This document shows positions 1 through 64,000 of a DNA stretch of 64,000 nt, in pieces. Below the pieces are notes generated by a model, which did no database searches, was not told the DNA's origin, and saw only the letters and a program-made list of their open reading frames with translations. The stretch spans positions 1 to 64,000 of the forward strand of contig JAZAMN010000047.1 in the NCBI GenBank assembly GCA_036229005.1, read 5' to 3'. This DNA is from Myxococcota bacterium. GTDB taxonomy: Bacteria > Myxococcota_A > UBA796 > CAJQPC01. Made by a program: the position numbers and the translations under genes. How positions within the stretch are numbered: position 1 is the stretch's first letter; the number at the start of each line of letters is the position of its first letter.

Positions 1-54
1 TGGAGGTGGCTGGGGGCGGACGAGGATGCGTCGTGGTGGTTCGCCGAGAGCGTG

Positions 55-361
55 TTGGGCTTTGCCGGCCGGCGCGCCCGCTCCTGGCGGGCAGGTCGCC
101 GCGCCGGCCGCGAAGCCGCGAGGCTCATGCCGGGGCTCCCACGGGGAGTCCCGCTTAGGGGGTGTGGGGGCCGGGGCCCCCACAGAACATCGGTAGTCCG
201 CTCCCTATTTGGATTTGCTGGCCGGCGTGCCCGCTCCTGGCGGGCAGCCCGCGCGCCGGCCGCAAATCCCGGCCGGGCCATGCCTGGCCCGAGCCCGGGG
301 GCTCCATTGGCGACCCCGCATAGGGGGTGTGGGGGCCGGGCCCCCACAGAACATCGGTAGT
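55..361. repeat. Two degenerate tandem ~150-bp hairpin-rich (REP/BIME-like) units
   Basis: 55-94 matches 209-247, and TAGGGGGTGTGGGGGCCGGG(G)CCCCCACAGAACATCGGTAGT occurs at 156-197 and 321-361. Internal hairpins TGTGGGGG/CCCCCACA and GCCCGC/GCGGGC. Confidence 0.8.
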
Positions 362-378
362 TCGCTTGCGAACTACCG
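355..378 (-). terminator. Perfect hairpin just after the RlmD-like stop; possible terminator
   Basis: CGGTAGTTCGC-TT-GCGAACTACCG, 11-bp stem; weak U tail. Confidence 0.5.
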
Positions 379-379
379 C

Positions 380-1306
380 CTACCGCTCCAGAACCGCCAT
401 CGCCTCAAAGTGCTCGGTGCCCGGGAACATCTCCAGGCCCCACAGCTCCGTGATGCGGTAGCCGGCCTTGCGGACCGGCCCCAGATCCCGCCCCAGCGTC
501 GCCGCGTTGCAGCTCACGTACAGGATGGCGCGGGGCCGCGTGATGATCAGCTTCTCCAGGAGCCCCGGGGCGCCGGCGCGGGGCGGATCCAGCAGGATGC
601 AGTCCGCAAAGACCTCGCCTGCGCCCAGCTTGCCGGCGTCTTGTTCGCGGATGGTGGCCTGGAGGTTGAGCCGCTTGAGCGTCGAGCGCGCATCCCGCGT
701 GCTGCTCCCGGAGCGCTCCACCAGAGTGGCCTGGGTCCCCTGGGCGACGCTGGGCAGCGAGAGGTTCCCGATCCCGGCGTAGAGGTCCAGCAGGTGCGCC
801 GGCGACAAGGCCTGGATGCGCTCGGTGACCGCGTCGACCAGAGCGCGGTTCACCTCCAGGTTGATCTGGTAGAAGCTGCCGGGGGACACGTGGTGCTCGA
901 TGCCGCCCGCGTGGATCCGCAGCCTGCAGTCGCCGCGCAGGGTCTTGCCATCCAGCGCCACGTCCGGCAGCGGCAAGGACTCGGCGACGGCCCGCTTGCC
1001 CCGGCGCTTGGGGGGGCTCTTGGCGTTGGCGATGACCTTCTCGCCGTCCGAGCGCAGCTCCACCCGGCCGATCCCGCGCAGGTCCAGCCCCGCCAACTTG
1101 GGCAGCCACTCGCGGATCTCCGGGCGGGCCAGGGGCTCGTCGTCGATCGCCCGGTGCTCGTGGCTGCGCGGGAGGAAGTAGCCCAGACGCCCATCGGGCC
1201 CGACGCTCAGGTCGATGCGCGCGCGGTAGCCGCTCTGTAGGGGGGAGGGGAGGACCCGGTCCACGGGATGCCCGGCCCGCCGCTCAAGCTCCTGGGCGAT
1301 GTCCAT
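380..1306 (-). CDS. RNA (uracil-5)-methyltransferase, RlmD/TrmA family, with no TRAM domain or Fe-S Cys motif
   Basis: Motifs SFYQIN, DLYAGIG, LLDPPRAG, YVSCN, EMFPGTEHFE. Confidence 0.9.
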   Translation of the reverse strand: MDIAQELERRAGHPVDRVLPSPLQSGYRARIDLSVGPDGRLGYFLPRSHEHRAIDDEPLARPEIREWLPKLAGLDLRGIGRVELRSDGEKVIANAKSPPKRRGKRAVAESLPLPDVALDGKTLRGDCRLRIHAGGIEHHVSPGSFYQINLEVNRALVDAVTERIQALSPAHLLDLYAGIGNLSLPSVAQGTQATLVERSGSSTRDARSTLKRLNLQATIREQDAGKLGAGEVFADCILLDPPRAGAPGLLEKLIITRPRAILYVSCNAATLGRDLGPVRKAGYRITELWGLEMFPGTEHFEAMAVLER

Positions 1307-1380
1307 GCCTTGCTCCTGTCATCCGCCAGCGAGGTCACCCTGCCCCTGCCGGGCGCGCGTGTGGCGGATAGACTCTCCTC

Positions 1381-1569
1381 ATGGCCCTGCGCGCCCGATT
1401 CCGCAAGCTGCGTCTGCTGCTCACCGACCCCGCCCGGTGGTCTGCGGAGAAGTACGCGGGCAGCTCGGCGATGTACCTGTCGGCGGTGATGCCGGGCACC
1501 TGGCGCCAGGATCTGGGCCCCCAGGCCAGCGCCGATCCCACCTTGGACCCCAAGCCCCCAAAGCGCTAA
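1381..1569 (+). CDS. Small hypothetical protein (62 aa), possibly leaderless
   Basis: GC3-rich codons; TAGACT -10-like box 6 nt before ATG; fills the gap before the PRC gene. Confidence 0.5.
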   Translation: MALRARFRKLRLLLTDPARWSAEKYAGSSAMYLSAVMPGTWRQDLGPQASADPTLDPKPPKR

Positions 1570-1588
1570 CGCTGTCGCGGGAGAGCGC

Positions 1589-2158
1589 GTGAACACCCTT
1601 CGCAAGTGTCAGGGACGCAGCGTCGTCAGCCTCAAGGAAGGCGCCAACGTCGGCCGGCTGGACGACTTCCAGTTCGATCTGGAGAGCCGCCGCATCTACG
1701 GCTACCGCATCAAGGAGTCCGGCGTGTTCGGCAAGGCCGGCGGCGTGCGCGCCGAGCTGCTGACCCGCATCGGCCGGGACGTGGGCTTCGTGGACAGCGA
1801 AGACTCGGTCTCCTGGTCCGGCGGGGGCCGCAACGCCGAAGAGGGCCGCGCCTGGGCCTCCCAGTACAAGGGCACCCGCGTCATGAGCCGCGGCGGCCGC
1901 ATGATGGGGCAGGTGCACGACCTGGTGTTCGACGAAGAAGAGGACCGCGTGCTGGCCATCTTCCTGGACGAGCGCCGCTGGATCCACCTGGAGGATGGCG
2001 ACGTCGCCACCGGCCCCGCCGCGGTCATCGTGGGCGCCCCCGACGCCCTGCAGGAGCTGCCCGAAGACCTGGCCGCCAAGGGCGATAGCTGGAGCTGGCT
2101 CAAGTCGGCGCTGGGCGGAAAGAAGGCCGAGGCCGAGCCCCCCGAGTCCGAAAACTGA
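1589..2158 (+). CDS. Tandem PRC-barrel domain protein
   Basis: Two PRC-like repeats (GRSVVSLKEGANVGRLDDFQFD; GTRVMSRGGRMMGQVHDLVFD). Confidence 0.85.
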   Translation: MNTLRKCQGRSVVSLKEGANVGRLDDFQFDLESRRIYGYRIKESGVFGKAGGVRAELLTRIGRDVGFVDSEDSVSWSGGGRNAEEGRAWASQYKGTRVMSRGGRMMGQVHDLVFDEEEDRVLAIFLDERRWIHLEDGDVATGPAAVIVGAPDALQELPEDLAAKGDSWSWLKSALGGKKAEAEPPESEN

Positions 2159-2217
2159 GTCGGCCCTGGCCCTGGTCGGCCTGACACCGGGGCTGGATGG
2201 CCCTGAGCGCTCCCGGC

Positions 2218-2991
2218 TCACAGCCCCCGCAGCACCTGCACCACCAGCCCGCTCCCCGCCAGCGCCAGCAGCACCCCGGTCAGGCGCGCGAACAGCGCCC
2301 GAGGCACCCGCTCCGAGAGCCAGGAGCCCAGCAGGTTCCCCGCCAGCGCGGCCGGCAGGATCCAGGGGATGCGCCGGAGCACCTGCAGGTCCGCGGTCCC
2401 ATGCCAGGCCAGCAGGCCCAGCATCGTGATGGCGCCCAGGAAGAAGGTCCCCACGAGCTGCGCCCGAAGGAAGCGATCCGTGAAGCTGCGCTTCATGAAC
2501 AGGATCAGAGGCGGCCCCGCGGCCCCGATGACGCCACCCATGAAGCCTCCGAACAGCCCGGCCAGCCCCCCCGCCATCAGCAGGCGCCGGTCTCCCACCG
2601 GACGCGCGTCCAGCGCGCCCAGCCCCGGCCGCACCGGCCGCAGGATCCACCCCACCCCCAGCGCCGCGATGACCCCCCCCGCCAGCACCTTGAGCACCGG
2701 CACCGGCAGGCTCACCAGCAGGGAGGTCCCGCCGGCCTGCCCAAGCAGCAGCGGAAAGAACAGCGCCAGCACCAGCCGCCAGTCGATGCGTTTGTGTAGC
2801 TGCAGGGTCATCCACGCGCCGGACAGCAGGTCCACGGACGCGCTCAGGAACACCGTCTCGTCGGGCGGATAGACCCAGTTGAGCAGCAGCACAGCGACCA
2901 GCGCCGAGCCAAAGCCGGAGATGCCCTTGACCACCTGGGCCAAGAAGACCGCGACGCTCGCGAAGAGCAGGATAGGCAGCGCATCAGGCAC
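2218..2991 (-). CDS. TSUP (TauE/SafE) family sulfite exporter
   Basis: VKGISGFGSALV and GFMGGVIGAAGPP motifs; multiple TM helices; start reassigned to GTG 2991. Confidence 0.85.
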   Translation of the reverse strand: MPDALPILLFASVAVFLAQVVKGISGFGSALVAVLLLNWVYPPDETVFLSASVDLLSGAWMTLQLHKRIDWRLVLALFFPLLLGQAGGTSLLVSLPVPVLKVLAGGVIAALGVGWILRPVRPGLGALDARPVGDRRLLMAGGLAGLFGGFMGGVIGAAGPPLILFMKRSFTDRFLRAQLVGTFFLGAITMLGLLAWHGTADLQVLRRIPWILPAALAGNLLGSWLSERVPRALFARLTGVLLALAGSGLVVQVLRGL

Positions 2992-3045
2992 GGCGTGGTC
3001 TATCCTGCGCCCTCTCTTTGGGAATGAGGAAAGAAAGGTCTGCCC

Positions 3046-4353
3046 GTGATTTTGTTGCCCACCCTCTTGGCCTGCAGCGCGCCCGCGCTCCTCGACACCT
3101 CCTCCGCAGTCGAGGACACCCGCAGCGACACCGCCCCCCAGGACACGGGCGCGCCCCAGGACACCGGTGACAGCGCGGCCCCCTGCACCCCGCAGCCCGC
3201 TGTCGAAGGCGCCTACGTCGACGCCTTCGCCGTCAACCGGGTCAGCGGCAGCCTCTCGGAGTGTGAGGGCGCCATCCACGCCGTGGCCGGCCCCAAGGGC
3301 GCCGAGATCGAGCTGTACCTGGCCGACTGGAGCAGCACCTCGCTGGCGGAATGGAACCTGAGGACGGTGGGTGGGGATCTGCTGGGAGAGGGTGAGCTCA
3401 TGTGGGGGGAGCGGGTCGAGATCCAGCTCCCCTGGACCGGGGAGTTCCTGGTGGAGCTGCGCCCGCTGGACGACAGCGCCAGCGACTACGGCCTGGAGGC
3501 GGAGTGCATCCGCAACTGCCAGGCCGCCTGGACGCGCTACCCGCTCTTCTTCATGCACGGCGTCGCGGGCACCGAGGCCTTCATCGGGGTCCTGGACTAC
3601 TGGTACGGCGTCGACGACGCGCTCTCCGACGCCGGCTACGTGGTGTGGATCAGCGACGTGGACCCCTACCAGCAGACCAGCGTCCGCGGGCAGCAGTGGG
3701 TGGACAACCTGGAGGGCTTCCTGGCCGACGGAAAGCACCGCCGGGTCAACCTGGTCGGCCACTCACAGGGGGGCGTCGACGCGCGGCATGTGACCTCGCA
3801 GCTCGACCCCCAGGCGCACGTCGCGAGCGTGACCACCATCGCATCGCCCCACCGGGGGACCCCCATCGCGGACATCGCGACCGGGGTGGTGGACAGCTCG
3901 CTGCTGACGCAGATCCTGGTGGATGGGGCCATCGACGCCCTGATGCTGTTCTACGGCAACAGCAACGACCAGGACGTCGCCAGCATGGTCGCCCAGATGA
4001 GCACCGAGGGCATGGCGCAGTTCAACGCCGAGAACCCGGACCGCGCCGACGTGATGTACCAGAGCTGGACGGGGGTCACCTGCGGCGAGCTGGACTTCGG
4101 CTGCCAGTCCAGCCACTCGGGCGAGGTCGTCACCCCGGTGTTCTCCGTCACCCGCACCATCCTTGATCTCCAGGGCATCGACAGCGACGGGCTCATCCCC
4201 GTGGACAGCGCCAAGTGGGGCACCTACCACGGCACCATCGACGCCGATCACATCGACCAGATCGGTCAGATCGCGGGCGCCACCGCGCCTGGCTTCGAGC
4301 ACCTGGACTTCTACGGGGAGATCGCAGCGAGTCTCGCTGAGCAGGGGTTCTGA
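3046..4353 (+). CDS. Lipoprotein triacylglycerol lipase (family I-like alpha/beta hydrolase)
   Basis: LLAC lipobox; TRYPLFFMHG, GHSQGG, SPHRGT, DGLIP, DHIDQI. Confidence 0.9.
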   Translation: MILLPTLLACSAPALLDTSSAVEDTRSDTAPQDTGAPQDTGDSAAPCTPQPAVEGAYVDAFAVNRVSGSLSECEGAIHAVAGPKGAEIELYLADWSSTSLAEWNLRTVGGDLLGEGELMWGERVEIQLPWTGEFLVELRPLDDSASDYGLEAECIRNCQAAWTRYPLFFMHGVAGTEAFIGVLDYWYGVDDALSDAGYVVWISDVDPYQQTSVRGQQWVDNLEGFLADGKHRRVNLVGHSQGGVDARHVTSQLDPQAHVASVTTIASPHRGTPIADIATGVVDSSLLTQILVDGAIDALMLFYGNSNDQDVASMVAQMSTEGMAQFNAENPDRADVMYQSWTGVTCGELDFGCQSSHSGEVVTPVFSVTRTILDLQGIDSDGLIPVDSAKWGTYHGTIDADHIDQIGQIAGATAPGFEHLDFYGEIAASLAEQGF

Positions 4354-4424
4354 GCCGTCGGCCTCGGGGCAGGCGTGGCCTGGTAGCAGTGCCTGCAGCG
4401 TGCCGGAGGTGCGCCTTTGGCGGA

Positions 4425-4776
4425 GCATCTCCCCCTGAACGCCCGCCGCTGGGAGGCATCCGGGGGTGAACGCACGCCGAGAGGGAGCATCCGGGGTTGA
4501 ACGCCCGGGCCCAATCCGAACAAGCCGCAGACTGGGACCAGATCTGAGTGGGCAGGAGTAGTCGGGCTTCAACTGTCCCAGCATGGGGTGAAGTCGGCGC
4601 CCTGAACGCGCCCGTGCGCCCAAATGCCCAGTCCAGCCGGGCGTTCAACCCGGGATGCCCGACCGGAGCGTGCGTTCAACCCCAGATGCCCAGCTCAAGG
4701 CGGCGTTCAACCCCAGATGCCCAGCCCAAGGCGGCGTTCAACCCCAGATGCCCAGCTCAGGCGGGCGTTCAACCCA
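4425..4776. repeat. Inverted pair of 31-bp tandem arrays (3 reverse + 5 forward units)
   Basis: GCATC..TGAACGC at 4425, 4456, 4487; GCGTTCAACCC at 4641, 4672, 4703, 4734, 4765. Confidence 0.9.
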
Positions 4777-4865
4777 GCCGGACCTCGGAGATGCAGGAGT
4801 CCCCGTCCCTCCGGAGCGGTCCTTGAGGCTGGAGAGGTGAGCCCACCAGCCCCAGGGCGCCGAGA

Positions 4866-6032
4866 TCAATACACCGGAAGGCTGGTGTCGATCTCCTTGG
4901 CCCAGTCCGTGATCCCGCCCTGCAGGTTGAACAGGCGCTTGGGGTCGAACCCGGCCTCGATCAGGCTCTCGATGGCGGTCGCGGAGCGCCCGCCCATCTT
5001 GCAGTGGACCAGGATGTCGCGGTCGCGGGGGAGCTCGTCGGCGATGGCCAGGATCTGCCCGTGGGGCTGCAGGCGATCGGCGAAGTCGAGCTTGGCGATC
5101 TCCGCCTCGGCCGGGCGACGCACGTCCAGCACGTAGGGGGTCCAGCCGTTGTCCAAGCGCTGCTTGGCTTCCTTCACGCCGATTCGTTGGAATGCACCCA
5201 CGTCTGCCTCTCCTTGGGTCTGGTGGTCGTTTGCGGGGACGCCGCAGAAGGCCTCGTAGTCGATCAGCTCGGTGATCTCGGGGGCGTCGGGATCCCGGCG
5301 CAGCTTGAGCTCGCGGAAGCGCATGTTCAGGGCGTCGTAGAGCATCAGGCGGCCGGACAGGCTGGTGCCCTTGCCCAGCAGGATCTTGATGGTCTCGGTG
5401 GCCTGGATGCAGCCGATGACGCCCGGCAGGATGCCCAGCACGCCGCCCTCAGCGCAGCTCGGGACCAGCCCGGGGGGCGGGGGCTCGGGGTACAGGTCCC
5501 GGTAGTTGGGCCCGTCCTGGTAGTTGAACACGCTGGCCTGGCCCTCGAACTTGAAGATCGAGCCGTACACGTTGGGCTTGCCCAGCAGCACGCAGGCGTC
5601 GTTGACCAGGTAGCGGGTCGGGAAGTTGTCGGTGCCGTCCACGACCACGTCGTAGGGCTCCAGGATGCGCAGGGCGTTGCCGGAGTTCAGCGGCTCCTCG
5701 TAGATGTCCACCTGTACGTTGGGGTTGATGTCCGCGATGCGGCGCGCGGCGGAGCGCACCTTGGGCTCGCCCACGCTGCTGGTGCCGTGGATGACCTGGC
5801 GCTGCAGGTTGGAGCTGTCCACCACGTCAAAGTCCACGATGCCGATGCGCCCGACGCCCGCGGCGGCCAGGTACATCAGCAGGGGGGAGCCCAGGCCGCC
5901 GGTGCCGATGCAGAGCACGCTTGCGCTCTTGAGCTTGCGCTGGCCCTCGACCCCGACCTCGTCCAGGATCAGGTGCCGGCTGTAGCGCTGGTACTCCTCG
6001 CCGGAGAGCTCCGGCAGGTCCTCGGCGCTCAC
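4866..6032 (-). CDS. moeB: MoeB/MoeZ E1-like adenylyltransferase with C-terminal rhodanese domain
   Basis: RYSRHLIL, IGTGGLG, DSSNLQRQ, DGTDNFPTRYLVND, VPSCAEGGVLG, rhodanese HCKMGGRS. Confidence 0.95.
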   Translation of the reverse strand: MSAEDLPELSGEEYQRYSRHLILDEVGVEGQRKLKSASVLCIGTGGLGSPLLMYLAAAGVGRIGIVDFDVVDSSNLQRQVIHGTSSVGEPKVRSAARRIADINPNVQVDIYEEPLNSGNALRILEPYDVVVDGTDNFPTRYLVNDACVLLGKPNVYGSIFKFEGQASVFNYQDGPNYRDLYPEPPPPGLVPSCAEGGVLGILPGVIGCIQATETIKILLGKGTSLSGRLMLYDALNMRFRELKLRRDPDAPEITELIDYEAFCGVPANDHQTQGEADVGAFQRIGVKEAKQRLDNGWTPYVLDVRRPAEAEIAKLDFADRLQPHGQILAIADELPRDRDILVHCKMGGRSATAIESLIEAGFDPKRLFNLQGGITDWAKEIDTSLPVY

Positions 6033-6730
6033 AGGGAACCGCCCGCGATGGAGGGCACGATGGTGAGCTCGGCGCCCTCGGTGACCGCCGTGTCCTCCTT
6101 GTCCAGGAAGCGGATGTCCTCGTCGCCCAGGTACACGTTCACGAAGCTGCGCAGCTTGCCGTCGTCGTTGCGCAGGTGCTTGAGCAGCTTGGGGTTCTGG
6201 TCGGTGAGCGCCTTGAGGGCCTCGCCCACGGTGTTCGCGCTGACGTCCACGGAGGGCTTGCCCTCGGTGTAGGCCCGCAGAGGAGTGGGGATGTGCACGG
6301 TGACGGTCATGGGGGCTCCCAGGATCTCGATGGGTTCAGGGTCCATGGCGCTGCGGTCTTCGCGCAGTCGCCAGGAGAGGATGTCCACCACCCGCCCACT
6401 GTGGACGGCGGCGATGAGGTAGCTCAGGTTGGGCAGCGCGTGGTCCCGGTCGTAGTCGGAGTAGCGCGCTGGGTGGTCGGGGTGGCTGTGGTAATAGCCA
6501 AGGATCTCAAGCCCTTGAGACTCGATCTCCCGCTCGGCCTTCATGAGCGTCAGGCCGCTGACCTTGTAGCGGTTGTGGGCGCTGTCCGCGCGCTCGTTGA
6601 TCAGCGCCTTGACCTTGCTCACGCGCCGGCCGTGCCCCGCCAGGATGCCCACCACCTCGTGGGGGTAGCCGGCCTCGACGTGGGCGTTCAGGGCGGCCGC
6701 CGGTGCGGCCTCGATCTCGAGGGTGTCCAT
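6029..6730 (-). CDS. Mec/M67 JAMM peptidase fused in frame to a CysO/MoaD ubiquitin-like sulfur carrier (internal ATG at 6310)
   Basis: YPHEVVG and YHSHPDHPARYSDYD, then MTVTVHIPTPLR...FVNVYL...IVPSIAGGSL with no stop between. Confidence 0.85.
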   Translation of the reverse strand: MDTLEIEAAPAAALNAHVEAGYPHEVVGILAGHGRRVSKVKALINERADSAHNRYKVSGLTLMKAEREIESQGLEILGYYHSHPDHPARYSDYDRDHALPNLSYLIAAVHSGRVVDILSWRLREDRSAMDPEPIEILGAPMTVTVHIPTPLRAYTEGKPSVDVSANTVGEALKALTDQNPKLLKHLRNDDGKLRSFVNVYLGDEDIRFLDKEDTAVTEGAELTIVPSIAGGSL

Positions 6731-6731
6731 C

Positions 6732-7685
6732 TCAGACCTCCCAGATGTGGTCTTCGCTGAGGTAGCGGGAGCCACCGTCGGCGAACAGGGTGACGATGAC
6801 GCCGGACTCGCCGCGCTCCTTGAGCTCCTTGGCGAGCTCCAGGGCCGCCCAGAGCGCCGCACCGCTGGAGACACCGGCCAGCAGCCCCTCCTCGCGCGCC
6901 AGGCGCCGGACCAGCTCGAACGCGGGCTCCGTGGGGGCGCCCATGGCCCGGTCCGCCAGGCCCTCGGGCTGGTAGATGGCGGGCACGATGGCGGTCTCCA
7001 TGTGCTTGAGCCCCTCCAGCCCGTGGAAGGGGGAGTCGGGCTCGACGGTCGCCGCGAACAGCGTGGGCTGCTGCTCCTTGAGAAAGCGCGCCGTCCCCAT
7101 GAAGGTCCCGCTCGTCCCCAGCGTGGTGACAAAGTGGGTGATGCGCCCCGCAGTTCCTCGCCAGATCTCGGGGCCCGTGGTCTTGTAGTGGGCCTGCCAG
7201 TTGGCGGGGTTGGAGTACTGATCTGCGTAGAAGTACCGGTCTGGCTCACCCTCCGAGAGCTCTCGGGCCTTCCGGATGGCCCCATCGGATCCTTCCAACG
7301 GCGAGGTCAACACGAGCTCGACGCCATAGGCCCGCAGGATGCGCTTGCGCTCGGCGTTTGCGTTCGCGGGCAGGCAGAGGGTCACCTTGTAGCCCCGGCT
7401 TGCGGCCAGCCACGCATACGCGATGCCGGTGTTCCCGGAGGAGGCGTCCAGCAGCGTCATGCCCGGCTTGAGCAGCCCCTGGTGCTCCGCGGTCTCCACG
7501 ATGCTCAGCGCCGCCCGGTCCTTGACGGAGCCGCCCGGGTTGAACCACTCCAGCTTGGCGTGGATCTCGATGTCGTCGGGGATCCCGAAGGCCGCGGGGA
7601 TGCGGCGCAGGCGTTGCAAGGGGGTGTCGCCCACGCGGGCGGACAGGGGCTCGCCCACGGGGCGAGATGCAGGGGGTGCAGACAT
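6732..7685 (-). CDS. cysM: PLP-dependent cysteine synthase, CysM type (sulfur-carrier dependent by context)
   Basis: VGDTPL, AKLEWFNPGGSVKDR, SSGNTG, GTSGT, GVSSGA; GGAG SD before ATG 7685. Confidence 0.9.
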   Translation of the reverse strand: MSAPPASRPVGEPLSARVGDTPLQRLRRIPAAFGIPDDIEIHAKLEWFNPGGSVKDRAALSIVETAEHQGLLKPGMTLLDASSGNTGIAYAWLAASRGYKVTLCLPANANAERKRILRAYGVELVLTSPLEGSDGAIRKARELSEGEPDRYFYADQYSNPANWQAHYKTTGPEIWRGTAGRITHFVTTLGTSGTFMGTARFLKEQQPTLFAATVEPDSPFHGLEGLKHMETAIVPAIYQPEGLADRAMGAPTEPAFELVRRLAREEGLLAGVSSGAALWAALELAKELKERGESGVIVTLFADGGSRYLSEDHIWEV

Positions 7686-7759
7686 GCACACTCCATTCAA
7701 TCAATGGGGCAGGGGGAGGGCGATGTGGGCGCTCCAGGCGCCGGCGGGGCTGCGTTCAG

Positions 7760-7864
7760 CTAGGCAGCGCCGCCCTCCATACAGAGACAGCAGAGACAGA
7801 GGCAGGCCTCGCTGCGGTCATCGCAGGCAAGGTGGCGCGGGCTCTGGCTCATGGGGTGCGTCAT
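7760..7864 (-). CDS. Cys-rich leader peptide MTHPMSQSPRHLACDDRSEACLCLCCLCMEGGAA; putative cysteine-sensing attenuator
   Basis: Hand-translated 34-aa ORF; 5 Cys in 8 codons; stop 74 nt upstream of the cysM start. Confidence 0.75.
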   Translation of the reverse strand: MTHPMSQSPRHLACDDRSEACLCLCCLCMEGGAA

Positions 7865-7872
7865 TCGTTTCG

Positions 7873-7901
7873 AGTATGCCGACAGCGGGGTGGGGTTGCA
7901 G
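7873..7901 (-). promoter_or_regulatory. Putative sigma70 promoter giving a (near-)leaderless transcript of the Cys leader
   Basis: CTGCAA-17 nt-CATACT, with the -10 box 8 nt before ATG 7864. Confidence 0.55.
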
Positions 7902-7909
7902 CCGACTGT

Positions 7910-8452
7910 CTACTTTTTGCTCACCGCTTCGATGGCGTCAAGGATGGCCTGCGGATCCGCCAGAGCGCCCACGCCCACATCGCCACAGGCCAGCCGCTTG
8001 CTGACGGGCTCGACGAAGCTGTAGCGCCCCAGATCCCGCAGCCAGCCCAGGTTCCGCTGCACCACGGGGGACAGGTACATCTCGGTGTTCATGGCGGGGG
8101 CGAGCACGCAGGGGGTGTGGCTGCGTAGGGCCATCATGACGGTGGAAAGCCCGTCATCGGCGATCCCGCAGGCCAGCTTGCCCAGGATGTTGGCCGTCGC
8201 GGGGGCCACGCAGGCCACGTCCGCCCACTTAGGCAGGTCGATGTGGTCGATGCCCGGGCTGCCCACGCCGGTGAAGGTGCCGGTCATCACGGGGCGGCCG
8301 CTCAGGGCCTCGAAGGTGATGGGCCCGACAAAGCGCGTGGCGCTCTCGGACATGACGACCTGCACTTCGTGCCCGGCCTTGCGCGCGCGGGAGACGAGAT
8401 CGCAGGCCTTGTAGGCGGCGACCCCGCCGCTGACACCCAGAAGCAGCTTCAC
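7910..8452 (-). CDS. coaC: Stand-alone phosphopantothenoylcysteine decarboxylase (HFCD flavoprotein)
   Basis: LLGVSGGVAAYK, HIDL, APATANILGK, PAMNTEMY, LACGDVGVG. Confidence 0.9.
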   Translation of the reverse strand: MKLLLGVSGGVAAYKACDLVSRARKAGHEVQVVMSESATRFVGPITFEALSGRPVMTGTFTGVGSPGIDHIDLPKWADVACVAPATANILGKLACGIADDGLSTVMMALRSHTPCVLAPAMNTEMYLSPVVQRNLGWLRDLGRYSFVEPVSKRLACGDVGVGALADPQAILDAIEAVSKK

Positions 8453-10314
8453 TGGAGGCTCCCGATCTCAGGCTCGCCGGCCACGGCGCCCTCCAGGAAC
8501 TCCTTGTAGAGGGAGGCGGCCTCGGAGAGCTCGAAGATGACGAAGTGGCCGCGCCCGGAGTAGCTGGCCATACCGCTGGTCACGCTCTGCTCACCCCACG
8601 CCGGGATGGATCGCAGCACCGGCGAGGACACCGGCTCTATCCCCAGCACCTGGTGGGCCTCGGGGATGTCCCCGCTGTCGACGAAGGGCGCGCCGGCCGC
8701 CGCGCTCAGGGCGTCGGAGGTCTCCGGCGGGGTGTACTCGTCCATCGTCCCCTGGAAGAGCAGCACGTCCACGGGGCGCTCCGTGAACCACGCGCGCCGC
8801 TGGTTCCAGTAGGGGGCGTAGTTGATGGGGTCGGTGACGTCGGCCAGGGACTGCAGCAGCGCGGCGATGGGGTGCATCGCGTCAAAGGTCTCGCCGTCGG
8901 AGAAGTCCAGCAGCGAGGTCACCAGCTCCTCCAGGTCCAGGTCGCCCTGCTTGCGGTAGAGCACCGATAGGCTCAGGAAGCCGCCCGCGCCGGAGAGCAC
9001 CGCGCCGTCCAGCTCATCGCCCAGGTAGGGGAGCGCCATCGAGCCCGTGACCCCGCCCTGGCTGTGCCCCAGGTAGAGGACGTGATCCGGGTCGGTGTGC
9101 ACCTCGCCGTGCACCGTCTGGAAGCTGTGGCTGCGTCCGGACAGGATGTGGGCCAGGTAGACGCTGTCGAGGGCACCCTGGCGGAAGTTGGCCCGCGCCG
9201 AGTCCGGGTTGAAGAGGTTGAAGCTGTGCAGCTCCACGTCGGTGCCCTCCGTCCCGCGGTCACCGTGCAGGGGCTGGGAGACGCCGATCATCATCATGCC
9301 GCCCTGGGCCACCCGCCAGGCGGGCACCATGCCGCCGGAGCCGGCGCAGCAGCTCGTCCAGTCGCCGCCGGTGCCGTGGACGTAGATCACGACGGGCCAG
9401 CCGCCCTCGGGCTCCTCGCCGCTGGGGACGGTCACGGACATGGTGACGCGCTCCCAGCCGTAGAGCTGCGGGGTGCCGTCGGAATCGAACGCGAAAGCGC
9501 CGCCTTCGCTGGCGTAGGGGCGCTCCCCGTGCTGCCAGATCGGCAGGGTGACGCTGCCCTCGTAGCCCTTCCCGAAGGCGCTGTTCGTGGTGTAGTCCAG
9601 CTCCTGGTCCAAGGACTGGACGCCGAGCTCTGTCTCGATGTGGCGGGCCAGGGTGGCCTGCTCCTGGACGGGATCCTGGGTGCGGAAGCGGGTCGCGATC
9701 GCGATGTCCTCGCTGGTGAGGCCCTGCTCGAAGAGCCAGGCGTCCAACAAGGCCCAGTCGGTGTAGGACCCCCGATCGGGGTCCAAGGCATCCTTGAACC
9801 CATCGGACTGGGTGGCGATCCGGCTGGTGACCAGGGCCGTGTACAGGGTGCCGGGTCGCAGGGGGGCCCCGGGGATGGGGGCGAAGGCCAGCAGGTTCTC
9901 GGGCTGGTAGGTGGTCGCGGTGGCCTGGAAGTCGGTGTGTAGGGGCACCAGCTCGCCAAAGCCGGGGCTCTCGGGGTCCAGGTTCACCAGCATCACGCTG
10001 GCCTCCTGCGGGTCCAGGGACTCGGCGGCGCTGGGCAGCAGCGCGGTGTCGATGGGGCCGTCGAAGCGGAAGTACACGGGCCCGTTGGTGGAGAAGCCGT
10101 CCAGCTCCTGCTCCATCGCCAGCGCGTAGTTCTCGATCAGCGGGAAGGTGTCGGCGCCGGGGAAGCCGGCCATGTCGGGAGCGCCGCCTTCCAGGGTGCG
10201 GGCCTGGGAGGGCCAGGGGCTGTCGAAGAACGCGCCCGCGGGGTCGTCCAGGGGTGCAGGACGCTCGATGGTCTCCTCACAGGCCACAAGCGCCAGAAGC
10301 CAAGCCGCAGTCAT
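8449..10314 (-). CDS. Lipoprotein alpha/beta hydrolase with N-terminal Ig-like region
   Basis: LVAC lipobox; DGFSTNGPVYFRF, YVHGTGG, YLGHSQGG, C-terminal GHF. Confidence 0.8.
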   Translation of the reverse strand: MTAAWLLALVACEETIERPAPLDDPAGAFFDSPWPSQARTLEGGAPDMAGFPGADTFPLIENYALAMEQELDGFSTNGPVYFRFDGPIDTALLPSAAESLDPQEASVMLVNLDPESPGFGELVPLHTDFQATATTYQPENLLAFAPIPGAPLRPGTLYTALVTSRIATQSDGFKDALDPDRGSYTDWALLDAWLFEQGLTSEDIAIATRFRTQDPVQEQATLARHIETELGVQSLDQELDYTTNSAFGKGYEGSVTLPIWQHGERPYASEGGAFAFDSDGTPQLYGWERVTMSVTVPSGEEPEGGWPVVIYVHGTGGDWTSCCAGSGGMVPAWRVAQGGMMMIGVSQPLHGDRGTEGTDVELHSFNLFNPDSARANFRQGALDSVYLAHILSGRSHSFQTVHGEVHTDPDHVLYLGHSQGGVTGSMALPYLGDELDGAVLSGAGGFLSLSVLYRKQGDLDLEELVTSLLDFSDGETFDAMHPIAALLQSLADVTDPINYAPYWNQRRAWFTERPVDVLLFQGTMDEYTPPETSDALSAAAGAPFVDSGDIPEAHQVLGIEPVSSPVLRSIPAWGEQSVTSGMASYSGRGHFVIFELSEAASLYKEFLEGAVAGEPEIGSLQ

Positions 10315-10419
10315 CCGTGCTCCTTTGGCGCAGCCTAACCCCGAAGGGGAGGGGACTCAGGGTTTACAGCCCGCTCACGTCCCCTTGGCTACAATCGCGG
10401 GACGAGCTTTGGAGCCGCA

Positions 10420-11226
10420 ATGTCCATCCTTCTGCCGGTTTTGAGTCTGCTTGGTTGCAAGGGCAACGTCGACCTCGGTCAGGGCGCAGAGGCCGACGCC
10501 CGCTTGACCGCGGACGTCTACACCTGGGAGTGCGGGGACTCCTCCACCGGGGAGATCTACGAGGGCGCCTTCTCCTGGAACATCTCCCTGGAGTACGCAC
10601 CGGACGGCCTGCAGGACCGCCAGCTCCCCTCTGGCTGTGTGGCTGGCCTGTCCATGTTCCCCTTCGATGCGGGGGCCTCCGGCACCGACATCCCCGGCCT
10701 GAGCGACGAGCCGGACTGGGAGGCGGGCACCCGCTCCGGGGAGCTGCTGCGCGAGGGCGCGGGCTTCTACTACGACGAGGTCTTCACCAACGTGCACACC
10801 TGCGAGCCCGCGGATGAGCTGCTGGGCGGCGGCCTTGAGCTGCTGGAGGCCGGACCCTTCTCTGGCGCGATCGCCCCCGAGGCCGGCACGATCGCCGACG
10901 TCAGCGTGGATGCGGGCGACGACGAGCTCATCGACTTTGGCGAGACCGTCGAGGTGAGCTGGGATGCGGACGAGTGGGACGAGGTCTGGATCCAGGTGCG
11001 CCAGGAGCGGGACGGCGAGGCCTGGGGCACGGTCACCTGCAACGCGGGCAGCGGAGACAGCTTCACCGTGGGGGACGACGTCTGGGAGCTGCTGAACTCT
11101 CAGCTCGATACGCCGTACATCAACTTGTACGTGGGCTTCCAGAACTCCGAGACCCAGGAGATGGACGACGGCCAGAAGATCGAGGTCGTCACCCGCGGCA
11201 TGCACGTTTTTGTTGTGCAGAGCTGA
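10420..11226 (+). CDS. Acidic hypothetical lipoprotein
   Basis: LLGC lipobox; GGAG SD; upstream TACAAT. Confidence 0.75.
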   Translation: MSILLPVLSLLGCKGNVDLGQGAEADARLTADVYTWECGDSSTGEIYEGAFSWNISLEYAPDGLQDRQLPSGCVAGLSMFPFDAGASGTDIPGLSDEPDWEAGTRSGELLREGAGFYYDEVFTNVHTCEPADELLGGGLELLEAGPFSGAIAPEAGTIADVSVDAGDDELIDFGETVEVSWDADEWDEVWIQVRQERDGEAWGTVTCNAGSGDSFTVGDDVWELLNSQLDTPYINLYVGFQNSETQEMDDGQKIEVVTRGMHVFVVQS

Positions 11227-11356
11227 AGCGCAGCGCTTCGGCGCTTTGACGCTTGATGGCAGCCGGTGGTAGCACTACACACCTCTGGCAGATCGTCCGG
11301 GCTCCCCCAAAGGCGTCCCGGGCTCCCAGCCACCCCTCCGGACTTGGGCCCACCCC

Positions 11357-12073
11357 ATGAGCAAGACCGCCCTGGTCGTGCACCCCAACCCCAGCACACA
11401 GCGCCGCGCGGAGAGCGCCCTGGCGTCCATGGGCTTTGACGTGATCCTGGCCCACGGCGTGCGGGAGGCCCGCATGCGCACCGAGGGGGGCAGCGTGGAT
11501 CTGGCCCTGTCCGGGGTCCGCCTTCCCGACGGCAGCGGCTACGAGCTGGCCCGCACGCTCCGCGACGAGCACCCCGCCGCGCTGGTCTACCTGGTCGCCG
11601 GTGGCTTTGAGGTCTACGATCCCGAGCAGGCCTCCGAGTGCGGCGTGGACGGGCGCATCAGCTCCCCCTTCACCGCGGCCTCGCTGCGGCAGGTGGTCGA
11701 GTCCGCCCTGGGCCCGATGGCCTTCCAGGAAGAGGACGCCGAGGACCCCCAGTCCTACAAGGGCCCCATCGTGGTCGAGTCCGGCCTGGAGCCCCTCCCG
11801 GCCCGCGCCGTGTCTCCCCTCAGCGCGCCCCCCGAGAGTAGCGAGCGGCTGGCCAGCTTCATTCCCCGTGATCCCCGCGCGCCCGAGCCGGTGGCCGTGG
11901 ACCCCGCAGTCGTGGGTCCGGCCCTGGAGCGCGCGATCCTGGAGGTGCTCCCTGAAGTCGTGGAGGCCGTGCTGCGCAGCTCGCTCAGCGCCGACCCCGA
12001 CTTCCGGGGTCTGGTCGAGAAGGCCGTCCAGGACGCCGTCGCCGCGCGGATGGAGTCCGGCCAGCAGAGCTGA
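11357..12073 (+). CDS. romR: RomR-like response regulator with degenerate receiver
   Basis: Receiver with AGGFEVYD, Pro-rich linker, C-terminal ERAILEVLPEVVE helix; directly upstream of valS. Confidence 0.65.
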   Translation: MSKTALVVHPNPSTQRRAESALASMGFDVILAHGVREARMRTEGGSVDLALSGVRLPDGSGYELARTLRDEHPAALVYLVAGGFEVYDPEQASECGVDGRISSPFTAASLRQVVESALGPMAFQEEDAEDPQSYKGPIVVESGLEPLPARAVSPLSAPPESSERLASFIPRDPRAPEPVAVDPAVVGPALERAILEVLPEVVEAVLRSSLSADPDFRGLVEKAVQDAVAARMESGQQS

Positions 12074-12188
12074 GCTGGGCGCCCACAAAAGCGTTGCGCC
12101 GCCCCTGGGCGGGCCCTAATCAAGCACACCGAATTCCCACTTCGGGCGTGCGCGCCGTGCGCCGCGCCCCGAGCTTGTGAGCGAGACC

Positions 12189-14831
12189 ATGTCCGATCAG
12201 CAGAACGCCGAGCTGCCCAAGTCCTACGACCCCCACCAGGCGGCCGAGACCTACTACCCGCAGTGGGAGGCCCAGGGCCTCTTCAAGGGCGACAGCCAGG
12301 GCGAGAAGCCTCCCTTCTCCATCGTCATCCCGCCCCCCAACGTGACCGGCTCCCTGCACATGGGCCACGCGCTGGACAACACCCTCCAGGACATCCTGGT
12401 GCGCTTCAAGCGCATGGACGGCTTCGACGCCGTCTGGATCCCCGGCACCGACCACGCCGGCATCGCCACCCAGATGGTGGTGGAGCGCGAGCTGCGCAAG
12501 GAGGGCCTGGACCGCCACGAGCTGGGCCGCGAGGCCTTCCTGGAGAAGATCTGGGACTGGAAGAAGCAGAACGGCGACCGCATCATCTTCCAGCTCCGCT
12601 CGCTGGGCGTGTCCTGCGACTGGAGCCGCGAGCGCTTCACCATGGACGAGGGCCTGTCCGCCGCGGTGCGCCGCGTGTTCGTGAAGTACTACGAGGAGGG
12701 GCTGATCTACCGCGACACGCGCCTGATCAACTGGGACCCCGGCACCCGCACCGTGCTCTCCGATCTCGAGGTCGACTACGACGAGGACCACGTGGGCGAG
12801 CTCTGGAGCTTCGCCTACCCCCTGTCCGACGGCAGCGGTGAGCTGGTGGTCGCCACCACCCGCCCCGAGACCATGCTCGGCGACACCGCCGTGGCCGTGC
12901 ACCCGGAAGACCCCCGCTACAAGCACCTGATCGGCAAGACCGTCCACAACCCCCTGGTGGACCGCCACATCGAGATCATCGGCGACGCCATCCTGGTGGA
13001 CCCCGAGTTCGGCACCGGCGCCGTCAAGGTGACCCCCGCCCACGACTTCAACGACTACGAGGTGGGCAGGCGCCACGACCTCGAGTTCATCACCATGTTC
13101 GACGAGGCCGCCTGCGTGAACCACGTGGGCGGTGAGCGCTTCCAGGGCATGCACCGGGACGAGGCCCGCAAGGCCGTGAAGGCCGCCATGGCCGAGCTGG
13201 GCCTGGAGCGCGGCGGCAAGGAGCACAAGCACCCCCTGGGCCGCAGCCAGCGGGGCGGCGCGGTGGTCGAGCCCATGCTCTCCACCCAGTGGTTCGTGCG
13301 CATGAAGCCCCTCGCGGCGCCCGCCCTGGCCGCCGTGGAGCACGGGACCACCGAGTTCGTGCCCAAGCGCTTCGAGAACATCTACTTTGCCTGGATGCGC
13401 GACATCCGGGACTGGTGCATCAGCCGCCAGCTCTGGTGGGGCCACCAGATCCCCGCCTGGTACGACGCCGACGGCAAGGTCTACGTGGGCGAGTCCGAGG
13501 CCGCCGTGCGCGAGGCCAACGAGCTCGACGAGAGCGTGGTCCTCACCCAGGACCAGGACGTGCTGGACACCTGGTTCAGCTCCGCGCTGTGGCCCTTCTC
13601 CACCCTGGGCTGGCCCGAGATGGACAGCGCCGACCTCGCCAAGTGGTACCCGACCTCTGTGCTGGTGACCGGCTTCGACATCATCTTCTTCTGGGTCGCC
13701 CGGATGATGTTCTCCGGCCTGCACAACATGGGGAACGTGCCCTTCGCCAAGGTCTGCATCCACGGCCTGGTGCGCGATGAGAAGGGCGAGAAGATGTCCA
13801 AGACCAAGGGCAACGTGGTCGACCCGCTGGACACCATCGAGAAGCACGGCGTGGACGCCTTCCGCTTCACCCTGGCCCGCCTGGCCGCCCCCGGCGCCGA
13901 CATGAACTGGCGCGAGCACGAGGTCGAGGTCTCCTCCCGCTTCGTGAACAAGATCTGGCAGGCCTTCCGCTTCACCATGTCCAACCTGGAGGGCTACGAC
14001 CCCAGCGCCCAGGTGGAGCTCGGCGTCTACGACCGCTGGATCCTCGCCCGCCTCTCCCAGGCCACCGAGCGCATCCGCGGCCACCTGGAGAGCTTCCGCT
14101 TCGACCAGGCCTGCTCCGAGCTCTACGCCTTCACCTGGGACGAGCTCTGCGACTGGTACCTGGAGCTGTCCAAGGCCGCGATCTACGGGGAAGGGGAGGG
14201 CCGTCAGGCCGCCCAGCACACCCTGGTCACCGTCTTCTCCGGCGTGGCCCGCCTGATGCACCCCATCATGCCCTTCTTGAGCGAGGAGCTCTTCCAGCGC
14301 CTCCCCAACACCCAGGGCTCCGTGATGGTCGCGGACTTCCCCAAGGCCTCCGACTACGCCTCCGATCCCCACATCCTGGAGCAGGTCGCCTTCCTCCAGG
14401 AGGCCATCCGCCGGGTGCGCCGCCTGCGCGCCGAGATGGAGATCAGCCCCCGCATCCCCTTCAACGCCTACGCCCGCGGAGAGCGCGCCGCCTGGCTGCA
14501 GGACCACCCCTCCGGCCTCAAGCACCTGGCCAACGTGGTGTCCGTGCGCCTGGATGGGGACAAGCCCGCCGCCTCCGCGACCGCCGTGATCCCCGGCGCC
14601 GAGATCTTCATCGATCTCGAAGGCGTCGTGGACGTGGCCGCCGAGAAGGAGCGCCTGACCAAGGAGATCGCCAAGGTCGGCAAGGACGCAAAGGGTCTGC
14701 GCGGAAAGCTTGGGAACGAAGCCTTCGTCTCCAAGGCGCCGGACCACGTGGTCGCCAAGTTCCAGGAGAAGCTCGATCTCGCCGAGCAGCGCCTGGCCGG
14801 CCTCCAGGCCTCCTTGGCCTCCCTGGGCTGA
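12189..14831 (+). CDS. valS: Valine--tRNA ligase
   Basis: PPPNVTGSLHMGH, DWCISRQLWWGH, KMSKTKGN, C-terminal coiled coil. Confidence 0.98.
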   Translation: MSDQQNAELPKSYDPHQAAETYYPQWEAQGLFKGDSQGEKPPFSIVIPPPNVTGSLHMGHALDNTLQDILVRFKRMDGFDAVWIPGTDHAGIATQMVVERELRKEGLDRHELGREAFLEKIWDWKKQNGDRIIFQLRSLGVSCDWSRERFTMDEGLSAAVRRVFVKYYEEGLIYRDTRLINWDPGTRTVLSDLEVDYDEDHVGELWSFAYPLSDGSGELVVATTRPETMLGDTAVAVHPEDPRYKHLIGKTVHNPLVDRHIEIIGDAILVDPEFGTGAVKVTPAHDFNDYEVGRRHDLEFITMFDEAACVNHVGGERFQGMHRDEARKAVKAAMAELGLERGGKEHKHPLGRSQRGGAVVEPMLSTQWFVRMKPLAAPALAAVEHGTTEFVPKRFENIYFAWMRDIRDWCISRQLWWGHQIPAWYDADGKVYVGESEAAVREANELDESVVLTQDQDVLDTWFSSALWPFSTLGWPEMDSADLAKWYPTSVLVTGFDIIFFWVARMMFSGLHNMGNVPFAKVCIHGLVRDEKGEKMSKTKGNVVDPLDTIEKHGVDAFRFTLARLAAPGADMNWREHEVEVSSRFVNKIWQAFRFTMSNLEGYDPSAQVELGVYDRWILARLSQATERIRGHLESFRFDQACSELYAFTWDELCDWYLELSKAAIYGEGEGRQAAQHTLVTVFSGVARLMHPIMPFLSEELFQRLPNTQGSVMVADFPKASDYASDPHILEQVAFLQEAIRRVRRLRAEMEISPRIPFNAYARGERAAWLQDHPSGLKHLANVVSVRLDGDKPAASATAVIPGAEIFIDLEGVVDVAAEKERLTKEIAKVGKDAKGLRGKLGNEAFVSKAPDHVVAKFQEKLDLAEQRLAGLQASLASLG

Positions 14832-14894
14832 TCAGCACTGTCATCCACCAGCGAGGACAGGCTCAGCGTGTCCTCGCCTATGCAAGAGAGCCCC

Positions 14895-15737
14895 ATGCGC
14901 ATTCCCGAGCTGGTCGCCCGTGCCTTTGATGAGGATCTGGGCCCCGGAGACCTCACGACCGAATCCTGCGTCGATCCTTCCATCATGGGCAGCGCCCGGA
15001 TCTACGCCAAGCAGGACCTGGTGGTGTCCGGCACGGTCCCGGCCAAGCTGGCCTTTGAGCGCATGGGGGTCACTTGGGAGGCCCTGGCCCAGGACGGCGA
15101 TTCCCTGTCCAAGGGCGAGAACCTCTGCCGCCTGACGGGCCCGCTGGCCGGCATCCTGAGCGCCGAGCGCATCGCCCTGAACTTCCTGATGCGCTGCGCC
15201 GGCATCGCCACGAACACCCGCAGCATCGTGTCCGTGGCGGAAGGCAAGACCCGCGTGGTCTGCACCCGCAAGACCACCCCCCTGCACCGCGAGCTCGAGA
15301 AGGACGCGGTGCGCCACGGCGGCGGCCACAACCACCGCCACGGACTCTACGACGGGGTGATGATCAAGGACAACCACATCATCGCCGCCGGGGGCATCGC
15401 CCAGGCCGTGTCCCGCGCCCGGGCCCGCATCCACCACCTGGTCCGCATCGAGGTCGAGGTAGAGGACCTGGGCGAGCTGGATCAGGCCCTGGAGGCCGGC
15501 GCCGACGTCATCCTGCTGGACAACATGGACGACGCCACCCTCAAGCAGGCCATCGCCGTCACGGACGCCTTCGCCGAGGGCTCCGGGCGCCGCCCCCTGC
15601 TGGAGGCCAGCGGCAACATGGACGCCGAGCGCATCGCGCGCATCAAGGACATCGGCCTGGACATCATCTCGGTGGGCGGGCTCATCCACCAGGCCCGCTG
15701 GGTCGACTTCTCCCTGCGCATCGACGAGCAGGGCTGA
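14895..15737 (+). CDS. nadC: Nicotinate-nucleotide pyrophosphorylase (QPRTase)
   Basis: EDLGPGDLT, TRKTTP, HRHGLYD, IKDNH, EVEVE, LLDNM, EASG. Confidence 0.95.
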   Translation: MRIPELVARAFDEDLGPGDLTTESCVDPSIMGSARIYAKQDLVVSGTVPAKLAFERMGVTWEALAQDGDSLSKGENLCRLTGPLAGILSAERIALNFLMRCAGIATNTRSIVSVAEGKTRVVCTRKTTPLHRELEKDAVRHGGGHNHRHGLYDGVMIKDNHIIAAGGIAQAVSRARARIHHLVRIEVEVEDLGELDQALEAGADVILLDNMDDATLKQAIAVTDAFAEGSGRRPLLEASGNMDAERIARIKDIGLDIISVGGLIHQARWVDFSLRIDEQG

Positions 15738-16664
15738 GTGGACCCCTTCGACGACCGCCCCCTGGGCGCCAGGGTGGCCTCGCTGCTCTCCGAGGGGCCT
15801 GCCAATGGTCAGGCGCTGGCCGAGTGTTTTGGGGTGAGCCGACAGGCCATCTGGAAGGCGATCCAGGCCCTCAAGGCCGAAGGCGTCCCCGTCGAGAGCA
15901 CCCCCCAGGGCTACAGCCTCGGCCGCGGCGGCTACGGGCCTCTGAGCCTGAGCTGGCGCTGCGAGCGCCCGGTGGTGTTCTTCGAGCAGACCGACTCCAC
16001 CAACCGACAGGCATTCCAGCTTGGCCTGGATGGGGCCGAGTCCGGGACCCTGGTGGTCGCCGAGACCCAGTCCGCCGGCAAGGGCCGGCTCGGTCGCTCC
16101 TGGCGCAGTCTGCCGGGGAAGAACCTGGCTTTCTCGTTGTTGCTGCGTCCGCCCCTACCGCCTGAGATGGCTCCCCTGTTGAGCTTGGCAACAGCCGTCG
16201 GCATCGGCGAGGTCACCGGTCTGCCCATCAAGTGGCCCAACGACGTGCTGGCCCCCGATGGCCGCAAGGCGGCCGGCATCCTGGCCGAGCTCCACGCCGA
16301 GGTCGGGCGCCTGCACTTTGTGGTGCTGGGCGTGGGCATCAACGTGCACGCGCAGGAGTTCCCGGACGACATCCCGGGCACCTCGCTGGCGGAGCAGTTC
16401 CCGACCAGGGATTGGGATCGGGCCGAGCTGCTGGGCGGTGTGGTCGCTCGCATCGAGAGCCGCTGCGCTCAGCTCTCCTCCAACCCGGACAAGGTGCTGG
16501 ACGCCTGGCGGGCCCAGAGCGCGACCCTGGGCAAGCGCGTGCGGGTGGGGCAGGTCGAGGGGATCGCCGTGGACCTGCGACAAGATGGCGCGCTGATCGT
16601 CGAGACTGGGACCGGGCGTGTGCCTATCCTGGCGGGCGACGTGCAGATGGTGAGCGCCCGCTGA
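15738..16664 (+). CDS. birA: Bifunctional biotin ligase/repressor
   Basis: HTH GVSRQAIWKAI; DSTN, QSAGKGRLGRSW, KWPND, KAAGIL, GVGINV. Confidence 0.95.
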   Translation: MDPFDDRPLGARVASLLSEGPANGQALAECFGVSRQAIWKAIQALKAEGVPVESTPQGYSLGRGGYGPLSLSWRCERPVVFFEQTDSTNRQAFQLGLDGAESGTLVVAETQSAGKGRLGRSWRSLPGKNLAFSLLLRPPLPPEMAPLLSLATAVGIGEVTGLPIKWPNDVLAPDGRKAAGILAELHAEVGRLHFVVLGVGINVHAQEFPDDIPGTSLAEQFPTRDWDRAELLGGVVARIESRCAQLSSNPDKVLDAWRAQSATLGKRVRVGQVEGIAVDLRQDGALIVETGTGRVPILAGDVQMVSAR

Positions 16665-16675
16665 CCGGAGGACGC

Positions 16676-16798
16676 CTAGCCGATCAGCAGGGTCGTCACG
16701 CCGGCGGCCACGGTCACGCCCAGCAGCACGCCGGCCTGCACCCAGAGCGCCCAGCGCTGCTCGGTCTCATGCTCGGGGGGCTTTCGCTGGGTCTTCAT
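16676..16798 (-). pseudogene. Possible small single-TM protein interrupted by a 1-nt indel in a C5 run
   Basis: GGAG-SD ATG (MKTQRKP) is one frame off from EHETEQRWALWVQAGVLLGVTVAAGVTTLLIG-stop. Confidence 0.35.
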
Positions 16799-17013
16799 CG
16801 TGTCTCCAATGTCAGGGTACGGCAAAGTCCAGGCGCAACCCTTTCACCCTGGGGAAGTGGAGGAGCGAGCGGTGAAATGGGGTGAAATCGGGGCAAGATC
16901 TGGCCCGGCGGTGCGGCGCGCGCCCGGTCCGGTCGTGGCAGGCCCCCCCGGGGAGCGGCTAAAGCTGCGCATCGCTTGAGCCGGGGCCACCCTGGCGCAC
17001 TCTTGGAGATCAC

Positions 17014-18057
17014 ATGTTTCTGCTCGTCGCCGCGGCAATGGCCGCCACCCCGGACCCCAAGATCATCAACGGGGAGGCCGCCTCTTCCGATGAGTTCCCC
17101 GCCGCTGGCGGCATGATCATGGACTTCGGGATGCAGGGCCAGACCTACCGGGCCTTCATGTGCTCCTCCACGCTGATCGCGCCGGACACCGTGCTGATCG
17201 CCGCCCACTGCCTGGACGAGTTCGCCCTGACCTACGGCATGTTCGAGCTGGAGAACGTCGAGGTCAACTGGACCCGCCAGGCCGACCTGACCGCCTACGC
17301 GAACTACGAGCTGGTGGCCCTGCCCGACGACGCGGTCCCCGCCTGGGACTGGGTCCTGCACCCAAGCTGGGACATGCAGTCCCTGCAGACCGGCCTGTCG
17401 CTGAACTACGACCTCGCGCTGATCTTCCTGGATGAGCCCGTCACCGACGTGGACTTCGTCTACCTGCCCACCGCCGAGGAGGCCGCGCAGCTCTCCGAGG
17501 GGCTGGAGGTCACCGTCGTGGGCTGGGGCCAGCAGTCCGCCACCAACGGCTGGGAGCAGCCCCCCGCGGGCTCCTACGGCATCAAGCAGCAGGGCGTGAG
17601 CCACATCAACGAGCTCTCCGACGTGGAGTTCCAGGTCGGCGCCGTCGAGACCGACGTGCGCAAGTGCCACGGTGACTCCGGCGGCCCCAGCTTTGCCTGG
17701 CTGGAGACCGAGAGCGCCGACAACATGCGGGTCATTGGCGTGACCTCCCACGCCTACGACGCGAGCGACTGCAACGAGACCGGCGGCGTCGACACCCGCG
17801 TCGACTACTACCTGGACTGGATCGACGCCGAGATGCGCTCCCGCTGCGAGGACGGCTCCCGCGCCTGGTGTGACGAGCCCGGCATCCCGGACCCCTCCCT
17901 GACCGAGAAGGAGGAGACCGAGCAGGAGGTCGTGCTGGAGGAGGAGGGCTTCTTCGCCAGCCGCGGCTGCTCCAGCGTGCCCGGCAGCGCCTCCTTCGGC
18001 CTGATGGCGGGCCTGCTGGGGCTGGTGGCCCTGGGGCGTCGTCGTCGTCAGGGCTGA
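17014..18057 (+). CDS. Secreted S1 trypsin-like serine protease with MYXO-CTERM-like tail
   Basis: KIINGE, AAHC, YDLAL, CHGDSGGP; C-terminal GCSS..TM..RRRR. Confidence 0.92.
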   Translation: MFLLVAAAMAATPDPKIINGEAASSDEFPAAGGMIMDFGMQGQTYRAFMCSSTLIAPDTVLIAAHCLDEFALTYGMFELENVEVNWTRQADLTAYANYELVALPDDAVPAWDWVLHPSWDMQSLQTGLSLNYDLALIFLDEPVTDVDFVYLPTAEEAAQLSEGLEVTVVGWGQQSATNGWEQPPAGSYGIKQQGVSHINELSDVEFQVGAVETDVRKCHGDSGGPSFAWLETESADNMRVIGVTSHAYDASDCNETGGVDTRVDYYLDWIDAEMRSRCEDGSRAWCDEPGIPDPSLTEKEETEQEVVLEEEGFFASRGCSSVPGSASFGLMAGLLGLVALGRRRRQG

Positions 18058-18172
18058 AGGCAGCGGGCTGAGGGCTGAGAGCACAGGGATGAGGGGGACT
18101 CCCCGGTCTGCGTTCAGGGCTGCTTGAGACTCCTGCGGGTATCCAGGCGCTTCACCAGACCTGGAGCCCCCC

Positions 18173-19093
18173 TTGACCACCAAGACCCTCTCTCGCCGTC
18201 ACATCCTGTTCAGCACTGCCGCCCTGGCCACCCTGGTCGCCTGCCGTCAGGCCACCGGGGACAGCTCTCTGCTTGGCGGGGACAGCGGAGAGGGGGGGGA
18301 CTCGGGCCCGGATGGGGACACCGCTGCCGGTGAGGACACCGGCCTCGGGGGTGATACCGGCACCGGAGAGGACACTGGCTCCGGCGAGGACACCGGTGGG
18401 AGCGGCGGGGACGAGCACCCCGACACCATCGACGCCACCGCCTGGGCCACCGGCGGCACCGCGGCCATGACCGCCGCGGCGAGCTACCCCAACCCCTTCG
18501 ACGGGGTGACCTTGGGCGAGTGCGCTCAGATCTCCAGCACGACCGAGGGGCCCTGCACCACGACCACCACCAAGGTGCGCCAGGACATCTCCGAGGGCTG
18601 GGACGGGCTGCCCGTGCGCCTGGTCTTCAAGATCGTCGACGACGGCTGCAGCCCGCTGGCGGGCAAGCAGGTCAAGATCTGGCACACCAACTACGCGGGC
18701 AGCTACTCCGGCGAGACCCCCAACGCCGGCATGTGCCTGACGGACCGCGACTACTCGTCCCAGAACTTCGGGCGCGGCGCCCAGGTCACGGACGCCGAGG
18801 GCATCGTGCAGTTCGATACCTGCTTCCCCGGCTGGTACTCCAGCCGCGCGGTGCACATCCACATCCAGGTGGAGGACAGCCAGGTGAGCCAGGTGTTCTT
18901 CCCGGCCTCGGTGACCAAGGGCGTGTTCAACAACCACAAGGTCTACAAGGGCTTCGGCCAGCCCGACACCAGCTTTGATCGGGACACCGTCATCGGCTCC
19001 TTCTCGGACGCCCAGCGGGCGCTGCTGATCATGGACGTGCGGCAGATGAGCGACGGCGCGATGCTGGCCTCCAAGGCGCTGGCCGTCCGCTGA
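18173..19093 (+). CDS. Tat-exported lipoprotein, intradiol dioxygenase-like
   Basis: SRRHILF plus [31 protein letters not shown]. Confidence 0.85.
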
Positions 19094-19098
19094 GCGGC

Positions 19099-20292
19099 TC
19101 AGAACAGGTGCTCGTAGGTCAGGTAGAAGCCTGGCGTCCAGAGCACCTGGAGCTCCCCGTCCTGCAGGACCTGGTCGCGCGCGAAGCCCAGGTCCATGCG
19201 GCCGACGAAGGCCTCGTCGAAGATGGGGCGCAGGCCGACGCCCACCGCCGGGTGCAGGGCAGGCCCTGAGCTGCCCTCATCCAGGAACACGGTGCCCACG
19301 TCCACGAAGGGCACCAGCTCCCAGCGGAAGGGCTTGCCCGCGAGCTGGTGGGTAAGGGCATCCCAGCGAAGCTCGGCGTTCAAGAGTGCTTTGCCGGGTG
19401 CTCGGAAGCGGCCGTAGGAGAGGCCCCGCAGGCTCTGATAGCCGCCGTAGCCCACCGTCGGGACGGCCCCGCCCCACTGGATGAGGGCATAGAAGGGGAC
19501 CTCGCCAGCGAGGACCTCGGTCATCAGGCGGCCGGCGAGCACCGTCCGGTCCCCCAGCGGTAGCCAGCCCCGGATCGAGGTGCCCACGCCGCCGTAGACC
19601 CCGGCGCTGCCCGGAATGGGCGGGTTGTAGCGCCCGTAGACCTCGACCAGGCTGCCGGAGCGGGTGTCGATCTCGCGGTCGCGCAGATCAAGCTGGGCGC
19701 CGGCCTGCACCTGCCAGGCCCAGCCGCCGTCCATGCCGTAGGGCTGCTCGGCCTCCAGCAGGCTGCCTTCGTAGGTGTCGACCTGGGACCAGAGCAGGCT
19801 GGTGCTGGCCCAGATCTCCCAGGGGCCGGCCAGCTCAATGAGCCAGAGGGCGCGGGCCTGGGGTTGGACCAGGCGGTAGCGGTAGTACTTGCGGCGCGGG
19901 TCGTCGGCCTCGAAGTCCTGCAGGTAGGTCGCGTCCAGGGGCAGCACGGCGCCCATGCCGTAGTACTGGTCGTTACCCCAGGTCCGGAAGGCGGCGTTCA
20001 GGGTGAAGCGGTGGCGCTGGCTGGCGCCGATGCCCACGCGGTCGTAGCGCAGCAGGTAGTTGTGGTAGCCGCGCAGGGTGGAGAAGCCCTGGACCACCCA
20101 GGCATCCCGGTAGGGGGCGCGCTGGCCGTCCTTCCGCTGGAGCTCACCGCGGAAGCCGAAGCCCAGGCCGTCATCGGTGTCGAAGGCCGCGTTGGGGATC
20201 AGGTACCAGGTGAGATCGGGGGCGGTCGCCGGGAGGGTGTCCTCGTCGGCGGACGCGAGTGAACAGAGGCCCAGCAGGCCAAGGTGCAGCAT
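19099..20292 (-). CDS. Omp85/BamA-TamA-like outer-membrane beta-barrel without POTRA domains
   Basis: Signal peptide; GGYQSLRGL..RF, NAELRW, PFVDVGTV, GVGLR; terminal F. Confidence 0.8.
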   Translation of the reverse strand: MLHLGLLGLCSLASADEDTLPATAPDLTWYLIPNAAFDTDDGLGFGFRGELQRKDGQRAPYRDAWVVQGFSTLRGYHNYLLRYDRVGIGASQRHRFTLNAAFRTWGNDQYYGMGAVLPLDATYLQDFEADDPRRKYYRYRLVQPQARALWLIELAGPWEIWASTSLLWSQVDTYEGSLLEAEQPYGMDGGWAWQVQAGAQLDLRDREIDTRSGSLVEVYGRYNPPIPGSAGVYGGVGTSIRGWLPLGDRTVLAGRLMTEVLAGEVPFYALIQWGGAVPTVGYGGYQSLRGLSYGRFRAPGKALLNAELRWDALTHQLAGKPFRWELVPFVDVGTVFLDEGSSGPALHPAVGVGLRPIFDEAFVGRMDLGFARDQVLQDGELQVLWTPGFYLTYEHLF

Positions 20293-20307
20293 GGTGGGCC
20301 CCGCGCG

Positions 20308-20907
20308 CTACTGAGGGCCCTGGATCTTCACCTCGGCCCAGATGGCCCCCCGAAGATCGCCCGCGTTGTAGCCGGTGGCCTGGTCCTGGGGGTAGGCCGC
20401 GCTCAGAGCGGCTTGGGTCTCGGGGGCGAGCTGGCCGCCGTGGCAGGCAAGGCACTTGGGCTCGACGGGGATGGGGCGGACCATGCGGACGGTGCCGTCC
20501 ACGACCTCGGTGCTGCCCTTGACGGCGGCGGCGCGCTTGCCATCCTGCTCCTTGAGCCACGCGGTGACCCAGGGGGGCCCATCATTGGCGGGGTTGCGGA
20601 GCTTGAGGGAGCTGCGGCCGACCTTGACGTTGTCGGCGCCGGCGGCGGCGGTCAGGGTGGGGGCGTCGGCCTGGCAGGCGGGGATCGCGGCGGTGGGTCC
20701 GCCGGCCTGCATGGCCTCGACCACGCGGGCCTTGAGGGTGGAGCCGAGCTTCTTGATGGCGGCGTCGCCCTGGACGATGGCGCTGGTCGCTGCGGCGCGC
20801 TGGGCGGGGTCCTCCTGGTCGATGGGCCCGGTGGCCTCTACCGGCGCGGGCTCAGGGGCCTGGGGCGCAGGGGCTCGGTTGCAAGCAAGGGCCAGGATCC
20901 ACCACAT
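20308..20907 (-). CDS. Tll0287/DUF3365-like c-type heme lipoprotein
   Basis: LALAC lipobox; RSSLKLRNPAN, CLACHG, YPQDQATGY..GDLRG. Confidence 0.88.
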   Translation of the reverse strand: MWWILALACNRAPAPQAPEPAPVEATGPIDQEDPAQRAAATSAIVQGDAAIKKLGSTLKARVVEAMQAGGPTAAIPACQADAPTLTAAAGADNVKVGRSSLKLRNPANDGPPWVTAWLKEQDGKRAAAVKGSTEVVDGTVRMVRPIPVEPKCLACHGGQLAPETQAALSAAYPQDQATGYNAGDLRGAIWAEVKIQGPQ

Positions 20908-21022
20908 CTCAATCACCTCGGCGACGCTGCGGGCATTGTACCCGCGCTCTGGGACCCTAAGGGGGTGGCGGCCGGCCGGCGCGCGCTGCGACACGTTGCC
21001 GCTGGGGGTTAGGTCTGGCGGG

Positions 21023-21373
21023 ATGTTCCGTCTGCTCCTGGTCGACCCCTGGCCTCTGTGGCTGGCCCTCCCGCTGCTCGCGCTGCTGATCTGGCGCGGC
21101 GGTCGGCTGCAGGCGTTGATTCCGTGGGCGATCCTGGGGGCGGCGCTGGTGAGCCTGGCGGGGGGACAGCTCACCCCGAGCGCGACCTGGCCGCTCTTTG
21201 ACCAGTGGGTGGGCACGCGCCTGTGGATCAAGCTGCCGCTGCTGCTGACGGGTGCCTTCTGCCTCGGGGCGGGGCTGCACACCCTCCGGGATCGGGTGCC
21301 CCCCCTGGCCGCCGGCGTTGCCGCCGTCCTGGGCCTCTGTGCACTCACGGCCGCCAGCGAGGTCCTGCTGTGA
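21023..21373 (+). CDS. Small multi-pass membrane protein
   Basis: 116 aa, about 4 hydrophobic segments; GTGA overlap with the next gene. Confidence 0.6.
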   Translation: MFRLLLVDPWPLWLALPLLALLIWRGGRLQALIPWAILGAALVSLAGGQLTPSATWPLFDQWVGTRLWIKLPLLLTGAFCLGAGLHTLRDRVPPLAAGVAAVLGLCALTAASEVLL

Positions 21374-21756
21374 TCGACTGGCGCACCGCGCTCTCTGGCC
21401 TGGCCCTGGGCGTCGTCGTGGCCCGCGCCGGGCTGGGTGGCCCGGAGCTCGTGTATCGGGCCCTGAACGGGCAGGGGATCTGGCTGCTGCTCGCGGGGGG
21501 AGGCCTGCTGGCGCTCCACAACCTGCGCAGCCCCAAGCCGGTCTCCCTGCCGCGCCAGCTCGTTGGCGGGGTGCTGCTGGGGGTGGGCATCGCGGTGACC
21601 GGCTCGCTGCCTCTGACCCTGGCGGTGGGGATCGGCGAGGGCCGCTACCTGGGGCTGCTGCTGGGGTTGGCGGCGCTGGGCGGCTGGAAGGCCATGGCCG
21701 CGCTGGAGGCCCGGCGTCAGGAGCGCGCGAGCTCCAAGAGCTCCCCCAGCTCCTGA
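21370..21756 (+). CDS. Membrane protein resembling a YeeE/YedE half transporter, degenerate
   Basis: LVGGVLLGVGIAVTGSLPLTLAVGIGEG resembles GGxxFGxGWxxxGxCPG..IGEG but has no Cys. Confidence 0.5.
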   Translation: MIDWRTALSGLALGVVVARAGLGGPELVYRALNGQGIWLLLAGGGLLALHNLRSPKPVSLPRQLVGGVLLGVGIAVTGSLPLTLAVGIGEGRYLGLLLGLAALGGWKAMAALEARRQERASSKSSPSS

Positions 21757-22511
21757 GCGTTCCGGGGGCGCGCCTGGGGGTTGGACGCCAGGCAACGCAG
21801 GGCCAGGGCGCCCAGCGGACCCGGGGGCGGGGAGGGGAGGGCGTCGAGCTTGGGGAGCAGCTCGGGCAGAGAGCGGGCGTGCCGCGGGGGCGTCCCCACC
21901 AGGATCTCGTAGAGGATGCCGCCCACCGCGTGCACGTCGGTCCAGGGGCCCTGGGCGTCCACGTGCCCGCGGGCCTGCTCGGCGGCCATGTAGCCCAGCG
22001 AGCCCAGCACATCGCCGTCCAGGGTCATGGGGCCGACCTGGTCGCGCACGGTGCCCTGGGGCGCGCGGGCGAGGCCCCAATCCAGGATCAACACCTCGCC
22101 GAAGGCCCCGAGCATCAGGTTGCTGGGCTTGATGTCGCGGTGGAGCACGTCCTGGTGGTGGGCGAAGGCCAGGCCCTGGCAGACCTCGGCCAAGGCGTCC
22201 AGGAGCACTGCGCGCGCGGCCCCGTCGGTCATGGCCTGTTTGAGGGTGCGGCCGCGGACGAGCTTCATCACGTAGTAGAGGTCGCCCTGCGCCGTCTTCC
22301 CGATGTCGTGGACCGGGATGATGTTGGGGTGCTCGAGCTGGGCGGGGACCTGGGCCTCGGTGACAAAGCGCAGGCGCTGAAGGCGGGTGCTGCCCTCGCG
22401 GTCCAGGCGCTTGAGGGCCACCTGGCGCCCCAGGTCGTGGTCCGTGGCCCGGAAGATCACGCCTCCAGCGCCGCGGCCGATCTCTTCGTGGAGCTCGTAG
22501 CGGACGTCCAT
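21717..22511 (-). CDS. Hanks-type Ser/Thr protein kinase, kinase domain only
   Basis: IGRGAGG, VALK, HPNI, HRDIKPSN, DWGLA, GYMAAEQ, DVHAVG. Confidence 0.92.
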   Translation of the reverse strand: MDVRYELHEEIGRGAGGVIFRATDHDLGRQVALKRLDREGSTRLQRLRFVTEAQVPAQLEHPNIIPVHDIGKTAQGDLYYVMKLVRGRTLKQAMTDGAARAVLLDALAEVCQGLAFAHHQDVLHRDIKPSNLMLGAFGEVLILDWGLARAPQGTVRDQVGPMTLDGDVLGSLGYMAAEQARGHVDAQGPWTDVHAVGGILYEILVGTPPRHARSLPELLPKLDALPSPPPGPLGALALRCLASNPQARPRNAQELGELLELARS

Positions 22512-22548
22512 CAGCCGACCTCTGTCAGCGGGCGCTCAGCCAAGGCGC

Positions 22549-23220
22549 TCACTTCTGGGTGACGGACTCGCGGGCCTTGAGGCGCCGCTGGTAGCGGGCG
22601 ACGCGGGTGCGCAACTGGACCTCGCGCTTGCGGGCGGCCTCGAGCTTCTTCTCCAGGTCGTGGACGCGCTGCTCCAGGGCCTGGATCTTCTCCTGATCGC
22701 GGCCGTTCTGGCGGCGGAGGTGGCGGATCAGGGTGGTGGCCCGGCCGAATCCACCCGTGAAGTTCACCGGGGGGGGCGCGGCGCCACCGTCGGGGTTTGT
22801 GGGCTCCCCGGACTCGGTGGGGTCGTCGTTCTGGGGTTCGGACGGCTCCACGGAGTCGTAGGGCTCCGGCTCGTCGGTGCGGGGCACCAGCCAGGAGAAG
22901 CCGCCGTCGCTCTCGATGCCCAGCTCGACCCAGCGCTCGGGGGCCAGAGGCAGGAGGAGCTCGTCCGAGAGGCGGGAGAGGACGTAGCCCTGGCGCTTGC
23001 GGCCGCTGTCCCAGATGTGCAGGAAGCGGCTGGCGCGGACCTGGGCGGGGGTGAGCCGCTCTTCGAAGCCGGACTGACGAGCGGGGGGATCCACCAGCAC
23101 GCCAGGGCGCGCGACGCGCAGCAGGCCCTTGCCGTTGCGCACGTCGAAGCGCACCGAGAAGGTCGGATCGTCCCCGGAACCACGCCGTACCCAGAAGCGG
23201 AAACGGTTGGAATCACTCAT
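22549..23220 (-). CDS. Hypothetical protein with C-terminal coiled coil
   Basis: GC3-rich ORF; heptad pattern IQALEQRVHDLEKKLEAA. Confidence 0.7.
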   Translation of the reverse strand: MSDSNRFRFWVRRGSGDDPTFSVRFDVRNGKGLLRVARPGVLVDPPARQSGFEERLTPAQVRASRFLHIWDSGRKRQGYVLSRLSDELLLPLAPERWVELGIESDGGFSWLVPRTDEPEPYDSVEPSEPQNDDPTESGEPTNPDGGAAPPPVNFTGGFGRATTLIRHLRRQNGRDQEKIQALEQRVHDLEKKLEAARKREVQLRTRVARYQRRLKARESVTQK

Positions 23221-23344
23221 CGGGGACGGGCTCCTGACCCGCGCTGGGCGGGCTGCTGCAAGGTGTCGACTGTCAGGAGCCTAACGCGTTCGGGCTTGTC
23301 TTGCGCGCCGCGCGTGGGCAAGCTCTGCCGCAGGAGAATGAGCC

Positions 23345-23557
23345 ATGGGCATTGCCACCCGCCTTTTCAAGAGCGCTGCCCGCGGGGTCTACACCCGCGT
23401 CATGGACAAGGTGGGAGGCCGCGTGGTCGCTGGCTTTGCCGACACCTCGGCGGACGCGCCGGACGCGTACTTCACGCCCAAGCGCGACCGCTACGCCGAG
23501 ATGGTGGCCGAAGAGCAGGCGGCGCGGGCGGCGGCCCGCAGTCCAAAGCCCGAGTAG
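23345..23557 (+). CDS. Small hypothetical protein (70 aa)
   Basis: AGGAG SD upstream; typical codon usage. Confidence 0.65.
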   Translation: MGIATRLFKSAARGVYTRVMDKVGGRVVAGFADTSADAPDAYFTPKRDRYAEMVAEEQAARAAARSPKPE

Positions 23558-23660
23558 CGGGGGCAGGGGCGGATGGGGCGGGTTTTGCGAGCCGCAGACG
23601 CTCGGTGACGGCGTGCTCTGATAAGGTCAGCCGCCCCAACTGAGACCCGGAGAACCCCAA

Positions 23661-24791
23661 ATGCTGTGGTTGGCCTCCCTGCTCGCCTGCGAGATCGTTC
23701 CGCCCTACGTCGACACCATGGACATCGACGACGCCTTCGCGCATCAGCGCTTCAAGGTGGTCTGCAAGGGCCTGGAGATGCAGGAGGACGAGACCCGCTC
23801 CTACGCCGCCGGCAAGCTGGACGAGGTCCAGGACCCTGTCGCCCAGGAGTGCATGTGCCAGTGGGCCTGGGACGCCGAGGCGCACACCTACGACGCCGCC
23901 ATCCTCAAGGGCCTGGAGGGCTCCGACCGCGAAGACCTGGTGGCCTGCTTCCTGCCCGCGGTGGACGACAAGGCCCTGGAGGGCCGCGCGGAGCTGGTCA
24001 ACGGGCTGAATGGCACCCGCGCGCCGGCGGTCAAGGACCGCATGGCCACGCTGGCCGCCGACAGCTCCGAGGATCTGGAGGTCCGCGTGGCCGCCGTGAA
24101 GGCGCTCGCGGGCTCCACCGTGGAGTCCCACGTGAGCACCCTCCGCAGCCTGCTGACGGACCCCGCCGGGGAGATCCGGGCGGCGGCCGCTGACGGGCTC
24201 AAGGGTCAGGCGGACGAGGCCACGGTCGAGGCGCTCCGCAAGGCGCTCTCCGAGGACTCCGAACCTCAGGTGCGGGCGGCCGCGCTGCGCGTGCTCAAGG
24301 GCCTCAAGGTGGACGACGCGACCGAGCTGGTGTGCGCGGCGATGATCGAGGATGAGAGCCCAGTGGTCCGCAAGGCCGCGGTGCTGTCCTTCAAGGGGAC
24401 CAAGCGCCAGGAGGCCATGGACTGCCTGCGCCGCAAGACCCTGACCGAGGAGACCGACGGAGAGGTCCGCAGGGCCCTGCTGTCCGTGATCAAGGGCAGC
24501 CCCCACGAGGACGCTGGCGACGTGCTCTGCGATGCCATCCCCTTCTACATGCGCACCTACATCAAGGACCGGCCCCCCGCCCAGGTCCCCGGCACCGACA
24601 TCGCCGCTGCCCAGAACGACCGGGACTTCGAGAACAGCTACGCCTGCTTCCAGTCCGCGCTCCGCAAGAGCGGTGGCTGGAGCTGCCGCGGTCGCCAGTA
24701 CGTTGCCTCCTGGTACAAGGAGGTCGGTGGCAGCACCCACGTGCCTCGCTGCGCCGGGGACGCGGGGGCCGGAGAGGTGGTCTTCCAGTAG
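23661..24791 (+). CDS. HEAT-repeat lipoprotein
   Basis: LLAC lipobox; repeated D...VRxAAxxAL units. Confidence 0.85.
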   Translation: MLWLASLLACEIVPPYVDTMDIDDAFAHQRFKVVCKGLEMQEDETRSYAAGKLDEVQDPVAQECMCQWAWDAEAHTYDAAILKGLEGSDREDLVACFLPAVDDKALEGRAELVNGLNGTRAPAVKDRMATLAADSSEDLEVRVAAVKALAGSTVESHVSTLRSLLTDPAGEIRAAAADGLKGQADEATVEALRKALSEDSEPQVRAAALRVLKGLKVDDATELVCAAMIEDESPVVRKAAVLSFKGTKRQEAMDCLRRKTLTEETDGEVRRALLSVIKGSPHEDAGDVLCDAIPFYMRTYIKDRPPAQVPGTDIAAAQNDRDFENSYACFQSALRKSGGWSCRGRQYVASWYKEVGGSTHVPRCAGDAGAGEVVFQ

Positions 24792-24862
24792 GCTCCAGGC
24801 TCCTCGCCGGGCGCGGGCAGGCGAGATACCCAAAGGCTCCCCAAACGTGAAGGAGCCAGCAC

Positions 24863-25306
24863 ATGGGCGTTCTCTCTGATCTGATCAAGGACCCCGCCGC
24901 CCGGCGGGCCATCGTGGACGACGGCGTCAAGGTGATCGACGCCGAGGTCTCCGACAAGCGCGGCATCAGCGGGATGGCGGTCAAGGCCGGCTACAAGGCC
25001 GTCAAGAAGATCAAGCCCGGCTTCATCAACGTCGCGCTGGACATGCTGATGCCTGAGTTCGCGCAGGCCGTGGACCCCTTCTACGACGAGTGGAAGGCCA
25101 AGGGCAGCGGCACCCTGGAGGCCTTCTTCAAGGCCAACGACAGCCGCATCGCCAACGCGCTGCTGGCCATCACGGACCGCCGCGTGGACGACAAGACCAA
25201 CCGCGCCGCGGCCAAGGCCTACAAGAGTCTGCGGGGCCAGGGCGTGGAGCACACCAAGGCCGCGATGCCGCGCCTGGCGGGGCTGGTCAGCCGGCACGTC
25301 AAGTGA
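24863..25306 (+). CDS. Conserved helical protein (DUF6918-like)
   Basis: [43 protein letters not shown]. Confidence 0.75.
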
Positions 25307-25665
25307 AGGGCCGGATCTACGTCCTGGGGAGCTGCAACACCTGCACGCGCATCCTGGGGGGGCTGCCCCAGGGCGCGCTCGAAGTGCGGGAGTTCCGCAG
25401 CGCGCCCATCACGGAGGCCGAGCTCGACGAGATGATCGAGCTCGCCGGGTCCGCGGGGGCCCTGTTCTCCAAGCGCGCCCGCAAGTACCGGGAGCTGGGG
25501 CTGCACGAGCAGGCCCCCAGTGAGCAGCAGATGCGGGCGCTGATCCTGGAGCACGACACCTTCCTCAAGCGGCCGGTGGCCATCGTGGAGGGGGAGTCGG
25601 GCGCACAGATCTTCGTGGGAAATGCAAAGAAGAACGTCAGCGCGCTGATTGCGGCGCTGTCCTGA
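25303..25665 (+). CDS. ArsC/Spx family thioredoxin-fold protein
   Basis: [24 protein letters not shown]-coupled start. Confidence 0.85.
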
Positions 25666-25674
25666 GGAGAGGCC

Positions 25675-26466
25675 ATGATCAAGAAGGTGCTCAAGCTCCC
25701 CTTCCGGCTGGTGAAGAAGGTGGTCGGCGCGGTCACAGGGGGTGGACGCGACCAGCCCGCGCCGGCGCCGGTCAAGCGCCCGGATCCCAAGCCCCGGAGC
25801 TGGGGCGAAGCCCAGGTGAAGCCGGCCACCGAGTCCCTGCCCCAGGCGGAGGAGGACTACGGCCACAGCCACGACCACGGCCATGATCACGGGCACAGCC
25901 ACAGCCACGACCACGCGGAGTCCAAGGCCCCTGTCGAGCCGGCGCCCGCGAAGGCCGCCCCCAAGGAGTCCGCCGCGAAGGAGGCCCCCGCGAAGGAGGC
26001 CCCCGCCAAGGAGGCTGCCGCGAAGGAGACCCCCGCCAAGGAGGCTCCGGCCAAGAAGGCAGCCGCGAAGAAGGCCCCGGCCAAGAAGGCAGCCGCGAAG
26101 AAGGCCCCGGCCAAGAAGGCTGCCGCGAAGAAGACCCCGGCCAAGAAGCCTGCTGCAGAGAAGGCTCCCGCCGAGGCTCCCGCCGAGGCCCCCGCCAAAG
26201 CCAGCCGCGACCTGAGCATCGAGGTGGTCGACACCCCCAACCCCAACGCGATGAAGTTCATCGTTCAGGGGGAGACCGTCTCCGCCGAGGCCCTGAGCTT
26301 CGCCAAGCGGGATGACCCGCACCCCTTGGCGCAGGCGCTGTTCGCAGTACAGGGCGTGCGCACCATCTTCGCGGTGAACGACTTCGTGACCGTGACCAAG
26401 GAGGACGGCGCGAGCTGGGCGCGCCTGCAGGGCCCGATCATCGAGGCCCTCAAGGCCACGGTCTGA
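25675..26466 (+). CDS. Nfu N-terminal domain protein with His-rich segment and histone-H1-like PAKK repeats
   Basis: [42 protein letters not shown]; (A/P)AKE then (A/P)AKK repeats. Confidence 0.85.
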
Positions 26467-26481
26467 GACCAGGGCCCGCCG

Positions 26482-26901
26482 TCAGCGGGTCTTGAACATG
26501 CGCTGATGCGGCCCGACGGCGGGGATGTCGAACACCTCGCCGACGGGCTGCCAGCCACCGCGGGCGTAGAAGGGGACGGCGCGGATGCGCGCGTTGCACC
26601 AGAGCCCCTGGCTGACCCTGTCCTCGACTGCGGTCAAGAGCTTTGAGCCGTGTCCGTGGGCCTGGAATTCGGGGAGGATGGCCATCCCGCGGAGCTGCCA
26701 CCGCAGATCTGCTCCTCCCTGCTCCCAAGGATTGTCGAAGAGGCTGACCACTCCGATGATCGCCCCGTCGTGGAGCAGACCGTGGTGTAGGGCGTGGTCG
26801 TCGCCGGCGAAGATGGCGGTCTCACGGGGCCTACCGGCGCGGAGCACGCGCCAGCGCACGTCGATGACCTGGGCGGGTTCCAGAGGGGTGCAAGTGTGCA
26901 C
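26482..26901 (-). CDS. GNAT family acetyltransferase
   Basis: RWRVLR, QLRGMAILPEFQAHGHG, WCNAR..AVPFY; GGAG SD. Confidence 0.9.
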   Translation of the reverse strand: MHTCTPLEPAQVIDVRWRVLRAGRPRETAIFAGDDHALHHGLLHDGAIIGVVSLFDNPWEQGGADLRWQLRGMAILPEFQAHGHGSKLLTAVEDRVSQGLWCNARIRAVPFYARGGWQPVGEVFDIPAVGPHQRMFKTR

Positions 26902-26940
26902 GGGGACTCCTGCGGGGCTGCGGGGGCTATCCTGCCACCG

Positions 26941-28791
26941 ATGAAGCCCTTGTTGGACAGGCTGGCTGGCGCACCCTTTGGCCTGTGGCTGGGGCTGTGG
27001 TGCGTTGCGCTCACGGTTGCGCTGACCTGGCCGACGGCGATCCACCTGGACCGCGCGGTGCTGGGCTCCCCGCACGCGGACGGGATCAAGCACCTGTGGA
27101 CGCTGTGGTGGATGCGGGCCGAGCTCCTGCAGCAGCACCAGATCCCCTTCGAGACCGCCTACGTCAACTACCCGGAGGGTATGGCGCTCTACCCCATCGA
27201 GCCCCTCAACGGCCTGCTGGTCTCGGTCCTGGGCTTCTTGCCGCTGGTGGCCGCGACGAACCTTGCGGCGCTGCTGAACCTCACCGGCACGGGGCTCGCG
27301 GCGGGCCTGTTGGGGCGCGAGGTGTCTGGGAGTCGCTGGGGCGGTCTGGCCAGCGCGACGCTGCTCCAGGGCAGCGCGATGGCCCTGTTCACCATTGACG
27401 TGGGCGTGGGCGAGCTGCAGCACCTGTGGTGGCTCCCCCTGGGCGGCTGGGTCTGGCTGCGGCTGCGCGACACCCTGCGCTGGCCCTACGCGGTGGGGCT
27501 CGGTCTGGCGCTGGCGGGCGCGACCTTGAGCTGCTTCTACCACGGCTTCTTCCTGGCCACGGCGATCTCGGCCCTGGCACTGAGCACCCTCTGGGCGGGG
27601 CGTCAGACCCCGGCGCTGCTGCTGCGCTACGGGGTCGCGGCGGGTCTGGGGCTGCTGATCGTCCTGCCGGTCGTGAGCACCTTCGCGGGCAGCTACGGGG
27701 GCGGGGAGCCGCCGCAGGTGGGCCTGTTGAACTACATCCGCGGGGACTATGGGCAGCCGGTGACGGACCCGGTGTCCGCGCGGCTGGCGCTGCCGGAGCT
27801 GGTGATGCCGCGACGGGGGCTCCGGGAGGGCGCGTCCATGGAGCTGCTGGGCTACGGCGGCGGACGCTATCTGGGGTGGGTGGCCGGCCTGCTGGGGCTC
27901 GGTGGGCTGATCCTCAAGCCCCGGAAGGCGGCCCCCTGGGTGCTCGCGGGGCTGGTCGGGGTGCTGCTGGCGGTGGGCTCTTTCTGGGTCTGGGACGGCC
28001 AGGAGGCGACCACTGCGGCGGGCGCGCGCTATCGGCTGCCCTTCTTCTACCTGAACCGGGCGCTGGGCTACGTGAGCGAGCCGCTGAACTTCCCGGTGCG
28101 CTTTCTGGCGGTGACCGCGATGGCCTGCGCCGTGGTGTCCTCGCTGGTGGTCTCAAGACTCCCAAAGCCTTGGATGATCCTCCCGCTTGCGGTGGTGGGG
28201 GTGCTCGATGTGCAGCGCCATCAGCTCATCTCCCGACCCCTGCCGAGCTTCGCGCCGTGGGACTTCTCGGAGCTGGCCCCGATGGCCGAGGACCCGCAGC
28301 CCACGGTGGATCTGAGCCAGGCGTGGCGCTCGGACAAGGAGATCCGCTACGCCTCGATCTCCGCGCAGGTGGTGCACCAGAGCCCCATTCAGGCGGTGCC
28401 GCTGGCGCGCATCGAGTTCTTCGCGACCCAGGGGCGGGACATGGTGGGGGCGCTGCCCAGCGTGCAGGCTCTGGGGCAGGCCTTCCAGGGATCGCAGATC
28501 GTGCTGGATCCGGGGGAGCTGGAGAGGGATCTGGCGCTGCTTCACCATGCCGGCTTCCACCGCCTGATGATCTTGGGTATCGGGCCCGAACGCAGCATCC
28601 ACCCGCAGGCGAGGAGCAGCTTGGCCCAACACCTGGGCACCCCCTGGATCGACGGCGAGCACGCGCTGGTCTGGGAGATCCCGGAGCCCACGGTGGGGGC
28701 GGAGCAGCTCCAGCGCTGGCAGGCGGAGTGGGAGCGGCAGATCGAGGCTTCGAAGGACCAGCAGAGCGCGCCGGGGCCGCAGCTCAGGTAG
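26941..28791 (+). CDS. Polytopic membrane protein, GT-C/YfhO-like glycosyltransferase
   Basis: N-terminal D..HLWTLWW, NYPEG, more than 10 TMs, FPVRF, C-terminal soluble domain. Confidence 0.7.
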   Translation: MKPLLDRLAGAPFGLWLGLWCVALTVALTWPTAIHLDRAVLGSPHADGIKHLWTLWWMRAELLQQHQIPFETAYVNYPEGMALYPIEPLNGLLVSVLGFLPLVAATNLAALLNLTGTGLAAGLLGREVSGSRWGGLASATLLQGSAMALFTIDVGVGELQHLWWLPLGGWVWLRLRDTLRWPYAVGLGLALAGATLSCFYHGFFLATAISALALSTLWAGRQTPALLLRYGVAAGLGLLIVLPVVSTFAGSYGGGEPPQVGLLNYIRGDYGQPVTDPVSARLALPELVMPRRGLREGASMELLGYGGGRYLGWVAGLLGLGGLILKPRKAAPWVLAGLVGVLLAVGSFWVWDGQEATTAAGARYRLPFFYLNRALGYVSEPLNFPVRFLAVTAMACAVVSSLVVSRLPKPWMILPLAVVGVLDVQRHQLISRPLPSFAPWDFSELAPMAEDPQPTVDLSQAWRSDKEIRYASISAQVVHQSPIQAVPLARIEFFATQGRDMVGALPSVQALGQAFQGSQIVLDPGELERDLALLHHAGFHRLMILGIGPERSIHPQARSSLAQHLGTPWIDGEHALVWEIPEPTVGAEQLQRWQAEWERQIEASKDQQSAPGPQLR

Positions 28792-28809
28792 CCGCCCGAG
28801 TCGCGGGCG

Positions 28810-30051
28810 TCAGGGGAGGTCGGGGAGGCGGGCCAGGGCGTCGGCCTGCTCTTCGGGAACGTAGAACCACTCGGCCTGGCGCTGGGAGATCCAGCCCATC
28901 TCGGCGGCGGTCAGGTGGCCTACGCGCATCTCCTCCAGGCGGGTGGGCTCGGCCTCCAGGTCCAGGCTCAGGGGCCGGTCGACGGCCATGATCTCGGCGA
29001 AGCGCTGGGGGTAGAGGGGCTCCGCGAAGGGCTCGACGTAGCCCTGGGGGTAGGCGGGCAGGTAGCTGCCGGGGTCGTACTTGTCGCTGGCACCCAGGGC
29101 GTGGCAGAGCTCGTGGCCCAGGGTGATCAGGGCGTAGGTGGGGTTCTGCTCGTGCAGGGAGATGTGGGCGACGGCCATGCGGCCCTTCTTGGAGCCCCGG
29201 GAGTGGCTGGCGATGTCCCCGTCGGCCCCCACGTAGACCACGTAGAGCTTCACGGGGTAGTCGCTGGGGCGCTCCCCGCGGGCCCGGAGCTGTGTCTTGA
29301 ACCAGCGCACGTAGCCGAGCGAGCGGGCGACCAGGCGCAGCGGGCCGTCGTCGGGCTCCCCCAAGGAAGGGGGCTGGGCGCCGTCGAACCAGGGGGTGTG
29401 GAGCTGCAGCTCGACGGCCCTTCCGGAGCGGCCGTAGCGGGCCTTCTCTTCGCTGAACCAGTCCTCGAGATCGAGCAGGGAGGGGCCCTGGTCCTGGGGG
29501 GCCTCCAGGCCGTTGAGGCTGCGCAAGAGGGGGTGGAAGCGGGCCTCGGGCGGCGCGAACTGGAACACTCCGACGCGCACGGGGCGGCCGGTCTCGACCT
29601 GTCGGCGGTCCCAACGCCAGGCCTCGGCGACCCCAAAGAGGAAGATGGCGAAGGCGGCCAGCATCACGAGCTGGCGAACGCGCACGCGGGCTCTGGCCTC
29701 CCACTGGTGGCTGGCGTGCTCGGGACAGAGGGCCCGCCCGCCGGACTGGCGTTGGCACTCGCTGCACACCGGGCGCCCGCACTGGGTGCAGGGCTCCGTG
29801 CTCAGGTGCCCCGGGTGGTCGGGGCAGTAGAGGCCCTCCCAGTCTTGAGAGACGACCACCTTGGCGCCGGCGTCGCGCAGGCGCTGGGCGCTGCGCTGGG
29901 CTTCGTCCGCGTCGTGGGTGAGGCGGATGGCCAGGGGGAGGGGGCGGCGACCGAGGGTATGGGTCGAGGGGAGCGCCTCGGCCAGCGCAGGCCAGCCGCC
30001 GGCGGGCAGCCGGACCAGGATGACGCGGAAGCTGGCGCGGGGGTGGGGCAG
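28810..30051 (-). CDS. B-box zinc finger + TM + zincin (HEXXH) metallopeptidase; start uncertain, possibly CTG
   Basis: CPDHP..CTQCGRPVCSEC..CPEH; TM; HELCHALGASDKY, EIM Met-turn; frame stays open upstream of GTG 29859. Confidence 0.75.
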   Translation of the reverse strand: MPHPRASFRVILVRLPAGGWPALAEALPSTHTLGRRPLPLAIRLTHDADEAQRSAQRLRDAGAKVVVSQDWEGLYCPDHPGHLSTEPCTQCGRPVCSECQRQSGGRALCPEHASHQWEARARVRVRQLVMLAAFAIFLFGVAEAWRWDRRQVETGRPVRVGVFQFAPPEARFHPLLRSLNGLEAPQDQGPSLLDLEDWFSEEKARYGRSGRAVELQLHTPWFDGAQPPSLGEPDDGPLRLVARSLGYVRWFKTQLRARGERPSDYPVKLYVVYVGADGDIASHSRGSKKGRMAVAHISLHEQNPTYALITLGHELCHALGASDKYDPGSYLPAYPQGYVEPFAEPLYPQRFAEIMAVDRPLSLDLEAEPTRLEEMRVGHLTAAEMGWISQRQAEWFYVPEEQADALARLPDLP

Positions 30052-30138
30052 GGGACCTCCGTCTCCGTGAATCGGAAGGCAGGAGGCCAGGTTTAGGGAA
30101 GCTGTGGGCGGGAGGCGCCGGGGGGAGTCCGGGGGCTC

Positions 30139-31119
30139 TCAGTCGCCCAGGTGTTCGTCCACCGCCCGCTGCGCCGCTTCGACCACCACCGCGTGCCCCC
30201 GGTCGTTGAAGTGCACGTCGTCGTCCGACTGCCGCCGCAGGCTGACGGGGTCGGGACCCCACTCCAGGACGTGGAGCTCGGGCACCTGCTGCTGGACATG
30301 GCGGAGCAGCGGATTTGGGGTCACCCATCCGCGCAGGGGGGGGGCGTAGAAGATCTCCGTGGGGCCCAGCTCCTGCAGGCCCTGCAGAGAAGGGGCGCTC
30401 TCCCGCATCGGGGCGACCCCGGCTGGGATCCGGGCCTGGTGCTGAGGCCACGCCTCCGCCATCCGCCAGCTCACAAAGCGGAAGGCCTCGCTGCGCTCGA
30501 AGAGCCAGGGATTCCACAGGGGGGCGAAGGCCAGGCGGTGGGGTGGGGGCTGATAGAGGGCCTCTCGGCCATCGACCTCGACGCCGATCCGTGCCTGGAG
30601 GTCGGAGAGGTCGTTCTCGCAGAGCAGCACCAGGGTCAGGTCGGGCTCCAGACCCTCCTCCCGCAGATGCCGCGCGAGCGCCAGGTACTCGCCCGGGTGG
30701 TAGCCCATCTCCGCGACCACACAGAGCTGCACGTCTTCGGGCAGGCTCAGGCGCGCGGGCCAGGTGCCGTGCGGTTCGTTCTGGGGGGTGCCCTGCACGG
30801 TGGTGCTGTCCCCAAAGACCAGCAGCGTGCGGCCGGGGTGGTCATAGGCGCAGGCACCCCAGCGCGTGGCGAAGCCGCGGCGGTCCGCTTCCAGATCCGT
30901 GGGCAGGTAGGCCACCCCCCATTCCTCGCTGGCGAGCTTGCCCTCAACGAAGTCCTGCAGGGGCTCCCCCTGCAGCGCGATGGCCTGGCCCTGGCGGTGA
31001 TCCAGGTCCTGCTGACGCGCCCAGAGCTCCACCCCTCCCAGGCCCACGACCACAGGCAGCAGCACCCCGGTCAGCCGGAGCACCAGGCGCTTTCCAGAGG
31101 GGCGGGCGCCAAGCCCCAT
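30139..31119 (-). CDS. Membrane-anchored SGNH/GDSL hydrolase
   Basis: N-terminal TM; LVFGDS, ENDL, DDVHFNDRGH. Confidence 0.82.
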   Translation of the reverse strand: MGLGARPSGKRLVLRLTGVLLPVVVGLGGVELWARQQDLDHRQGQAIALQGEPLQDFVEGKLASEEWGVAYLPTDLEADRRGFATRWGACAYDHPGRTLLVFGDSTTVQGTPQNEPHGTWPARLSLPEDVQLCVVAEMGYHPGEYLALARHLREEGLEPDLTLVLLCENDLSDLQARIGVEVDGREALYQPPPHRLAFAPLWNPWLFERSEAFRFVSWRMAEAWPQHQARIPAGVAPMRESAPSLQGLQELGPTEIFYAPPLRGWVTPNPLLRHVQQQVPELHVLEWGPDPVSLRRQSDDDVHFNDRGHAVVVEAAQRAVDEHLGD

Positions 31120-32327
31120 CAGAGCTCGCGCCGAGGGGGGAGCACCGCGTTGGCCGCCAGCAGGCCGCCGACCAGGGCCATGGCGACGATCAGCATCTCC
31201 ACGACCGCGCTCACGCCGTCCATGGTCTGGGCGTGGGAGAAGGCCTGGATGCCCTTGAAGCCCACCGAGCCCGGGACCAGGAGCACGAGCCCCGGCAGCA
31301 GGGTCACCGAGGCGGGGACGTCCCGCAGGCGGGCCTGGGCGTTGGAGAAGAGGACCATGGCGAAGGCTCCCAGACCAGGGCCCACCCTCGGGCCCATCAG
31401 GTCGATCGCCACTCCAGTGAACCCGATCGCGAGCACCGAGGCCATCACGATCCACACAAAGTCGCGCATGCGGGCCTGGAAGAGCACGCCGAAACTGAGG
31501 CCCGCGACCAGCACCATCGGCCAGTATGCGGCGTTGGGCGGGGCAGGGAGCGGGCCCTGGACAGGGTCCACCAGGGCGGATGCGAGCTCAAGCCCCAGCG
31601 CGGTGCCCAGGCCCAGCTTGAGGAGCACGATGGCAGCGCCAGCGGTGCGCGCGGTGCCCGCTGAGAGGTGTCCGGTGGCCATCTCCGCCATCGCGGTGGT
31701 CAGGCTGAGGCCCGGGACGAACACGATCAGCCCGGCCAAGGCGACCCGCTCCGGGGACATCGGGTAGACCGAGGCCGCGAGCCCGGCGATCAGCGCCACC
31801 CCGGTCGCGACGACCAGGTGCATCACGCGCTCGTGGTGGGGGTTTCGCGACATCCGCCCGGAAGCGCCCGCCGAGAAGGCCGCCAGCCCGCCGGCCAGCA
31901 GCGCCTCGACCCAGCCTGCGCCAAAGAGCAGCGCCGCCGCCATCGAGCCCACCGCGAAGGCGACCAGGATGATCGCGGGACCCCAGCGACGCGGCGTGTC
32001 CGACAGGTCCTGCAGGGCCTCCATCGCGCCCTCGGGGGAGAGCGTGCCCCGGGCCAGGCGGGCGCCGACACGGTCCACCGCGACGAGCCGGGACAGATCC
32101 GCGTCCATGGGGCGTACGCGCAGCATCTCCATGTGCCCATCGACCTGCAGCATCACGGAGGTCGGCGTGCCGAACACCACGAGGTCCAGCCCCATGGCGT
32201 CCGCGACCGCGTGCAGGGTGTCCTCCAGGCGATGCGCAGGGGCCCCGGCCTCGTGGAGCGAGCGGGCGAGCATGGCGAGCAGCTTGAGCATCAGCAGGGA
32301 GGAGTTGAATGTCTTGTCTTCTTCCAT
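31119..32327 (-). CDS. ThrE family threonine/serine exporter
   Basis: GAPAHRLED, PTS, DLSRL, VPGLSLT, LVPGS; about 10 TMs. Confidence 0.9.
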   Translation of the reverse strand: MEEDKTFNSSLLMLKLLAMLARSLHEAGAPAHRLEDTLHAVADAMGLDLVVFGTPTSVMLQVDGHMEMLRVRPMDADLSRLVAVDRVGARLARGTLSPEGAMEALQDLSDTPRRWGPAIILVAFAVGSMAAALLFGAGWVEALLAGGLAAFSAGASGRMSRNPHHERVMHLVVATGVALIAGLAASVYPMSPERVALAGLIVFVPGLSLTTAMAEMATGHLSAGTARTAGAAIVLLKLGLGTALGLELASALVDPVQGPLPAPPNAAYWPMVLVAGLSFGVLFQARMRDFVWIVMASVLAIGFTGVAIDLMGPRVGPGLGAFAMVLFSNAQARLRDVPASVTLLPGLVLLVPGSVGFKGIQAFSHAQTMDGVSAVVEMLIVAMALVGGLLAANAVLPPRREL

Positions 32328-32412
32328 AAGACAGTCGCCCGATCAAGGTGAGCGCTTAAATACGTCCGTCCGGATAGGGACTCCAGCGAATAGTTTTCGG
32401 ATTGGAGGCCCA

Positions 32413-32895
32413 ATGGAGCCCCTGGACCAGAGTGATCTCCGGCTACTGCGCCTGCTGCAGGAAGATGCTCGGCGCCCCTTCAAGGAGCTCGCGCATTCTG
32501 TAGCTTTGGCCACATCTACGGTGTACGAGCGCGTTCGGCGCCTGCGCGCGACGGGGGTGTTGCTGGGCACGCACGCCGAAGTGACACCGGCCGCCCTGGG
32601 TTTGCGGCTGCAGGCCATGGTGTTCGTGCAGCTCAACCAGCACTCGGGCCAGGCGCTCGAGGCCTTCGCCGTGGGCATGGCGCAGCGCGAGTGGGTGCGC
32701 GACGTCTACCATCTGGCCGGTCGCCAGGACTTCGCCCTGCACGTGGTCGCCCGAGACACCGAGAGCCTGCGGGCGCAGGTCATGGAGGTCACCGAGCTCG
32801 CGGAGGTGCGGCAGGTGGAGACCAACCTCATCTTTGAACACCGCCGGAACCATGTGCTCCCGGACAGCTCGACCCCCAAGGCCCCAGCGAGGTGA
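32413..32895 (+). CDS. Lrp/AsnC family regulator, divergent from the ThrE gene
   Basis: LDQSDLRLLRLLQEDARRPFKELA..STVYERVRRL..GV, LAGRQD. Confidence 0.92.
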   Translation: MEPLDQSDLRLLRLLQEDARRPFKELAHSVALATSTVYERVRRLRATGVLLGTHAEVTPAALGLRLQAMVFVQLNQHSGQALEAFAVGMAQREWVRDVYHLAGRQDFALHVVARDTESLRAQVMEVTELAEVRQVETNLIFEHRRNHVLPDSSTPKAPAR

Positions 32896-32907
32896 CCCGG
32901 GCTCGAA

Positions 32908-34068
32908 TCAACGGGGGAGGGGGCCGCCGCCGTTGAATGCCGCGCCCAGCAGCCCTCGGTAGAAGCGGGCAGCGCTGCGGGGGCGGCGGCGCTCAAGCTG
33001 CTCCAGGGCCTCGTAGCTGAGCAGCAGGGCGGAGCCGTCCTGCTCGCAGATGGCCAGCTCGGGATCGGAGCCGCGGATCCACGCTGCGGTACCAGCGACC
33101 TCGCCGGGGCCACGAAGCACTCCCTCTTCTGAGACGGAGCCGCGGAGCACGAGGTGCAGACCCAAGCCCAGGTCCACCTCTTCTCCTCGGCTCAAGGGCC
33201 TCCAGTCCAGGTAGTGCCGGAGCAGGCGGAGGTCGTACTCGTTGAGGGGCAGGGAGATCCGTCCGTTGGCCAGGCGCTCGCGGTCCTCCTCCAGGAGCTC
33301 AGCCGGGGGGAGCTCGGGGTCGTCGATGCGCGCGATGGTCACGGAGATGTTGTCGGGGCCACCGCGCTGGTTCGCGGCGTCCACCAGGGCCTGTGCGGCT
33401 TCGTCGGGATCCGGGGTCTCGCGGAGGATGCGGGCGATCTCGGCGTCGGAGACGGGGCCGGAGAGGCCGTCGGAGCAGAGCAGGACCACGTCGCCGTCGG
33501 CCAGGGGCTCGTCGAAGAGGTCGGGGTCCAGCTCGGAGCGGATCCCCAGCGCCTGGTACAGCATGTGCTGGTAGGGCGAGGTGGCGTATTCTTCCGGGGT
33601 CATGACGCCCGCGCGGAGCTGCGCGGCCGCGACCGTGTGGTCATCGGTCAGCAGGCGGAGGGTGCCGCTCCGGAGCAGGTAGGCGCGGGAGTCGCCCACG
33701 TTGGAGACGATCAGGTGGCCGCCGGCGACCACACCCAGGACCAGGGTGGTCCCGCTGTTCGCGCCCTCGGTGGCCTGTTGGACGCGGGTGGAGCCCAGCT
33801 CGGCGATCTGCTCCATCGCGCCACCCAGCGAGAGGCGGTTCTTCACGCTGGGGCTGCGGTCGACCTGGGCGACGATCTCGCTGATGGCCCGCTTCGCGTC
33901 ATGAAGCAGTGAGATCGCGGCTCGGCTGGCGACCTCGCCCTTCTCCAGGCCCCCCATGCCGTCGGCCACGGCGAGGAGCCCGATCTCGGGGAGGATGGTG
34001 CAGGCGTCCTGGTTGGACTGCCTGTGAACGCCGACGTCGGTCAGGGACGCTGTGTGAACGAGCTTCAA
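32908..34068 (-). CDS. PP2C Ser/Thr phosphatase with C-terminal degenerate cNMP-binding-like domain
   Basis: TDVG..RQSNQD, VADGMGG, GTT, NVGDSRAY, LCSDGL, GGPDNIS; start uncertain (TTG). Confidence 0.9.
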   Translation of the reverse strand: MKLVHTASLTDVGVHRQSNQDACTILPEIGLLAVADGMGGLEKGEVASRAAISLLHDAKRAISEIVAQVDRSPSVKNRLSLGGAMEQIAELGSTRVQQATEGANSGTTLVLGVVAGGHLIVSNVGDSRAYLLRSGTLRLLTDDHTVAAAQLRAGVMTPEEYATSPYQHMLYQALGIRSELDPDLFDEPLADGDVVLLCSDGLSGPVSDAEIARILRETPDPDEAAQALVDAANQRGGPDNISVTIARIDDPELPPAELLEEDRERLANGRISLPLNEYDLRLLRHYLDWRPLSRGEEVDLGLGLHLVLRGSVSEEGVLRGPGEVAGTAAWIRGSDPELAICEQDGSALLLSYEALEQLERRRPRSAARFYRGLLGAAFNGGGPLPR

Positions 34069-34223
34069 GTCACGCCTCGAGCGGGGTCGGAGCAGCGTAC
34101 CACCAGTCGGGAGTGTGGCGGCGCTGAGACCGGTCAGTGGCGGCTGGGCGGGGCCTTGACACCCCAGGGGAGGGGCCATACAGCCGTCCTCCGTTTTGCC
34201 AAGATTCAGCGAGGTCGCAGCCC

Positions 34224-35384
34224 ATGTCCGACAGCACCGAAGTCCTCTTCGAGATCACCAACGCCCACCTCAACACGGGGCTCCGCGGCTTCCCCGTGGG
34301 GACGGTGCGGACCAGCTTCGTCGATCCCATCACGGGGCTGCACTACGTGGGCTACCCCATCTCCAAGATCTGGGACCTGGACCCCGAGGCCGCGGTCTAC
34401 CTGCTCCTGAACAAGGAGCTCCCCTCCGATGAGCAGCTCGCCGCCTTCAAGGCCGAGCTCGTCGAGCGCTCCAAGGTGGACGACGCCGTGCTCAGCGCCC
34501 TGGCCAGCCTGCCCAAGCAGGGCCACCCGATGGAGTGGCTGATCGCTGGCCTCAACCTGATGGGCATGACCGCCAAGACCGGGGACTACCGCGAGGACGG
34601 CCTGAACGTCATCGCCAAGCTGCCCACCCTGGTGGCCGCCATCTTCCGCCTGCGCGAGGGCTGGGGCGCCCCCATCGCCTCCAAGCCGGAGCTGGGGCTC
34701 ATCGAGAATTTCGTCCAGATGCTGGGCGTGCCCAACGCCGACCCCGAGAAGCTCAAGAAGCTGCTCCGCGTGTTCTACGTGCTGCACCTGGACCACGGCG
34801 GCGGCAACCTGAGCACCTTCACCGGCAAGTGCGTGGCCTCCGGCCTCTCCGACATGTACGCCTCCCTGGGCGCCGCGATGGCTGGCCTCTACGGTCCCCG
34901 TCACGGCCGCGCCAACCAGGATTGCCTGAACTTCCTGCGCAAGGTCGGCACCAACGACCCCGACGAGGTCGAGGCCTTCGTCCGCAACGAGCTGGCCAAC
35001 AAGCGCCTGATCTTCGGCTTCGGTCACGCGGTGCTGCGCGCCGAGGACCCCCGCGCCACCATCCAGTACAAGCTGGGTGAGGAGATCTGCGGCGACGACC
35101 CCCTGTACAAGACCGCCGTCGCCATGCGGGAGCGCGCCGTCAAGGTGCTCAAGGAGAACCCCAAGGTCTCCAACCCCTACCCCAACGTCGACGCCGTCTC
35201 CGGCACCCTGCTGCAGGCCGTCGGCCTCGCGGAGAGCGACTACTACACCGTGCTCTTCGGGCTCTCCCGCTGCTCCGGCATCGTGGCCCAGATCATCGAC
35301 GAGCGCCTGAACTTCCGCGGCGGCAAGGGCGTCGCCATCTACCGCTGCAAGTACATCACGGAAGACCAGCCCGCCCGCGACTGA
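34224..35384 (+). CDS. gltA: Citrate synthase
   Basis: GLRG, HPM, DHGGGNLSTF, GPRHGRAN, FGFGHAVLR..DPR, PNVD. Confidence 0.92.
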   Translation: MSDSTEVLFEITNAHLNTGLRGFPVGTVRTSFVDPITGLHYVGYPISKIWDLDPEAAVYLLLNKELPSDEQLAAFKAELVERSKVDDAVLSALASLPKQGHPMEWLIAGLNLMGMTAKTGDYREDGLNVIAKLPTLVAAIFRLREGWGAPIASKPELGLIENFVQMLGVPNADPEKLKKLLRVFYVLHLDHGGGNLSTFTGKCVASGLSDMYASLGAAMAGLYGPRHGRANQDCLNFLRKVGTNDPDEVEAFVRNELANKRLIFGFGHAVLRAEDPRATIQYKLGEEICGDDPLYKTAVAMRERAVKVLKENPKVSNPYPNVDAVSGTLLQAVGLAESDYYTVLFGLSRCSGIVAQIIDERLNFRGGKGVAIYRCKYITEDQPARD

Positions 35385-37712
<2,328 letters not shown>

Positions 37713-37738
37713 GCAGGCTGGAGCGCGGGGGCTGAGTC

Positions 37739-38680
37739 GTGAAGACCCACGCCACCCGCGCTCAGTCGGAGCTCCTTCGCTTCCGCTGCACCCTCTGCGG
37801 GGGCTGCTGTGAGGGGGTGAAGGTCCCGGTCTCCGAAGCGGAGGTCCCCGCCATCGAGCGCGCGGGGGCTGCCTTGGGGGTCGCCCAGCCGGTGGATGGC
37901 AGGGCGCTCCGCTTCGAGGGGGGACAGTGTGTGTTCCAGACCCAGGGCCGCTGCCGAATCCACGGTGAGCTGGGCCCGGAGCGCAAGCCCCACGCCTGCC
38001 AGCAGTTCCCGCTGATCGCCCTGCGCGCCGAGGACGGCCTACGGATCGGTGTCGACCCTGCGGCCTATGGTGCCCACAGCTCCTGGTTGCGCGGTGAGCC
38101 TCTGCCCGACATGGCGCTCAGGGCCAGTCGGGTGTCGTGCCCAGGGGGCCAGCGGGGGCTGGAGGCCGCCTTGGTTCAGGCCTGTGAGGCGCCCGACGCG
38201 TCGGTGGGAGCCCTGCTCGCGCTGCTCTGTCAGGAGTCGGCTCCAACTGGGGGGCTGCCCCTCGCGTTCTCCCAGCGCTGGGCCCAGCACCTCAGCCAGC
38301 TCGACTTCCAGGCCTTCCTCCAGGCGCGCGGCCCGGGGCCGCTGCTCTTGGGCCAGCTCGAGCCCGTGGCCAGCGCGGCACCCCAGTTCAGTGGGGGACC
38401 GCCCCCGTGGGCACTGAGCCCCGAGAGCGAGCGCTGGGTCGTCGAGGCCACCCGGCGCGTGCTCTTCCTGCGCCTTCTGGCCAACATCCCCAGCGTGTCC
38501 ATTGGCGCGCTGCTGGTCCTGGGCGGCGCGCTGGCCTGCGCCTGGACCGACCCGCGCCCTGGCCGCTTCGAGCCGCGCTTCACCGCCTGGCTCCGGGCCT
38601 TGCGCTTCGATCCCTTCTGGCAGCGCTTGGCCAGGACCGACCTGATGTGGCTGGCCACCGGTCAGCGCGGGCCCATCTGA
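37739..38680 (+). CDS. YkgJ family CxxCxxCC cysteine-cluster protein
   Basis: FRCTLCGGCC, CVF..CRIH..KPHACQQFP. Confidence 0.85.
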   Translation: MKTHATRAQSELLRFRCTLCGGCCEGVKVPVSEAEVPAIERAGAALGVAQPVDGRALRFEGGQCVFQTQGRCRIHGELGPERKPHACQQFPLIALRAEDGLRIGVDPAAYGAHSSWLRGEPLPDMALRASRVSCPGGQRGLEAALVQACEAPDASVGALLALLCQESAPTGGLPLAFSQRWAQHLSQLDFQAFLQARGPGPLLLGQLEPVASAAPQFSGGPPPWALSPESERWVVEATRRVLFLRLLANIPSVSIGALLVLGGALACAWTDPRPGRFEPRFTAWLRALRFDPFWQRLARTDLMWLATGQRGPI

Positions 38681-38702
38681 GCGCGGGCCCACCTGAGCGC
38701 GC

Positions 38703-39188
38703 TCAGCGCAGCGGGTTCTCCAGCCGGTCGCGCATGTTCTCCAGCATGGCCGTGCACTGCTTGACGGACTCGCGCCGGACCAGCCCCTGGGGGGCCGGGA
38801 TCTTGAGCGAGGTGCGCACCTGGTAGGTGATTGCAGTCCCGCCCTCCGTCTCGGTGAAGCGCCAGCGGGCCTGGAACTGGTCCATCTCGTCGCTGTGGAC
38901 CAGGGTCTCCACCATCCCGTCCGCGCTGGGGCAGGCGCGGGTCACGAAGCGCACGGAGAGCAGCGGGTGGGCCTGGTAGCGCTCCACCAGCCAACAGCTC
39001 CCTTCCCGCTCTTGGGAGACCAGGGCGTCCTCGCCGGCGATCCGCTCGATCGCCTCCGGGCTGCTCAGTGCCGCGCGGACCTCGTCCACGGGGGCCTCGA
39101 CCAATACCTTGGAGATCACGCTGCCGTCGCTGTTGACCTGGGTCTGGGCCGGCGCGCCCAGGCCGATGAAGAGGCTGAGAAGGTGCAT
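38703..39188 (-). CDS. SRPBCC/START-like protein, probably secreted
   Basis: VEAPVDEV, FQARWRFTETEGGTAITY, C-terminal helix. Confidence 0.75.
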   Translation of the reverse strand: MHLLSLFIGLGAPAQTQVNSDGSVISKVLVEAPVDEVRAALSSPEAIERIAGEDALVSQEREGSCWLVERYQAHPLLSVRFVTRACPSADGMVETLVHSDEMDQFQARWRFTETEGGTAITYQVRTSLKIPAPQGLVRRESVKQCTAMLENMRDRLENPLR

Positions 39189-39254
39189 TCAGGACTCCCG
39201 CTGCCCCCAAGCTGCCTCCTTTCCCCGGGCCCCCGCAAGCAATAGGAGGGCACG

Positions 39255-39713
39255 ATGCTGAAACAACACGCCATCGCCGCCCTGCAGGCCCATCTACAGG
39301 CGGAGCTCCGCGCAGTGGAGGCGATCGCCGCCGCCGCCCGGGACGAGACCACCTCGGACGAGACCCGGCAGGAGGGCAAGTACGACACCCGCGCCATCGA
39401 GGCCTCCTACCTGGCCCGGGGGCAGGCCGAGCGCGTCGCGGCGCTTCGCCAGCTCGTCTCCTGGTTCAGCGTGCTGCAGCCCAGCGAGTGCGCCCAGGTG
39501 CAGGTGGGGGCGCTGGTCCAGCTCGAGCGCCTGGGTTGGCTCTTCGTCGCGCCCGTGGGCGGCCACCGGGTCCAGGTCGAGGGAGTGGCGCTGCGCATGG
39601 TGTCCCCCTCAGCGCCCCTCGGTCAGGCCATCGCCGACCTGGAAGAGGGGGACGTCGCCGAGATCGAGGGCCCCCGCGGCGCCCAACACCTGGAGGTGCT
39701 CCAGGTGAGGTGA
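39255..39713 (+). CDS. GreA/GreB family factor, atypical subgroup
   Basis: EGKYDTRAIEASYLARGQ, VQVGALV, VSPSAPLGQAI. Confidence 0.85.
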   Translation: MLKQHAIAALQAHLQAELRAVEAIAAAARDETTSDETRQEGKYDTRAIEASYLARGQAERVAALRQLVSWFSVLQPSECAQVQVGALVQLERLGWLFVAPVGGHRVQVEGVALRMVSPSAPLGQAIADLEEGDVAEIEGPRGAQHLEVLQVR

Positions 39714-39978
39714 GCTAGGGGCTGTCAATGCGCGCTCTCGCCGAGCTACGGGGTGTCAATGCGCGCTTTCGCCGAGCTACGGGGTGTCAATGCGCGTTCG
39801 TGCCCTCCAAACCGCGCACTCAGCGTCCGTAGCTCCGAGAAGCCGTGCACTCAGCGGCCGTAGCTCCAAGAAGCCGCGCACTCAGCGTCCGTAGCTCCGA
39901 GAAGCCGCGCACTCAGCGGCCGTAGCTCCGAGAAGCCGCGCACTCAGCGGCCGTAGCTCCGAAAAGCCAGACTCAGCG
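39712..39978. repeat. Inverted pair of 31-bp tandem arrays (3 forward + 5 reverse units plus a partial)
   Basis: GAGCTA..TGTCAATGCGCG at 39712, 39743, 39774; CCG(C/T)GCACTCAGCG.CCGTAGCTCC at 39812, 39843, 39874, 39905, 39936. Confidence 0.92.
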
Positions 39979-39984
39979 CGCCCT

Positions 39985-40536
39985 CTACTCCGCCGGCTCA
40001 TGCATCAGGCACACCGAGTTCATGCAGTAGCGCTTGCCGGTGGGCTTCGGGCCGTCGTTGAACACATGCCCCAGGTGTGCTCCGCAGCGCCCGCAGAGCA
40101 CCTCGCTACGCACCATCCCCAGGCCAAAGTCCATCTTGATCTCCACCGAGTCCTCGCCCTTCACGTCGTAGAAGCTCGGCCAGCCCGTGCCCGACTCGAA
40201 CTTGGTGTCCGCGTCAAAGAGCGCGTGCCCACAGGAGCTGCACACAAAGGTCCCAGCCTCCTTCTGGTGGTTCAGGGCCCCGCTCCAGGGGCGCTCAGTG
40301 CCGGCCTCTCGGCACACCTCGTACTGCAGGGGCGTCAGGCTCTCCTTCCAGTACGCCTTGTCCTTGGCCGCCCAGTCCACCGCGTCGGTGTCCACGCCCT
40401 CCAGGTGCTTGCCCACCCCGGGATCCGCGTGGGCCGCCTCCTTGGGGGCAGCCATCACAGGGCCCCGCAGCCCGATCGCCACGAGCGCGACCAGTGCCAG
40501 CAGGAAAGCGAGGATGAGGGGGATGCGGCGCTTCAT
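39985..40536 (-). CDS. msrB: Peptide-methionine (R)-S-oxide reductase with signal/anchor sequence
   Basis: GTERPW, CSSCG, KFESGTGWPSF, CGRCGAHLGHVFNDGP, RYCMNS. Confidence 0.96.
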   Translation of the reverse strand: MKRRIPLILAFLLALVALVAIGLRGPVMAAPKEAAHADPGVGKHLEGVDTDAVDWAAKDKAYWKESLTPLQYEVCREAGTERPWSGALNHQKEAGTFVCSSCGHALFDADTKFESGTGWPSFYDVKGEDSVEIKMDFGLGMVRSEVLCGRCGAHLGHVFNDGPKPTGKRYCMNSVCLMHEPAE

Positions 40537-40597
40537 GGGACCTCCGTGGTTCACCCCTCCTGATTCCGTGGCCCCTTTGAGGGTGCGTAAAGACTTG

Positions 40598-41677
40598 TCA
40601 CTCCGCCGAGGACAGGGTCCCGCCAAGCGTGACCTCGCCGGCGAACTGTTGTCCCTGGATCGCGCCGTCCTCCCCCAGGAGGGTCTCGGTGAAGAACGCA
40701 GCCGCGAGCTGCCCCGCAGCCCCTCGTCCCTGCGCGGGCTCGATGAAGTCGAAGGCGCTGCCGTCCTCGTGGCGCTCCCCGCTGCCGCAGCCGTCCTCGA
40801 AGCTGGGGTGCACCCCCAGGAGGTCCGAGACGCTCCAGTGCCCGGCGTCGGGCAGCTCCAGCATCCACGCGGGGCCGCCGGCCTCCTCGATGTTGGAGCG
40901 GATCAGCGTGTTGCCCAGCTCCGTGATGGACCCGTCCTCCTGGGCCAGCAGGATGGCGATGGGGGCGTCCAGCTCCGAGACCACGACGCCCTTGAGCAGC
41001 GGGTTCTCCATGGGCGCGGCCAGGCCCAGCGCGGCGCTCACCCGCGCGTCCTCCTGCAGCAGGTACCCCGAGGTCACGCTCCCGAAGCTGTGCCCGATGG
41101 CCCCGATGCGCTGCGCGTCGATCTCCAGCTCCAGCGGGGGCGTCGCGAGCACCTGATCCAACACCCGCTGCTGATCGCTCAGCCGGAGCGCCAGCGTGCT
41201 CTCGTTCAAGGGGAGCTGCCCTGTCTCGGCCAGCATCTCCCACATTGTGTTGCCCACGTGGTCGGGCGCCGCGACCACAAAACCCCAGCTCGCCAGGTGC
41301 TCCGCCACCGAGAAGGTCGAGAAGCGCGCGCACTCGTGGCAGTGCGACATCAGCAGCAGGGGGAGGGGACCGCCCACCGGCTCAGCGTCCAGGGTCGCCG
41401 TCGGCGCGTCGTTCACGCAGCCAGTCGGGGCCTCGGCCATCAGGGTGGCCCACTGCTCGCCCTGCGCAGGGGTGAGGAAGGACTGGGTGATCGAGCTGGG
41501 CTGGCCCACCGCCTGGGTCGGGTACCAGATCTCCACCGTCAGCGACCGCTCGGCATCGTCGAGGACAAGCTGGGTGTGACCGGCCTGGTAGGGGCCCGCC
41601 GCGCTGTAGTCCGTCACCGGGGTCGAAGAGTCCACCGGCTCGGGCTGGGGGCAGGCGAGCAGCGTCAGCAGGATCAT
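40598..41677 (-). CDS. Lipoprotein alpha/beta hydrolase (PAF-AH/dienelactone hydrolase-like)
   Basis: LLAC; EIWYP, HLASWGFVVAAPDH, GHSFG, AGHWS. Confidence 0.87.
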   Translation of the reverse strand: MILLTLLACPQPEPVDSSTPVTDYSAAGPYQAGHTQLVLDDAERSLTVEIWYPTQAVGQPSSITQSFLTPAQGEQWATLMAEAPTGCVNDAPTATLDAEPVGGPLPLLLMSHCHECARFSTFSVAEHLASWGFVVAAPDHVGNTMWEMLAETGQLPLNESTLALRLSDQQRVLDQVLATPPLELEIDAQRIGAIGHSFGSVTSGYLLQEDARVSAALGLAAPMENPLLKGVVVSELDAPIAILLAQEDGSITELGNTLIRSNIEEAGGPAWMLELPDAGHWSVSDLLGVHPSFEDGCGSGERHEDGSAFDFIEPAQGRGAAGQLAAAFFTETLLGEDGAIQGQQFAGEVTLGGTLSSAE

Positions 41678-43122
41678 GGGGCGTCCTCTTGGGCCGGGAC
41701 CTCCAGCGAGCGCAGAACCCGGCTCAGGGTGCGGCCCAGGCGGGTCTGCTCGCGGATCATGGGGACCAGCGGCCAGACGGCCCGCTCGCCCTGGTGGATG
41801 AAGTGGGCCAGGTCCTGGGGGGTGGGGTTGGCCACCACCTTGCGGTACAGGCTCCACGAGAAGGGCGGGTGGATGTCGATGTCGCCCCGGTAATCCTGGG
41901 ACACCAGCCCGTAGGCCCGGTCTGCGAGCTGGGAGGCCGTCCCCCGCGCAGAGGTCGCCCGGCGCGCCAGATCCGCGGCGTGGGCTGCTTGAGTGCGCGC
42001 CGTCGAGCCCACCAGCCCGGCCAGAGTGGGGGCGAAGCCGCGCTGTCCGTGGTGGCGGACCAGGGGCATCACGTGGGGGTTGGTCTGGCTGACGATGAAG
42101 TGGTTCACGTTGTGCAGCCGGGCCAGACGCTGCTTGGGCAGATCGCCGTGCAGGCTGCCGTCCACCCAGAGCTCGCCGTCCATGTAGGCGCGCTCGCTGC
42201 CGTCGGGGTTCTTGGCCCGGAGCTGAACGGGCGGGAAGAGCGCGGGTAGCGCGGAGCTGGCCAGCGCGGCAGACGCGATGGTGACCTCGGGGCAGGTCAG
42301 AGCCGTCAGCAGGCGCGGGCGCTGCCGGGCCCGGAAGGGTGAGACCGAGATGTTCAGGATTCTCCCGCTGCGCTCCTGGGCCTGCTGGAAGGTCCACTCC
42401 CCGCAGTTGTGGCGGAGCACGGCCTCGAGCTGCGCGGGGTCCAGCCAGGCGCCGTCCTGGAGGGCCCGCCGAATCCCCACCGGCATCAGGCCGTCCAGGC
42501 GGATGGAGTCGGGGTGCGCGTACATGAGCGCGAGCTCGGAGTCGCTGCGGGAGCACACGCCGGCGGCGATCATGGCCCCCGTGCTCGCCCCGCTGAGGAT
42601 GTGGGGGAGCAGCTCCAGCTCAAAGAGCGCCTTGACCACGCCCAGGTGGTGGAAGCCCCATGTGGCCCCACCGGAGAGCAGCAGCGCGCTGCGTCCGAAC
42701 ACCTGCACGCCTTGCTTGAAGCGTTCGTGGGCCTGGGCGCGGGGGAGCTGATCGCCGGGGACCTGGGCCAGCCACTGCAGGGAGGCCTCGACCTCGTCCT
42801 GGTAGCGGACCAGCAGGCGCTTTGGGCCGGACAGGGCGCCGCTGTAGTGTTCCGGGGCGCGGACCTCGCCCAGGTGGCGGGAGATCGCCTCGGTGACCGC
42901 GCGGACCAGCTCCAGGGCCCGCCCCTCGCTGCGGAGCGTGGCCATGGTCCGGATGGACTGGCGCAGGGCCAGGGCCTCGTCGGCGTCGTCGGGATCGGCG
43001 TCCTGCCACTCGGCCCCGCCGGTGAGCTGATCGTAGGCCTGGGCGGCCTCCAGCCAGTCCAGGTAGCTCTGGGCGTGCTCCAAGGCGGAGATCGCGGCGC
43101 GGAGCTTTCGGGGACGCAACAT
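41674..43122 (-). CDS. Patatin-like lipase with DUF3336 (TGL/SDP1-like)
   Basis: FGRSALLLSGGATWG..HLGV, GASTG, WVDGS, HFIVSQTNPH. Confidence 0.9.
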   Translation of the reverse strand: MLRPRKLRAAISALEHAQSYLDWLEAAQAYDQLTGGAEWQDADPDDADEALALRQSIRTMATLRSEGRALELVRAVTEAISRHLGEVRAPEHYSGALSGPKRLLVRYQDEVEASLQWLAQVPGDQLPRAQAHERFKQGVQVFGRSALLLSGGATWGFHHLGVVKALFELELLPHILSGASTGAMIAAGVCSRSDSELALMYAHPDSIRLDGLMPVGIRRALQDGAWLDPAQLEAVLRHNCGEWTFQQAQERSGRILNISVSPFRARQRPRLLTALTCPEVTIASAALASSALPALFPPVQLRAKNPDGSERAYMDGELWVDGSLHGDLPKQRLARLHNVNHFIVSQTNPHVMPLVRHHGQRGFAPTLAGLVGSTARTQAAHAADLARRATSARGTASQLADRAYGLVSQDYRGDIDIHPPFSWSLYRKVVANPTPQDLAHFIHQGERAVWPLVPMIREQTRLGRTLSRVLRSLEVPAQEDAP

Positions 43123-43164
43123 GCACCAGCAATATCGCGCTGGGGGCCCGTGTACCCTTGGACC

Positions 43165-43809
43165 ATGCTCACCTTGCTCCTGCTGCTGGCCTGCAGCGAC
43201 CCGGCGCCGCCAACCCACACCGTCGTTCGGGGGGACACCCTCTCCAAGCTGGCGGCCACCCACGGGGTGAGCGTCGCGCAGCTCAAGGAGTGGAACGGTC
43301 TCTCCAGCGACCGCATCGACGTCGGTCAGGTGCTGGTCGTGGGGGAGGGGAGCGCGGAGCCTGTGGCGGCGGTGCCCAGTCGCTCCTCGTCGGCGCCCAG
43401 AGGTGTCTCCAAGCCCCGGAGCGCCCCGAAGGTCCAGAGCGGTGGGCGCACCCTGCCCCCGGAGAAGCCCTGCATCCCTCTCCCCACTGACGCGGAGATC
43501 CAGGGGATGGAGGCGGGCTTTTCAGGAGCGGCTGGGTTGTCGCGCGCGCAGGTCAAGTCCACCATGGACGCTGCGCTCCCCGGTCTCTCTGTGTGCATCG
43601 AGGGACCCTGGCCCGAAGGCGAGGCCACCCTGGAGATCACCGCTGGCTGCAATGGCCGGGTGTCCGCCGTGCGGGTCGTGGATTCGGGGACGCTGGAGCC
43701 TGCGCTGCTGGAGTGCATCCAGCAAGAGCTGCGATTTGTTGGCTTTCCAGCCCACGATCTTCCCGATGGGGAGCGCTTTGTCTACCCCATCCAGTTCTCG
43801 GGCGGGTGA
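43165..43809 (+). CDS. LysM lipoprotein with C-terminal TonB_C/AgmX-like domain
   Basis: [50 protein letters not shown]. Confidence 0.85.
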
Positions 43810-43924
43810 GCGCTGCGAGAAGGGGGCGATCGTTTCCGCACGGACGTGCTACGTGCCCTATGCCACGCGGGTGCGCCATGGTTGGTGTCCCCGATTGACG
43901 CAAGATCCAAGACGAGGGTTGAGC

Positions 43925-45172
43925 ATGAAGATCCACGAGTACCAGGCCAAGCAGATCCTGGCCCGCCACGGTGTGGCGGTCCTGGATGGTGTAGTGGCCG
44001 AGACCGCGGACGAGGCCGCTGCCGCCGCTGAGAAGCTGGGCGGGCCGGTCGTCGTCGTCAAGTCCCAGGTCCACGCAGGTGGACGCGGCAAGGGCCGCTT
44101 CAAGGGCGATGTGAGCGAGGCCGACCTGCAGCAGGTCCTGGCCGGCGCGGAGGAGGTCCCCGGAAAGGGCGGCGTCCGCGTGGTCAAGGGCGCTGACGGT
44201 GCCAAGACCGCCGCCGCTGACATGCTGGGCAAGACCCTGGTCACCAAGCAGACCGGGATCGAGGGCTCCGTGGTCAACAAGGTCTACGTGGAGTCCGGCT
44301 GCGACATCGCCCGCGAGCTCTACCTGGGCGTCCTGCTGGACCGCGAGGTCGGCAAGATCGTGGTGATGGCCTCCGTCGAGGGCGGCACCGAGATCGAGGA
44401 GGTCGCCGAGCACAACCCCGACGCCATCCTCAAGGTGCACGCCGACCCCATCACGGGTCTGGGCGCCTGGCAGGCCCGCGAGCTGGCCTTCGGCCTCGGC
44501 CTGACCGGCGCGGCCTTCAAGAGCGGCGTGAAGTTCATCATGAAGCTCTACGCCGCCTTCATGGCCGAAGACTGCGCCATGGCGGAGATCAACCCCCTGG
44601 TCGTGACCGGTGACGGTCAGGTCGTCGCGCTGGACTGCAAGATGTCCTTCGACGACAACGCCCTGTACCGCCACAAGGACACCGTGGCGATGCGCGACCT
44701 GGCCGAGGAGGAGCCCTCCGAGATCGAGGCCGGCAAGTACGACCTGAGCTTCGTGAAGCTCGACGGCAACATCGGCTGCATGGTCAACGGCGCTGGCCTG
44801 GCCATGGCCACCATGGACATCATCAAGTTCTACGGCTCCGAGCCCGCGAACTTCCTGGACGTGGGCGGCGGCGCCAACGAGGAGAAGGTCACCGCGGCCT
44901 TCAAGATCATCACCGCCGACCCCGCGGTCGAGGGCATCCTGGTCAACATCTTCGGCGGCATCATGAAGTGTGATGTCATCGCCGCGGGTGTCCTGGCCGC
45001 CGTCAAGCAGGTGGGCCTGAAGGTCCCCCTGGTCGTGCGCCTGGCCGGAACCAACGTGGAGGAGGGCAAGAAGCTGCTGGCCGACAGCGGCCTGGCCGTC
45101 ATCCCCGCCGACTCGATGGCCGACGCCGCCGAGAAGATCGTCAACGCCGTCAACGCTGCAAAGGGGGCCTGA
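43925..45172 (+). CDS. sucC: Succinyl-CoA synthetase beta subunit
   Basis: [46 protein letters not shown]. Confidence 0.97.
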
Positions 45173-45173
45173 A

Positions 45174-46043
45174 ATGGCTGTTCTCGTCAACTCTGAGACC
45201 CGCCTGCTCTGCCAGGGCATCACGGGCTCCGCTGGCAGCTTCCACTGCGGCCAGATGATGGACTACGGCACCAACCTGGTGGCCGGTGTGACCCCGGGCA
45301 AGGGTGGTCAGCGCTTCAACAGCAGCGTGCCCATCTTCGACACGGTGAAGCAGGCGGTGAAGGAGACCGGCGCCAACGCCTCGGTCATCTTCGTGCCGCC
45401 CCCCTTCGCCGCGGACGCCATCCTGGAGGCCATCGACGCCGGCATCGAGCTGGTGATCCCCATTACCGAGGGCATCCCCGTCAAGGACATGATCCCCGTG
45501 AAGGCCTACCTCGAGGCCTCCGGTGCTCGGATGATCGGCCCCAACTGCCCCGGTGTCATCACCCCCGGTCAGTGCAAGATCGGCATCATGCCCGGTCACA
45601 TCCACACCCCCGGTCGCATCGGCGTGGTCAGCCGCTCCGGCACCCTGACCTACGAGGCCGTCGGTCAGCTCTCCGCGCTGGGCCTGGGCCAGTCCACCTG
45701 CATCGGCATCGGTGGTGACCCCATCATCGGCACCAAGCACATCGACGCCCTCAAGCTCTTCAACGACGACCCCGACACCGACGTCATCGTGATGATCGGC
45801 GAGATCGGCGGCACCGCCGAGGAGGAGGCCGCTGCCTGGGCCAAGGACAACTGCGACAAGCCCATCGTTGGCTTCATCGCGGGCGCCACGGCACCTCCGG
45901 GCCGCCGCATGGGCCACGCTGGCGCCATCATCTCCGGCGGCAGCGGCACGGCCGAGGCCAAGTACGCCGCGATGGAGGAGGCTGGCTTCCACCTGAGCCG
46001 CTCCCCCGCCGAGATGGGCAAGGTCGTGGCCGGCCTGCTCTGA
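45174..46043 (+). CDS. sucD: Succinyl-CoA synthetase alpha subunit
   Basis: [37 protein letters not shown]. Confidence 0.97.
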
Positions 46044-46065
46044 GAGCGGTCTGGTCGTGATTGAG

Positions 46066-46095
46066 CGGGCCTCCCGGAGACGGGGGGCCCGTTTT
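46066..46095 (+). terminator. Intrinsic terminator of sucCD
   Basis: CGGGCCTCCCG-GAGA-CGGGGGGCCCG followed by TTTT. Confidence 0.8.
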
Positions 46096-46230
46096 GGTTT
46101 TGGGGGGCGGAGGGGCTGGTTCTGCTGGGGCACGGTCTCCTCAACTCCGGGGAATCTGCGCCCTTGGGGCTGTAGGGGGCTGGTGGTGCCTGCGAGGTGC
46201 GGCTTGGCCTGAGTATGCGTCGGGCGCCTC

Positions 46231-47753
46231 TCCAGGTCCGGGTCGAGAGGAGACGGCGTCGGTGGTGGCTCTCCGTAGAGAGCGGCGTTCCAGGTTCGGG
46301 TTGAGAGGAGACGGCGTCGGGGGTGACTCTCCGTAGAGAGCGGCGTTCCAGGTTCGGGTTGAGAGGAGACGGCGTCGGTGGTGACTCGCGGTAGACAGCG
46401 GCGTCCCGGGTCCGAGCGCCGTCTGTCTTTTCTGAAGGGGGCAAGCCCCCTTCGGCAGCGGAGCTGCCTGACCCATGTCGATTCACAGGACGCGCCCGAA
46501 GGGTCGTCCTTGAATCTGACCGGGGGACCCCCTACGACCCCCACGGAGGCTGCGCCTCCATGGGCGCTTTCGCCGAGCCCTTCGCCCGGCACGCCGGGCT
46601 TGGTCCGCGCCGGTCCCCCAATTGCGAAACCAGACTCGGACTGATCGCGGGATGAATCCCGCGGTCCGGTCAGGTTTGCGCAAGCCCCCCTCGGCGTCGG
46701 GTCGCAGGACGACCTGCACTCCGCGCTGTTTGGGTGAAGGGCTGCAAGCAGCCCCAAGCCTGCGGCTTGCCCAAACAACGTGAAGAGCAGCCCATCGGGC
46801 CGACACGCTCCATGGTTGTGGGAGCCGGGTCCGAGCGGGGGTGAGGCACTTCCCGGTTCGGGTCGAGAGGAGACGGCGTCAATGGTGACTCGCCGTAGAC
46901 AGCGCCGTCCCTGGTCCGGGTCGAGAGGAGACGGCGTCGGTGGTGACTCTCCGTAGAGAGCGGCGTCCCGGGTCCGAGCGCCGTCTGTCATTTCTGAAGG
47001 GGGCAAGCCCCCTTCGGCAGCGGAGCTGCCTGACCCATGTCGATTCACAGGACGCGCCCAAAGGGTCGTCCTTGAATCTGACCGGGGGACCCCCTACGAC
47101 CCCCACGGAGGCTGCGCCTCCATGGGCGCTTTCGCCGAGCCCTTCGCCCGGCACGCCGGGCTTGGTCCGCGCCGGTCCCCCAGTTGCGAAACCAGACTCG
47201 GACTCTCGCGGGATGAATCCTGCGGTCCGGTCAGGTTTGCGCACGCACCAAGGCGGTCCGGAGGACGGCCGCAGGGGGCGGCGAAAGCCTCCAAGCGACC
47301 GGCGGTTCGCTTGGAGGACGTAGGGCCCTCCCGGCGTCGGGGCCGAGCGGAAACGGCGTCGGTGGTGACTCAGGGGCCGAGCCGGGGCGGGTCGAGGGGA
47401 GACGGTGTCAATGGTGACTCGCCGTAGACAGCGGCGTCCCGGGTCCGAGCGCCGCCTGTCTTTTCTGAAGGGGGCAAGCCCCCTTCGGCAGCGGAGCTGC
47501 CTGACCCCCGGGGGACCCTCGCCGGTCCCCCAGTTGCGAAACCAGACTCGGACTGATCGCGGGATGAATCCCGCGGTCCGGTCAGGTTTGCGCAAGTCCC
47601 CCTTGGCGTCGGGTCGCAGAGCGACCTGCACTCCGCGCTGTTTGGGTGAAGGGCTGCAAGCAGCCCCAAGCCTGCGGCTTGCCCAAACAACGCGAAGAGC
47701 AGCCCATCGGGCCGACACGCTCCATGGTCGTGGGAGCCGGGTCCGAGCGGGGG
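46231..47753. repeat. Non-coding mosaic of three copies of a multi-hairpin element, each preceded by 58-bp units; candidate structured RNA or BIME/MITE-like element
   Basis: Copies at about 46231-46841, 46851-47243 and 47385-47753 share near-identical modules; no credible protein in any frame. Confidence 0.9.
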
Positions 47754-47765
47754 CCCAGAGTCAAA

Positions 47766-47795
47766 GAGGGCGTGACCCCGAAGGATCACGCCCTC
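47766..47795 (-). terminator. Intrinsic terminator of ndk, possibly bidirectional
   Basis: Minus strand GAGGGCGTGATCC-TTCG-GGGTCACGCCCTC-TTT. Confidence 0.75.
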
Positions 47796-47870
47796 TCTCT
47801 CCTCAAAGGAGCGAATCGACTTCAGTCAGATCCGAGCAGGCCACCTTCGGTGCCCTACTGCGAATCGACT

Positions 47871-48284
47871 TCAGTGCAGCTCAGTCGCAGCAAAGAAGTA
47901 CGCGATCTCCTGAGCAGCGGTCTCGGGAGCGTCCGAGCCGTGCACAGCGTTCTCGCCGATGGAGTCGGCGTAGAGCTTGCGGAGGGTGCCCTCGGCGGCC
48001 TCGGCGGGGTTGGTGGCGCCCATGATCTCGCGGTTGCGCTTGATGGCGTTCTCACCCTCGAGCACCATGACGACGCAGGGGCCGCTGGACATGAAGTCGG
48101 TCAGCTCGCCAAAGAAGGGGCGCTCGCTGTGCACAGCGTAGAAGCCCTCGGCGACGCGCTTGCTCATGTGGATCTTCTTCATCGCGACGATGCGGAGACC
48201 CTCCTCTTCGAAGCGAGCGATGATCTTGCCGATCACGCCCTTGGCGGTGGCGTCGGGCTTGATGATGGAGAAGGTGCGCTCCAT
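47871..48284 (-). CDS. ndk: Nucleoside diphosphate kinase
   Basis: [33 protein letters not shown]. Confidence 0.98.
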
Positions 48285-48425
48285 GGCGAACTCCTGCAGT
48301 GTGGGGTTTGGGCGGCCCCACTAACCCCGGGCTCCCGGCCGGCAAGTGACGGAATCGGGCCGCGCACAGGGCCTTGACCGCACCCCCGCGGGGGCGGGGC
48401 TCTATACTCCCGGAACGGAGGCTTC

Positions 48426-49211
48426 ATGGCTGGCGTGCGCGACGAGTACCACTTCTCGATGTCCATCGGAAAGGGCCTGTTCACCGAGCTGCTGACGGCC
48501 GCGCTGCCCTACAAGATCCAGAGCGGACGCTTCCACCTGACCGACAACCTGCGCAGCGCCGCGCGCCAGCTCCAGGTCAAGCAGAAGGTCGCCGGCCTAC
48601 TCGAAGGCCCAGAAGGCTCCGCGCTGGTCCGGGTCAAGGACCGCGCCGCCAGCGTCTGGCACAACCGCCGCGATCAGGTCTACGACACCCTGGACAAGGT
48701 CCTGCGGGTCGAGGGCGACTGGGAGGTCCTGCTCGACGCCGACGGCTCCGAGTTCACCTACGGCGAGCAGGAGATCGGCGCCGAGGCCTACTTCAAGGCC
48801 GTGGCCACCGGAAAGGCCGTGCTGCTGGGCGAGAACCTGGAGCTGCCCTTCCGCCTGGAGAAGCGCGTCGGCGCCGAGGTCCACCTGGGCGGCATCCACT
48901 ACGACAACCACAAGCAGGAGATCGTCGGCCAGGTCCAGGGCGTGGGCGTCGACCTGGGCGGGAGCCTGCTCCTCAAGCTGCTCAACGACGTGCTCGGCAA
49001 GGTCCTGGAGCAGCAGGCCCAGGAGCGCCTGAACCCCGTCACGGTGCTCCCCAAGGCGCAGTTGGATGAGCTGGTCGCCGGGGCCGCCACCGCCATCAAG
49101 CTCAAGATGGAGGTCTCCGACGTCGCCCTGGAGGTGGGGGAGGAGATGATGACTCTGAAGGTGCGCTTCGGGTTCACCCAGCTCCAGCTTGAGGACGGCC
49201 GCACCCGCTGA
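48426..49211 (+). CDS. Hypothetical protein, possibly TULIP-like elongated fold
   Basis: GGAGG SD, upstream TATACT, strong GC3 bias; the fold is only a guess. Confidence 0.75.
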   Translation: MAGVRDEYHFSMSIGKGLFTELLTAALPYKIQSGRFHLTDNLRSAARQLQVKQKVAGLLEGPEGSALVRVKDRAASVWHNRRDQVYDTLDKVLRVEGDWEVLLDADGSEFTYGEQEIGAEAYFKAVATGKAVLLGENLELPFRLEKRVGAEVHLGGIHYDNHKQEIVGQVQGVGVDLGGSLLLKLLNDVLGKVLEQQAQERLNPVTVLPKAQLDELVAGAATAIKLKMEVSDVALEVGEEMMTLKVRFGFTQLQLEDGRTR

Positions 49212-49263
49212 GGGATCCGCCCATCGGCGAGGTCACCGGCAGGTTGACTCCGTGCTTGGCGAC

Positions 49264-49830
49264 TCAGTGCTTGGCGCTGGGACCCACCCAGTCCTCGAGT
49301 AGATCCAGGGAGCGGTCGGCGGGATCCGGGGGCTCCTCGTTGAAGAACACCAGCGCGGACTCCCGCAGCTCCCGGATCCGCAGCGCGAGCTGGCGCTCGA
49401 CCACCACGTACTCCGGCTCGCTGTAGCGCTGCTCCAGCACCGCGATCGCCATCGCGCCGGCCCGCAGGCCCTGGGCCACCGAGAAGGGGACCCACATGCG
49501 CTGGATGTGGAGCCCGTCCAGGCCCACAAAGAAGAAGCGGGCTGGGCCGCCGCTCAGGCGCAGGTGCCCACCCTGGATGAGGTGGGTCAGGCGGAGCGCC
49601 CGGGCGGCCTTCTGCTCCAGCGCGGCGCGGGCCTTGGCCTCCTGCAGCTTGCGGTCGAGTTCCGCCTGGCGGGCCGCCTCCTGCTCCTGCTGTTCCCGCT
49701 GGGCGACCACCTTGGCCTTCTCGCGGGAGGCCTGCTTGTTCTTCCGGCTCTTCTTGAGCTGGCGGTTCGCGCGCTTGACCTGCTTGCCGGAGACGGCTCC
49801 GGACTTGAGCAAGGCGTCACGAAGAGACAT
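49264..49830 (-). CDS. DUF2058 (YaiL-like) family protein
   Basis: MSLRDALLKSG..K-rich helix; FFF..IQRMWV...LRAGAMAI. Confidence 0.8.
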   Translation of the reverse strand: MSLRDALLKSGAVSGKQVKRANRQLKKSRKNKQASREKAKVVAQREQQEQEAARQAELDRKLQEAKARAALEQKAARALRLTHLIQGGHLRLSGGPARFFFVGLDGLHIQRMWVPFSVAQGLRAGAMAIAVLEQRYSEPEYVVVERQLALRIRELRESALVFFNEEPPDPADRSLDLLEDWVGPSAKH

Positions 49831-49910
49831 CCGGTCCTCCAGCTTGGGCGCAGGGATGATAGATAGGGGGGCAGCGGTCGCAGTCCGACCCCGATCCTCC
49901 GGTGCAAAGC

Positions 49911-51980
49911 ATGTCCCTATCCCTTCTGCTGGCCCTATCTACCGCCTGCCTTCTGCGCACGGCGGAGGACTGGGATCGCGATCAGGACGGCATCGAGCGC
50001 TACCGGGACTGCGACGACGACGATCCGCAGGTGGGGGAGATCTCCTGGTATCTGGACAGCGACGGGGACGGCTTCGGATCGGGGGGCGCCACCCGCGAGT
50101 GCAGCGCCCCCGGCGACAACTACGTTCTGGTCGACGGCGACTGCGACGAGGGGGATGCGCAGATCCATCCGGACTCGGTCGAGGTCTGTGACGGCGTCGA
50201 CAACGACTGCGACGGGCTGATCGACGATGCGGACGACAGCCTGGACCTGGACTCCCTGATCGCCTGGTACCCGGACTCCGACGCGGACGGCTTCGGCGAC
50301 CCCGCGGGGATCCCGGTGGAGCAGTGCGGCAGCCTGGATGGCTACGCAGCGAACGCCAGCGACTGCGACGACCTCGACTCCGATGTGAACCCCGATGGGA
50401 CCGAGGTCTGCGACGAGAACGACCGCGACGAGGACTGCGACGGCGGGGCCGATGACCTGGACCCGGACGAAGCCGGCGCGCTCGCTGAGGCCAGCATCCT
50501 CGGCTGGCTGGATGCCGATGGGGACGGCTTCGGAGTGTCCAACAGCTTCCAGACCTTCTGCGATGAGGTCCCCAAGGGCTGGTCCGCCGTGGCGACCGAC
50601 TGCGACGACGGCGACAAGGCGGTGAACCCGGACGCTGTGGAGGTCTGCTTCGACGAGGTCGACCAGGACTGCGACGGCAGCCTGGCCTGCGTCCTGGACG
50701 CGGCGAGCGAAGAGGTCGGCTTGATCTCGGCGGCACCGGCGGAGACCGGCGCCAGCAACTTCGGGCGCGCCCTGGTCGTCGCCGGAAAGGGCACCGAGGC
50801 CCGCGTGGTCGTCGCGGACAACCGCTATGAGTCCACGAGCGGCGAGGACGCCGGCGCGGTGTTCTTCTTTGACCCCCTGGCCGGCGCCGACCAGCACCTC
50901 GTGGACGCCACCCGGGTCGTGCTCGGTCAGGACCGGAACGATGAGTTCGGGTACTACCTGGCCATCCAGGAGGGCTACTTCGCCGCCTCGGCCTGGCAGG
51001 GCGGAGCCCTCGCGAGCGGGGCGGTCTACCTCTACACCGCCAGCGGAACCACGGTCATCGTGGGCGAGAAGCTCAACGACGAGTTCGGCGCCAGCATGAG
51101 CTTCTCCGCGGGCGCCAGCCCCTGGCTCGCTGTGGGCGCTCGAGAGGGCGGGCTCTCCCGGGCCGGGACGGTCTACCTCTTCGAGAACAGCACGATCGCC
51201 GGCGGCGGCTCCCTGCCCGTGAGCGTCTCTGCGGTCAGCGGCGCCGAGCTCACCATCGAGGGCGACAGCAACGCCGACCAGATCGGCATGCAGACCCTGC
51301 TGCTGGACGGAAACGGCGACGGGGACCCCGAGCTCTTCGCGGGCTCATTCGCGCCCGATCTGGACGGGATCGCCTCGAACACCGGGGCGGTCTACGTCTT
51401 CACGAACGCTCTGCGCCTGAGCGGCTCGCTGAGCGCCAGCGACGCCGACCTGCAGTGGTCGGGCAAGTCCGGTGAGAAGCTCGGTGGCTACGTGGGCCGG
51501 GCAGGGGACATCGACGGCGACGGCCTCCAGGATGTCCTCGTCTGCGCGCTGGAGGCCACGGATGGTGTGTACACCGAGGCCGGCTTCTGCGGTGTGGGCT
51601 TTGGCAGCAGCAAGGCCGATCCCTTCCTCGAGCCCTCGCTGATCGTCTGGGGAACCCAGAACAGCCTCAAGCTGGGCACCGGTCGCAACTGGACCCCCGG
51701 CGCGGACGTCGACGGTGACGGACAGGACGACCTGGTCCTGGGTGCGCCGGAGATGGACCCGGGCGGCGCGGTCTTTGTCTTCGCGGGGCCCCTGCCGACC
51801 TCGGGCACCCTGTCCCTGAACGATGCGCAGGTGCGCGTCGACTCCGATGAGTCCTCCGAGGGCTTCGGGTTCACCTACGCCGTGGGTGAGATCAACGGCG
51901 ACGCCTCCCCGGAGCTGGTCGTGGGCTCCTCCGGCTCAACGCAGTCGGTCTATGTCTTTTCCCCCAACATGTGGTTCTGA
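49911..51980 (+). CDS. Lipoprotein with putative metal-binding (MopE-like DCDD..EVCDGVDNDCDG) repeats and FG-GAP propeller
   Basis: STAC lipobox; WYxDxDxDGFG / DCDD repeats; GAVY, DIDGDGLQD, DVDGDGQDDLVLGAP. Confidence 0.88.
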   Translation: MSLSLLLALSTACLLRTAEDWDRDQDGIERYRDCDDDDPQVGEISWYLDSDGDGFGSGGATRECSAPGDNYVLVDGDCDEGDAQIHPDSVEVCDGVDNDCDGLIDDADDSLDLDSLIAWYPDSDADGFGDPAGIPVEQCGSLDGYAANASDCDDLDSDVNPDGTEVCDENDRDEDCDGGADDLDPDEAGALAEASILGWLDADGDGFGVSNSFQTFCDEVPKGWSAVATDCDDGDKAVNPDAVEVCFDEVDQDCDGSLACVLDAASEEVGLISAAPAETGASNFGRALVVAGKGTEARVVVADNRYESTSGEDAGAVFFFDPLAGADQHLVDATRVVLGQDRNDEFGYYLAIQEGYFAASAWQGGALASGAVYLYTASGTTVIVGEKLNDEFGASMSFSAGASPWLAVGAREGGLSRAGTVYLFENSTIAGGGSLPVSVSAVSGAELTIEGDSNADQIGMQTLLLDGNGDGDPELFAGSFAPDLDGIASNTGAVYVFTNALRLSGSLSASDADLQWSGKSGEKLGGYVGRAGDIDGDGLQDVLVCALEATDGVYTEAGFCGVGFGSSKADPFLEPSLIVWGTQNSLKLGTGRNWTPGADVDGDGQDDLVLGAPEMDPGGAVFVFAGPLPTSGTLSLNDAQVRVDSDESSEGFGFTYAVGEINGDASPELVVGSSGSTQSVYVFSPNMWF

Positions 51981-53405
51981 ATGCTGAAGTCGAGCTACCC
52001 CTTCTACCTGGCCAACACCCCTCAGGAGCCCAACACCGACCTGGTCGTGTTGGACAAGTCCAACGCCGAGCCGGCGACCGAGGCCGCGCTGGCCAGCGCC
52101 GAGGACCTGGAGACCGCCATCGCCGCAGCCGTCAGCGCTGTGCCCGCGATGCGTGCGCTGCCACTGCACACCCGCCAGGCCATCCTGCGCCACTGCGCCG
52201 ACCAGATCGAGGCCCGCGCCGAGGAGTTCGCCAAGGTCCTGGTGATCGAGGCCGGCAAGCCCATCCTGCAGGCCCGCGCCGAGGTCGAGCGCGCCCAGGT
52301 GACCTTCCGCGTCGCTGCGGAGGAGGCCGCCCGCTCCATGGGTGAGGTGATGGACCTGGGCAACAGCCCCGCCACCGCCGGCGCCATCGGCATGACCCGC
52401 CGCGTGGGTCTGGGCCCCGTCGCCCTGATCACGCCCTTCAACTTCCCCCTGAACCTGGTCGCCCACAAGGTCGCGCCGGCCATCGCCGCCGGCTGCCCCT
52501 TTGTGCTCAAGCCCAGCGAGCGCACCCCCATCTCCGCGCTGATGCTGGGCGAGATCCTGGCCGAGACCGAGCTGCCCGAGGGCGCCTTCTCCATCCTGCC
52601 GATGGACGTCGAGGACGCCCAGGCCCTGGTCACGGACGACCGCTTCAAGCTGCTGTCCTTCACCGGCTCCGACAAGGTGGGCTGGGAGCTCAAGGCCAAG
52701 GCCGGTCGCAAGAAGGTGATGCTTGAGCTCGGCGGCAACGCCGCGGTGATCGTGGACAAGGACGCCGACCTGGACGAGGCCGTGGCCCGCGTGGTCGAGG
52801 GCGCCTTCTCCTACGCCGGCCAGTCCTGCATCAGCGTGCAGCGCATCTACGTGCACCAGCAGGCCTACTCCGCGTTCCGCGACAAGCTGGTGGGCGCCGC
52901 CCGCCGCCTGGAGGTCGGGGACCCCTCCGACGAGGACAACTTCGTCGGGCCCGTGATCGACGAGGACGCCGCCGCCCGCATCGAGGACTGGGTCCAGGAC
53001 GCCGTCATCCGCGGCGCCACCATCCTGTGCGGTGGGGACCGTGACGGCCTCTACCTGACCCCCACCGTGCTCGAGAACGTGCGCAAGAAGGCCCTGCTCC
53101 ACAAGGAGGAGGCCTTCGGTCCCGTCGCCAGCATCATCCCCTTCAAGGACTACGAGGTCGCGCTGGCGGAGGTCGATGACGGCCGCTTTGGCCTGCAGGT
53201 CGGTGTGTTCACCGAGTCCCTGGAGAGCGCGATGTCCGCCTGGGAGCAGCTCAACGTGGGCGCCGTGATCGTGGGCGATGTCCCCACCTGGCGCGCCGAC
53301 GCGATGCCCTACGGCGGCACCAAGGACTCCGGCACCGGCCGCGAGGGCCTGCGCTACGCCATCGACGAGATGAGCGAGCTGCGCCTGCTGGTGATGCGCC
53401 GCTGA
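51981..53405 (+). CDS. Aldehyde dehydrogenase family protein
   Basis: ITPFNFP, FTGS, LELGGN, GQSCIS, EEAFGP, PYGGTKDSG.GREG. Confidence 0.95.
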   Translation: MLKSSYPFYLANTPQEPNTDLVVLDKSNAEPATEAALASAEDLETAIAAAVSAVPAMRALPLHTRQAILRHCADQIEARAEEFAKVLVIEAGKPILQARAEVERAQVTFRVAAEEAARSMGEVMDLGNSPATAGAIGMTRRVGLGPVALITPFNFPLNLVAHKVAPAIAAGCPFVLKPSERTPISALMLGEILAETELPEGAFSILPMDVEDAQALVTDDRFKLLSFTGSDKVGWELKAKAGRKKVMLELGGNAAVIVDKDADLDEAVARVVEGAFSYAGQSCISVQRIYVHQQAYSAFRDKLVGAARRLEVGDPSDEDNFVGPVIDEDAAARIEDWVQDAVIRGATILCGGDRDGLYLTPTVLENVRKKALLHKEEAFGPVASIIPFKDYEVALAEVDDGRFGLQVGVFTESLESAMSAWEQLNVGAVIVGDVPTWRADAMPYGGTKDSGTGREGLRYAIDEMSELRLLVMRR

Positions 53406-53476
53406 CCGCTCGGGGCGCTCTTCACCGAGCGTCTCGGTCTCCGGAGCCTCCGCCCAGTTGCGGGGGCTCTGTTGCT

Positions 53477-54106
53477 TCAGGGGCTGGCGCTTGAGGGGCC
53501 TGTCGGTGGGGGCTCCAGCTTGGAGGGGGGCAGCCAGGGGCCGTCGCCTTGGCCAAGCGTGAGCGCCCCGCGCCAGGGATCCGAGGGGCCCATCCGCAGC
53601 CAGACCCGGCCCTTGAAGGTCTCCGGATCGACGCCACCCCACTGCCGGCTGTCGGGCGGCCCGTCGCGCTTGTCCGCGAGCACCAGCCACTGGCCCTCGG
53701 GGGCGCTCAGGGCCCGGGGAGGCTCGGAGAAGGGACGATCCGCGCGCTGCACCAGCCAGCCGTCCTGCTCGGAGTAGAGGACGCCATCTGGGCCCCGGTG
53801 CATCTCTCTCCACCGCCAGGCCTGCCCCTGCACCTCCAACCCCGGCGCCGTGACCACCAGCGAGGACAGGCTGGGCGCGACCAGCCGGCGCAGCACCAAG
53901 CGCTCCGGATCCCCGGGATCGGAGAGCAGCACCACGTCGCCTTGCTGGGGGGCACGCCAGGGCGGGTAGGGGAGCCAGAGCACCCAGTCACCGGGGCGCA
54001 AGCTGGGCAGCATGTCCTCGCTGGTGACCCGCAGTGGGCGGAGGAGCGCGAGCACCAAGAGGCCCAGGAGGGGAGCCAGCCAGCGTCGGGGGGGCGGGAG
54101 CTTCAT
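53477..54106 (-). CDS. Signal peptidase I (S26)-like protein with substituted catalytic residues
   Basis: N-terminal TM; SEDMLPSLRPGD, QGDVV, LRRLV, ADKRDGPPDSRQWG. Confidence 0.75.
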   Translation of the reverse strand: MKLPPPRRWLAPLLGLLVLALLRPLRVTSEDMLPSLRPGDWVLWLPYPPWRAPQQGDVVLLSDPGDPERLVLRRLVAPSLSSLVVTAPGLEVQGQAWRWREMHRGPDGVLYSEQDGWLVQRADRPFSEPPRALSAPEGQWLVLADKRDGPPDSRQWGGVDPETFKGRVWLRMGPSDPWRGALTLGQGDGPWLPPSKLEPPPTGPSSASP

Positions 54107-54149
54107 TCTCCCTCTACACTACCCGCTGCAGCGCACGACAGGAGAGCAC

Positions 54150-54329
54150 GTGGCCGCAGCACGCCAGGACGACAAGGCCCAGCAGCCCAGAGGCAATCAG
54201 GGGCGACGGACGCGCAAGCGCGTGGGGCTGCGGGAGCGGCTGTGGATGGCGGCCTCCAAGGTGCTGGGAAAGCTGGGCAGCCCGGCCCACAAGACCAACG
54301 CGAGCGGCAACAACATGAGCCAGCGCTGA
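54150..54329 (+). CDS. Small basic hypothetical protein (59 aa)
   Basis: AGGAG SD then GTG; fills the intergenic gap. Confidence 0.45.
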   Translation: MAAARQDDKAQQPRGNQGRRTRKRVGLRERLWMAASKVLGKLGSPAHKTNASGNNMSQR

Positions 54330-54349
54330 CGGACGGTTAGTCCCCCCCG

Positions 54350-55483
54350 ATGCTCCCGATCCTGCTCATCGCCTGCAGCGCAGGCCCCAAGGTGCTCCCC
54401 GACAAGGTCGTGCTGTCCGGTGACGGGCGGCTGACCCACACCCGCAGCGGCGCCACCTGGGCGGACCCGGACGTCGAGGTCGGACCGGTGGTCTGGGTGC
54501 GCGGTCAGAGCGAGCCTCTGGCGGGGGAGCTGCGGCCGGGGCGCAGCGCAGAGGACGAGATCGCGGCCTACCTGCCGGGGAGCACGGCGGAGATGACCCT
54601 GCGCATGGGCGACCAGCCGCTGCCCGGGAGCACCGTGACCATGAGCGGGCGCTGGGCCTCGGGGGCGGAGATCCAGTCGCAGACCCTGCCGCTCGCGCAG
54701 GAGCTGTCCTGGTCGCTGGGCCTGCCGCAGCGCCTGGACGCCCTGGAGCTGACCCTGGAGTTCAGCGAGCCGGAGCAGCCCACCTACCGCACCCACCACA
54801 CCATCGTGACCACCTGGGACGCCCCGATCGAGGGCACGCCGCTCTACCGCCGGCCCCTTCTGTGGATGGCGCAGTGGGGTGCGGGGACGCCGGCCAAGAG
54901 CGTGACGCCGCTGGAGCTGCAGGCCCAGGTGGAGAACGATCTGGCGCTGGTCGCGCTGGACGGGATCTGGGAGCTGGGGCTGGCCGGGGAGCGCAGCTAC
55001 GGGCCCTTCCCAAGGCCCAAGGACAAGGACAACCAGGCCCACGTGTGGCTGGATCACGGGCAGAGCGCCTGCGGGGAGTACCGCGGGATCCTGCTGAACC
55101 TGCTGGAGAGCCAGGGCGTGGAGGCGAGCTGGGTGCTGCTGACCTTCCGGAACCCCAGCCCCGACGCCCTGAGCATGTACGAGACCCGGAAGATCGCCGC
55201 CGTGGGGACGGAGCCCAAGGTCTGGCAGCACTGGAATCACGTGGCGGTGGAGGTGAACGGGCAGGTCTATGACCCGACCTACCACCTGCACCACCCGGAC
55301 TTCGCGTCCTACGAAGACGACCTCTTCGAGTTCTACTGCACCGGCGAGGACGAGAAGTGCAAGACGCCCGGGGGCTGGTGTCAGCAGCCTCGGCCGGAGG
55401 GGAGCTGCAGGCCCAACCCGCCGGGCTTCGACCCCAGCGGCCCCGAGGGCGCGATGCTGGTCAAGCGCGGCGACAACTACTGA
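54350..55483 (+). CDS. Lipoprotein with transglutaminase-like Cys-His-Asp domain
   Basis: LIAC; SACGEY, WNHVAVEV..VYDPTY. Confidence 0.75.
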   Translation: MLPILLIACSAGPKVLPDKVVLSGDGRLTHTRSGATWADPDVEVGPVVWVRGQSEPLAGELRPGRSAEDEIAAYLPGSTAEMTLRMGDQPLPGSTVTMSGRWASGAEIQSQTLPLAQELSWSLGLPQRLDALELTLEFSEPEQPTYRTHHTIVTTWDAPIEGTPLYRRPLLWMAQWGAGTPAKSVTPLELQAQVENDLALVALDGIWELGLAGERSYGPFPRPKDKDNQAHVWLDHGQSACGEYRGILLNLLESQGVEASWVLLTFRNPSPDALSMYETRKIAAVGTEPKVWQHWNHVAVEVNGQVYDPTYHLHHPDFASYEDDLFEFYCTGEDEKCKTPGGWCQQPRPEGSCRPNPPGFDPSGPEGAMLVKRGDNY

Positions 55484-56568
55484 TGCTGGCGCTTGGACTC
55501 TGCCTGTTGGCGGCGCCGCTGGCCCATGAGGGCGAGCCGGGGCTCAAGGATGAGCTGGTGCCCCCCACCCACGCGGCGCAGATGCGGCGGCGGCTGCGGC
55601 GTGCCGGGCTCGCGGGCATGGCGGTCGGGGGGCTCTGGTACCTGGCCATCGGCGACACCCTGGGGGCGGGTGACCCGGCGAGCCTGATTGCGGGGGCGGG
55701 GCTCGTGGCGACCACGGGTGCGCTGGCGGGCGGCGCGGTCGCGGTGCTCGACCCCCGGGAGCCGCCCATGGACTGGGAGGCCTCGGGGCCGCCGCTGCAG
55801 CTCAACTGGGGCCTGGATGGCTCCAACACCTACGGGGAGCGCAACCCCGGGGGGCTGGGGTTGGAGATGGCGCCGCGCTTTGTGGTGGCGGACCACATGA
55901 CCCTGATCGCCGGGATGGAGTTCCGCTCGCTGTTGGGCAGCGAGCTGCAGGTGGACTCGCGGCCGCAGGGGGACTTCGATACGGCGCTGGAGCGCTGGAG
56001 CTGGGGCCTGGACGTGACCCCGGAGCTGCGCTGGTACCACGAGGGCTTCGACCTGCGCCTGCGCCCCATGGTCCTGACCCGACAGGAGGCGACGACCTAC
56101 GCGGACGGCTCCGGCCGCCAGATCCGCCGCCAGGCCATCATGCCGGTGACCCTGGGCGCGCGCTTCTACTTGTCGGGGCGCCAGCGCTTCGCGGTCTACG
56201 TGGGCCCCCGCTGGGACCGCCTGACCTGGACCGAGGGGGGCGAGTGGGCGGACGGCGATCTGCGCCTGGGGCCGCTCTACGGCGAGGCCTTCTACACCCT
56301 CAATCTGCCCCACAGCGAGCTCCCCGGCGGCCTGCAGGGCGCCTCGCGGCTGCGCATCGGGTACGAGCACAGCAACTTTGACGGCCAGGGCTTCGACTTC
56401 GGCGCCAGCATCGGCTTCTTCGGGCCGGTGACCCTGCGCTACGACATGCAGCTCCGCCGGCCCAACTGGAAGTCGGGGGTGCAGGTGGGCGTGCAGGGGA
56501 CCTTCAACCAAGGCGGCGGCGTGGCGCTGACCCTGGGGTGGAACGCCGCCCCCATCGGAGGACAGTGA
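55483..56568 (+). CDS. Putative outer-membrane beta-barrel protein
   Basis: Signal peptide, glycine-zipper-like helices, then alternating beta strands ending LTLGW; TGATG-coupled. Confidence 0.65.
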
Positions 56569-57734
56569 TGTTCGCGCTGCTGCTGGGCCTGGGCTGCACC
56601 CGCTCGGAGTGCTCGCGCCCCGAGTACGACCGCCCGGAGTGTCGGGTGCAGGCGGAGAACGAGCTGGCGCGGGGCCTGAGCGCGGAGGGGGTGGACGTGC
56701 GCTTTCAGGCCGTTGGGGCGGCCGACGCTCAGAGCTGGGACGCCCTGGGCCGGGTGGAGAACCTGAGCACCGGCGAGCTCTACGCCCGCGTGGGGACCCT
56801 GGGGGACTTCCGGATCTCCCTGGAGACGGACCAGATGGTCGAGCTGCTGCTGGTCCTGGACAATGTGGACCCCCGCATCCCCGAGCTGGACGGGCAGGTC
56901 TCCCAGACCGGGCTGCGCCGGGAGCTGGAGCTGGTGCTCATGCCCGGCGTGACCTGGGTCGAAGGGACCCTGCCGGAGACCCTGTGCTCTGGCGCCTTCC
57001 GCCTGGCGGCGGTGGGGGACATCCAGACCAACCCCCTGCAGTTCCGGCGCATCGTCGAGGAGCTGCACGCCGAGTACGACCGCTCCGAGGCCGCGGGCGC
57101 GCCACTGCTGGGGGTCGTGCTGCTGGGCGACATCTCGGAGCACTCGCTGGCCGAGGAGCTCCAGGAGGTGCTCGACATGCTGGTGTCCTCGCCGGTGCCA
57201 GCAGCGGTGCTGCCCGGAAACCATGACGTATACAACTCCAGGGACGCGGTGTTCAACCGAGTGGTGGGGCCCGGGAACCTCTCCTTCGACCTCTGCGACG
57301 CGCACCTGGTGCTGCTGGACACGGGATCGGGTCGCCTGGCGCCGTCGGTCGAGGGCCGCCTGCCGGAGCTGATCGAGAGTGACCAGCGCTTCCTGGTCGC
57401 GGGGGTGCACCACCCTCCGATTCCGGGCTGGACGGGGGCCGGTTGGGGAGATGAGGTGGGGGCGAGTAGCCTGCTCGCGGAGCTCGCGAGTGCGCGGGCA
57501 GACCTCCTGATGGCGGGTCACGTGCACCAACGCCTGGAGTTTGACGACGGCCCCATCCCCGAGGTCATCGTGGGCACGGCTGGCGCGGACCAGGTCGAGG
57601 TGGAGCCCGACTATGGCTTCCTGCGCCTGGACTTCCAGGAGGCGCTTGACTGGTGCTTCGTGCCGGTGCCAGCAGCGGGTGGGGCAGGGGTCAGTCGCCC
57701 GCCGCCACCCGACTGCTCGGACACCCCCCGCTGA
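56568..57734 (+). CDS. Calcineurin-like metallophosphoesterase lipoprotein
   Basis: LGLGC; GDIQ, LLGDI, PGNHD, HHPP, AGHVH. Confidence 0.88.
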
Positions 57735-57750
57735 GGCGAGGGGCGCGCTG

Positions 57751-58947
<1,197 letters not shown>

Positions 58948-58966
58948 GGGGGACTCCTGGGGGCGA

Positions 58967-60043
58967 TCAGTTGGAAGGCTGGGACTCGGCCAGGCGGCGG
59001 CCGAAGGAACGGGCCACGCTCAGGCCAAAGACCAGAGCGCGGTTGACATCGGGGTCGTTGGCGCTGCGCGCCAAGGCGAGCAGGCCCATGGGGGCGAGCT
59101 GGTGGGAGGTGGTGGTCTCGGCCAGGGCCTTGCCGGCGCTGCCCACCACCCGCACGGGCTCGGGCTCGAGCACGCCGCTGGAGAGCAGGTCGGTGACGAC
59201 CTGGGAGATGGTCTCGCTGTGCGCCAGGAAGGTGCACATCATGTCCAGCAGCTCCGGCCGGGTGAGCATCTCGGAGGCGCGGGTCAGGCTGCGGATGCGC
59301 TCGTCCAGGTCGATGCCCTGGCTGTAGAGCTGGGCGAAGTGCTGGTCGATGGTGTCGACCATGCCGGCGACGGCCCCGGGGGCGGTCTCGGCGAGCACCA
59401 GGGCCTGCTCCAGGTTGGCCATCGTCTCGGGGCGGGTGAGGCGCTCGAGCAGCTCCAGGCTCTTGCGGGCGCGGGCGTCGACGTCGACTCCCTTGGCCTG
59501 CAGGGCGCCGATGTGCTGGTCCACGGTGTCCAGGGCCATCGCGGCCATCCCGGGCACCTGGCTGGCCATCGCGGCGCTCTGCTCCAGCAGCTCCACGCGC
59601 TCCATGAGGGAAGCCAGGGCGGCGGCGGACTCCGGCCGGGTGGCGGCCTCGGCGAGCTTGAGGCCGGCGGCCATGCGCTGATCGATGTCGACGCCCTGGG
59701 TCTGCAGGCCCGCCATGTGTGCGTCGAGGGTGTCGACCATTCCGGCGATCGCGCCAGGGGCCTGCTCGGCCAGGTCCAGAGCCTGCTGGAGCTGTGCGGC
59801 GGTCTCGGGGCGGGTCAGGCGCTCGACGAGCTGGAGGGTGGTGTTCAGGCGCTGGTCCACATCCACGCCCTGCTGCTGCAGTCTCGCGATGTGGGCGTCC
59901 ACGGTGTCGACCGTGGTGGCCAGCGCGTTGGGGAGCTGCTCCTGGGCCTGCTGTAGACCGGCGAGCTGCTGCTCCACATTGCTCATGCGGGCGCTCAGGT
60001 CTTCCAGCAGGGCCAGGATGCGCTCTTGGGTCGGGTCTGACAC
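58967..60043 (-). CDS. Helical DUF1641-like protein with four internal ~58-aa repeats
   Basis: Four PxxxAxxxDTxDxH..GxDxDxR..TRPE units; C-terminal [13 protein letters not shown]. Confidence 0.8.
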
Positions 60044-60094
60044 AGGGGCTCCGGGGGTCTGGGGGGGAGGGAGGTCGGGCTTGGACTCATTCCA

Positions 60095-60110
60095 AGCAAG
60101 TTCGGTGCCA
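60095..60110 (-). promoter_or_regulatory. Sigma54 (-24/-12) promoter of the repeat protein-sqr operon
   Basis: TGGCAC-CGAAC-TTGCT matches the consensus. Confidence 0.9.
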
Positions 60111-60172
60111 GGCTCGATCCAAGCACGTGACAGGCGGACCAGGGCGTGGACGCACTGTCCAGGTGCAGGAGA

Positions 60173-60219
60173 TGTCAGGGGTGGCATGCCGTCCCTGTCA
60201 GTAGCTGCCAGATGTGGCA
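60173..60219. promoter_or_regulatory. Putative activator (UAS) sites, three TGYCR-N4-TGNCA palindromes
   Basis: TGTCAggggTGGCA 60173-60186, TGCCGtcccTGTCA 60187-60200, TGCCAgatgTGGCA 60206-60219. Confidence 0.65.
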
Positions 60220-60229
60220 GGGTGTGCGC

Positions 60230-61537
60230 ATGTCATCGCCCCCCAAGCCCCCACCGGATCTCGCCTCCAGCCTGGAGGAACTGCGGGATCCCGCGATCCT
60301 GCTGTCCACCGACTACCGGGTCCTCGCCACCAACCAGCGCTACGTCGAGCGCTACGGGCAGGTCCCGGAGCTGGGGCGCAGCCGCTGTCACGAAGTGAGT
60401 CACGGCTATGACACACCCTGCGACGAGAATGGTGAGTCCTGCCCCCTCGCTGTCTGCCGCGCCTCGGGTCAGGCCAGCCGGGTCAGCCATGTGCACCACA
60501 CTCCCCGGGGCCCCGAGCACTGCGACATCACCCTGCGCCCCATCCGGGATGGCCAAGGCCGCATCACCGCCTACGTGGAGATCATCCAGCCCATCGATGT
60601 GGCCCACGCCGAGACCCGCCGCGGCCAGCTCCTGGGCCGCTCGCGCGCCTTCTCTGCGTCCGTGGGGATGCTCCGTCGGGCGGCCCCCAGCGAGGTCCCC
60701 GTGCTCCTGCTGGGGGAGTCCGGCACCGGCAAGGAGCTCATGGCGCGGGCCCTCCACCACAGCTCCGAGCGCCGCCACGGCGCCTTCGTCCCCTTGGAGT
60801 GCAGCGGCCTGCCCGAGGCGCTCTTCGAGAGCGAGCTCTTCGGCTACGAGAAGGGGGCGTTCACCGGCGCCGACCGCCGCACCGAGGGACTGGTGGACGC
60901 CGCCTCCGGGGGCACGCTCTTCCTGGACGAGATCGGGGACGTGCCCTTGTCTCTGCAGGTCAAGCTCCTGCGCCTTCTGGAGTCGGGGACCTACCGGCGC
61001 GTCGGCGGCAAGGAGGTCCTCCGGGCCGACTTCCGCCTGGTCTGCGCCACCCACCGCGACCTGCTCGAGATGGTCTCGGCCGGGAGCTTCCGCCGCGACC
61101 TCTACTACCGGATCAACACCTTCCCCATCCCGCTCCCCCCGCTCCGGGACCGCCTGGAGGACCTGCCGCTGCTCTGCCGCGCCTTCCTGGCCGGGACCGA
61201 CAAGGTGCTCAGCGACGAGGCCCTCACCGTCCTCCAGAGCTGGGACTTCCCCGGCAACATCCGCGAGCTCAAGAACCTGATGCAGCGCGCCGCCCTGTTG
61301 GCGGACGGTGCCCGGATCCTGCCGCGCCACCTGCCCATGGCCGCCTGCGTCCAGTCGCCCACCAGCCAGCCGGCCTGGATGCCCAGCGAGATCCTCCCCC
61401 TGGAGCAGGTCGTGGATCGCTACCTGCGCTGGGCCGCCGGGCAGGGCCTCGAGCGTCGGGAGCTGGCCAGCGCGCTGGGGATGTCCGAGCGCACCCTCTA
61501 CCGCCGCCTGCGGGCGCTCCGGGAGGCAGGGAAATAG
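60230..61537 (+). CDS. FisR-like sigma54-dependent activator with Cys-containing PAS domain
   Basis: PAS C-x10-C-x6-[36 protein letters not shown]-terminal HTH. Confidence 0.93.
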
Positions 61538-61546
61538 AGGGGGAGC

Positions 61547-62038
61547 ATGTCCAAGAACACCTCATGGGGCCTGGTCCTGCTGGGGGCCGGCGTGCTGGCC
61601 CTCCCCTGCATCTTCCTGGTGCCCTACTACCGCTCGGTGACCCAGGAGTACGGCCGCTTCCACGAGTACATGGAGGCCACCGTCGACAACACCGAGACCC
61701 CCGTGGAGTGGACCCAGCGGCCCTTCTCCCCCGTGGAGTGCGTCGACTTCGGGGTCGCCTGGTCCGAGGCCTGCCCCGCGACCAAGGAGTTCTGCCACGG
61801 CGCGCTCTATTCGGTGGTCGGTCGCTGCGTGGAGTCCCAGGATCGGCAGGACTACTGCGCGAGCCTCGACCGCGAGTGGATGACCACGGGCTTTGGCTAC
61901 CACGACTGCGAGAACCGGCTCACCGAGCTCCCGGAGGACGCGAGCGCCCAGCGCAAGAAGCGGGAGAAGGCCTGCGCTGCGGGGTATCGCAGCATCGCGG
62001 ACCACTGCCGGGACCTGGAGCTGGCCGCCAACCCTTGA
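61547..62038 (+). CDS. Membrane-anchored Cys-rich hypothetical protein
   Basis: N-terminal TM, 8 Cys in the soluble domain; SD present. Confidence 0.7.
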   Translation: MSKNTSWGLVLLGAGVLALPCIFLVPYYRSVTQEYGRFHEYMEATVDNTETPVEWTQRPFSPVECVDFGVAWSEACPATKEFCHGALYSVVGRCVESQDRQDYCASLDREWMTTGFGYHDCENRLTELPEDASAQRKKREKACAAGYRSIADHCRDLELAANP

Positions 62039-62103
62039 GATCCGGGCGCCAGCGAGGACAGGCTGCCTCAGACCGGCGCTGACCACCCCCTGGCGGAGCT
62101 GCG

Positions 62104-62934
62104 CTACTGCGCGCGCTCCCGCAAGGCCTCGTTGAGCTGCTGGGCGCTGGTGGTCACGATGACACCGGGCACCTCGACCTCGGTCGCGCCGCGCCCGCCC
62201 ACCGCGACGTGCACGCTCTGCGGCACCAGCTTGCGCACCGTGCGAAGCAGCCGCTCGCGCTCGCTCTGGGGGCGCATCCGCACCAGGCTCATGCACACGA
62301 GCTGAGGCTGCTGCTGGGCGCAGTAGGCTGGGAGCTCGTCCAGAGGGAGCTCGGAGCCCAGCCAGTCGGTGCGCCAGCCCATCTCCCCCATGTGGATGGA
62401 CAGGCCCAGCAGGCCCAGGTCGTGTCGCTCCCCCGGCGGAGTCAGCAGGGAGGCCAGAGGCCCCTGCGGACACCGCACCTGCTGCGCGAGCTCCATCAAG
62501 CGGGAGCGCACAAAGCCCGAGGCGAAGTGCTCCTGGGCCACGGAGGTCTCTCCACGGGCCCAGCGCTCGCCGAGCTCACGCAGCAGGGGGGAGTAGAGCT
62601 GGTCGACCTGGGCGCCGGGAGGCTGGGCCTGGATGCTCTGCACCATGGCCTCGGCCTCCCGCTGGTCGAAGGCGACCAGGCGTTCCAGCAGGGGCTGCAT
62701 CAGCTCGGGCAGCGAGCCCTCGCCGCCCAGCAGCTTGAGGGCCTCGCTCACGGCGTGGCCCTTGTCGACCATCGCCTTGAGCTGCAGCAGGCGCTGCAGG
62801 TCGGCCTCGGAGTAGATCCGGTAGCCGTTCTCGGTGCGGCTGGGGGTCACCGCCTGATAGCGCCGCTCCCACGCCAGCAGTGTGCTTCGGTTGATGCCGG
62901 TGAGCCGGCAGATGGTCTTGACGCGGTAGCTCAA
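62104..62934 (-). CDS. carH: MerR-family B12-binding photoregulator (CarH/CarA-like)
   Basis: LLAWERRY..P.RTENGYRIYS; W-x9-EH and ERHDLG; TTGA overlap with the crtB stop. Confidence 0.88.
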   Translation of the reverse strand: MSYRVKTICRLTGINRSTLLAWERRYQAVTPSRTENGYRIYSEADLQRLLQLKAMVDKGHAVSEALKLLGGEGSLPELMQPLLERLVAFDQREAEAMVQSIQAQPPGAQVDQLYSPLLRELGERWARGETSVAQEHFASGFVRSRLMELAQQVRCPQGPLASLLTPPGERHDLGLLGLSIHMGEMGWRTDWLGSELPLDELPAYCAQQQPQLVCMSLVRMRPQSERERLLRTVRKLVPQSVHVAVGGRGATEVEVPGVIVTTSAQQLNEALRERAQ

Positions 62935-63755
62935 GGGGCACACCCCGGGAGCCCCACCAGAGCTCCGTGCAGCGAGTTGTGGTGCTCGGTCTTGCGGGCG
63001 AAGGGCAGCCGCACCAGCGCCCAGGCCCCGACAGCCAGCTTCTCCCACAGCGGGACGATGGTGCGGCCCTGCATGGGGTCCCCGCCCTGGCGCAGCAGGC
63101 GCACGCCGATCTGCCGATACACCTGCATGGCCACCGCGATCGCACCTCGCGCGCGCCAAGGAATGTAGGGGAGTCCGGCCACTGCGGAGGCGTAGTATTG
63201 GTCCGCGAGAGTCAGCAGGGCTGCGACAGCCGGCTTCACCTCCGGCCGGGAGGCGGGGATGTAGCGGCGGTCGCGCTGTTGGTCCTCGAGGACATCTCTA
63301 CAGATGTTGGTGAGCTGCATCGCGATGCCAAGATCGATGGCGTGGGCGTGGGCCCGCGGGTCCTCTACCCCCAGGACCGCGCACATGGCCAGCCCGACCG
63401 TCCCGGCGACCCGGTAGCAGTAGCGGAGCAGCTCGGCGTCGGTCTGGAGCGCGACGGAGCCTTGGTCGGAGACCACGCCGTCGATCAGGTGCAGGAGCGC
63501 CTCGACGGAGAGGCCGCGCCGGGCGTTGAGCTCCAGCATGGCCGCCGCGAGCCCCTGGGGAGGCTGGTCCCCCTGGAGCTGGGCGCGGATGTCCGCGATG
63601 GCGTCGAAGTCCTCGTCCTCATCGGCCAGGTCATCGACCACGCGGCAGAAGTGGTACAGGCGTGCGGCGTCGGCCCGCGCCTCCACTGGCAACAGAAAGG
63701 AGGCCAGGTAGAAGGTGCGGCCGTGCTTGCGCAGGACTTCGAGATCGGTGCTCAC
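62931..63755 (-). CDS. crtB: Phytoene synthase
   Basis: GRTFYLAS, LYHFCRVVDDLAD, YCYRVAGTVG, QLTNICRDVLED. Confidence 0.95.
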   Translation of the reverse strand: MSTDLEVLRKHGRTFYLASFLLPVEARADAARLYHFCRVVDDLADEDEDFDAIADIRAQLQGDQPPQGLAAAMLELNARRGLSVEALLHLIDGVVSDQGSVALQTDAELLRYCYRVAGTVGLAMCAVLGVEDPRAHAHAIDLGIAMQLTNICRDVLEDQQRDRRYIPASRPEVKPAVAALLTLADQYYASAVAGLPYIPWRARGAIAVAMQVYRQIGVRLLRQGGDPMQGRTIVPLWEKLAVGAWALVRLPFARKTEHHNSLHGALVGLPGCAP

Positions 63756-64000
63756 TTGGCGGCCACGGGCTTGGGTTCGGTCTCTGCGCGGGAGACCTCG
63801 GGGATGAAGTGCTCCAGCACCTTGGCGGAGGAGATGACGCCGGGAACGCCCGCGCCGGGGTGGGTGCCCGCGCCGACGAAGTAGAGGCCGTCGACGTCCT
63901 CGCTGCGGTTGTGGTAGCGGAACCAGGCGGACTGCCGGAAGATGGGCTCGGGGCCGAAGGCGGCGCCGCTCATGCTCTGGTAGCGGTCCTGAAAAGTGCG
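63752..64000 (-). CDS. crtI: Phytoene desaturase, C-terminal part (runs off the window)
   Basis: GAAFGPEP..QSAWFR.HNR, LYFVGAGTHPGAGVPGV. Confidence 0.92.
   Translation of the reverse strand, partial: RTFQDRYQSMSGAAFGPEPIFRQSAWFRYHNRSEDVDGLYFVGAGTHPGAGVPGVISSAKVLEHFIPEVSRAETEPKPVAAK

Follow-up and report, generated by a model that had tools for sequence, protein, structure and literature searches.

The window, a stretch of 64,000 nucleotides of a Myxococcota bacterium contig (JAZAMN010000047.1), carries on its minus strand, in this order, coaC, a short leader ORF, cysM, mec::cysO and moeZ (Table 1). The leader measures 105 nt and encodes 34 residues, six of them cysteines, three of which are specified by TGT; a gap of 74 nt separates its stop codon from the ATG of cysM (7685). 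It sits directly upstream of cysteine-related genes, one of the properties by which mycobacterial small ORFs (sORFs) of this kind are recognized, and it also has their size and consecutive cysteines, being no longer than 150 nt and having Cys25 next to Cys26 in all four genomes of the genus. An earlier note on this DNA had described the ORF, its cysteine and TGT counts, the hexamers in front of it with their 17-nt spacer and the 74-nt gap, and a re-reading of the sequence returned each of them as described. The leader is a real, conserved, unannotated and putatively regulatory ORF.

Table 1. Features of the leader region and its operon, with positions in the window. Stems and hairpins are predictions.
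Feature	Position	Strand	Remarks
coaC-like phosphopantothenoylcysteine decarboxylase	7910..8452	-	TIGR00521/TIGR02113 below cut-off; stops 45 nt before leader
Candidate -35, CTGCAA	7896..7901	-	TGCAAC invariant in 4/4 genus genomes
Candidate -10, CATACT	7873..7878	-	17 nt from -35, 8 nt before leader ATG; CATAC in 3/4 genomes
Cys-rich leader ORF, 34 codons	7760..7864	-	Kept without indels in 4/4 genus genomes
Stem P0, 5' arm	7841..7850	-	Predicted; pairs with start of Cys tract (7802-7793) on ribosome-free RNA; one both-side change
Cys tract, codons 21-28	7781..7804	-	Holds 5/6 leader cysteines; Cys 23, 25, 26 and 28 invariant
Stem P1, 5' arm: purine-rich post-Cys segment, codons 29-30	7775..7780	-	Predicted; captures pyrimidine tract
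Hairpin H1 across the stop codon	7743..7774	-	Predicted; GGAA codons (7774-7764) with non-coding arm (7753-7743)
Hairpin H2, 5-bp GC stem, variable loop	7728..7742	-	Predicted; from consensus fold
Pyrimidine-rich tract	7704..7724	-	Possible role as anti-SD or in Rho loading; U-run terminator absent
cysM Shine-Dalgarno (SD), GGAG	7691..7694	-	9-10 nt before start in 4/4 genomes
Cysteine synthase, cysM-type by gene context	6732..7685	-	Best NCBIfam TIGR01138, 345 bits, below 394 cut-off
Mec::CysO, JAMM protease fused in frame to ubiquitin-like carrier	6029..6730	-	233 aa, ends GG + 2 residues
MoeZ/MoeB E1 with rhodanese domain	4866..6032	-	Profile matches

A CysO-CysM-Mec-MoeZ pathway is known from M. 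tuberculosis, as described in the available text of PMC3227635. Here the best PDB matches of CysM are generic cysteine synthases, and the CysO part of the fusion matches SAMP1/MoaD models. No cysE was found in the genome, which is 94% complete, and the other cysK-like gene looks like one for CBS, beside a gamma-lyase-like gene. The operon may therefore be the sole de novo route to cysteine, and the failure to find cysE supplies a reason for cysteine to control it.

In many genomes of the order, the gene immediately upstream of cysM is this coaC half on its own, encoding the decarboxylase only, an adjacency that ties the cysteine-consuming CoA step to cysteine synthesis. The Mec::CysO fusion occurs in the four genus genomes and at locus L018; among 125 cysO loci, the two genes are separate in 108 and no mec match lies nearby in 12. 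At L005-L008, L010, L011, L014 and L023, cysO directly follows cysM with no mec match in the locus. The carrier at these loci keeps residues after the GG in all seven tails read, and the protease must be encoded elsewhere or be divergent. At L015, L019, L024 and L027, cysO continues in frame past the GG into moeZ-like sequence, giving a carrier-E1 fusion. GC-rich repeats at about 4200-4800 of the window, between a lipase-like gene and moeZ, show up as peptide patterns that recur in spurious ORFs and are possibly intergenic repeats.

The leader stands out within its own genome. Among 3623 intergenic short ORFs (ATG start, 8-60 residues, home-made gene calls) it alone has five cysteines in eight codons, and it is the most cysteine-dense; four in eight codons occur in six of these ORFs and three in 50. 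TGT makes up 12.8% of the cysteine codons in 1467 long genes of the genome, against which three of six in the leader gives p ~0.03 taken alone; over the four genus leaders, which are kin and so not independent, it accounts for 13 of 19. None of the four leader peptides occurs, by exact look-up, in a collection of 15 billion proteins, the leader peptide has no NCBIfam match, and an Rfam scan of 7400-8100 at E<=5 returned nothing. Among public RNA runs, one matched 0.07 of the words; of two runs compared with the window, one yielded a single 388-nt contig, over mec::cysO (6176-6563), and the leader stayed uncovered, which bears on its transcription neither way.

All three congeners keep the reading frame, with spacers of 74-76 nt to a cysM whose product is 75-77% identical to that of the window. 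Twelve leader residues are invariant over the four genomes, including both methionines, the four cysteines listed in Table 1 and a GGAA end, and the middle of the peptide diverges. At three of these four cysteines TGT and TGC are exchanged across the genus. The residue after the Cys run is M, I, M and L in the four genomes, and the methionine that the earlier note had seen there is thus not general; sensing of methionine was rejected because that position is not conserved. That note had also asked for conserved cysteines with divergent flanks in relatives, and this is what the three congeners and the enrichment upstream of cysM orthologues (below) provide. A BLAST search with the leader DNA against 154 genomes of the order gave one clear congener, the remainder being noise. 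A metagenome scan found no member of this genus (best match 67% identity), and covariation therefore rests on four sequences.

A consensus fold of these four (RNAalifold) predicts the stems and hairpins of Table 1 together with a local hairpin that takes in the SD and start codon of cysM. All 10 pairs of H1 form in all four genomes, with one compensatory U-A/C-G change, and the GGAA codons are no more invariant than the non-coding arm that they face. P1 joins codons 28-30 to the pyrimidine tract, with both-side changes at three of eight pairs and 72% of cells paired. It is mostly broken in genome G003, where one of its both-side changes is isolated, and a register-matched P1 forced on the window sequence lies 6.2 kcal/mol above the best fold. 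P1, H1 and H2 together have 88% of cells paired and four pairs with both-side changes, a score that 6 of 500 shuffles also reach; since the same four related sequences served to derive the structure, the covariation lends these predicted elements weak support. A consensus scan of 4000-9000 in the window found no intrinsic terminator, and inspection of the congeners found none next to a hairpin. We reject an intrinsic terminator for this genus. H1 nevertheless contains a CCCGCC arm, half of the terminator found in genera g14 and g47 of the same order, in an antiterminator-like geometry; no second arm or U-run follows it.

As to where transcription begins, a consensus promoter scan found no promoters. 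The genome has a leaderless signature, TAnnnT, which lies 6 nt before the ATG in 80 of 1527 genes, as against 25 at a gap of 7, nine at 8 and at most six at each of 2-5 and 9-17. The CATACT of the window stands at a gap of 8 and has a non-consensus first base; among the congeners the gap is 7 in one and 22, with an SD-like stretch, in another, and the third has no hexamer. By eye, the leaders of g14 and g47 mostly have TAnnnT-type hexamers. The leaderless start of the earlier description is putative: the gap misses the genome's peak, and neither gap nor hexamer is conserved throughout the genus. A transcript start at or just before the leader AUG is plausible from the sequence and would not be a conserved property. 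No terminator was found in the 45 nt between coaC and the leader, so read-through from coaC is possible.

We propose that the leader senses cysteine and switches the operon on when charged tRNA-Cys is scarce, by way of a predicted RNA switch that has no intrinsic terminator, and we give this reading a probability of roughly 0.7. That the leader senses cysteine, by whatever route, is highly probable. When cysteine is low, the ribosome would wait at Cys 21-26 and the purine-rich 3' end of the leader would stay free. In H1 this free end would pair with the arm beyond the stop, and in P1 with the pyrimidine tract; arm and tract would both be sequestered and the operon would be on. With ample cysteine, a ribosome at the stop codon would cover the leader end, the C/U-rich spacer would be released and the operon would be off. 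The leader peptide itself would probably be a by-product. The released tract may then mask the ribosome-binding site of cysM, and the block would extend downstream through coupling and polarity, a step on which we would lay almost even odds. As a second option, rated after SD masking and somewhat unlikely, Rho would load directly on the released C-rich RNA.

Folding with ribosome masks is consistent with the first half of this scheme. In most states with an early stall, H1 is predicted at 0.8-1.0. With the ribosome stalled at Cys25, the post-Cys segment is predicted to pair with the tract at 0.9-1.0 in three of four genomes; the ribosome footprint at the stop blocks both. The effect on the SD is uneven. 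On transcripts that end at the cysM AUG, a truncation tried only after a first negative result, SD opening rises from the Cys25 stall to the stop from 1.4 to 6.4-6.6 and from 3.4-3.7 to 6.4-6.5 kcal/mol in two congeners (G001 and G002), the change is reversed in G003, and the window genome shows no switch (5.2-6.3 stalled vs 4.9-5.6 kcal/mol at the stop). Once 12 or more bases of cysM are included, the SD switch is gone in all four genomes (runs with 15-60 nt, equilibrium folding). In a method control, five of seven terminator-type leaders were also without a switch, which makes equilibrium folding weak evidence both for and against one.

For the Rho option, a ribosome at the stop leaves 3-7 more unpaired C than a stalled one; the spacer's C-over-G skew ranks only among the highest 5-12% of comparable 5' regions, and the stretch of open C-rich RNA is a short one. 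Matches to rho (E<=1e-60) are present in two of three congeners and 137 of 154 genomes of the order. In the window's own genome there is a C-terminal piece of rho at a contig edge (G000:C34:3-185), followed by genes that we take to be rpmE-prfA-prmC; the idea of a genome without Rho was dropped, given this edge fragment and the matches across the lineage. Attenuators that depend on both a uORF and Rho have precedents in mgtL, corL, tnaC and speFL (reviewed in PMC12360218, in the portion available). In mgtL and corL, according to that portion, the speed of uORF translation decides between RNA folds in which a Rho site is hidden and folds in which it is exposed, much as it would under the Rho option here; unlike in those cases, the signal here would be Cys-tRNA, and the role of Rho is hypothetical. 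Comparable, too, are the cys leader peptides predicted in Actinobacteria (Seliverstov et al., PMC1262725), for which the available text likewise gives cysteines near the stop, no terminator and pyrimidine tracts before the first gene, and proposes Rho. Two conserved hairpins follow the leader in our genus, whereas none is reported in the accessible part of that paper.

The nearest experimental relative is mycobacterial. Poly-Cys sORFs act there as translational attenuators, Ms5788A being the case described (Canestrari et al., 10.1101/834739), and are cited as such in PMC13236596, PMC13402693 and PMC13096801, as far as the available portions of these sources go. Like Ms5788A, our leader is an unannotated short ORF with a C-terminal cysteine cluster, comes first in a cysteine operon without an intrinsic terminator, and is predicted to turn the operon on when the ribosome stalls. 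It belongs to another phylum and precedes another operon (cysM-mec::cysO-moeZ), its cysteines are spread out and do not form a run of eight, its leaderless start is putative, and its predicted switch runs through the post-Cys segment and a stop-spanning hairpin instead of a pairing between Cys tract and SD.

That last difference could be doubted, since the mycobacterial logic, in which freed Cys codons pair with the cysM SD region to turn the operon off and a stalled ribosome covers them to turn it on, has its precedent in the part of bioRxiv 10.1101/834739 available and is open to our sequences in principle. Across the four genomes, duplexes of Cys tract and SD come to -6.0, -9.6, -11.9 and -8.7 kcal/mol, and SD opening in the window genome costs 7.8-9.4 ribosome-free vs 5.2-6.3 stalled (AUG-ended transcript). 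The difference between free and stalled states is, however, absent in G002 and reversed in G003, the consensus fold assigns the Cys tract to P0 with the 5' half of the leader, and nothing in this logic would account for the invariance of the non-coding H1 arm; we consider this logic improbable here. The earlier idea of a cysteine-responsive sensor before a sulfur-carrier operon keeps its core, with conserved cysteines and enrichment in its favour. Its equivalence to the mycobacterial device is less well supported, the consensus fold pairing the Cys tract with the leader 5' half and not with the SD.

Our preferred reading, a cysteine-sensing switch without a terminator, shares with classical attenuators (trp/his, and the uORFC-8-2 discussed below) cognate codons in a short leader and an arm at its 3' end placed as in an antiterminator. 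It differs from them in that this genus has no U-tailed terminator and that the target is sulfur-carrier biosynthesis, not a tRNA synthetase. The terminator half within H1, to which nothing answers downstream, and the want of a consistent switch in the window genome would suit a classical attenuator in decay, with its terminator already gone; the Cys codons might alternatively report a signal other than cysteine supply, for example tRNA-Cys modification or oxidative load. The frame, the Cys codons, the spacer length and both hairpins are nevertheless kept across four genomes, and such conservation at the CysM identity given above argues against decay; we hold these options to be quite improbable.

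A functional peptide, whether a substrate or decoy of Mec/MoeZ through its GG + 2 tail, a modified-peptide precursor or a CxCCxC metal binder, is very improbable. In its favour, all four genomes keep the GGAA end, every visible codon change being synonymous, Cys spacing is fixed in the genus and GGAA also ends the carriers of some relatives. Against it, the arm predicted to pair with the GGAA codons is non-coding and just as invariant, third positions in these codons vary where they are unpaired or compensated, the peptide matches no NCBIfam model and is too short for the beta-grasp domain of the CysO/ThiS/MoaD carriers, which it resembles in the GG + 2 tail only, and other leaders of the order have no GG end and different Cys spacing. 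Among these genomes the tails of the real carriers differ (GGSL, GGLV, GGAL and GGVQ) and the leader tail is fixed, as RNA pairing would demand. The substrate alternative raised earlier on the strength of the GG + 2 end is better explained by H1 pairing across the stop.

Similar leaders recur upstream of cysM well beyond the genus. We scored a leader where an ORF with an ATG start and 5-60 codons had at least four cysteines in eight codons no more than 400 nt upstream, using 83 order loci (one of 84 dropped for a short flank), 76 GTDB loci (four duplicates dropped) and 71 metagenome loci (nine dropped); as these include kin, the counts are not independent. Leaders were found at 9 of 83, 13 of 76 and 6 of 71 loci, respectively, with none in antisense in any set and means over 20 shuffles of 0.15 for the order, 0.1 for GTDB and 0.0 for metagenomes. 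The same test is positive at 12 of 5255 genes genome-wide. A threshold of three cysteines gives 12, 19 and 7 positives against shuffle means of 2.0, 1.65 and 1.25. A match at L011 is an artefact that falls inside coaC.

Elsewhere in the order the leaders are patchy, being present at all five cysM loci of genus g14, at one g47 locus and at one g9 locus, with no leader within 400 nt upstream at 72 of the 83 order loci. Other orders of the class had none at any of the 12 loci retrieved from 13 cysM matches. Positive records are labelled Anaerolineae/Chloroflexota, Acidobacteriota and Ignavibacteriales. Those inspected from Chloroflexota (L051, L056, L072, L084, L106), Acidobacteriota (L098, L101) and Ignavibacteriales (L059) are poly-Cys leaders 14-44 codons in length; between them and the same cysM clade lie long GC hairpins with U-runs. 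In the Chloroflexota leaders the Cys tract is predicted to pair with a stretch just 3' of the stop. Cys spacing differs among lineages, so it is the number of cysteines and not their geometry that is kept.

Full classical attenuators precede cysM in other genera of this order. The leaders of g14 and g47 carry hairpin and U-run terminators, and at two of these loci, when the folding is masked for a stalled ribosome, the post-Cys G-rich segment and the CCCGCC arm form an antiterminator. At four g14 loci (L227, L229, L230 and L233) two Cys-rich leaders lie in series 100-470 nt in front of cysM, with an intrinsic terminator after the first and a different hairpin set after the second, an arrangement that is clear in three and weak in L233.

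The leaders strongly favour TGT. In 23 hand-picked leaders the ratio of TGT to TGC is 83:32, vs 18:97 in the operon genes at the same loci. A single tRNA-Cys(GCA) was found in the genome, which makes TGT the wobble-read codon; the bias could also stem from the needs of pairing.

Cysteine leaders outside the mycobacteria have been predicted before. A two-Cys uORF attenuator, uORFC-8-2, is placed upstream of cysS in Rhodobacterales in the available text of PMC8632094, which weakens the novelty in Gram-negatives that had been suggested for the present locus, and a two-Cys leaderless leader is predicted before cysS of Deinococcus in that of PMC4007540. In the literature covered (mostly open-access, main texts) we found no Cys leader described before cysM-mec-cysO-moeZ or in Myxococcota, and the accessible part of a Term-seq preprint (10.1101/2022.06.01.494293) holds no cysteine passage. 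The leader would work like known amino-acid attenuators, lacks the terminator that marks the classical ones, and is only a putative member of the mycobacterial leaderless class.

A tentative history, which we would not press, is that the genus rewired a classical attenuator, keeping the hairpin, losing the terminator and turning the leader end into an anti-anti-SD or a Rho shield. On this view, control by Cys leaders of the sulfur-carrier cysM clade would be widespread over several phyla, with intrinsic termination, tandem leaders, terminator-free leaders and transcription-factor operators swapped within one order. If our reading is true, ribosome-based cysteine sensing, experimentally established in mycobacteria, also governs the CysO route in a Myxococcota-like lineage. 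An order with terminator-type, tandem and terminator-free leaders would be a natural series in which the sensor is kept and the output changed, and the TGT bias would be a testable design rule. The principle is a textbook one, and nothing is overturned by it.

At 13 leader-less loci of the order (L009, L011, L016, L020, L022, L023, L194, L202, L203, L205, L206, L231 and L241), palindromes of the form CCTAC-N-GTAGG or ACCCT-N-AGGGT lie upstream of cysM. They are possibly a transcription-factor operator in place of the leader.

Follow-up and report, generated by a model that had tools for sequence, protein, structure and literature searches.

REP, REPIN and BIME repeats, together with RAYT genes, are the closest described systems to the element reported here. 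These repeats are intergenic, multicopy, lineage-restricted and 3'-end-favouring (PMC3116915, PMC3686654, PMC3733652, PMC8266576), lie preferentially between convergent rather than divergent genes (PMC3733652), and show tandem clusters, compensating changes in variable stems and use as IS targets. The REP unit is a 20-40-nt hairpin or inverted doublet. E. coli TnpA-REP needs a GTAG tag (PMC8266576), and a 'double foot' form of REP exists (PMC6006769). Bacterial MITEs (ERIC, RUP, Correia/NEMIS, bcr1) are summarised in PMC3733652 as non-coding, structured, intergenic elements. Multicopy covarying motifs are a known, common category, with 250 MRSC candidates among 4714 regions in PMC11109978, and complex folds are present among the catalogued repeat families of PMC2267715.

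The block analyzed here (46231-47753) fills the gap between the convergent ends of sucD and ndk in the window, i.e., the whole stretch of 64,000 nt that was analyzed, from a myxococcotal genome (G000). We consider it moderately probable that the block consists of three tandem, reshuffled copies of a non-coding repeat confined to the genus, which is predicted to form stacked hairpins and a perfect four-way junction, likely as single-stranded DNA, and which likely spreads non-autonomously, in a REP/REPIN-like manner, via an enzyme encoded elsewhere. The repeat was observed to be multicopy and intergenic, with species-specific sites, a structure kept by compensating changes, and optional modules. 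The family is an uncatalogued, unusually elaborate form of a known repeat type; no description of it, or of any four-way-junction intergenic repeat, was found in searches of open-access article text.

The intergenic, multicopy, lineage-restricted and 3'-end-favouring distribution, the tandem clusters, the compensating stem changes and the use as IS target were shared by the element, which is multicopy, extragenic and found mainly in convergent or co-oriented gaps. On the minus strand, the palindrome of its B module is identical to the core of the Pseudomonas fluorescens group I REP, as given in Table 1 of PMC3116915 and in PMC3686654. GTAG was paired in most G000 copies; beta and gamma copies, in which its partner is CTAC, resemble the 'double foot' form (PMC6006769). 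GAAG/GAGG was present in the window and C26, and GGAG and others in the congeners. The element differs from REP/REPIN in having a multi-branch core of ~210 nt as its unit instead of a short hairpin or doublet, in its non-conserved GTAG, and in the lack of a cognate RAYT in cis. No unpaired 5' GT[AG]G stood ahead of the palindrome, and most units were single and asymmetric, with inverted pairs only at G002:C160 and G001:C63. Because the P. fluorescens REP core is matched, yet a cis RAYT is lacking and GTAG is not conserved, we describe the repeat as working like REP/REPIN and do not file it as a formal member.

Like the MITEs in PMC3733652, the element is non-coding, structured, intergenic and in the same size range. 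It differs from them in its terminal inverted repeats (15-30 bp), which were absent at eight loci (longest exact end match, 7-8 nt). No consistent target duplication or direct repeat was found at these loci, whose ends are placed only approximately. MRSC-65-2, in PMC11109978, is also a multicopy covarying motif with inconsistent gene context that possibly acts as DNA; it is one long stem found in many phyla, whereas the present element is multi-branch and genus-restricted.

The modules, their order and the three copies proposed in the initial annotation were recovered by a repeat finder, pairwise alignment and public-run contigs (Table 1), and the hairpins named there folded as described. The repeat finder returned six 58-nt A units and three B modules (46355-46474 family, 94-96% alike), and matched copy 1 to copy 2 over 300 nt (94%) and to copy 3 over 237 nt (97%). 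Pairwise alignment agreed that copy 3 lacks 46475-46519 (C1) and 46529-46604 (C2 interior) while retaining the C2 closing stem. Copy 3 is preceded by an additional partial A (47345-47371), and position 47604 lies outside the conserved E stems, which begin at 47608. The GGGTC/GACCC closure of B folds in the window and, as judged by eye, is absent from most paralogues. The A leader showed no 31-bp phasing (lags 58, 62-66).

Table 1. Coordinates of the block modules and flanking features in the window.
Feature	Position	Strand	Remarks
sucD, succinate-CoA ligase alpha subunit	45174..46043	+	NF004230 above cut-off; flanking gene, outside the element
Intrinsic-terminator-like hairpin 3' of sucD	46063..46094	+	Passes terminator scan
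Copy 1 leader, three G-rich 58-nt A units	46231..46404	+	Unit number differs among strains; run X3 joint 46244>46361
Copy 1 B head	46405..46474	+	T-rich run, G5-loop-C5 hairpin (46434-46453), stacked GGA-triloop hairpin (46454-46468), ACCC
C1, inserted member of a separate hairpin family (14 genome sites)	46476..46520	+	TGACC direct repeat on either side at this site
Copy 1 C2, long form (closing stem and optional interior)	46522..46619	+	Interior also at C71
Copy 1 D, optional long hairpin	46621..46682	+	Versus C71 copies: 5 double Watson-Crick changes, none broken
Copy 1 E, predicted perfect four-way junction	46696..46804	+	P0 46696-46699/46801-46804, P1 46700-46714, P2 46715-46789, P3 46790-46800
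Copy 2 leader, two A units	46847..46966	+	Repeat finder
Copy 2 B, C1, C2 (long), D	46967..47243	+	Repeat finder, alignment
Hairpin block found once in this assembly, with a cut-off E opening at its end	47245..47345	+	Run X2 joint 47325>46686
Copy 3 leader, partial A and one A	47345..47437	+	Repeat finder
Copy 3 B, short C2 (47510-47531), D	47438..47595	+	Alignment
Copy 3 E, predicted four-way junction	47608..47716	+	Junction scan; copy 3 47456-47718 matched by congener-only model
14-bp hairpin 3' of ndk	47765..47796	-	Fails terminator scan, no T run
ndk, nucleoside-diphosphate kinase	47871..48284	-	NF001908 above cut-off; flanking gene

The block had been placed between two facing terminators; the hairpin on the sucD side fits this description, and the one on the ndk side lacks a T run. 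Open reading frames in the block had flat GC across codon positions, with third-position values of 0.65-0.71 versus 0.91-0.92 in sucD and ndk. They lack the third-position bias of real genes here, in agreement with the earlier view that no credible protein is encoded.

The conserved unit is an asymmetric core of ~210 nt with nine predicted helices, to which optional modules are added; a fixed molecule of 450-600 nt, as initially envisaged, gives way to this core at one site of a dispersed family. The most constant feature of the family, as predicted from sequence, is the four-way junction of E. A perfect gap-free Watson-Crick junction was possible in 26 of 30 full cores versus 3 of 300 shuffles, and the four cores without it were degenerate copies. 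The two sides of the closing helix of E change together (GTCG/CGAC, GCG/CGC, GTG/CAC), and with its four core bases the junction could branch-migrate by one step. Under DNA parameters the junction fold was obtained for copy 3 on both strands; the minimum-energy fold of E in copy 1 differed.

The branched fold appears to be kept while the letters change. The D stems of two subfamilies differ at five places, each time by a double Watson-Crick change, and the internal mismatch remains a mismatch. In the congener alignment, both sides had changed in 22 of 67 pairs, with none of 500 shuffles as high and slid controls at 5-6, a count inflated by relatedness and by the choice of structure, which was drawn on one alignment row and so favoured over the slid controls. 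The covariation in the stems is real.

Perfect four-way junctions are contained in RNAs such as the hairpin ribozyme and U1 snRNA, and Holliday-junction model substrates are built of four helices meeting with no unpaired base. The predicted E core likewise has four helices meeting in this way, with one migration step possible. It differs in lacking an Rfam match and conserved ribozyme loops, and in being made of a single strand whose one long stem carries two opposed hairpins.

By BLASTN and a covariance model, the E core had 17 matches on 10 contigs of G000, near contig ends on seven. The joint model matched 17 times in G000, 8 in G001 and 13 in G002 (both congeners), with zero matches in a third congener (G003, 95% complete) and in 18 genomes of other genera of the family. 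Three subfamilies were distinguished by inner E stems and optional parts. D was present only in the C47, C26 and C71 copies, the C2 interior at C47 and C71, and C1 in the window only. At C17, C38, C65, C70 and C71 of G000, a second family was observed downstream of E with its head reversed, giving large inverted mosaics. Copies were also interrupted within E by IS elements, namely the start of a transposase at C46 (34460 onward), which we take to be IS3-like, and the end of another IS at C38:1-140.

The C1 hairpin family occupied 14 sites in G000, where it also stands alone in tandem. It keeps its ends, and its inner stem is wholly replaced yet still paired (C4:43812-44003, C27:14227-14469, C10:357, C56:23662); tandem runs of 4-5 occur. 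Like the CGTC-tagged palindromes in PMC3733652, members start with CGTC/TGTC, end with GACG and may directly follow a stop codon (C27). The likeness concerns C1 only, and its stem lacks the starting AT pairs of the CGTC REPs described there and has a hypervariable interior. The spread of CGTC repeats without a cognate transposase is called an open question in the same paper.

A looser head pattern (T-rich run, G5-loop-C5 hairpin, optional hairpin, C run) gave 79 hits in all and was found at 61 intergenic places of G000 versus 0-3 in ten shuffles. This head is common to at least six intergenic hairpin families of G000 with otherwise unlike sequence (e.g., C2:82195-82990, C43:28234-28751, C62:117984-118209), and the pattern was present in 21 of 121 genomes of the order. 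In a genome labelled Pseudomonadota (L080:3001-3046), a B-like head lay between convergent genes, identical to a C70 copy at 40 of 46 nt, with the rest of the element absent. Given this lone head, heads of this kind may occur far more widely than the complete element.

When 40 relatives were searched by BLASTN with copy 1, two matches were returned, both in coding DNA and due to chance. With a model based solely on G000 copies the congeners went undetected (0/100); their homologues were reached only through the looser head pattern, so more distant members may still be missed. A model built only from nine congener copies matched copy 3 of the window (47456-47718; 45 bits, E 5.5e-11), which independently confirms the homology. 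The order-wide search with the full model found only partial heads, in 3 other genomes of 146, and the phylum-wide search one weak match in coding DNA among 148, which was rejected. A pattern scan of genomes yielded 27 hits, all due to chance, and later scans only chance hits or known congener-type copies. The first metagenome scan was empty and the second gave two loci of the known congener type. All 17 viral pattern hits were below significance, and the plasmid and phage collections contained no significant match.

Element sites differ between species. At 18 of 19 congener loci a flank was homologous to G000, and in no case did a G000 copy come within 600 bp. Three sites that are filled in G002 correspond to gaps of 7, 21 and 35 nt between the flanking genes in G000. 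In three congeners, the element was absent after sucD or ndk, where short spacers and other genes are found. Flanking genes differed from copy to copy without a recurring protein family, and no recurrent partner gene was found among 184 G000 neighbours or among the congener neighbours. Heads lay between convergent genes in 22 of 54 cases (background, 205/923) and between divergent genes in 6 of 54 (228/923), tandem heads not being independent in these counts. No replication-strand bias was found (25 versus 21, with noisy skew), and the analysis revealed neither an insertion boundary nor an excised form nor a strain-level empty site.

For the genes next to sucD and ndk in the three congeners, G000 has no clear homologue (window 46043-47871 versus L074-L079, L081-L086), which suggests that the block marks the junction of a deletion or a rearrangement; the congener contigs stop a few kb further on. 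A 16-nt direct repeat is present at the 3' end of ndk (window 47811-47875, spacing 49), with an extra unit in runs X2, X3 and X11. The 261-aa gene divergent from ndk (window 48426-49211) had no NCBIfam match, and its position is kept in three congeners.

Strains represented by contigs from public runs varied by whole modules. The run X3 contig omits two A units. In the X2 contig, the unique hairpin block runs into a full E start, in the place where the window has a cut-off E fused to A at a common 8-nt word, and the hairpin block is accordingly read as a module that may or may not stand between D and E. At one congener locus, too, the A-like leader is tandem and parts of E are repeated. These strain differences and the covariation bear out the initial proposal that the element is structured and non-coding and that whole modules are the units of its amplification and recombination. 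In the alignment, copy 1 combines the C1 and long C2 of copy 2 with the D variant and E of copy 3. Local recombination is the best explanation of the triplet: a two-unit allele XY would have been duplicated and the first pair then collapsed, with a crossover in the common C2-end/D stretch (46605-46642) producing a chimeric copy 1. The mixed composition of copy 1 is as expected from a crossover after XY duplication. Other hairpin families, such as C1, and IS elements would have entered the element secondarily.

Loop types and mismatches were compared for signs of DNA or RNA, both drawn from related copies. Three-nucleotide loops made up 87 of 249 distinct hairpins (32 copies) versus 243 of 1285 chance hairpins in coding DNA and 3 of 34 terminator-like hairpins. 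GNA or its complement TNC accounted for 30 of the 87 triloops (19 of 243 in chance hairpins), with all four middle bases used and both strands represented (13 GNA on plus, 17 TNC, i.e., GNA on minus); C-G closed 74 of the 87. Only 4 of 23 tetraloops were GNRA/UNCG, counting either strand. GNA is the sole triloop giving a very stable DNA mini-hairpin, the tested RNA counterparts being much less stable, according to PMC13037366. In the long E stem, fixed oppositions on the plus strand were C.A in 30 cases versus G.T in one (16 related copies, ~8 distinct positions), and the former are wobbles if the minus strand is considered; the bias was weaker in the congeners (10 versus 6). Copy 1 folded at z -3.4 on plus and -7.2 on minus (20 shuffles each). 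In the strand comparison, z-scores did not separate plus from minus. DNA-type loops on both strands and minus-leaning wobbles favour a DNA-level fold over the plus-strand RNA initially proposed, and the three substitutions cited for it as G-U wobbles (46781, 47221, 47604) were single-copy C>T changes, one of them outside the conserved stems.

A structured RNA, multicopy and non-coding or retroposed, was the main idea of the initial annotation; covariation by itself cannot tell DNA from RNA, and the multi-branch fold, the C.A oppositions (G.U pairs in a minus-strand RNA) and the gap-free junctions known in RNAs all speak for this idea. We nevertheless judge it quite unlikely, as the loops are of DNA type, optional modules come and go, and the promoter and terminator scan of the block found neither a sigma-70-type promoter nor a terminator. 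No catalogued RNA family was matched by the window or 11 family loci at the gathering score of Rfam 15 (best sub-threshold E 0.14), including group I/II introns, HEARO and omega RNA, and ARAGORN returned no tRNA or tmRNA. A reverse transcriptase was likewise absent: PF00078 was not detected in the three carriers G000, G001 and G002 (assemblies 75-95% complete), and one sub-cut-off fragment was found in the non-carrier G003. In the RNA runs X8, X11 and X13, available as contigs that inform on neither ends, strand nor absence, sucC, sucD and ndk were covered and the window element was not; this is not evidence, since an adjoining gene was uncovered too. One 156-nt RNA-run contig (depth 3.8) was a variant paralogue of the element. 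An assembly artefact, suggested by the position of many copies near contig ends and by the lack, among public runs, of a single read or contig covering the whole block, is most improbable as the source of the three-copy arrangement, since every junction was bridged by public-run contigs: left flank to A and copy 3 to ndk by X2 and X3, copy 1 to copy 2 by X1 alone (46733-46966, zero differences; possibly the source sample), and copy 2 to copy 3 by X1, X2, X3 and X4 (four runs, three studies). Fixed substitutions also distinguish the copies. In X2 and X3 the depth between copies 1 and 2 was low, a hint of an allele with two copies that amounts to uncovered sequence only.

Spread with no dedicated enzyme, by host recombination, slippage and template switching, with palindrome repair yielding compensating changes without selection, would suit the frequent tandem arrays, partial duplications and module joins at short common words, the absence of a partner gene, and the fact that nearly all double changes run from Watson-Crick to Watson-Crick. 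It is unlikely all the same, because arrival at new, unrelated sites requires an insertion step, junction-proximal bases, bulges and the D internal mismatch have been retained and not repaired, and the non-random occurrence of GNA loops argues for selection acting on the fold. Placement at gene 3' ends, and the use of GNA mini-hairpins as phage priming sites and N4 promoters in PMC13037366, could instead indicate a host-maintained DNA structural site (protein binding, priming, supercoiling relief) or an mRNA 3'-end stabiliser that benefits the cell. This appears highly unlikely for sites that different species do not have in common, for a family not found in G003 or the 18 other family genomes, and for copies broken by IS elements and deletions. 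A bolder and decidedly unlikely reading is that of a new class of selfish DNA without its own transposase. Its fold would imitate a Holliday junction whose core can move by one step, and its mini-hairpins would resist SSB; in this way it would recruit junction-processing or priming enzymes of the host, which would do the cutting, copying and insertion. The G5/C5 head, common to at least six families in this genome, would serve as the handle.

Should the family prove to be no more than a REP-like repeat, its importance would lie mainly in the assembly breaks and local rearrangements that it brings about in this lineage. It also offers a precise, testable substrate, with a predicted invariant junction core, variable arms, DNA-type loops, natural module variants, and carriers and a non-carrier in one genus. 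For RNA discovery it is a caution, as the strong covariation of this family most probably stems from DNA folding, and loop type offers an inexpensive way of telling the two apart. One C2 word may resemble the nick sites of rolling-circle plasmids; it was not conserved in the C71 copy.

Under the favoured reading, a REP/REPIN-like repeat moved in trans, the fold would form in single-stranded DNA, as in REP/REPIN substrates, and an enzyme encoded elsewhere would read structure, not terminal repeats. The first candidate would be a Y1/HUH (RAYT-like) nuclease. PF01797 (IS200/IS605 TnpA) was absent in G000, PF04986 (Y2 transposase) was found only in G002 and G003 and did not track the element, and no adjacent transposase was found. 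RAYT-like genes numbered 5 in G000, 3 in G001 and 5 in G002, all carriers, and 0 in the non-carrier G003; the five in G000 have the NHVH/NHIH and YI[HY]LNP motifs of subclass 2.1, as described in PMC6006769. Four of them adjoin 31-bp arrays and none adjoins this repeat. Heads were found at 0 of 30 RAYT-like loci of the order and the element model at 0 of 11 loci of the genus, most of which adjoin 31-bp arrays (assemblies incomplete, many copies at contig ends). RAYT-like genes were present in 45 of 121 order genomes, mostly without the element, and their association with heads was weak (12/21 versus 33/100, p 0.048, kin not being independent).

The downstream ends of IS110-like elements showed no resemblance to the element. 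IS110-like elements were observed to end at the same motif of one 31-bp array family (C15, C27, C29, C48 and C50 ends), once just upstream of a RAYT-like gene. The RAYT-like family itself (~258 aa; G000 C21, C24, C27, C32, C52; G001/G002 L173-L179) is below the NCBIfam cut-off and is missed by PF01797. As many as 18 copies are present in a single genome of the family, and a GTGTCG...CGACAC hairpin lies directly upstream of RAYT-like genes.
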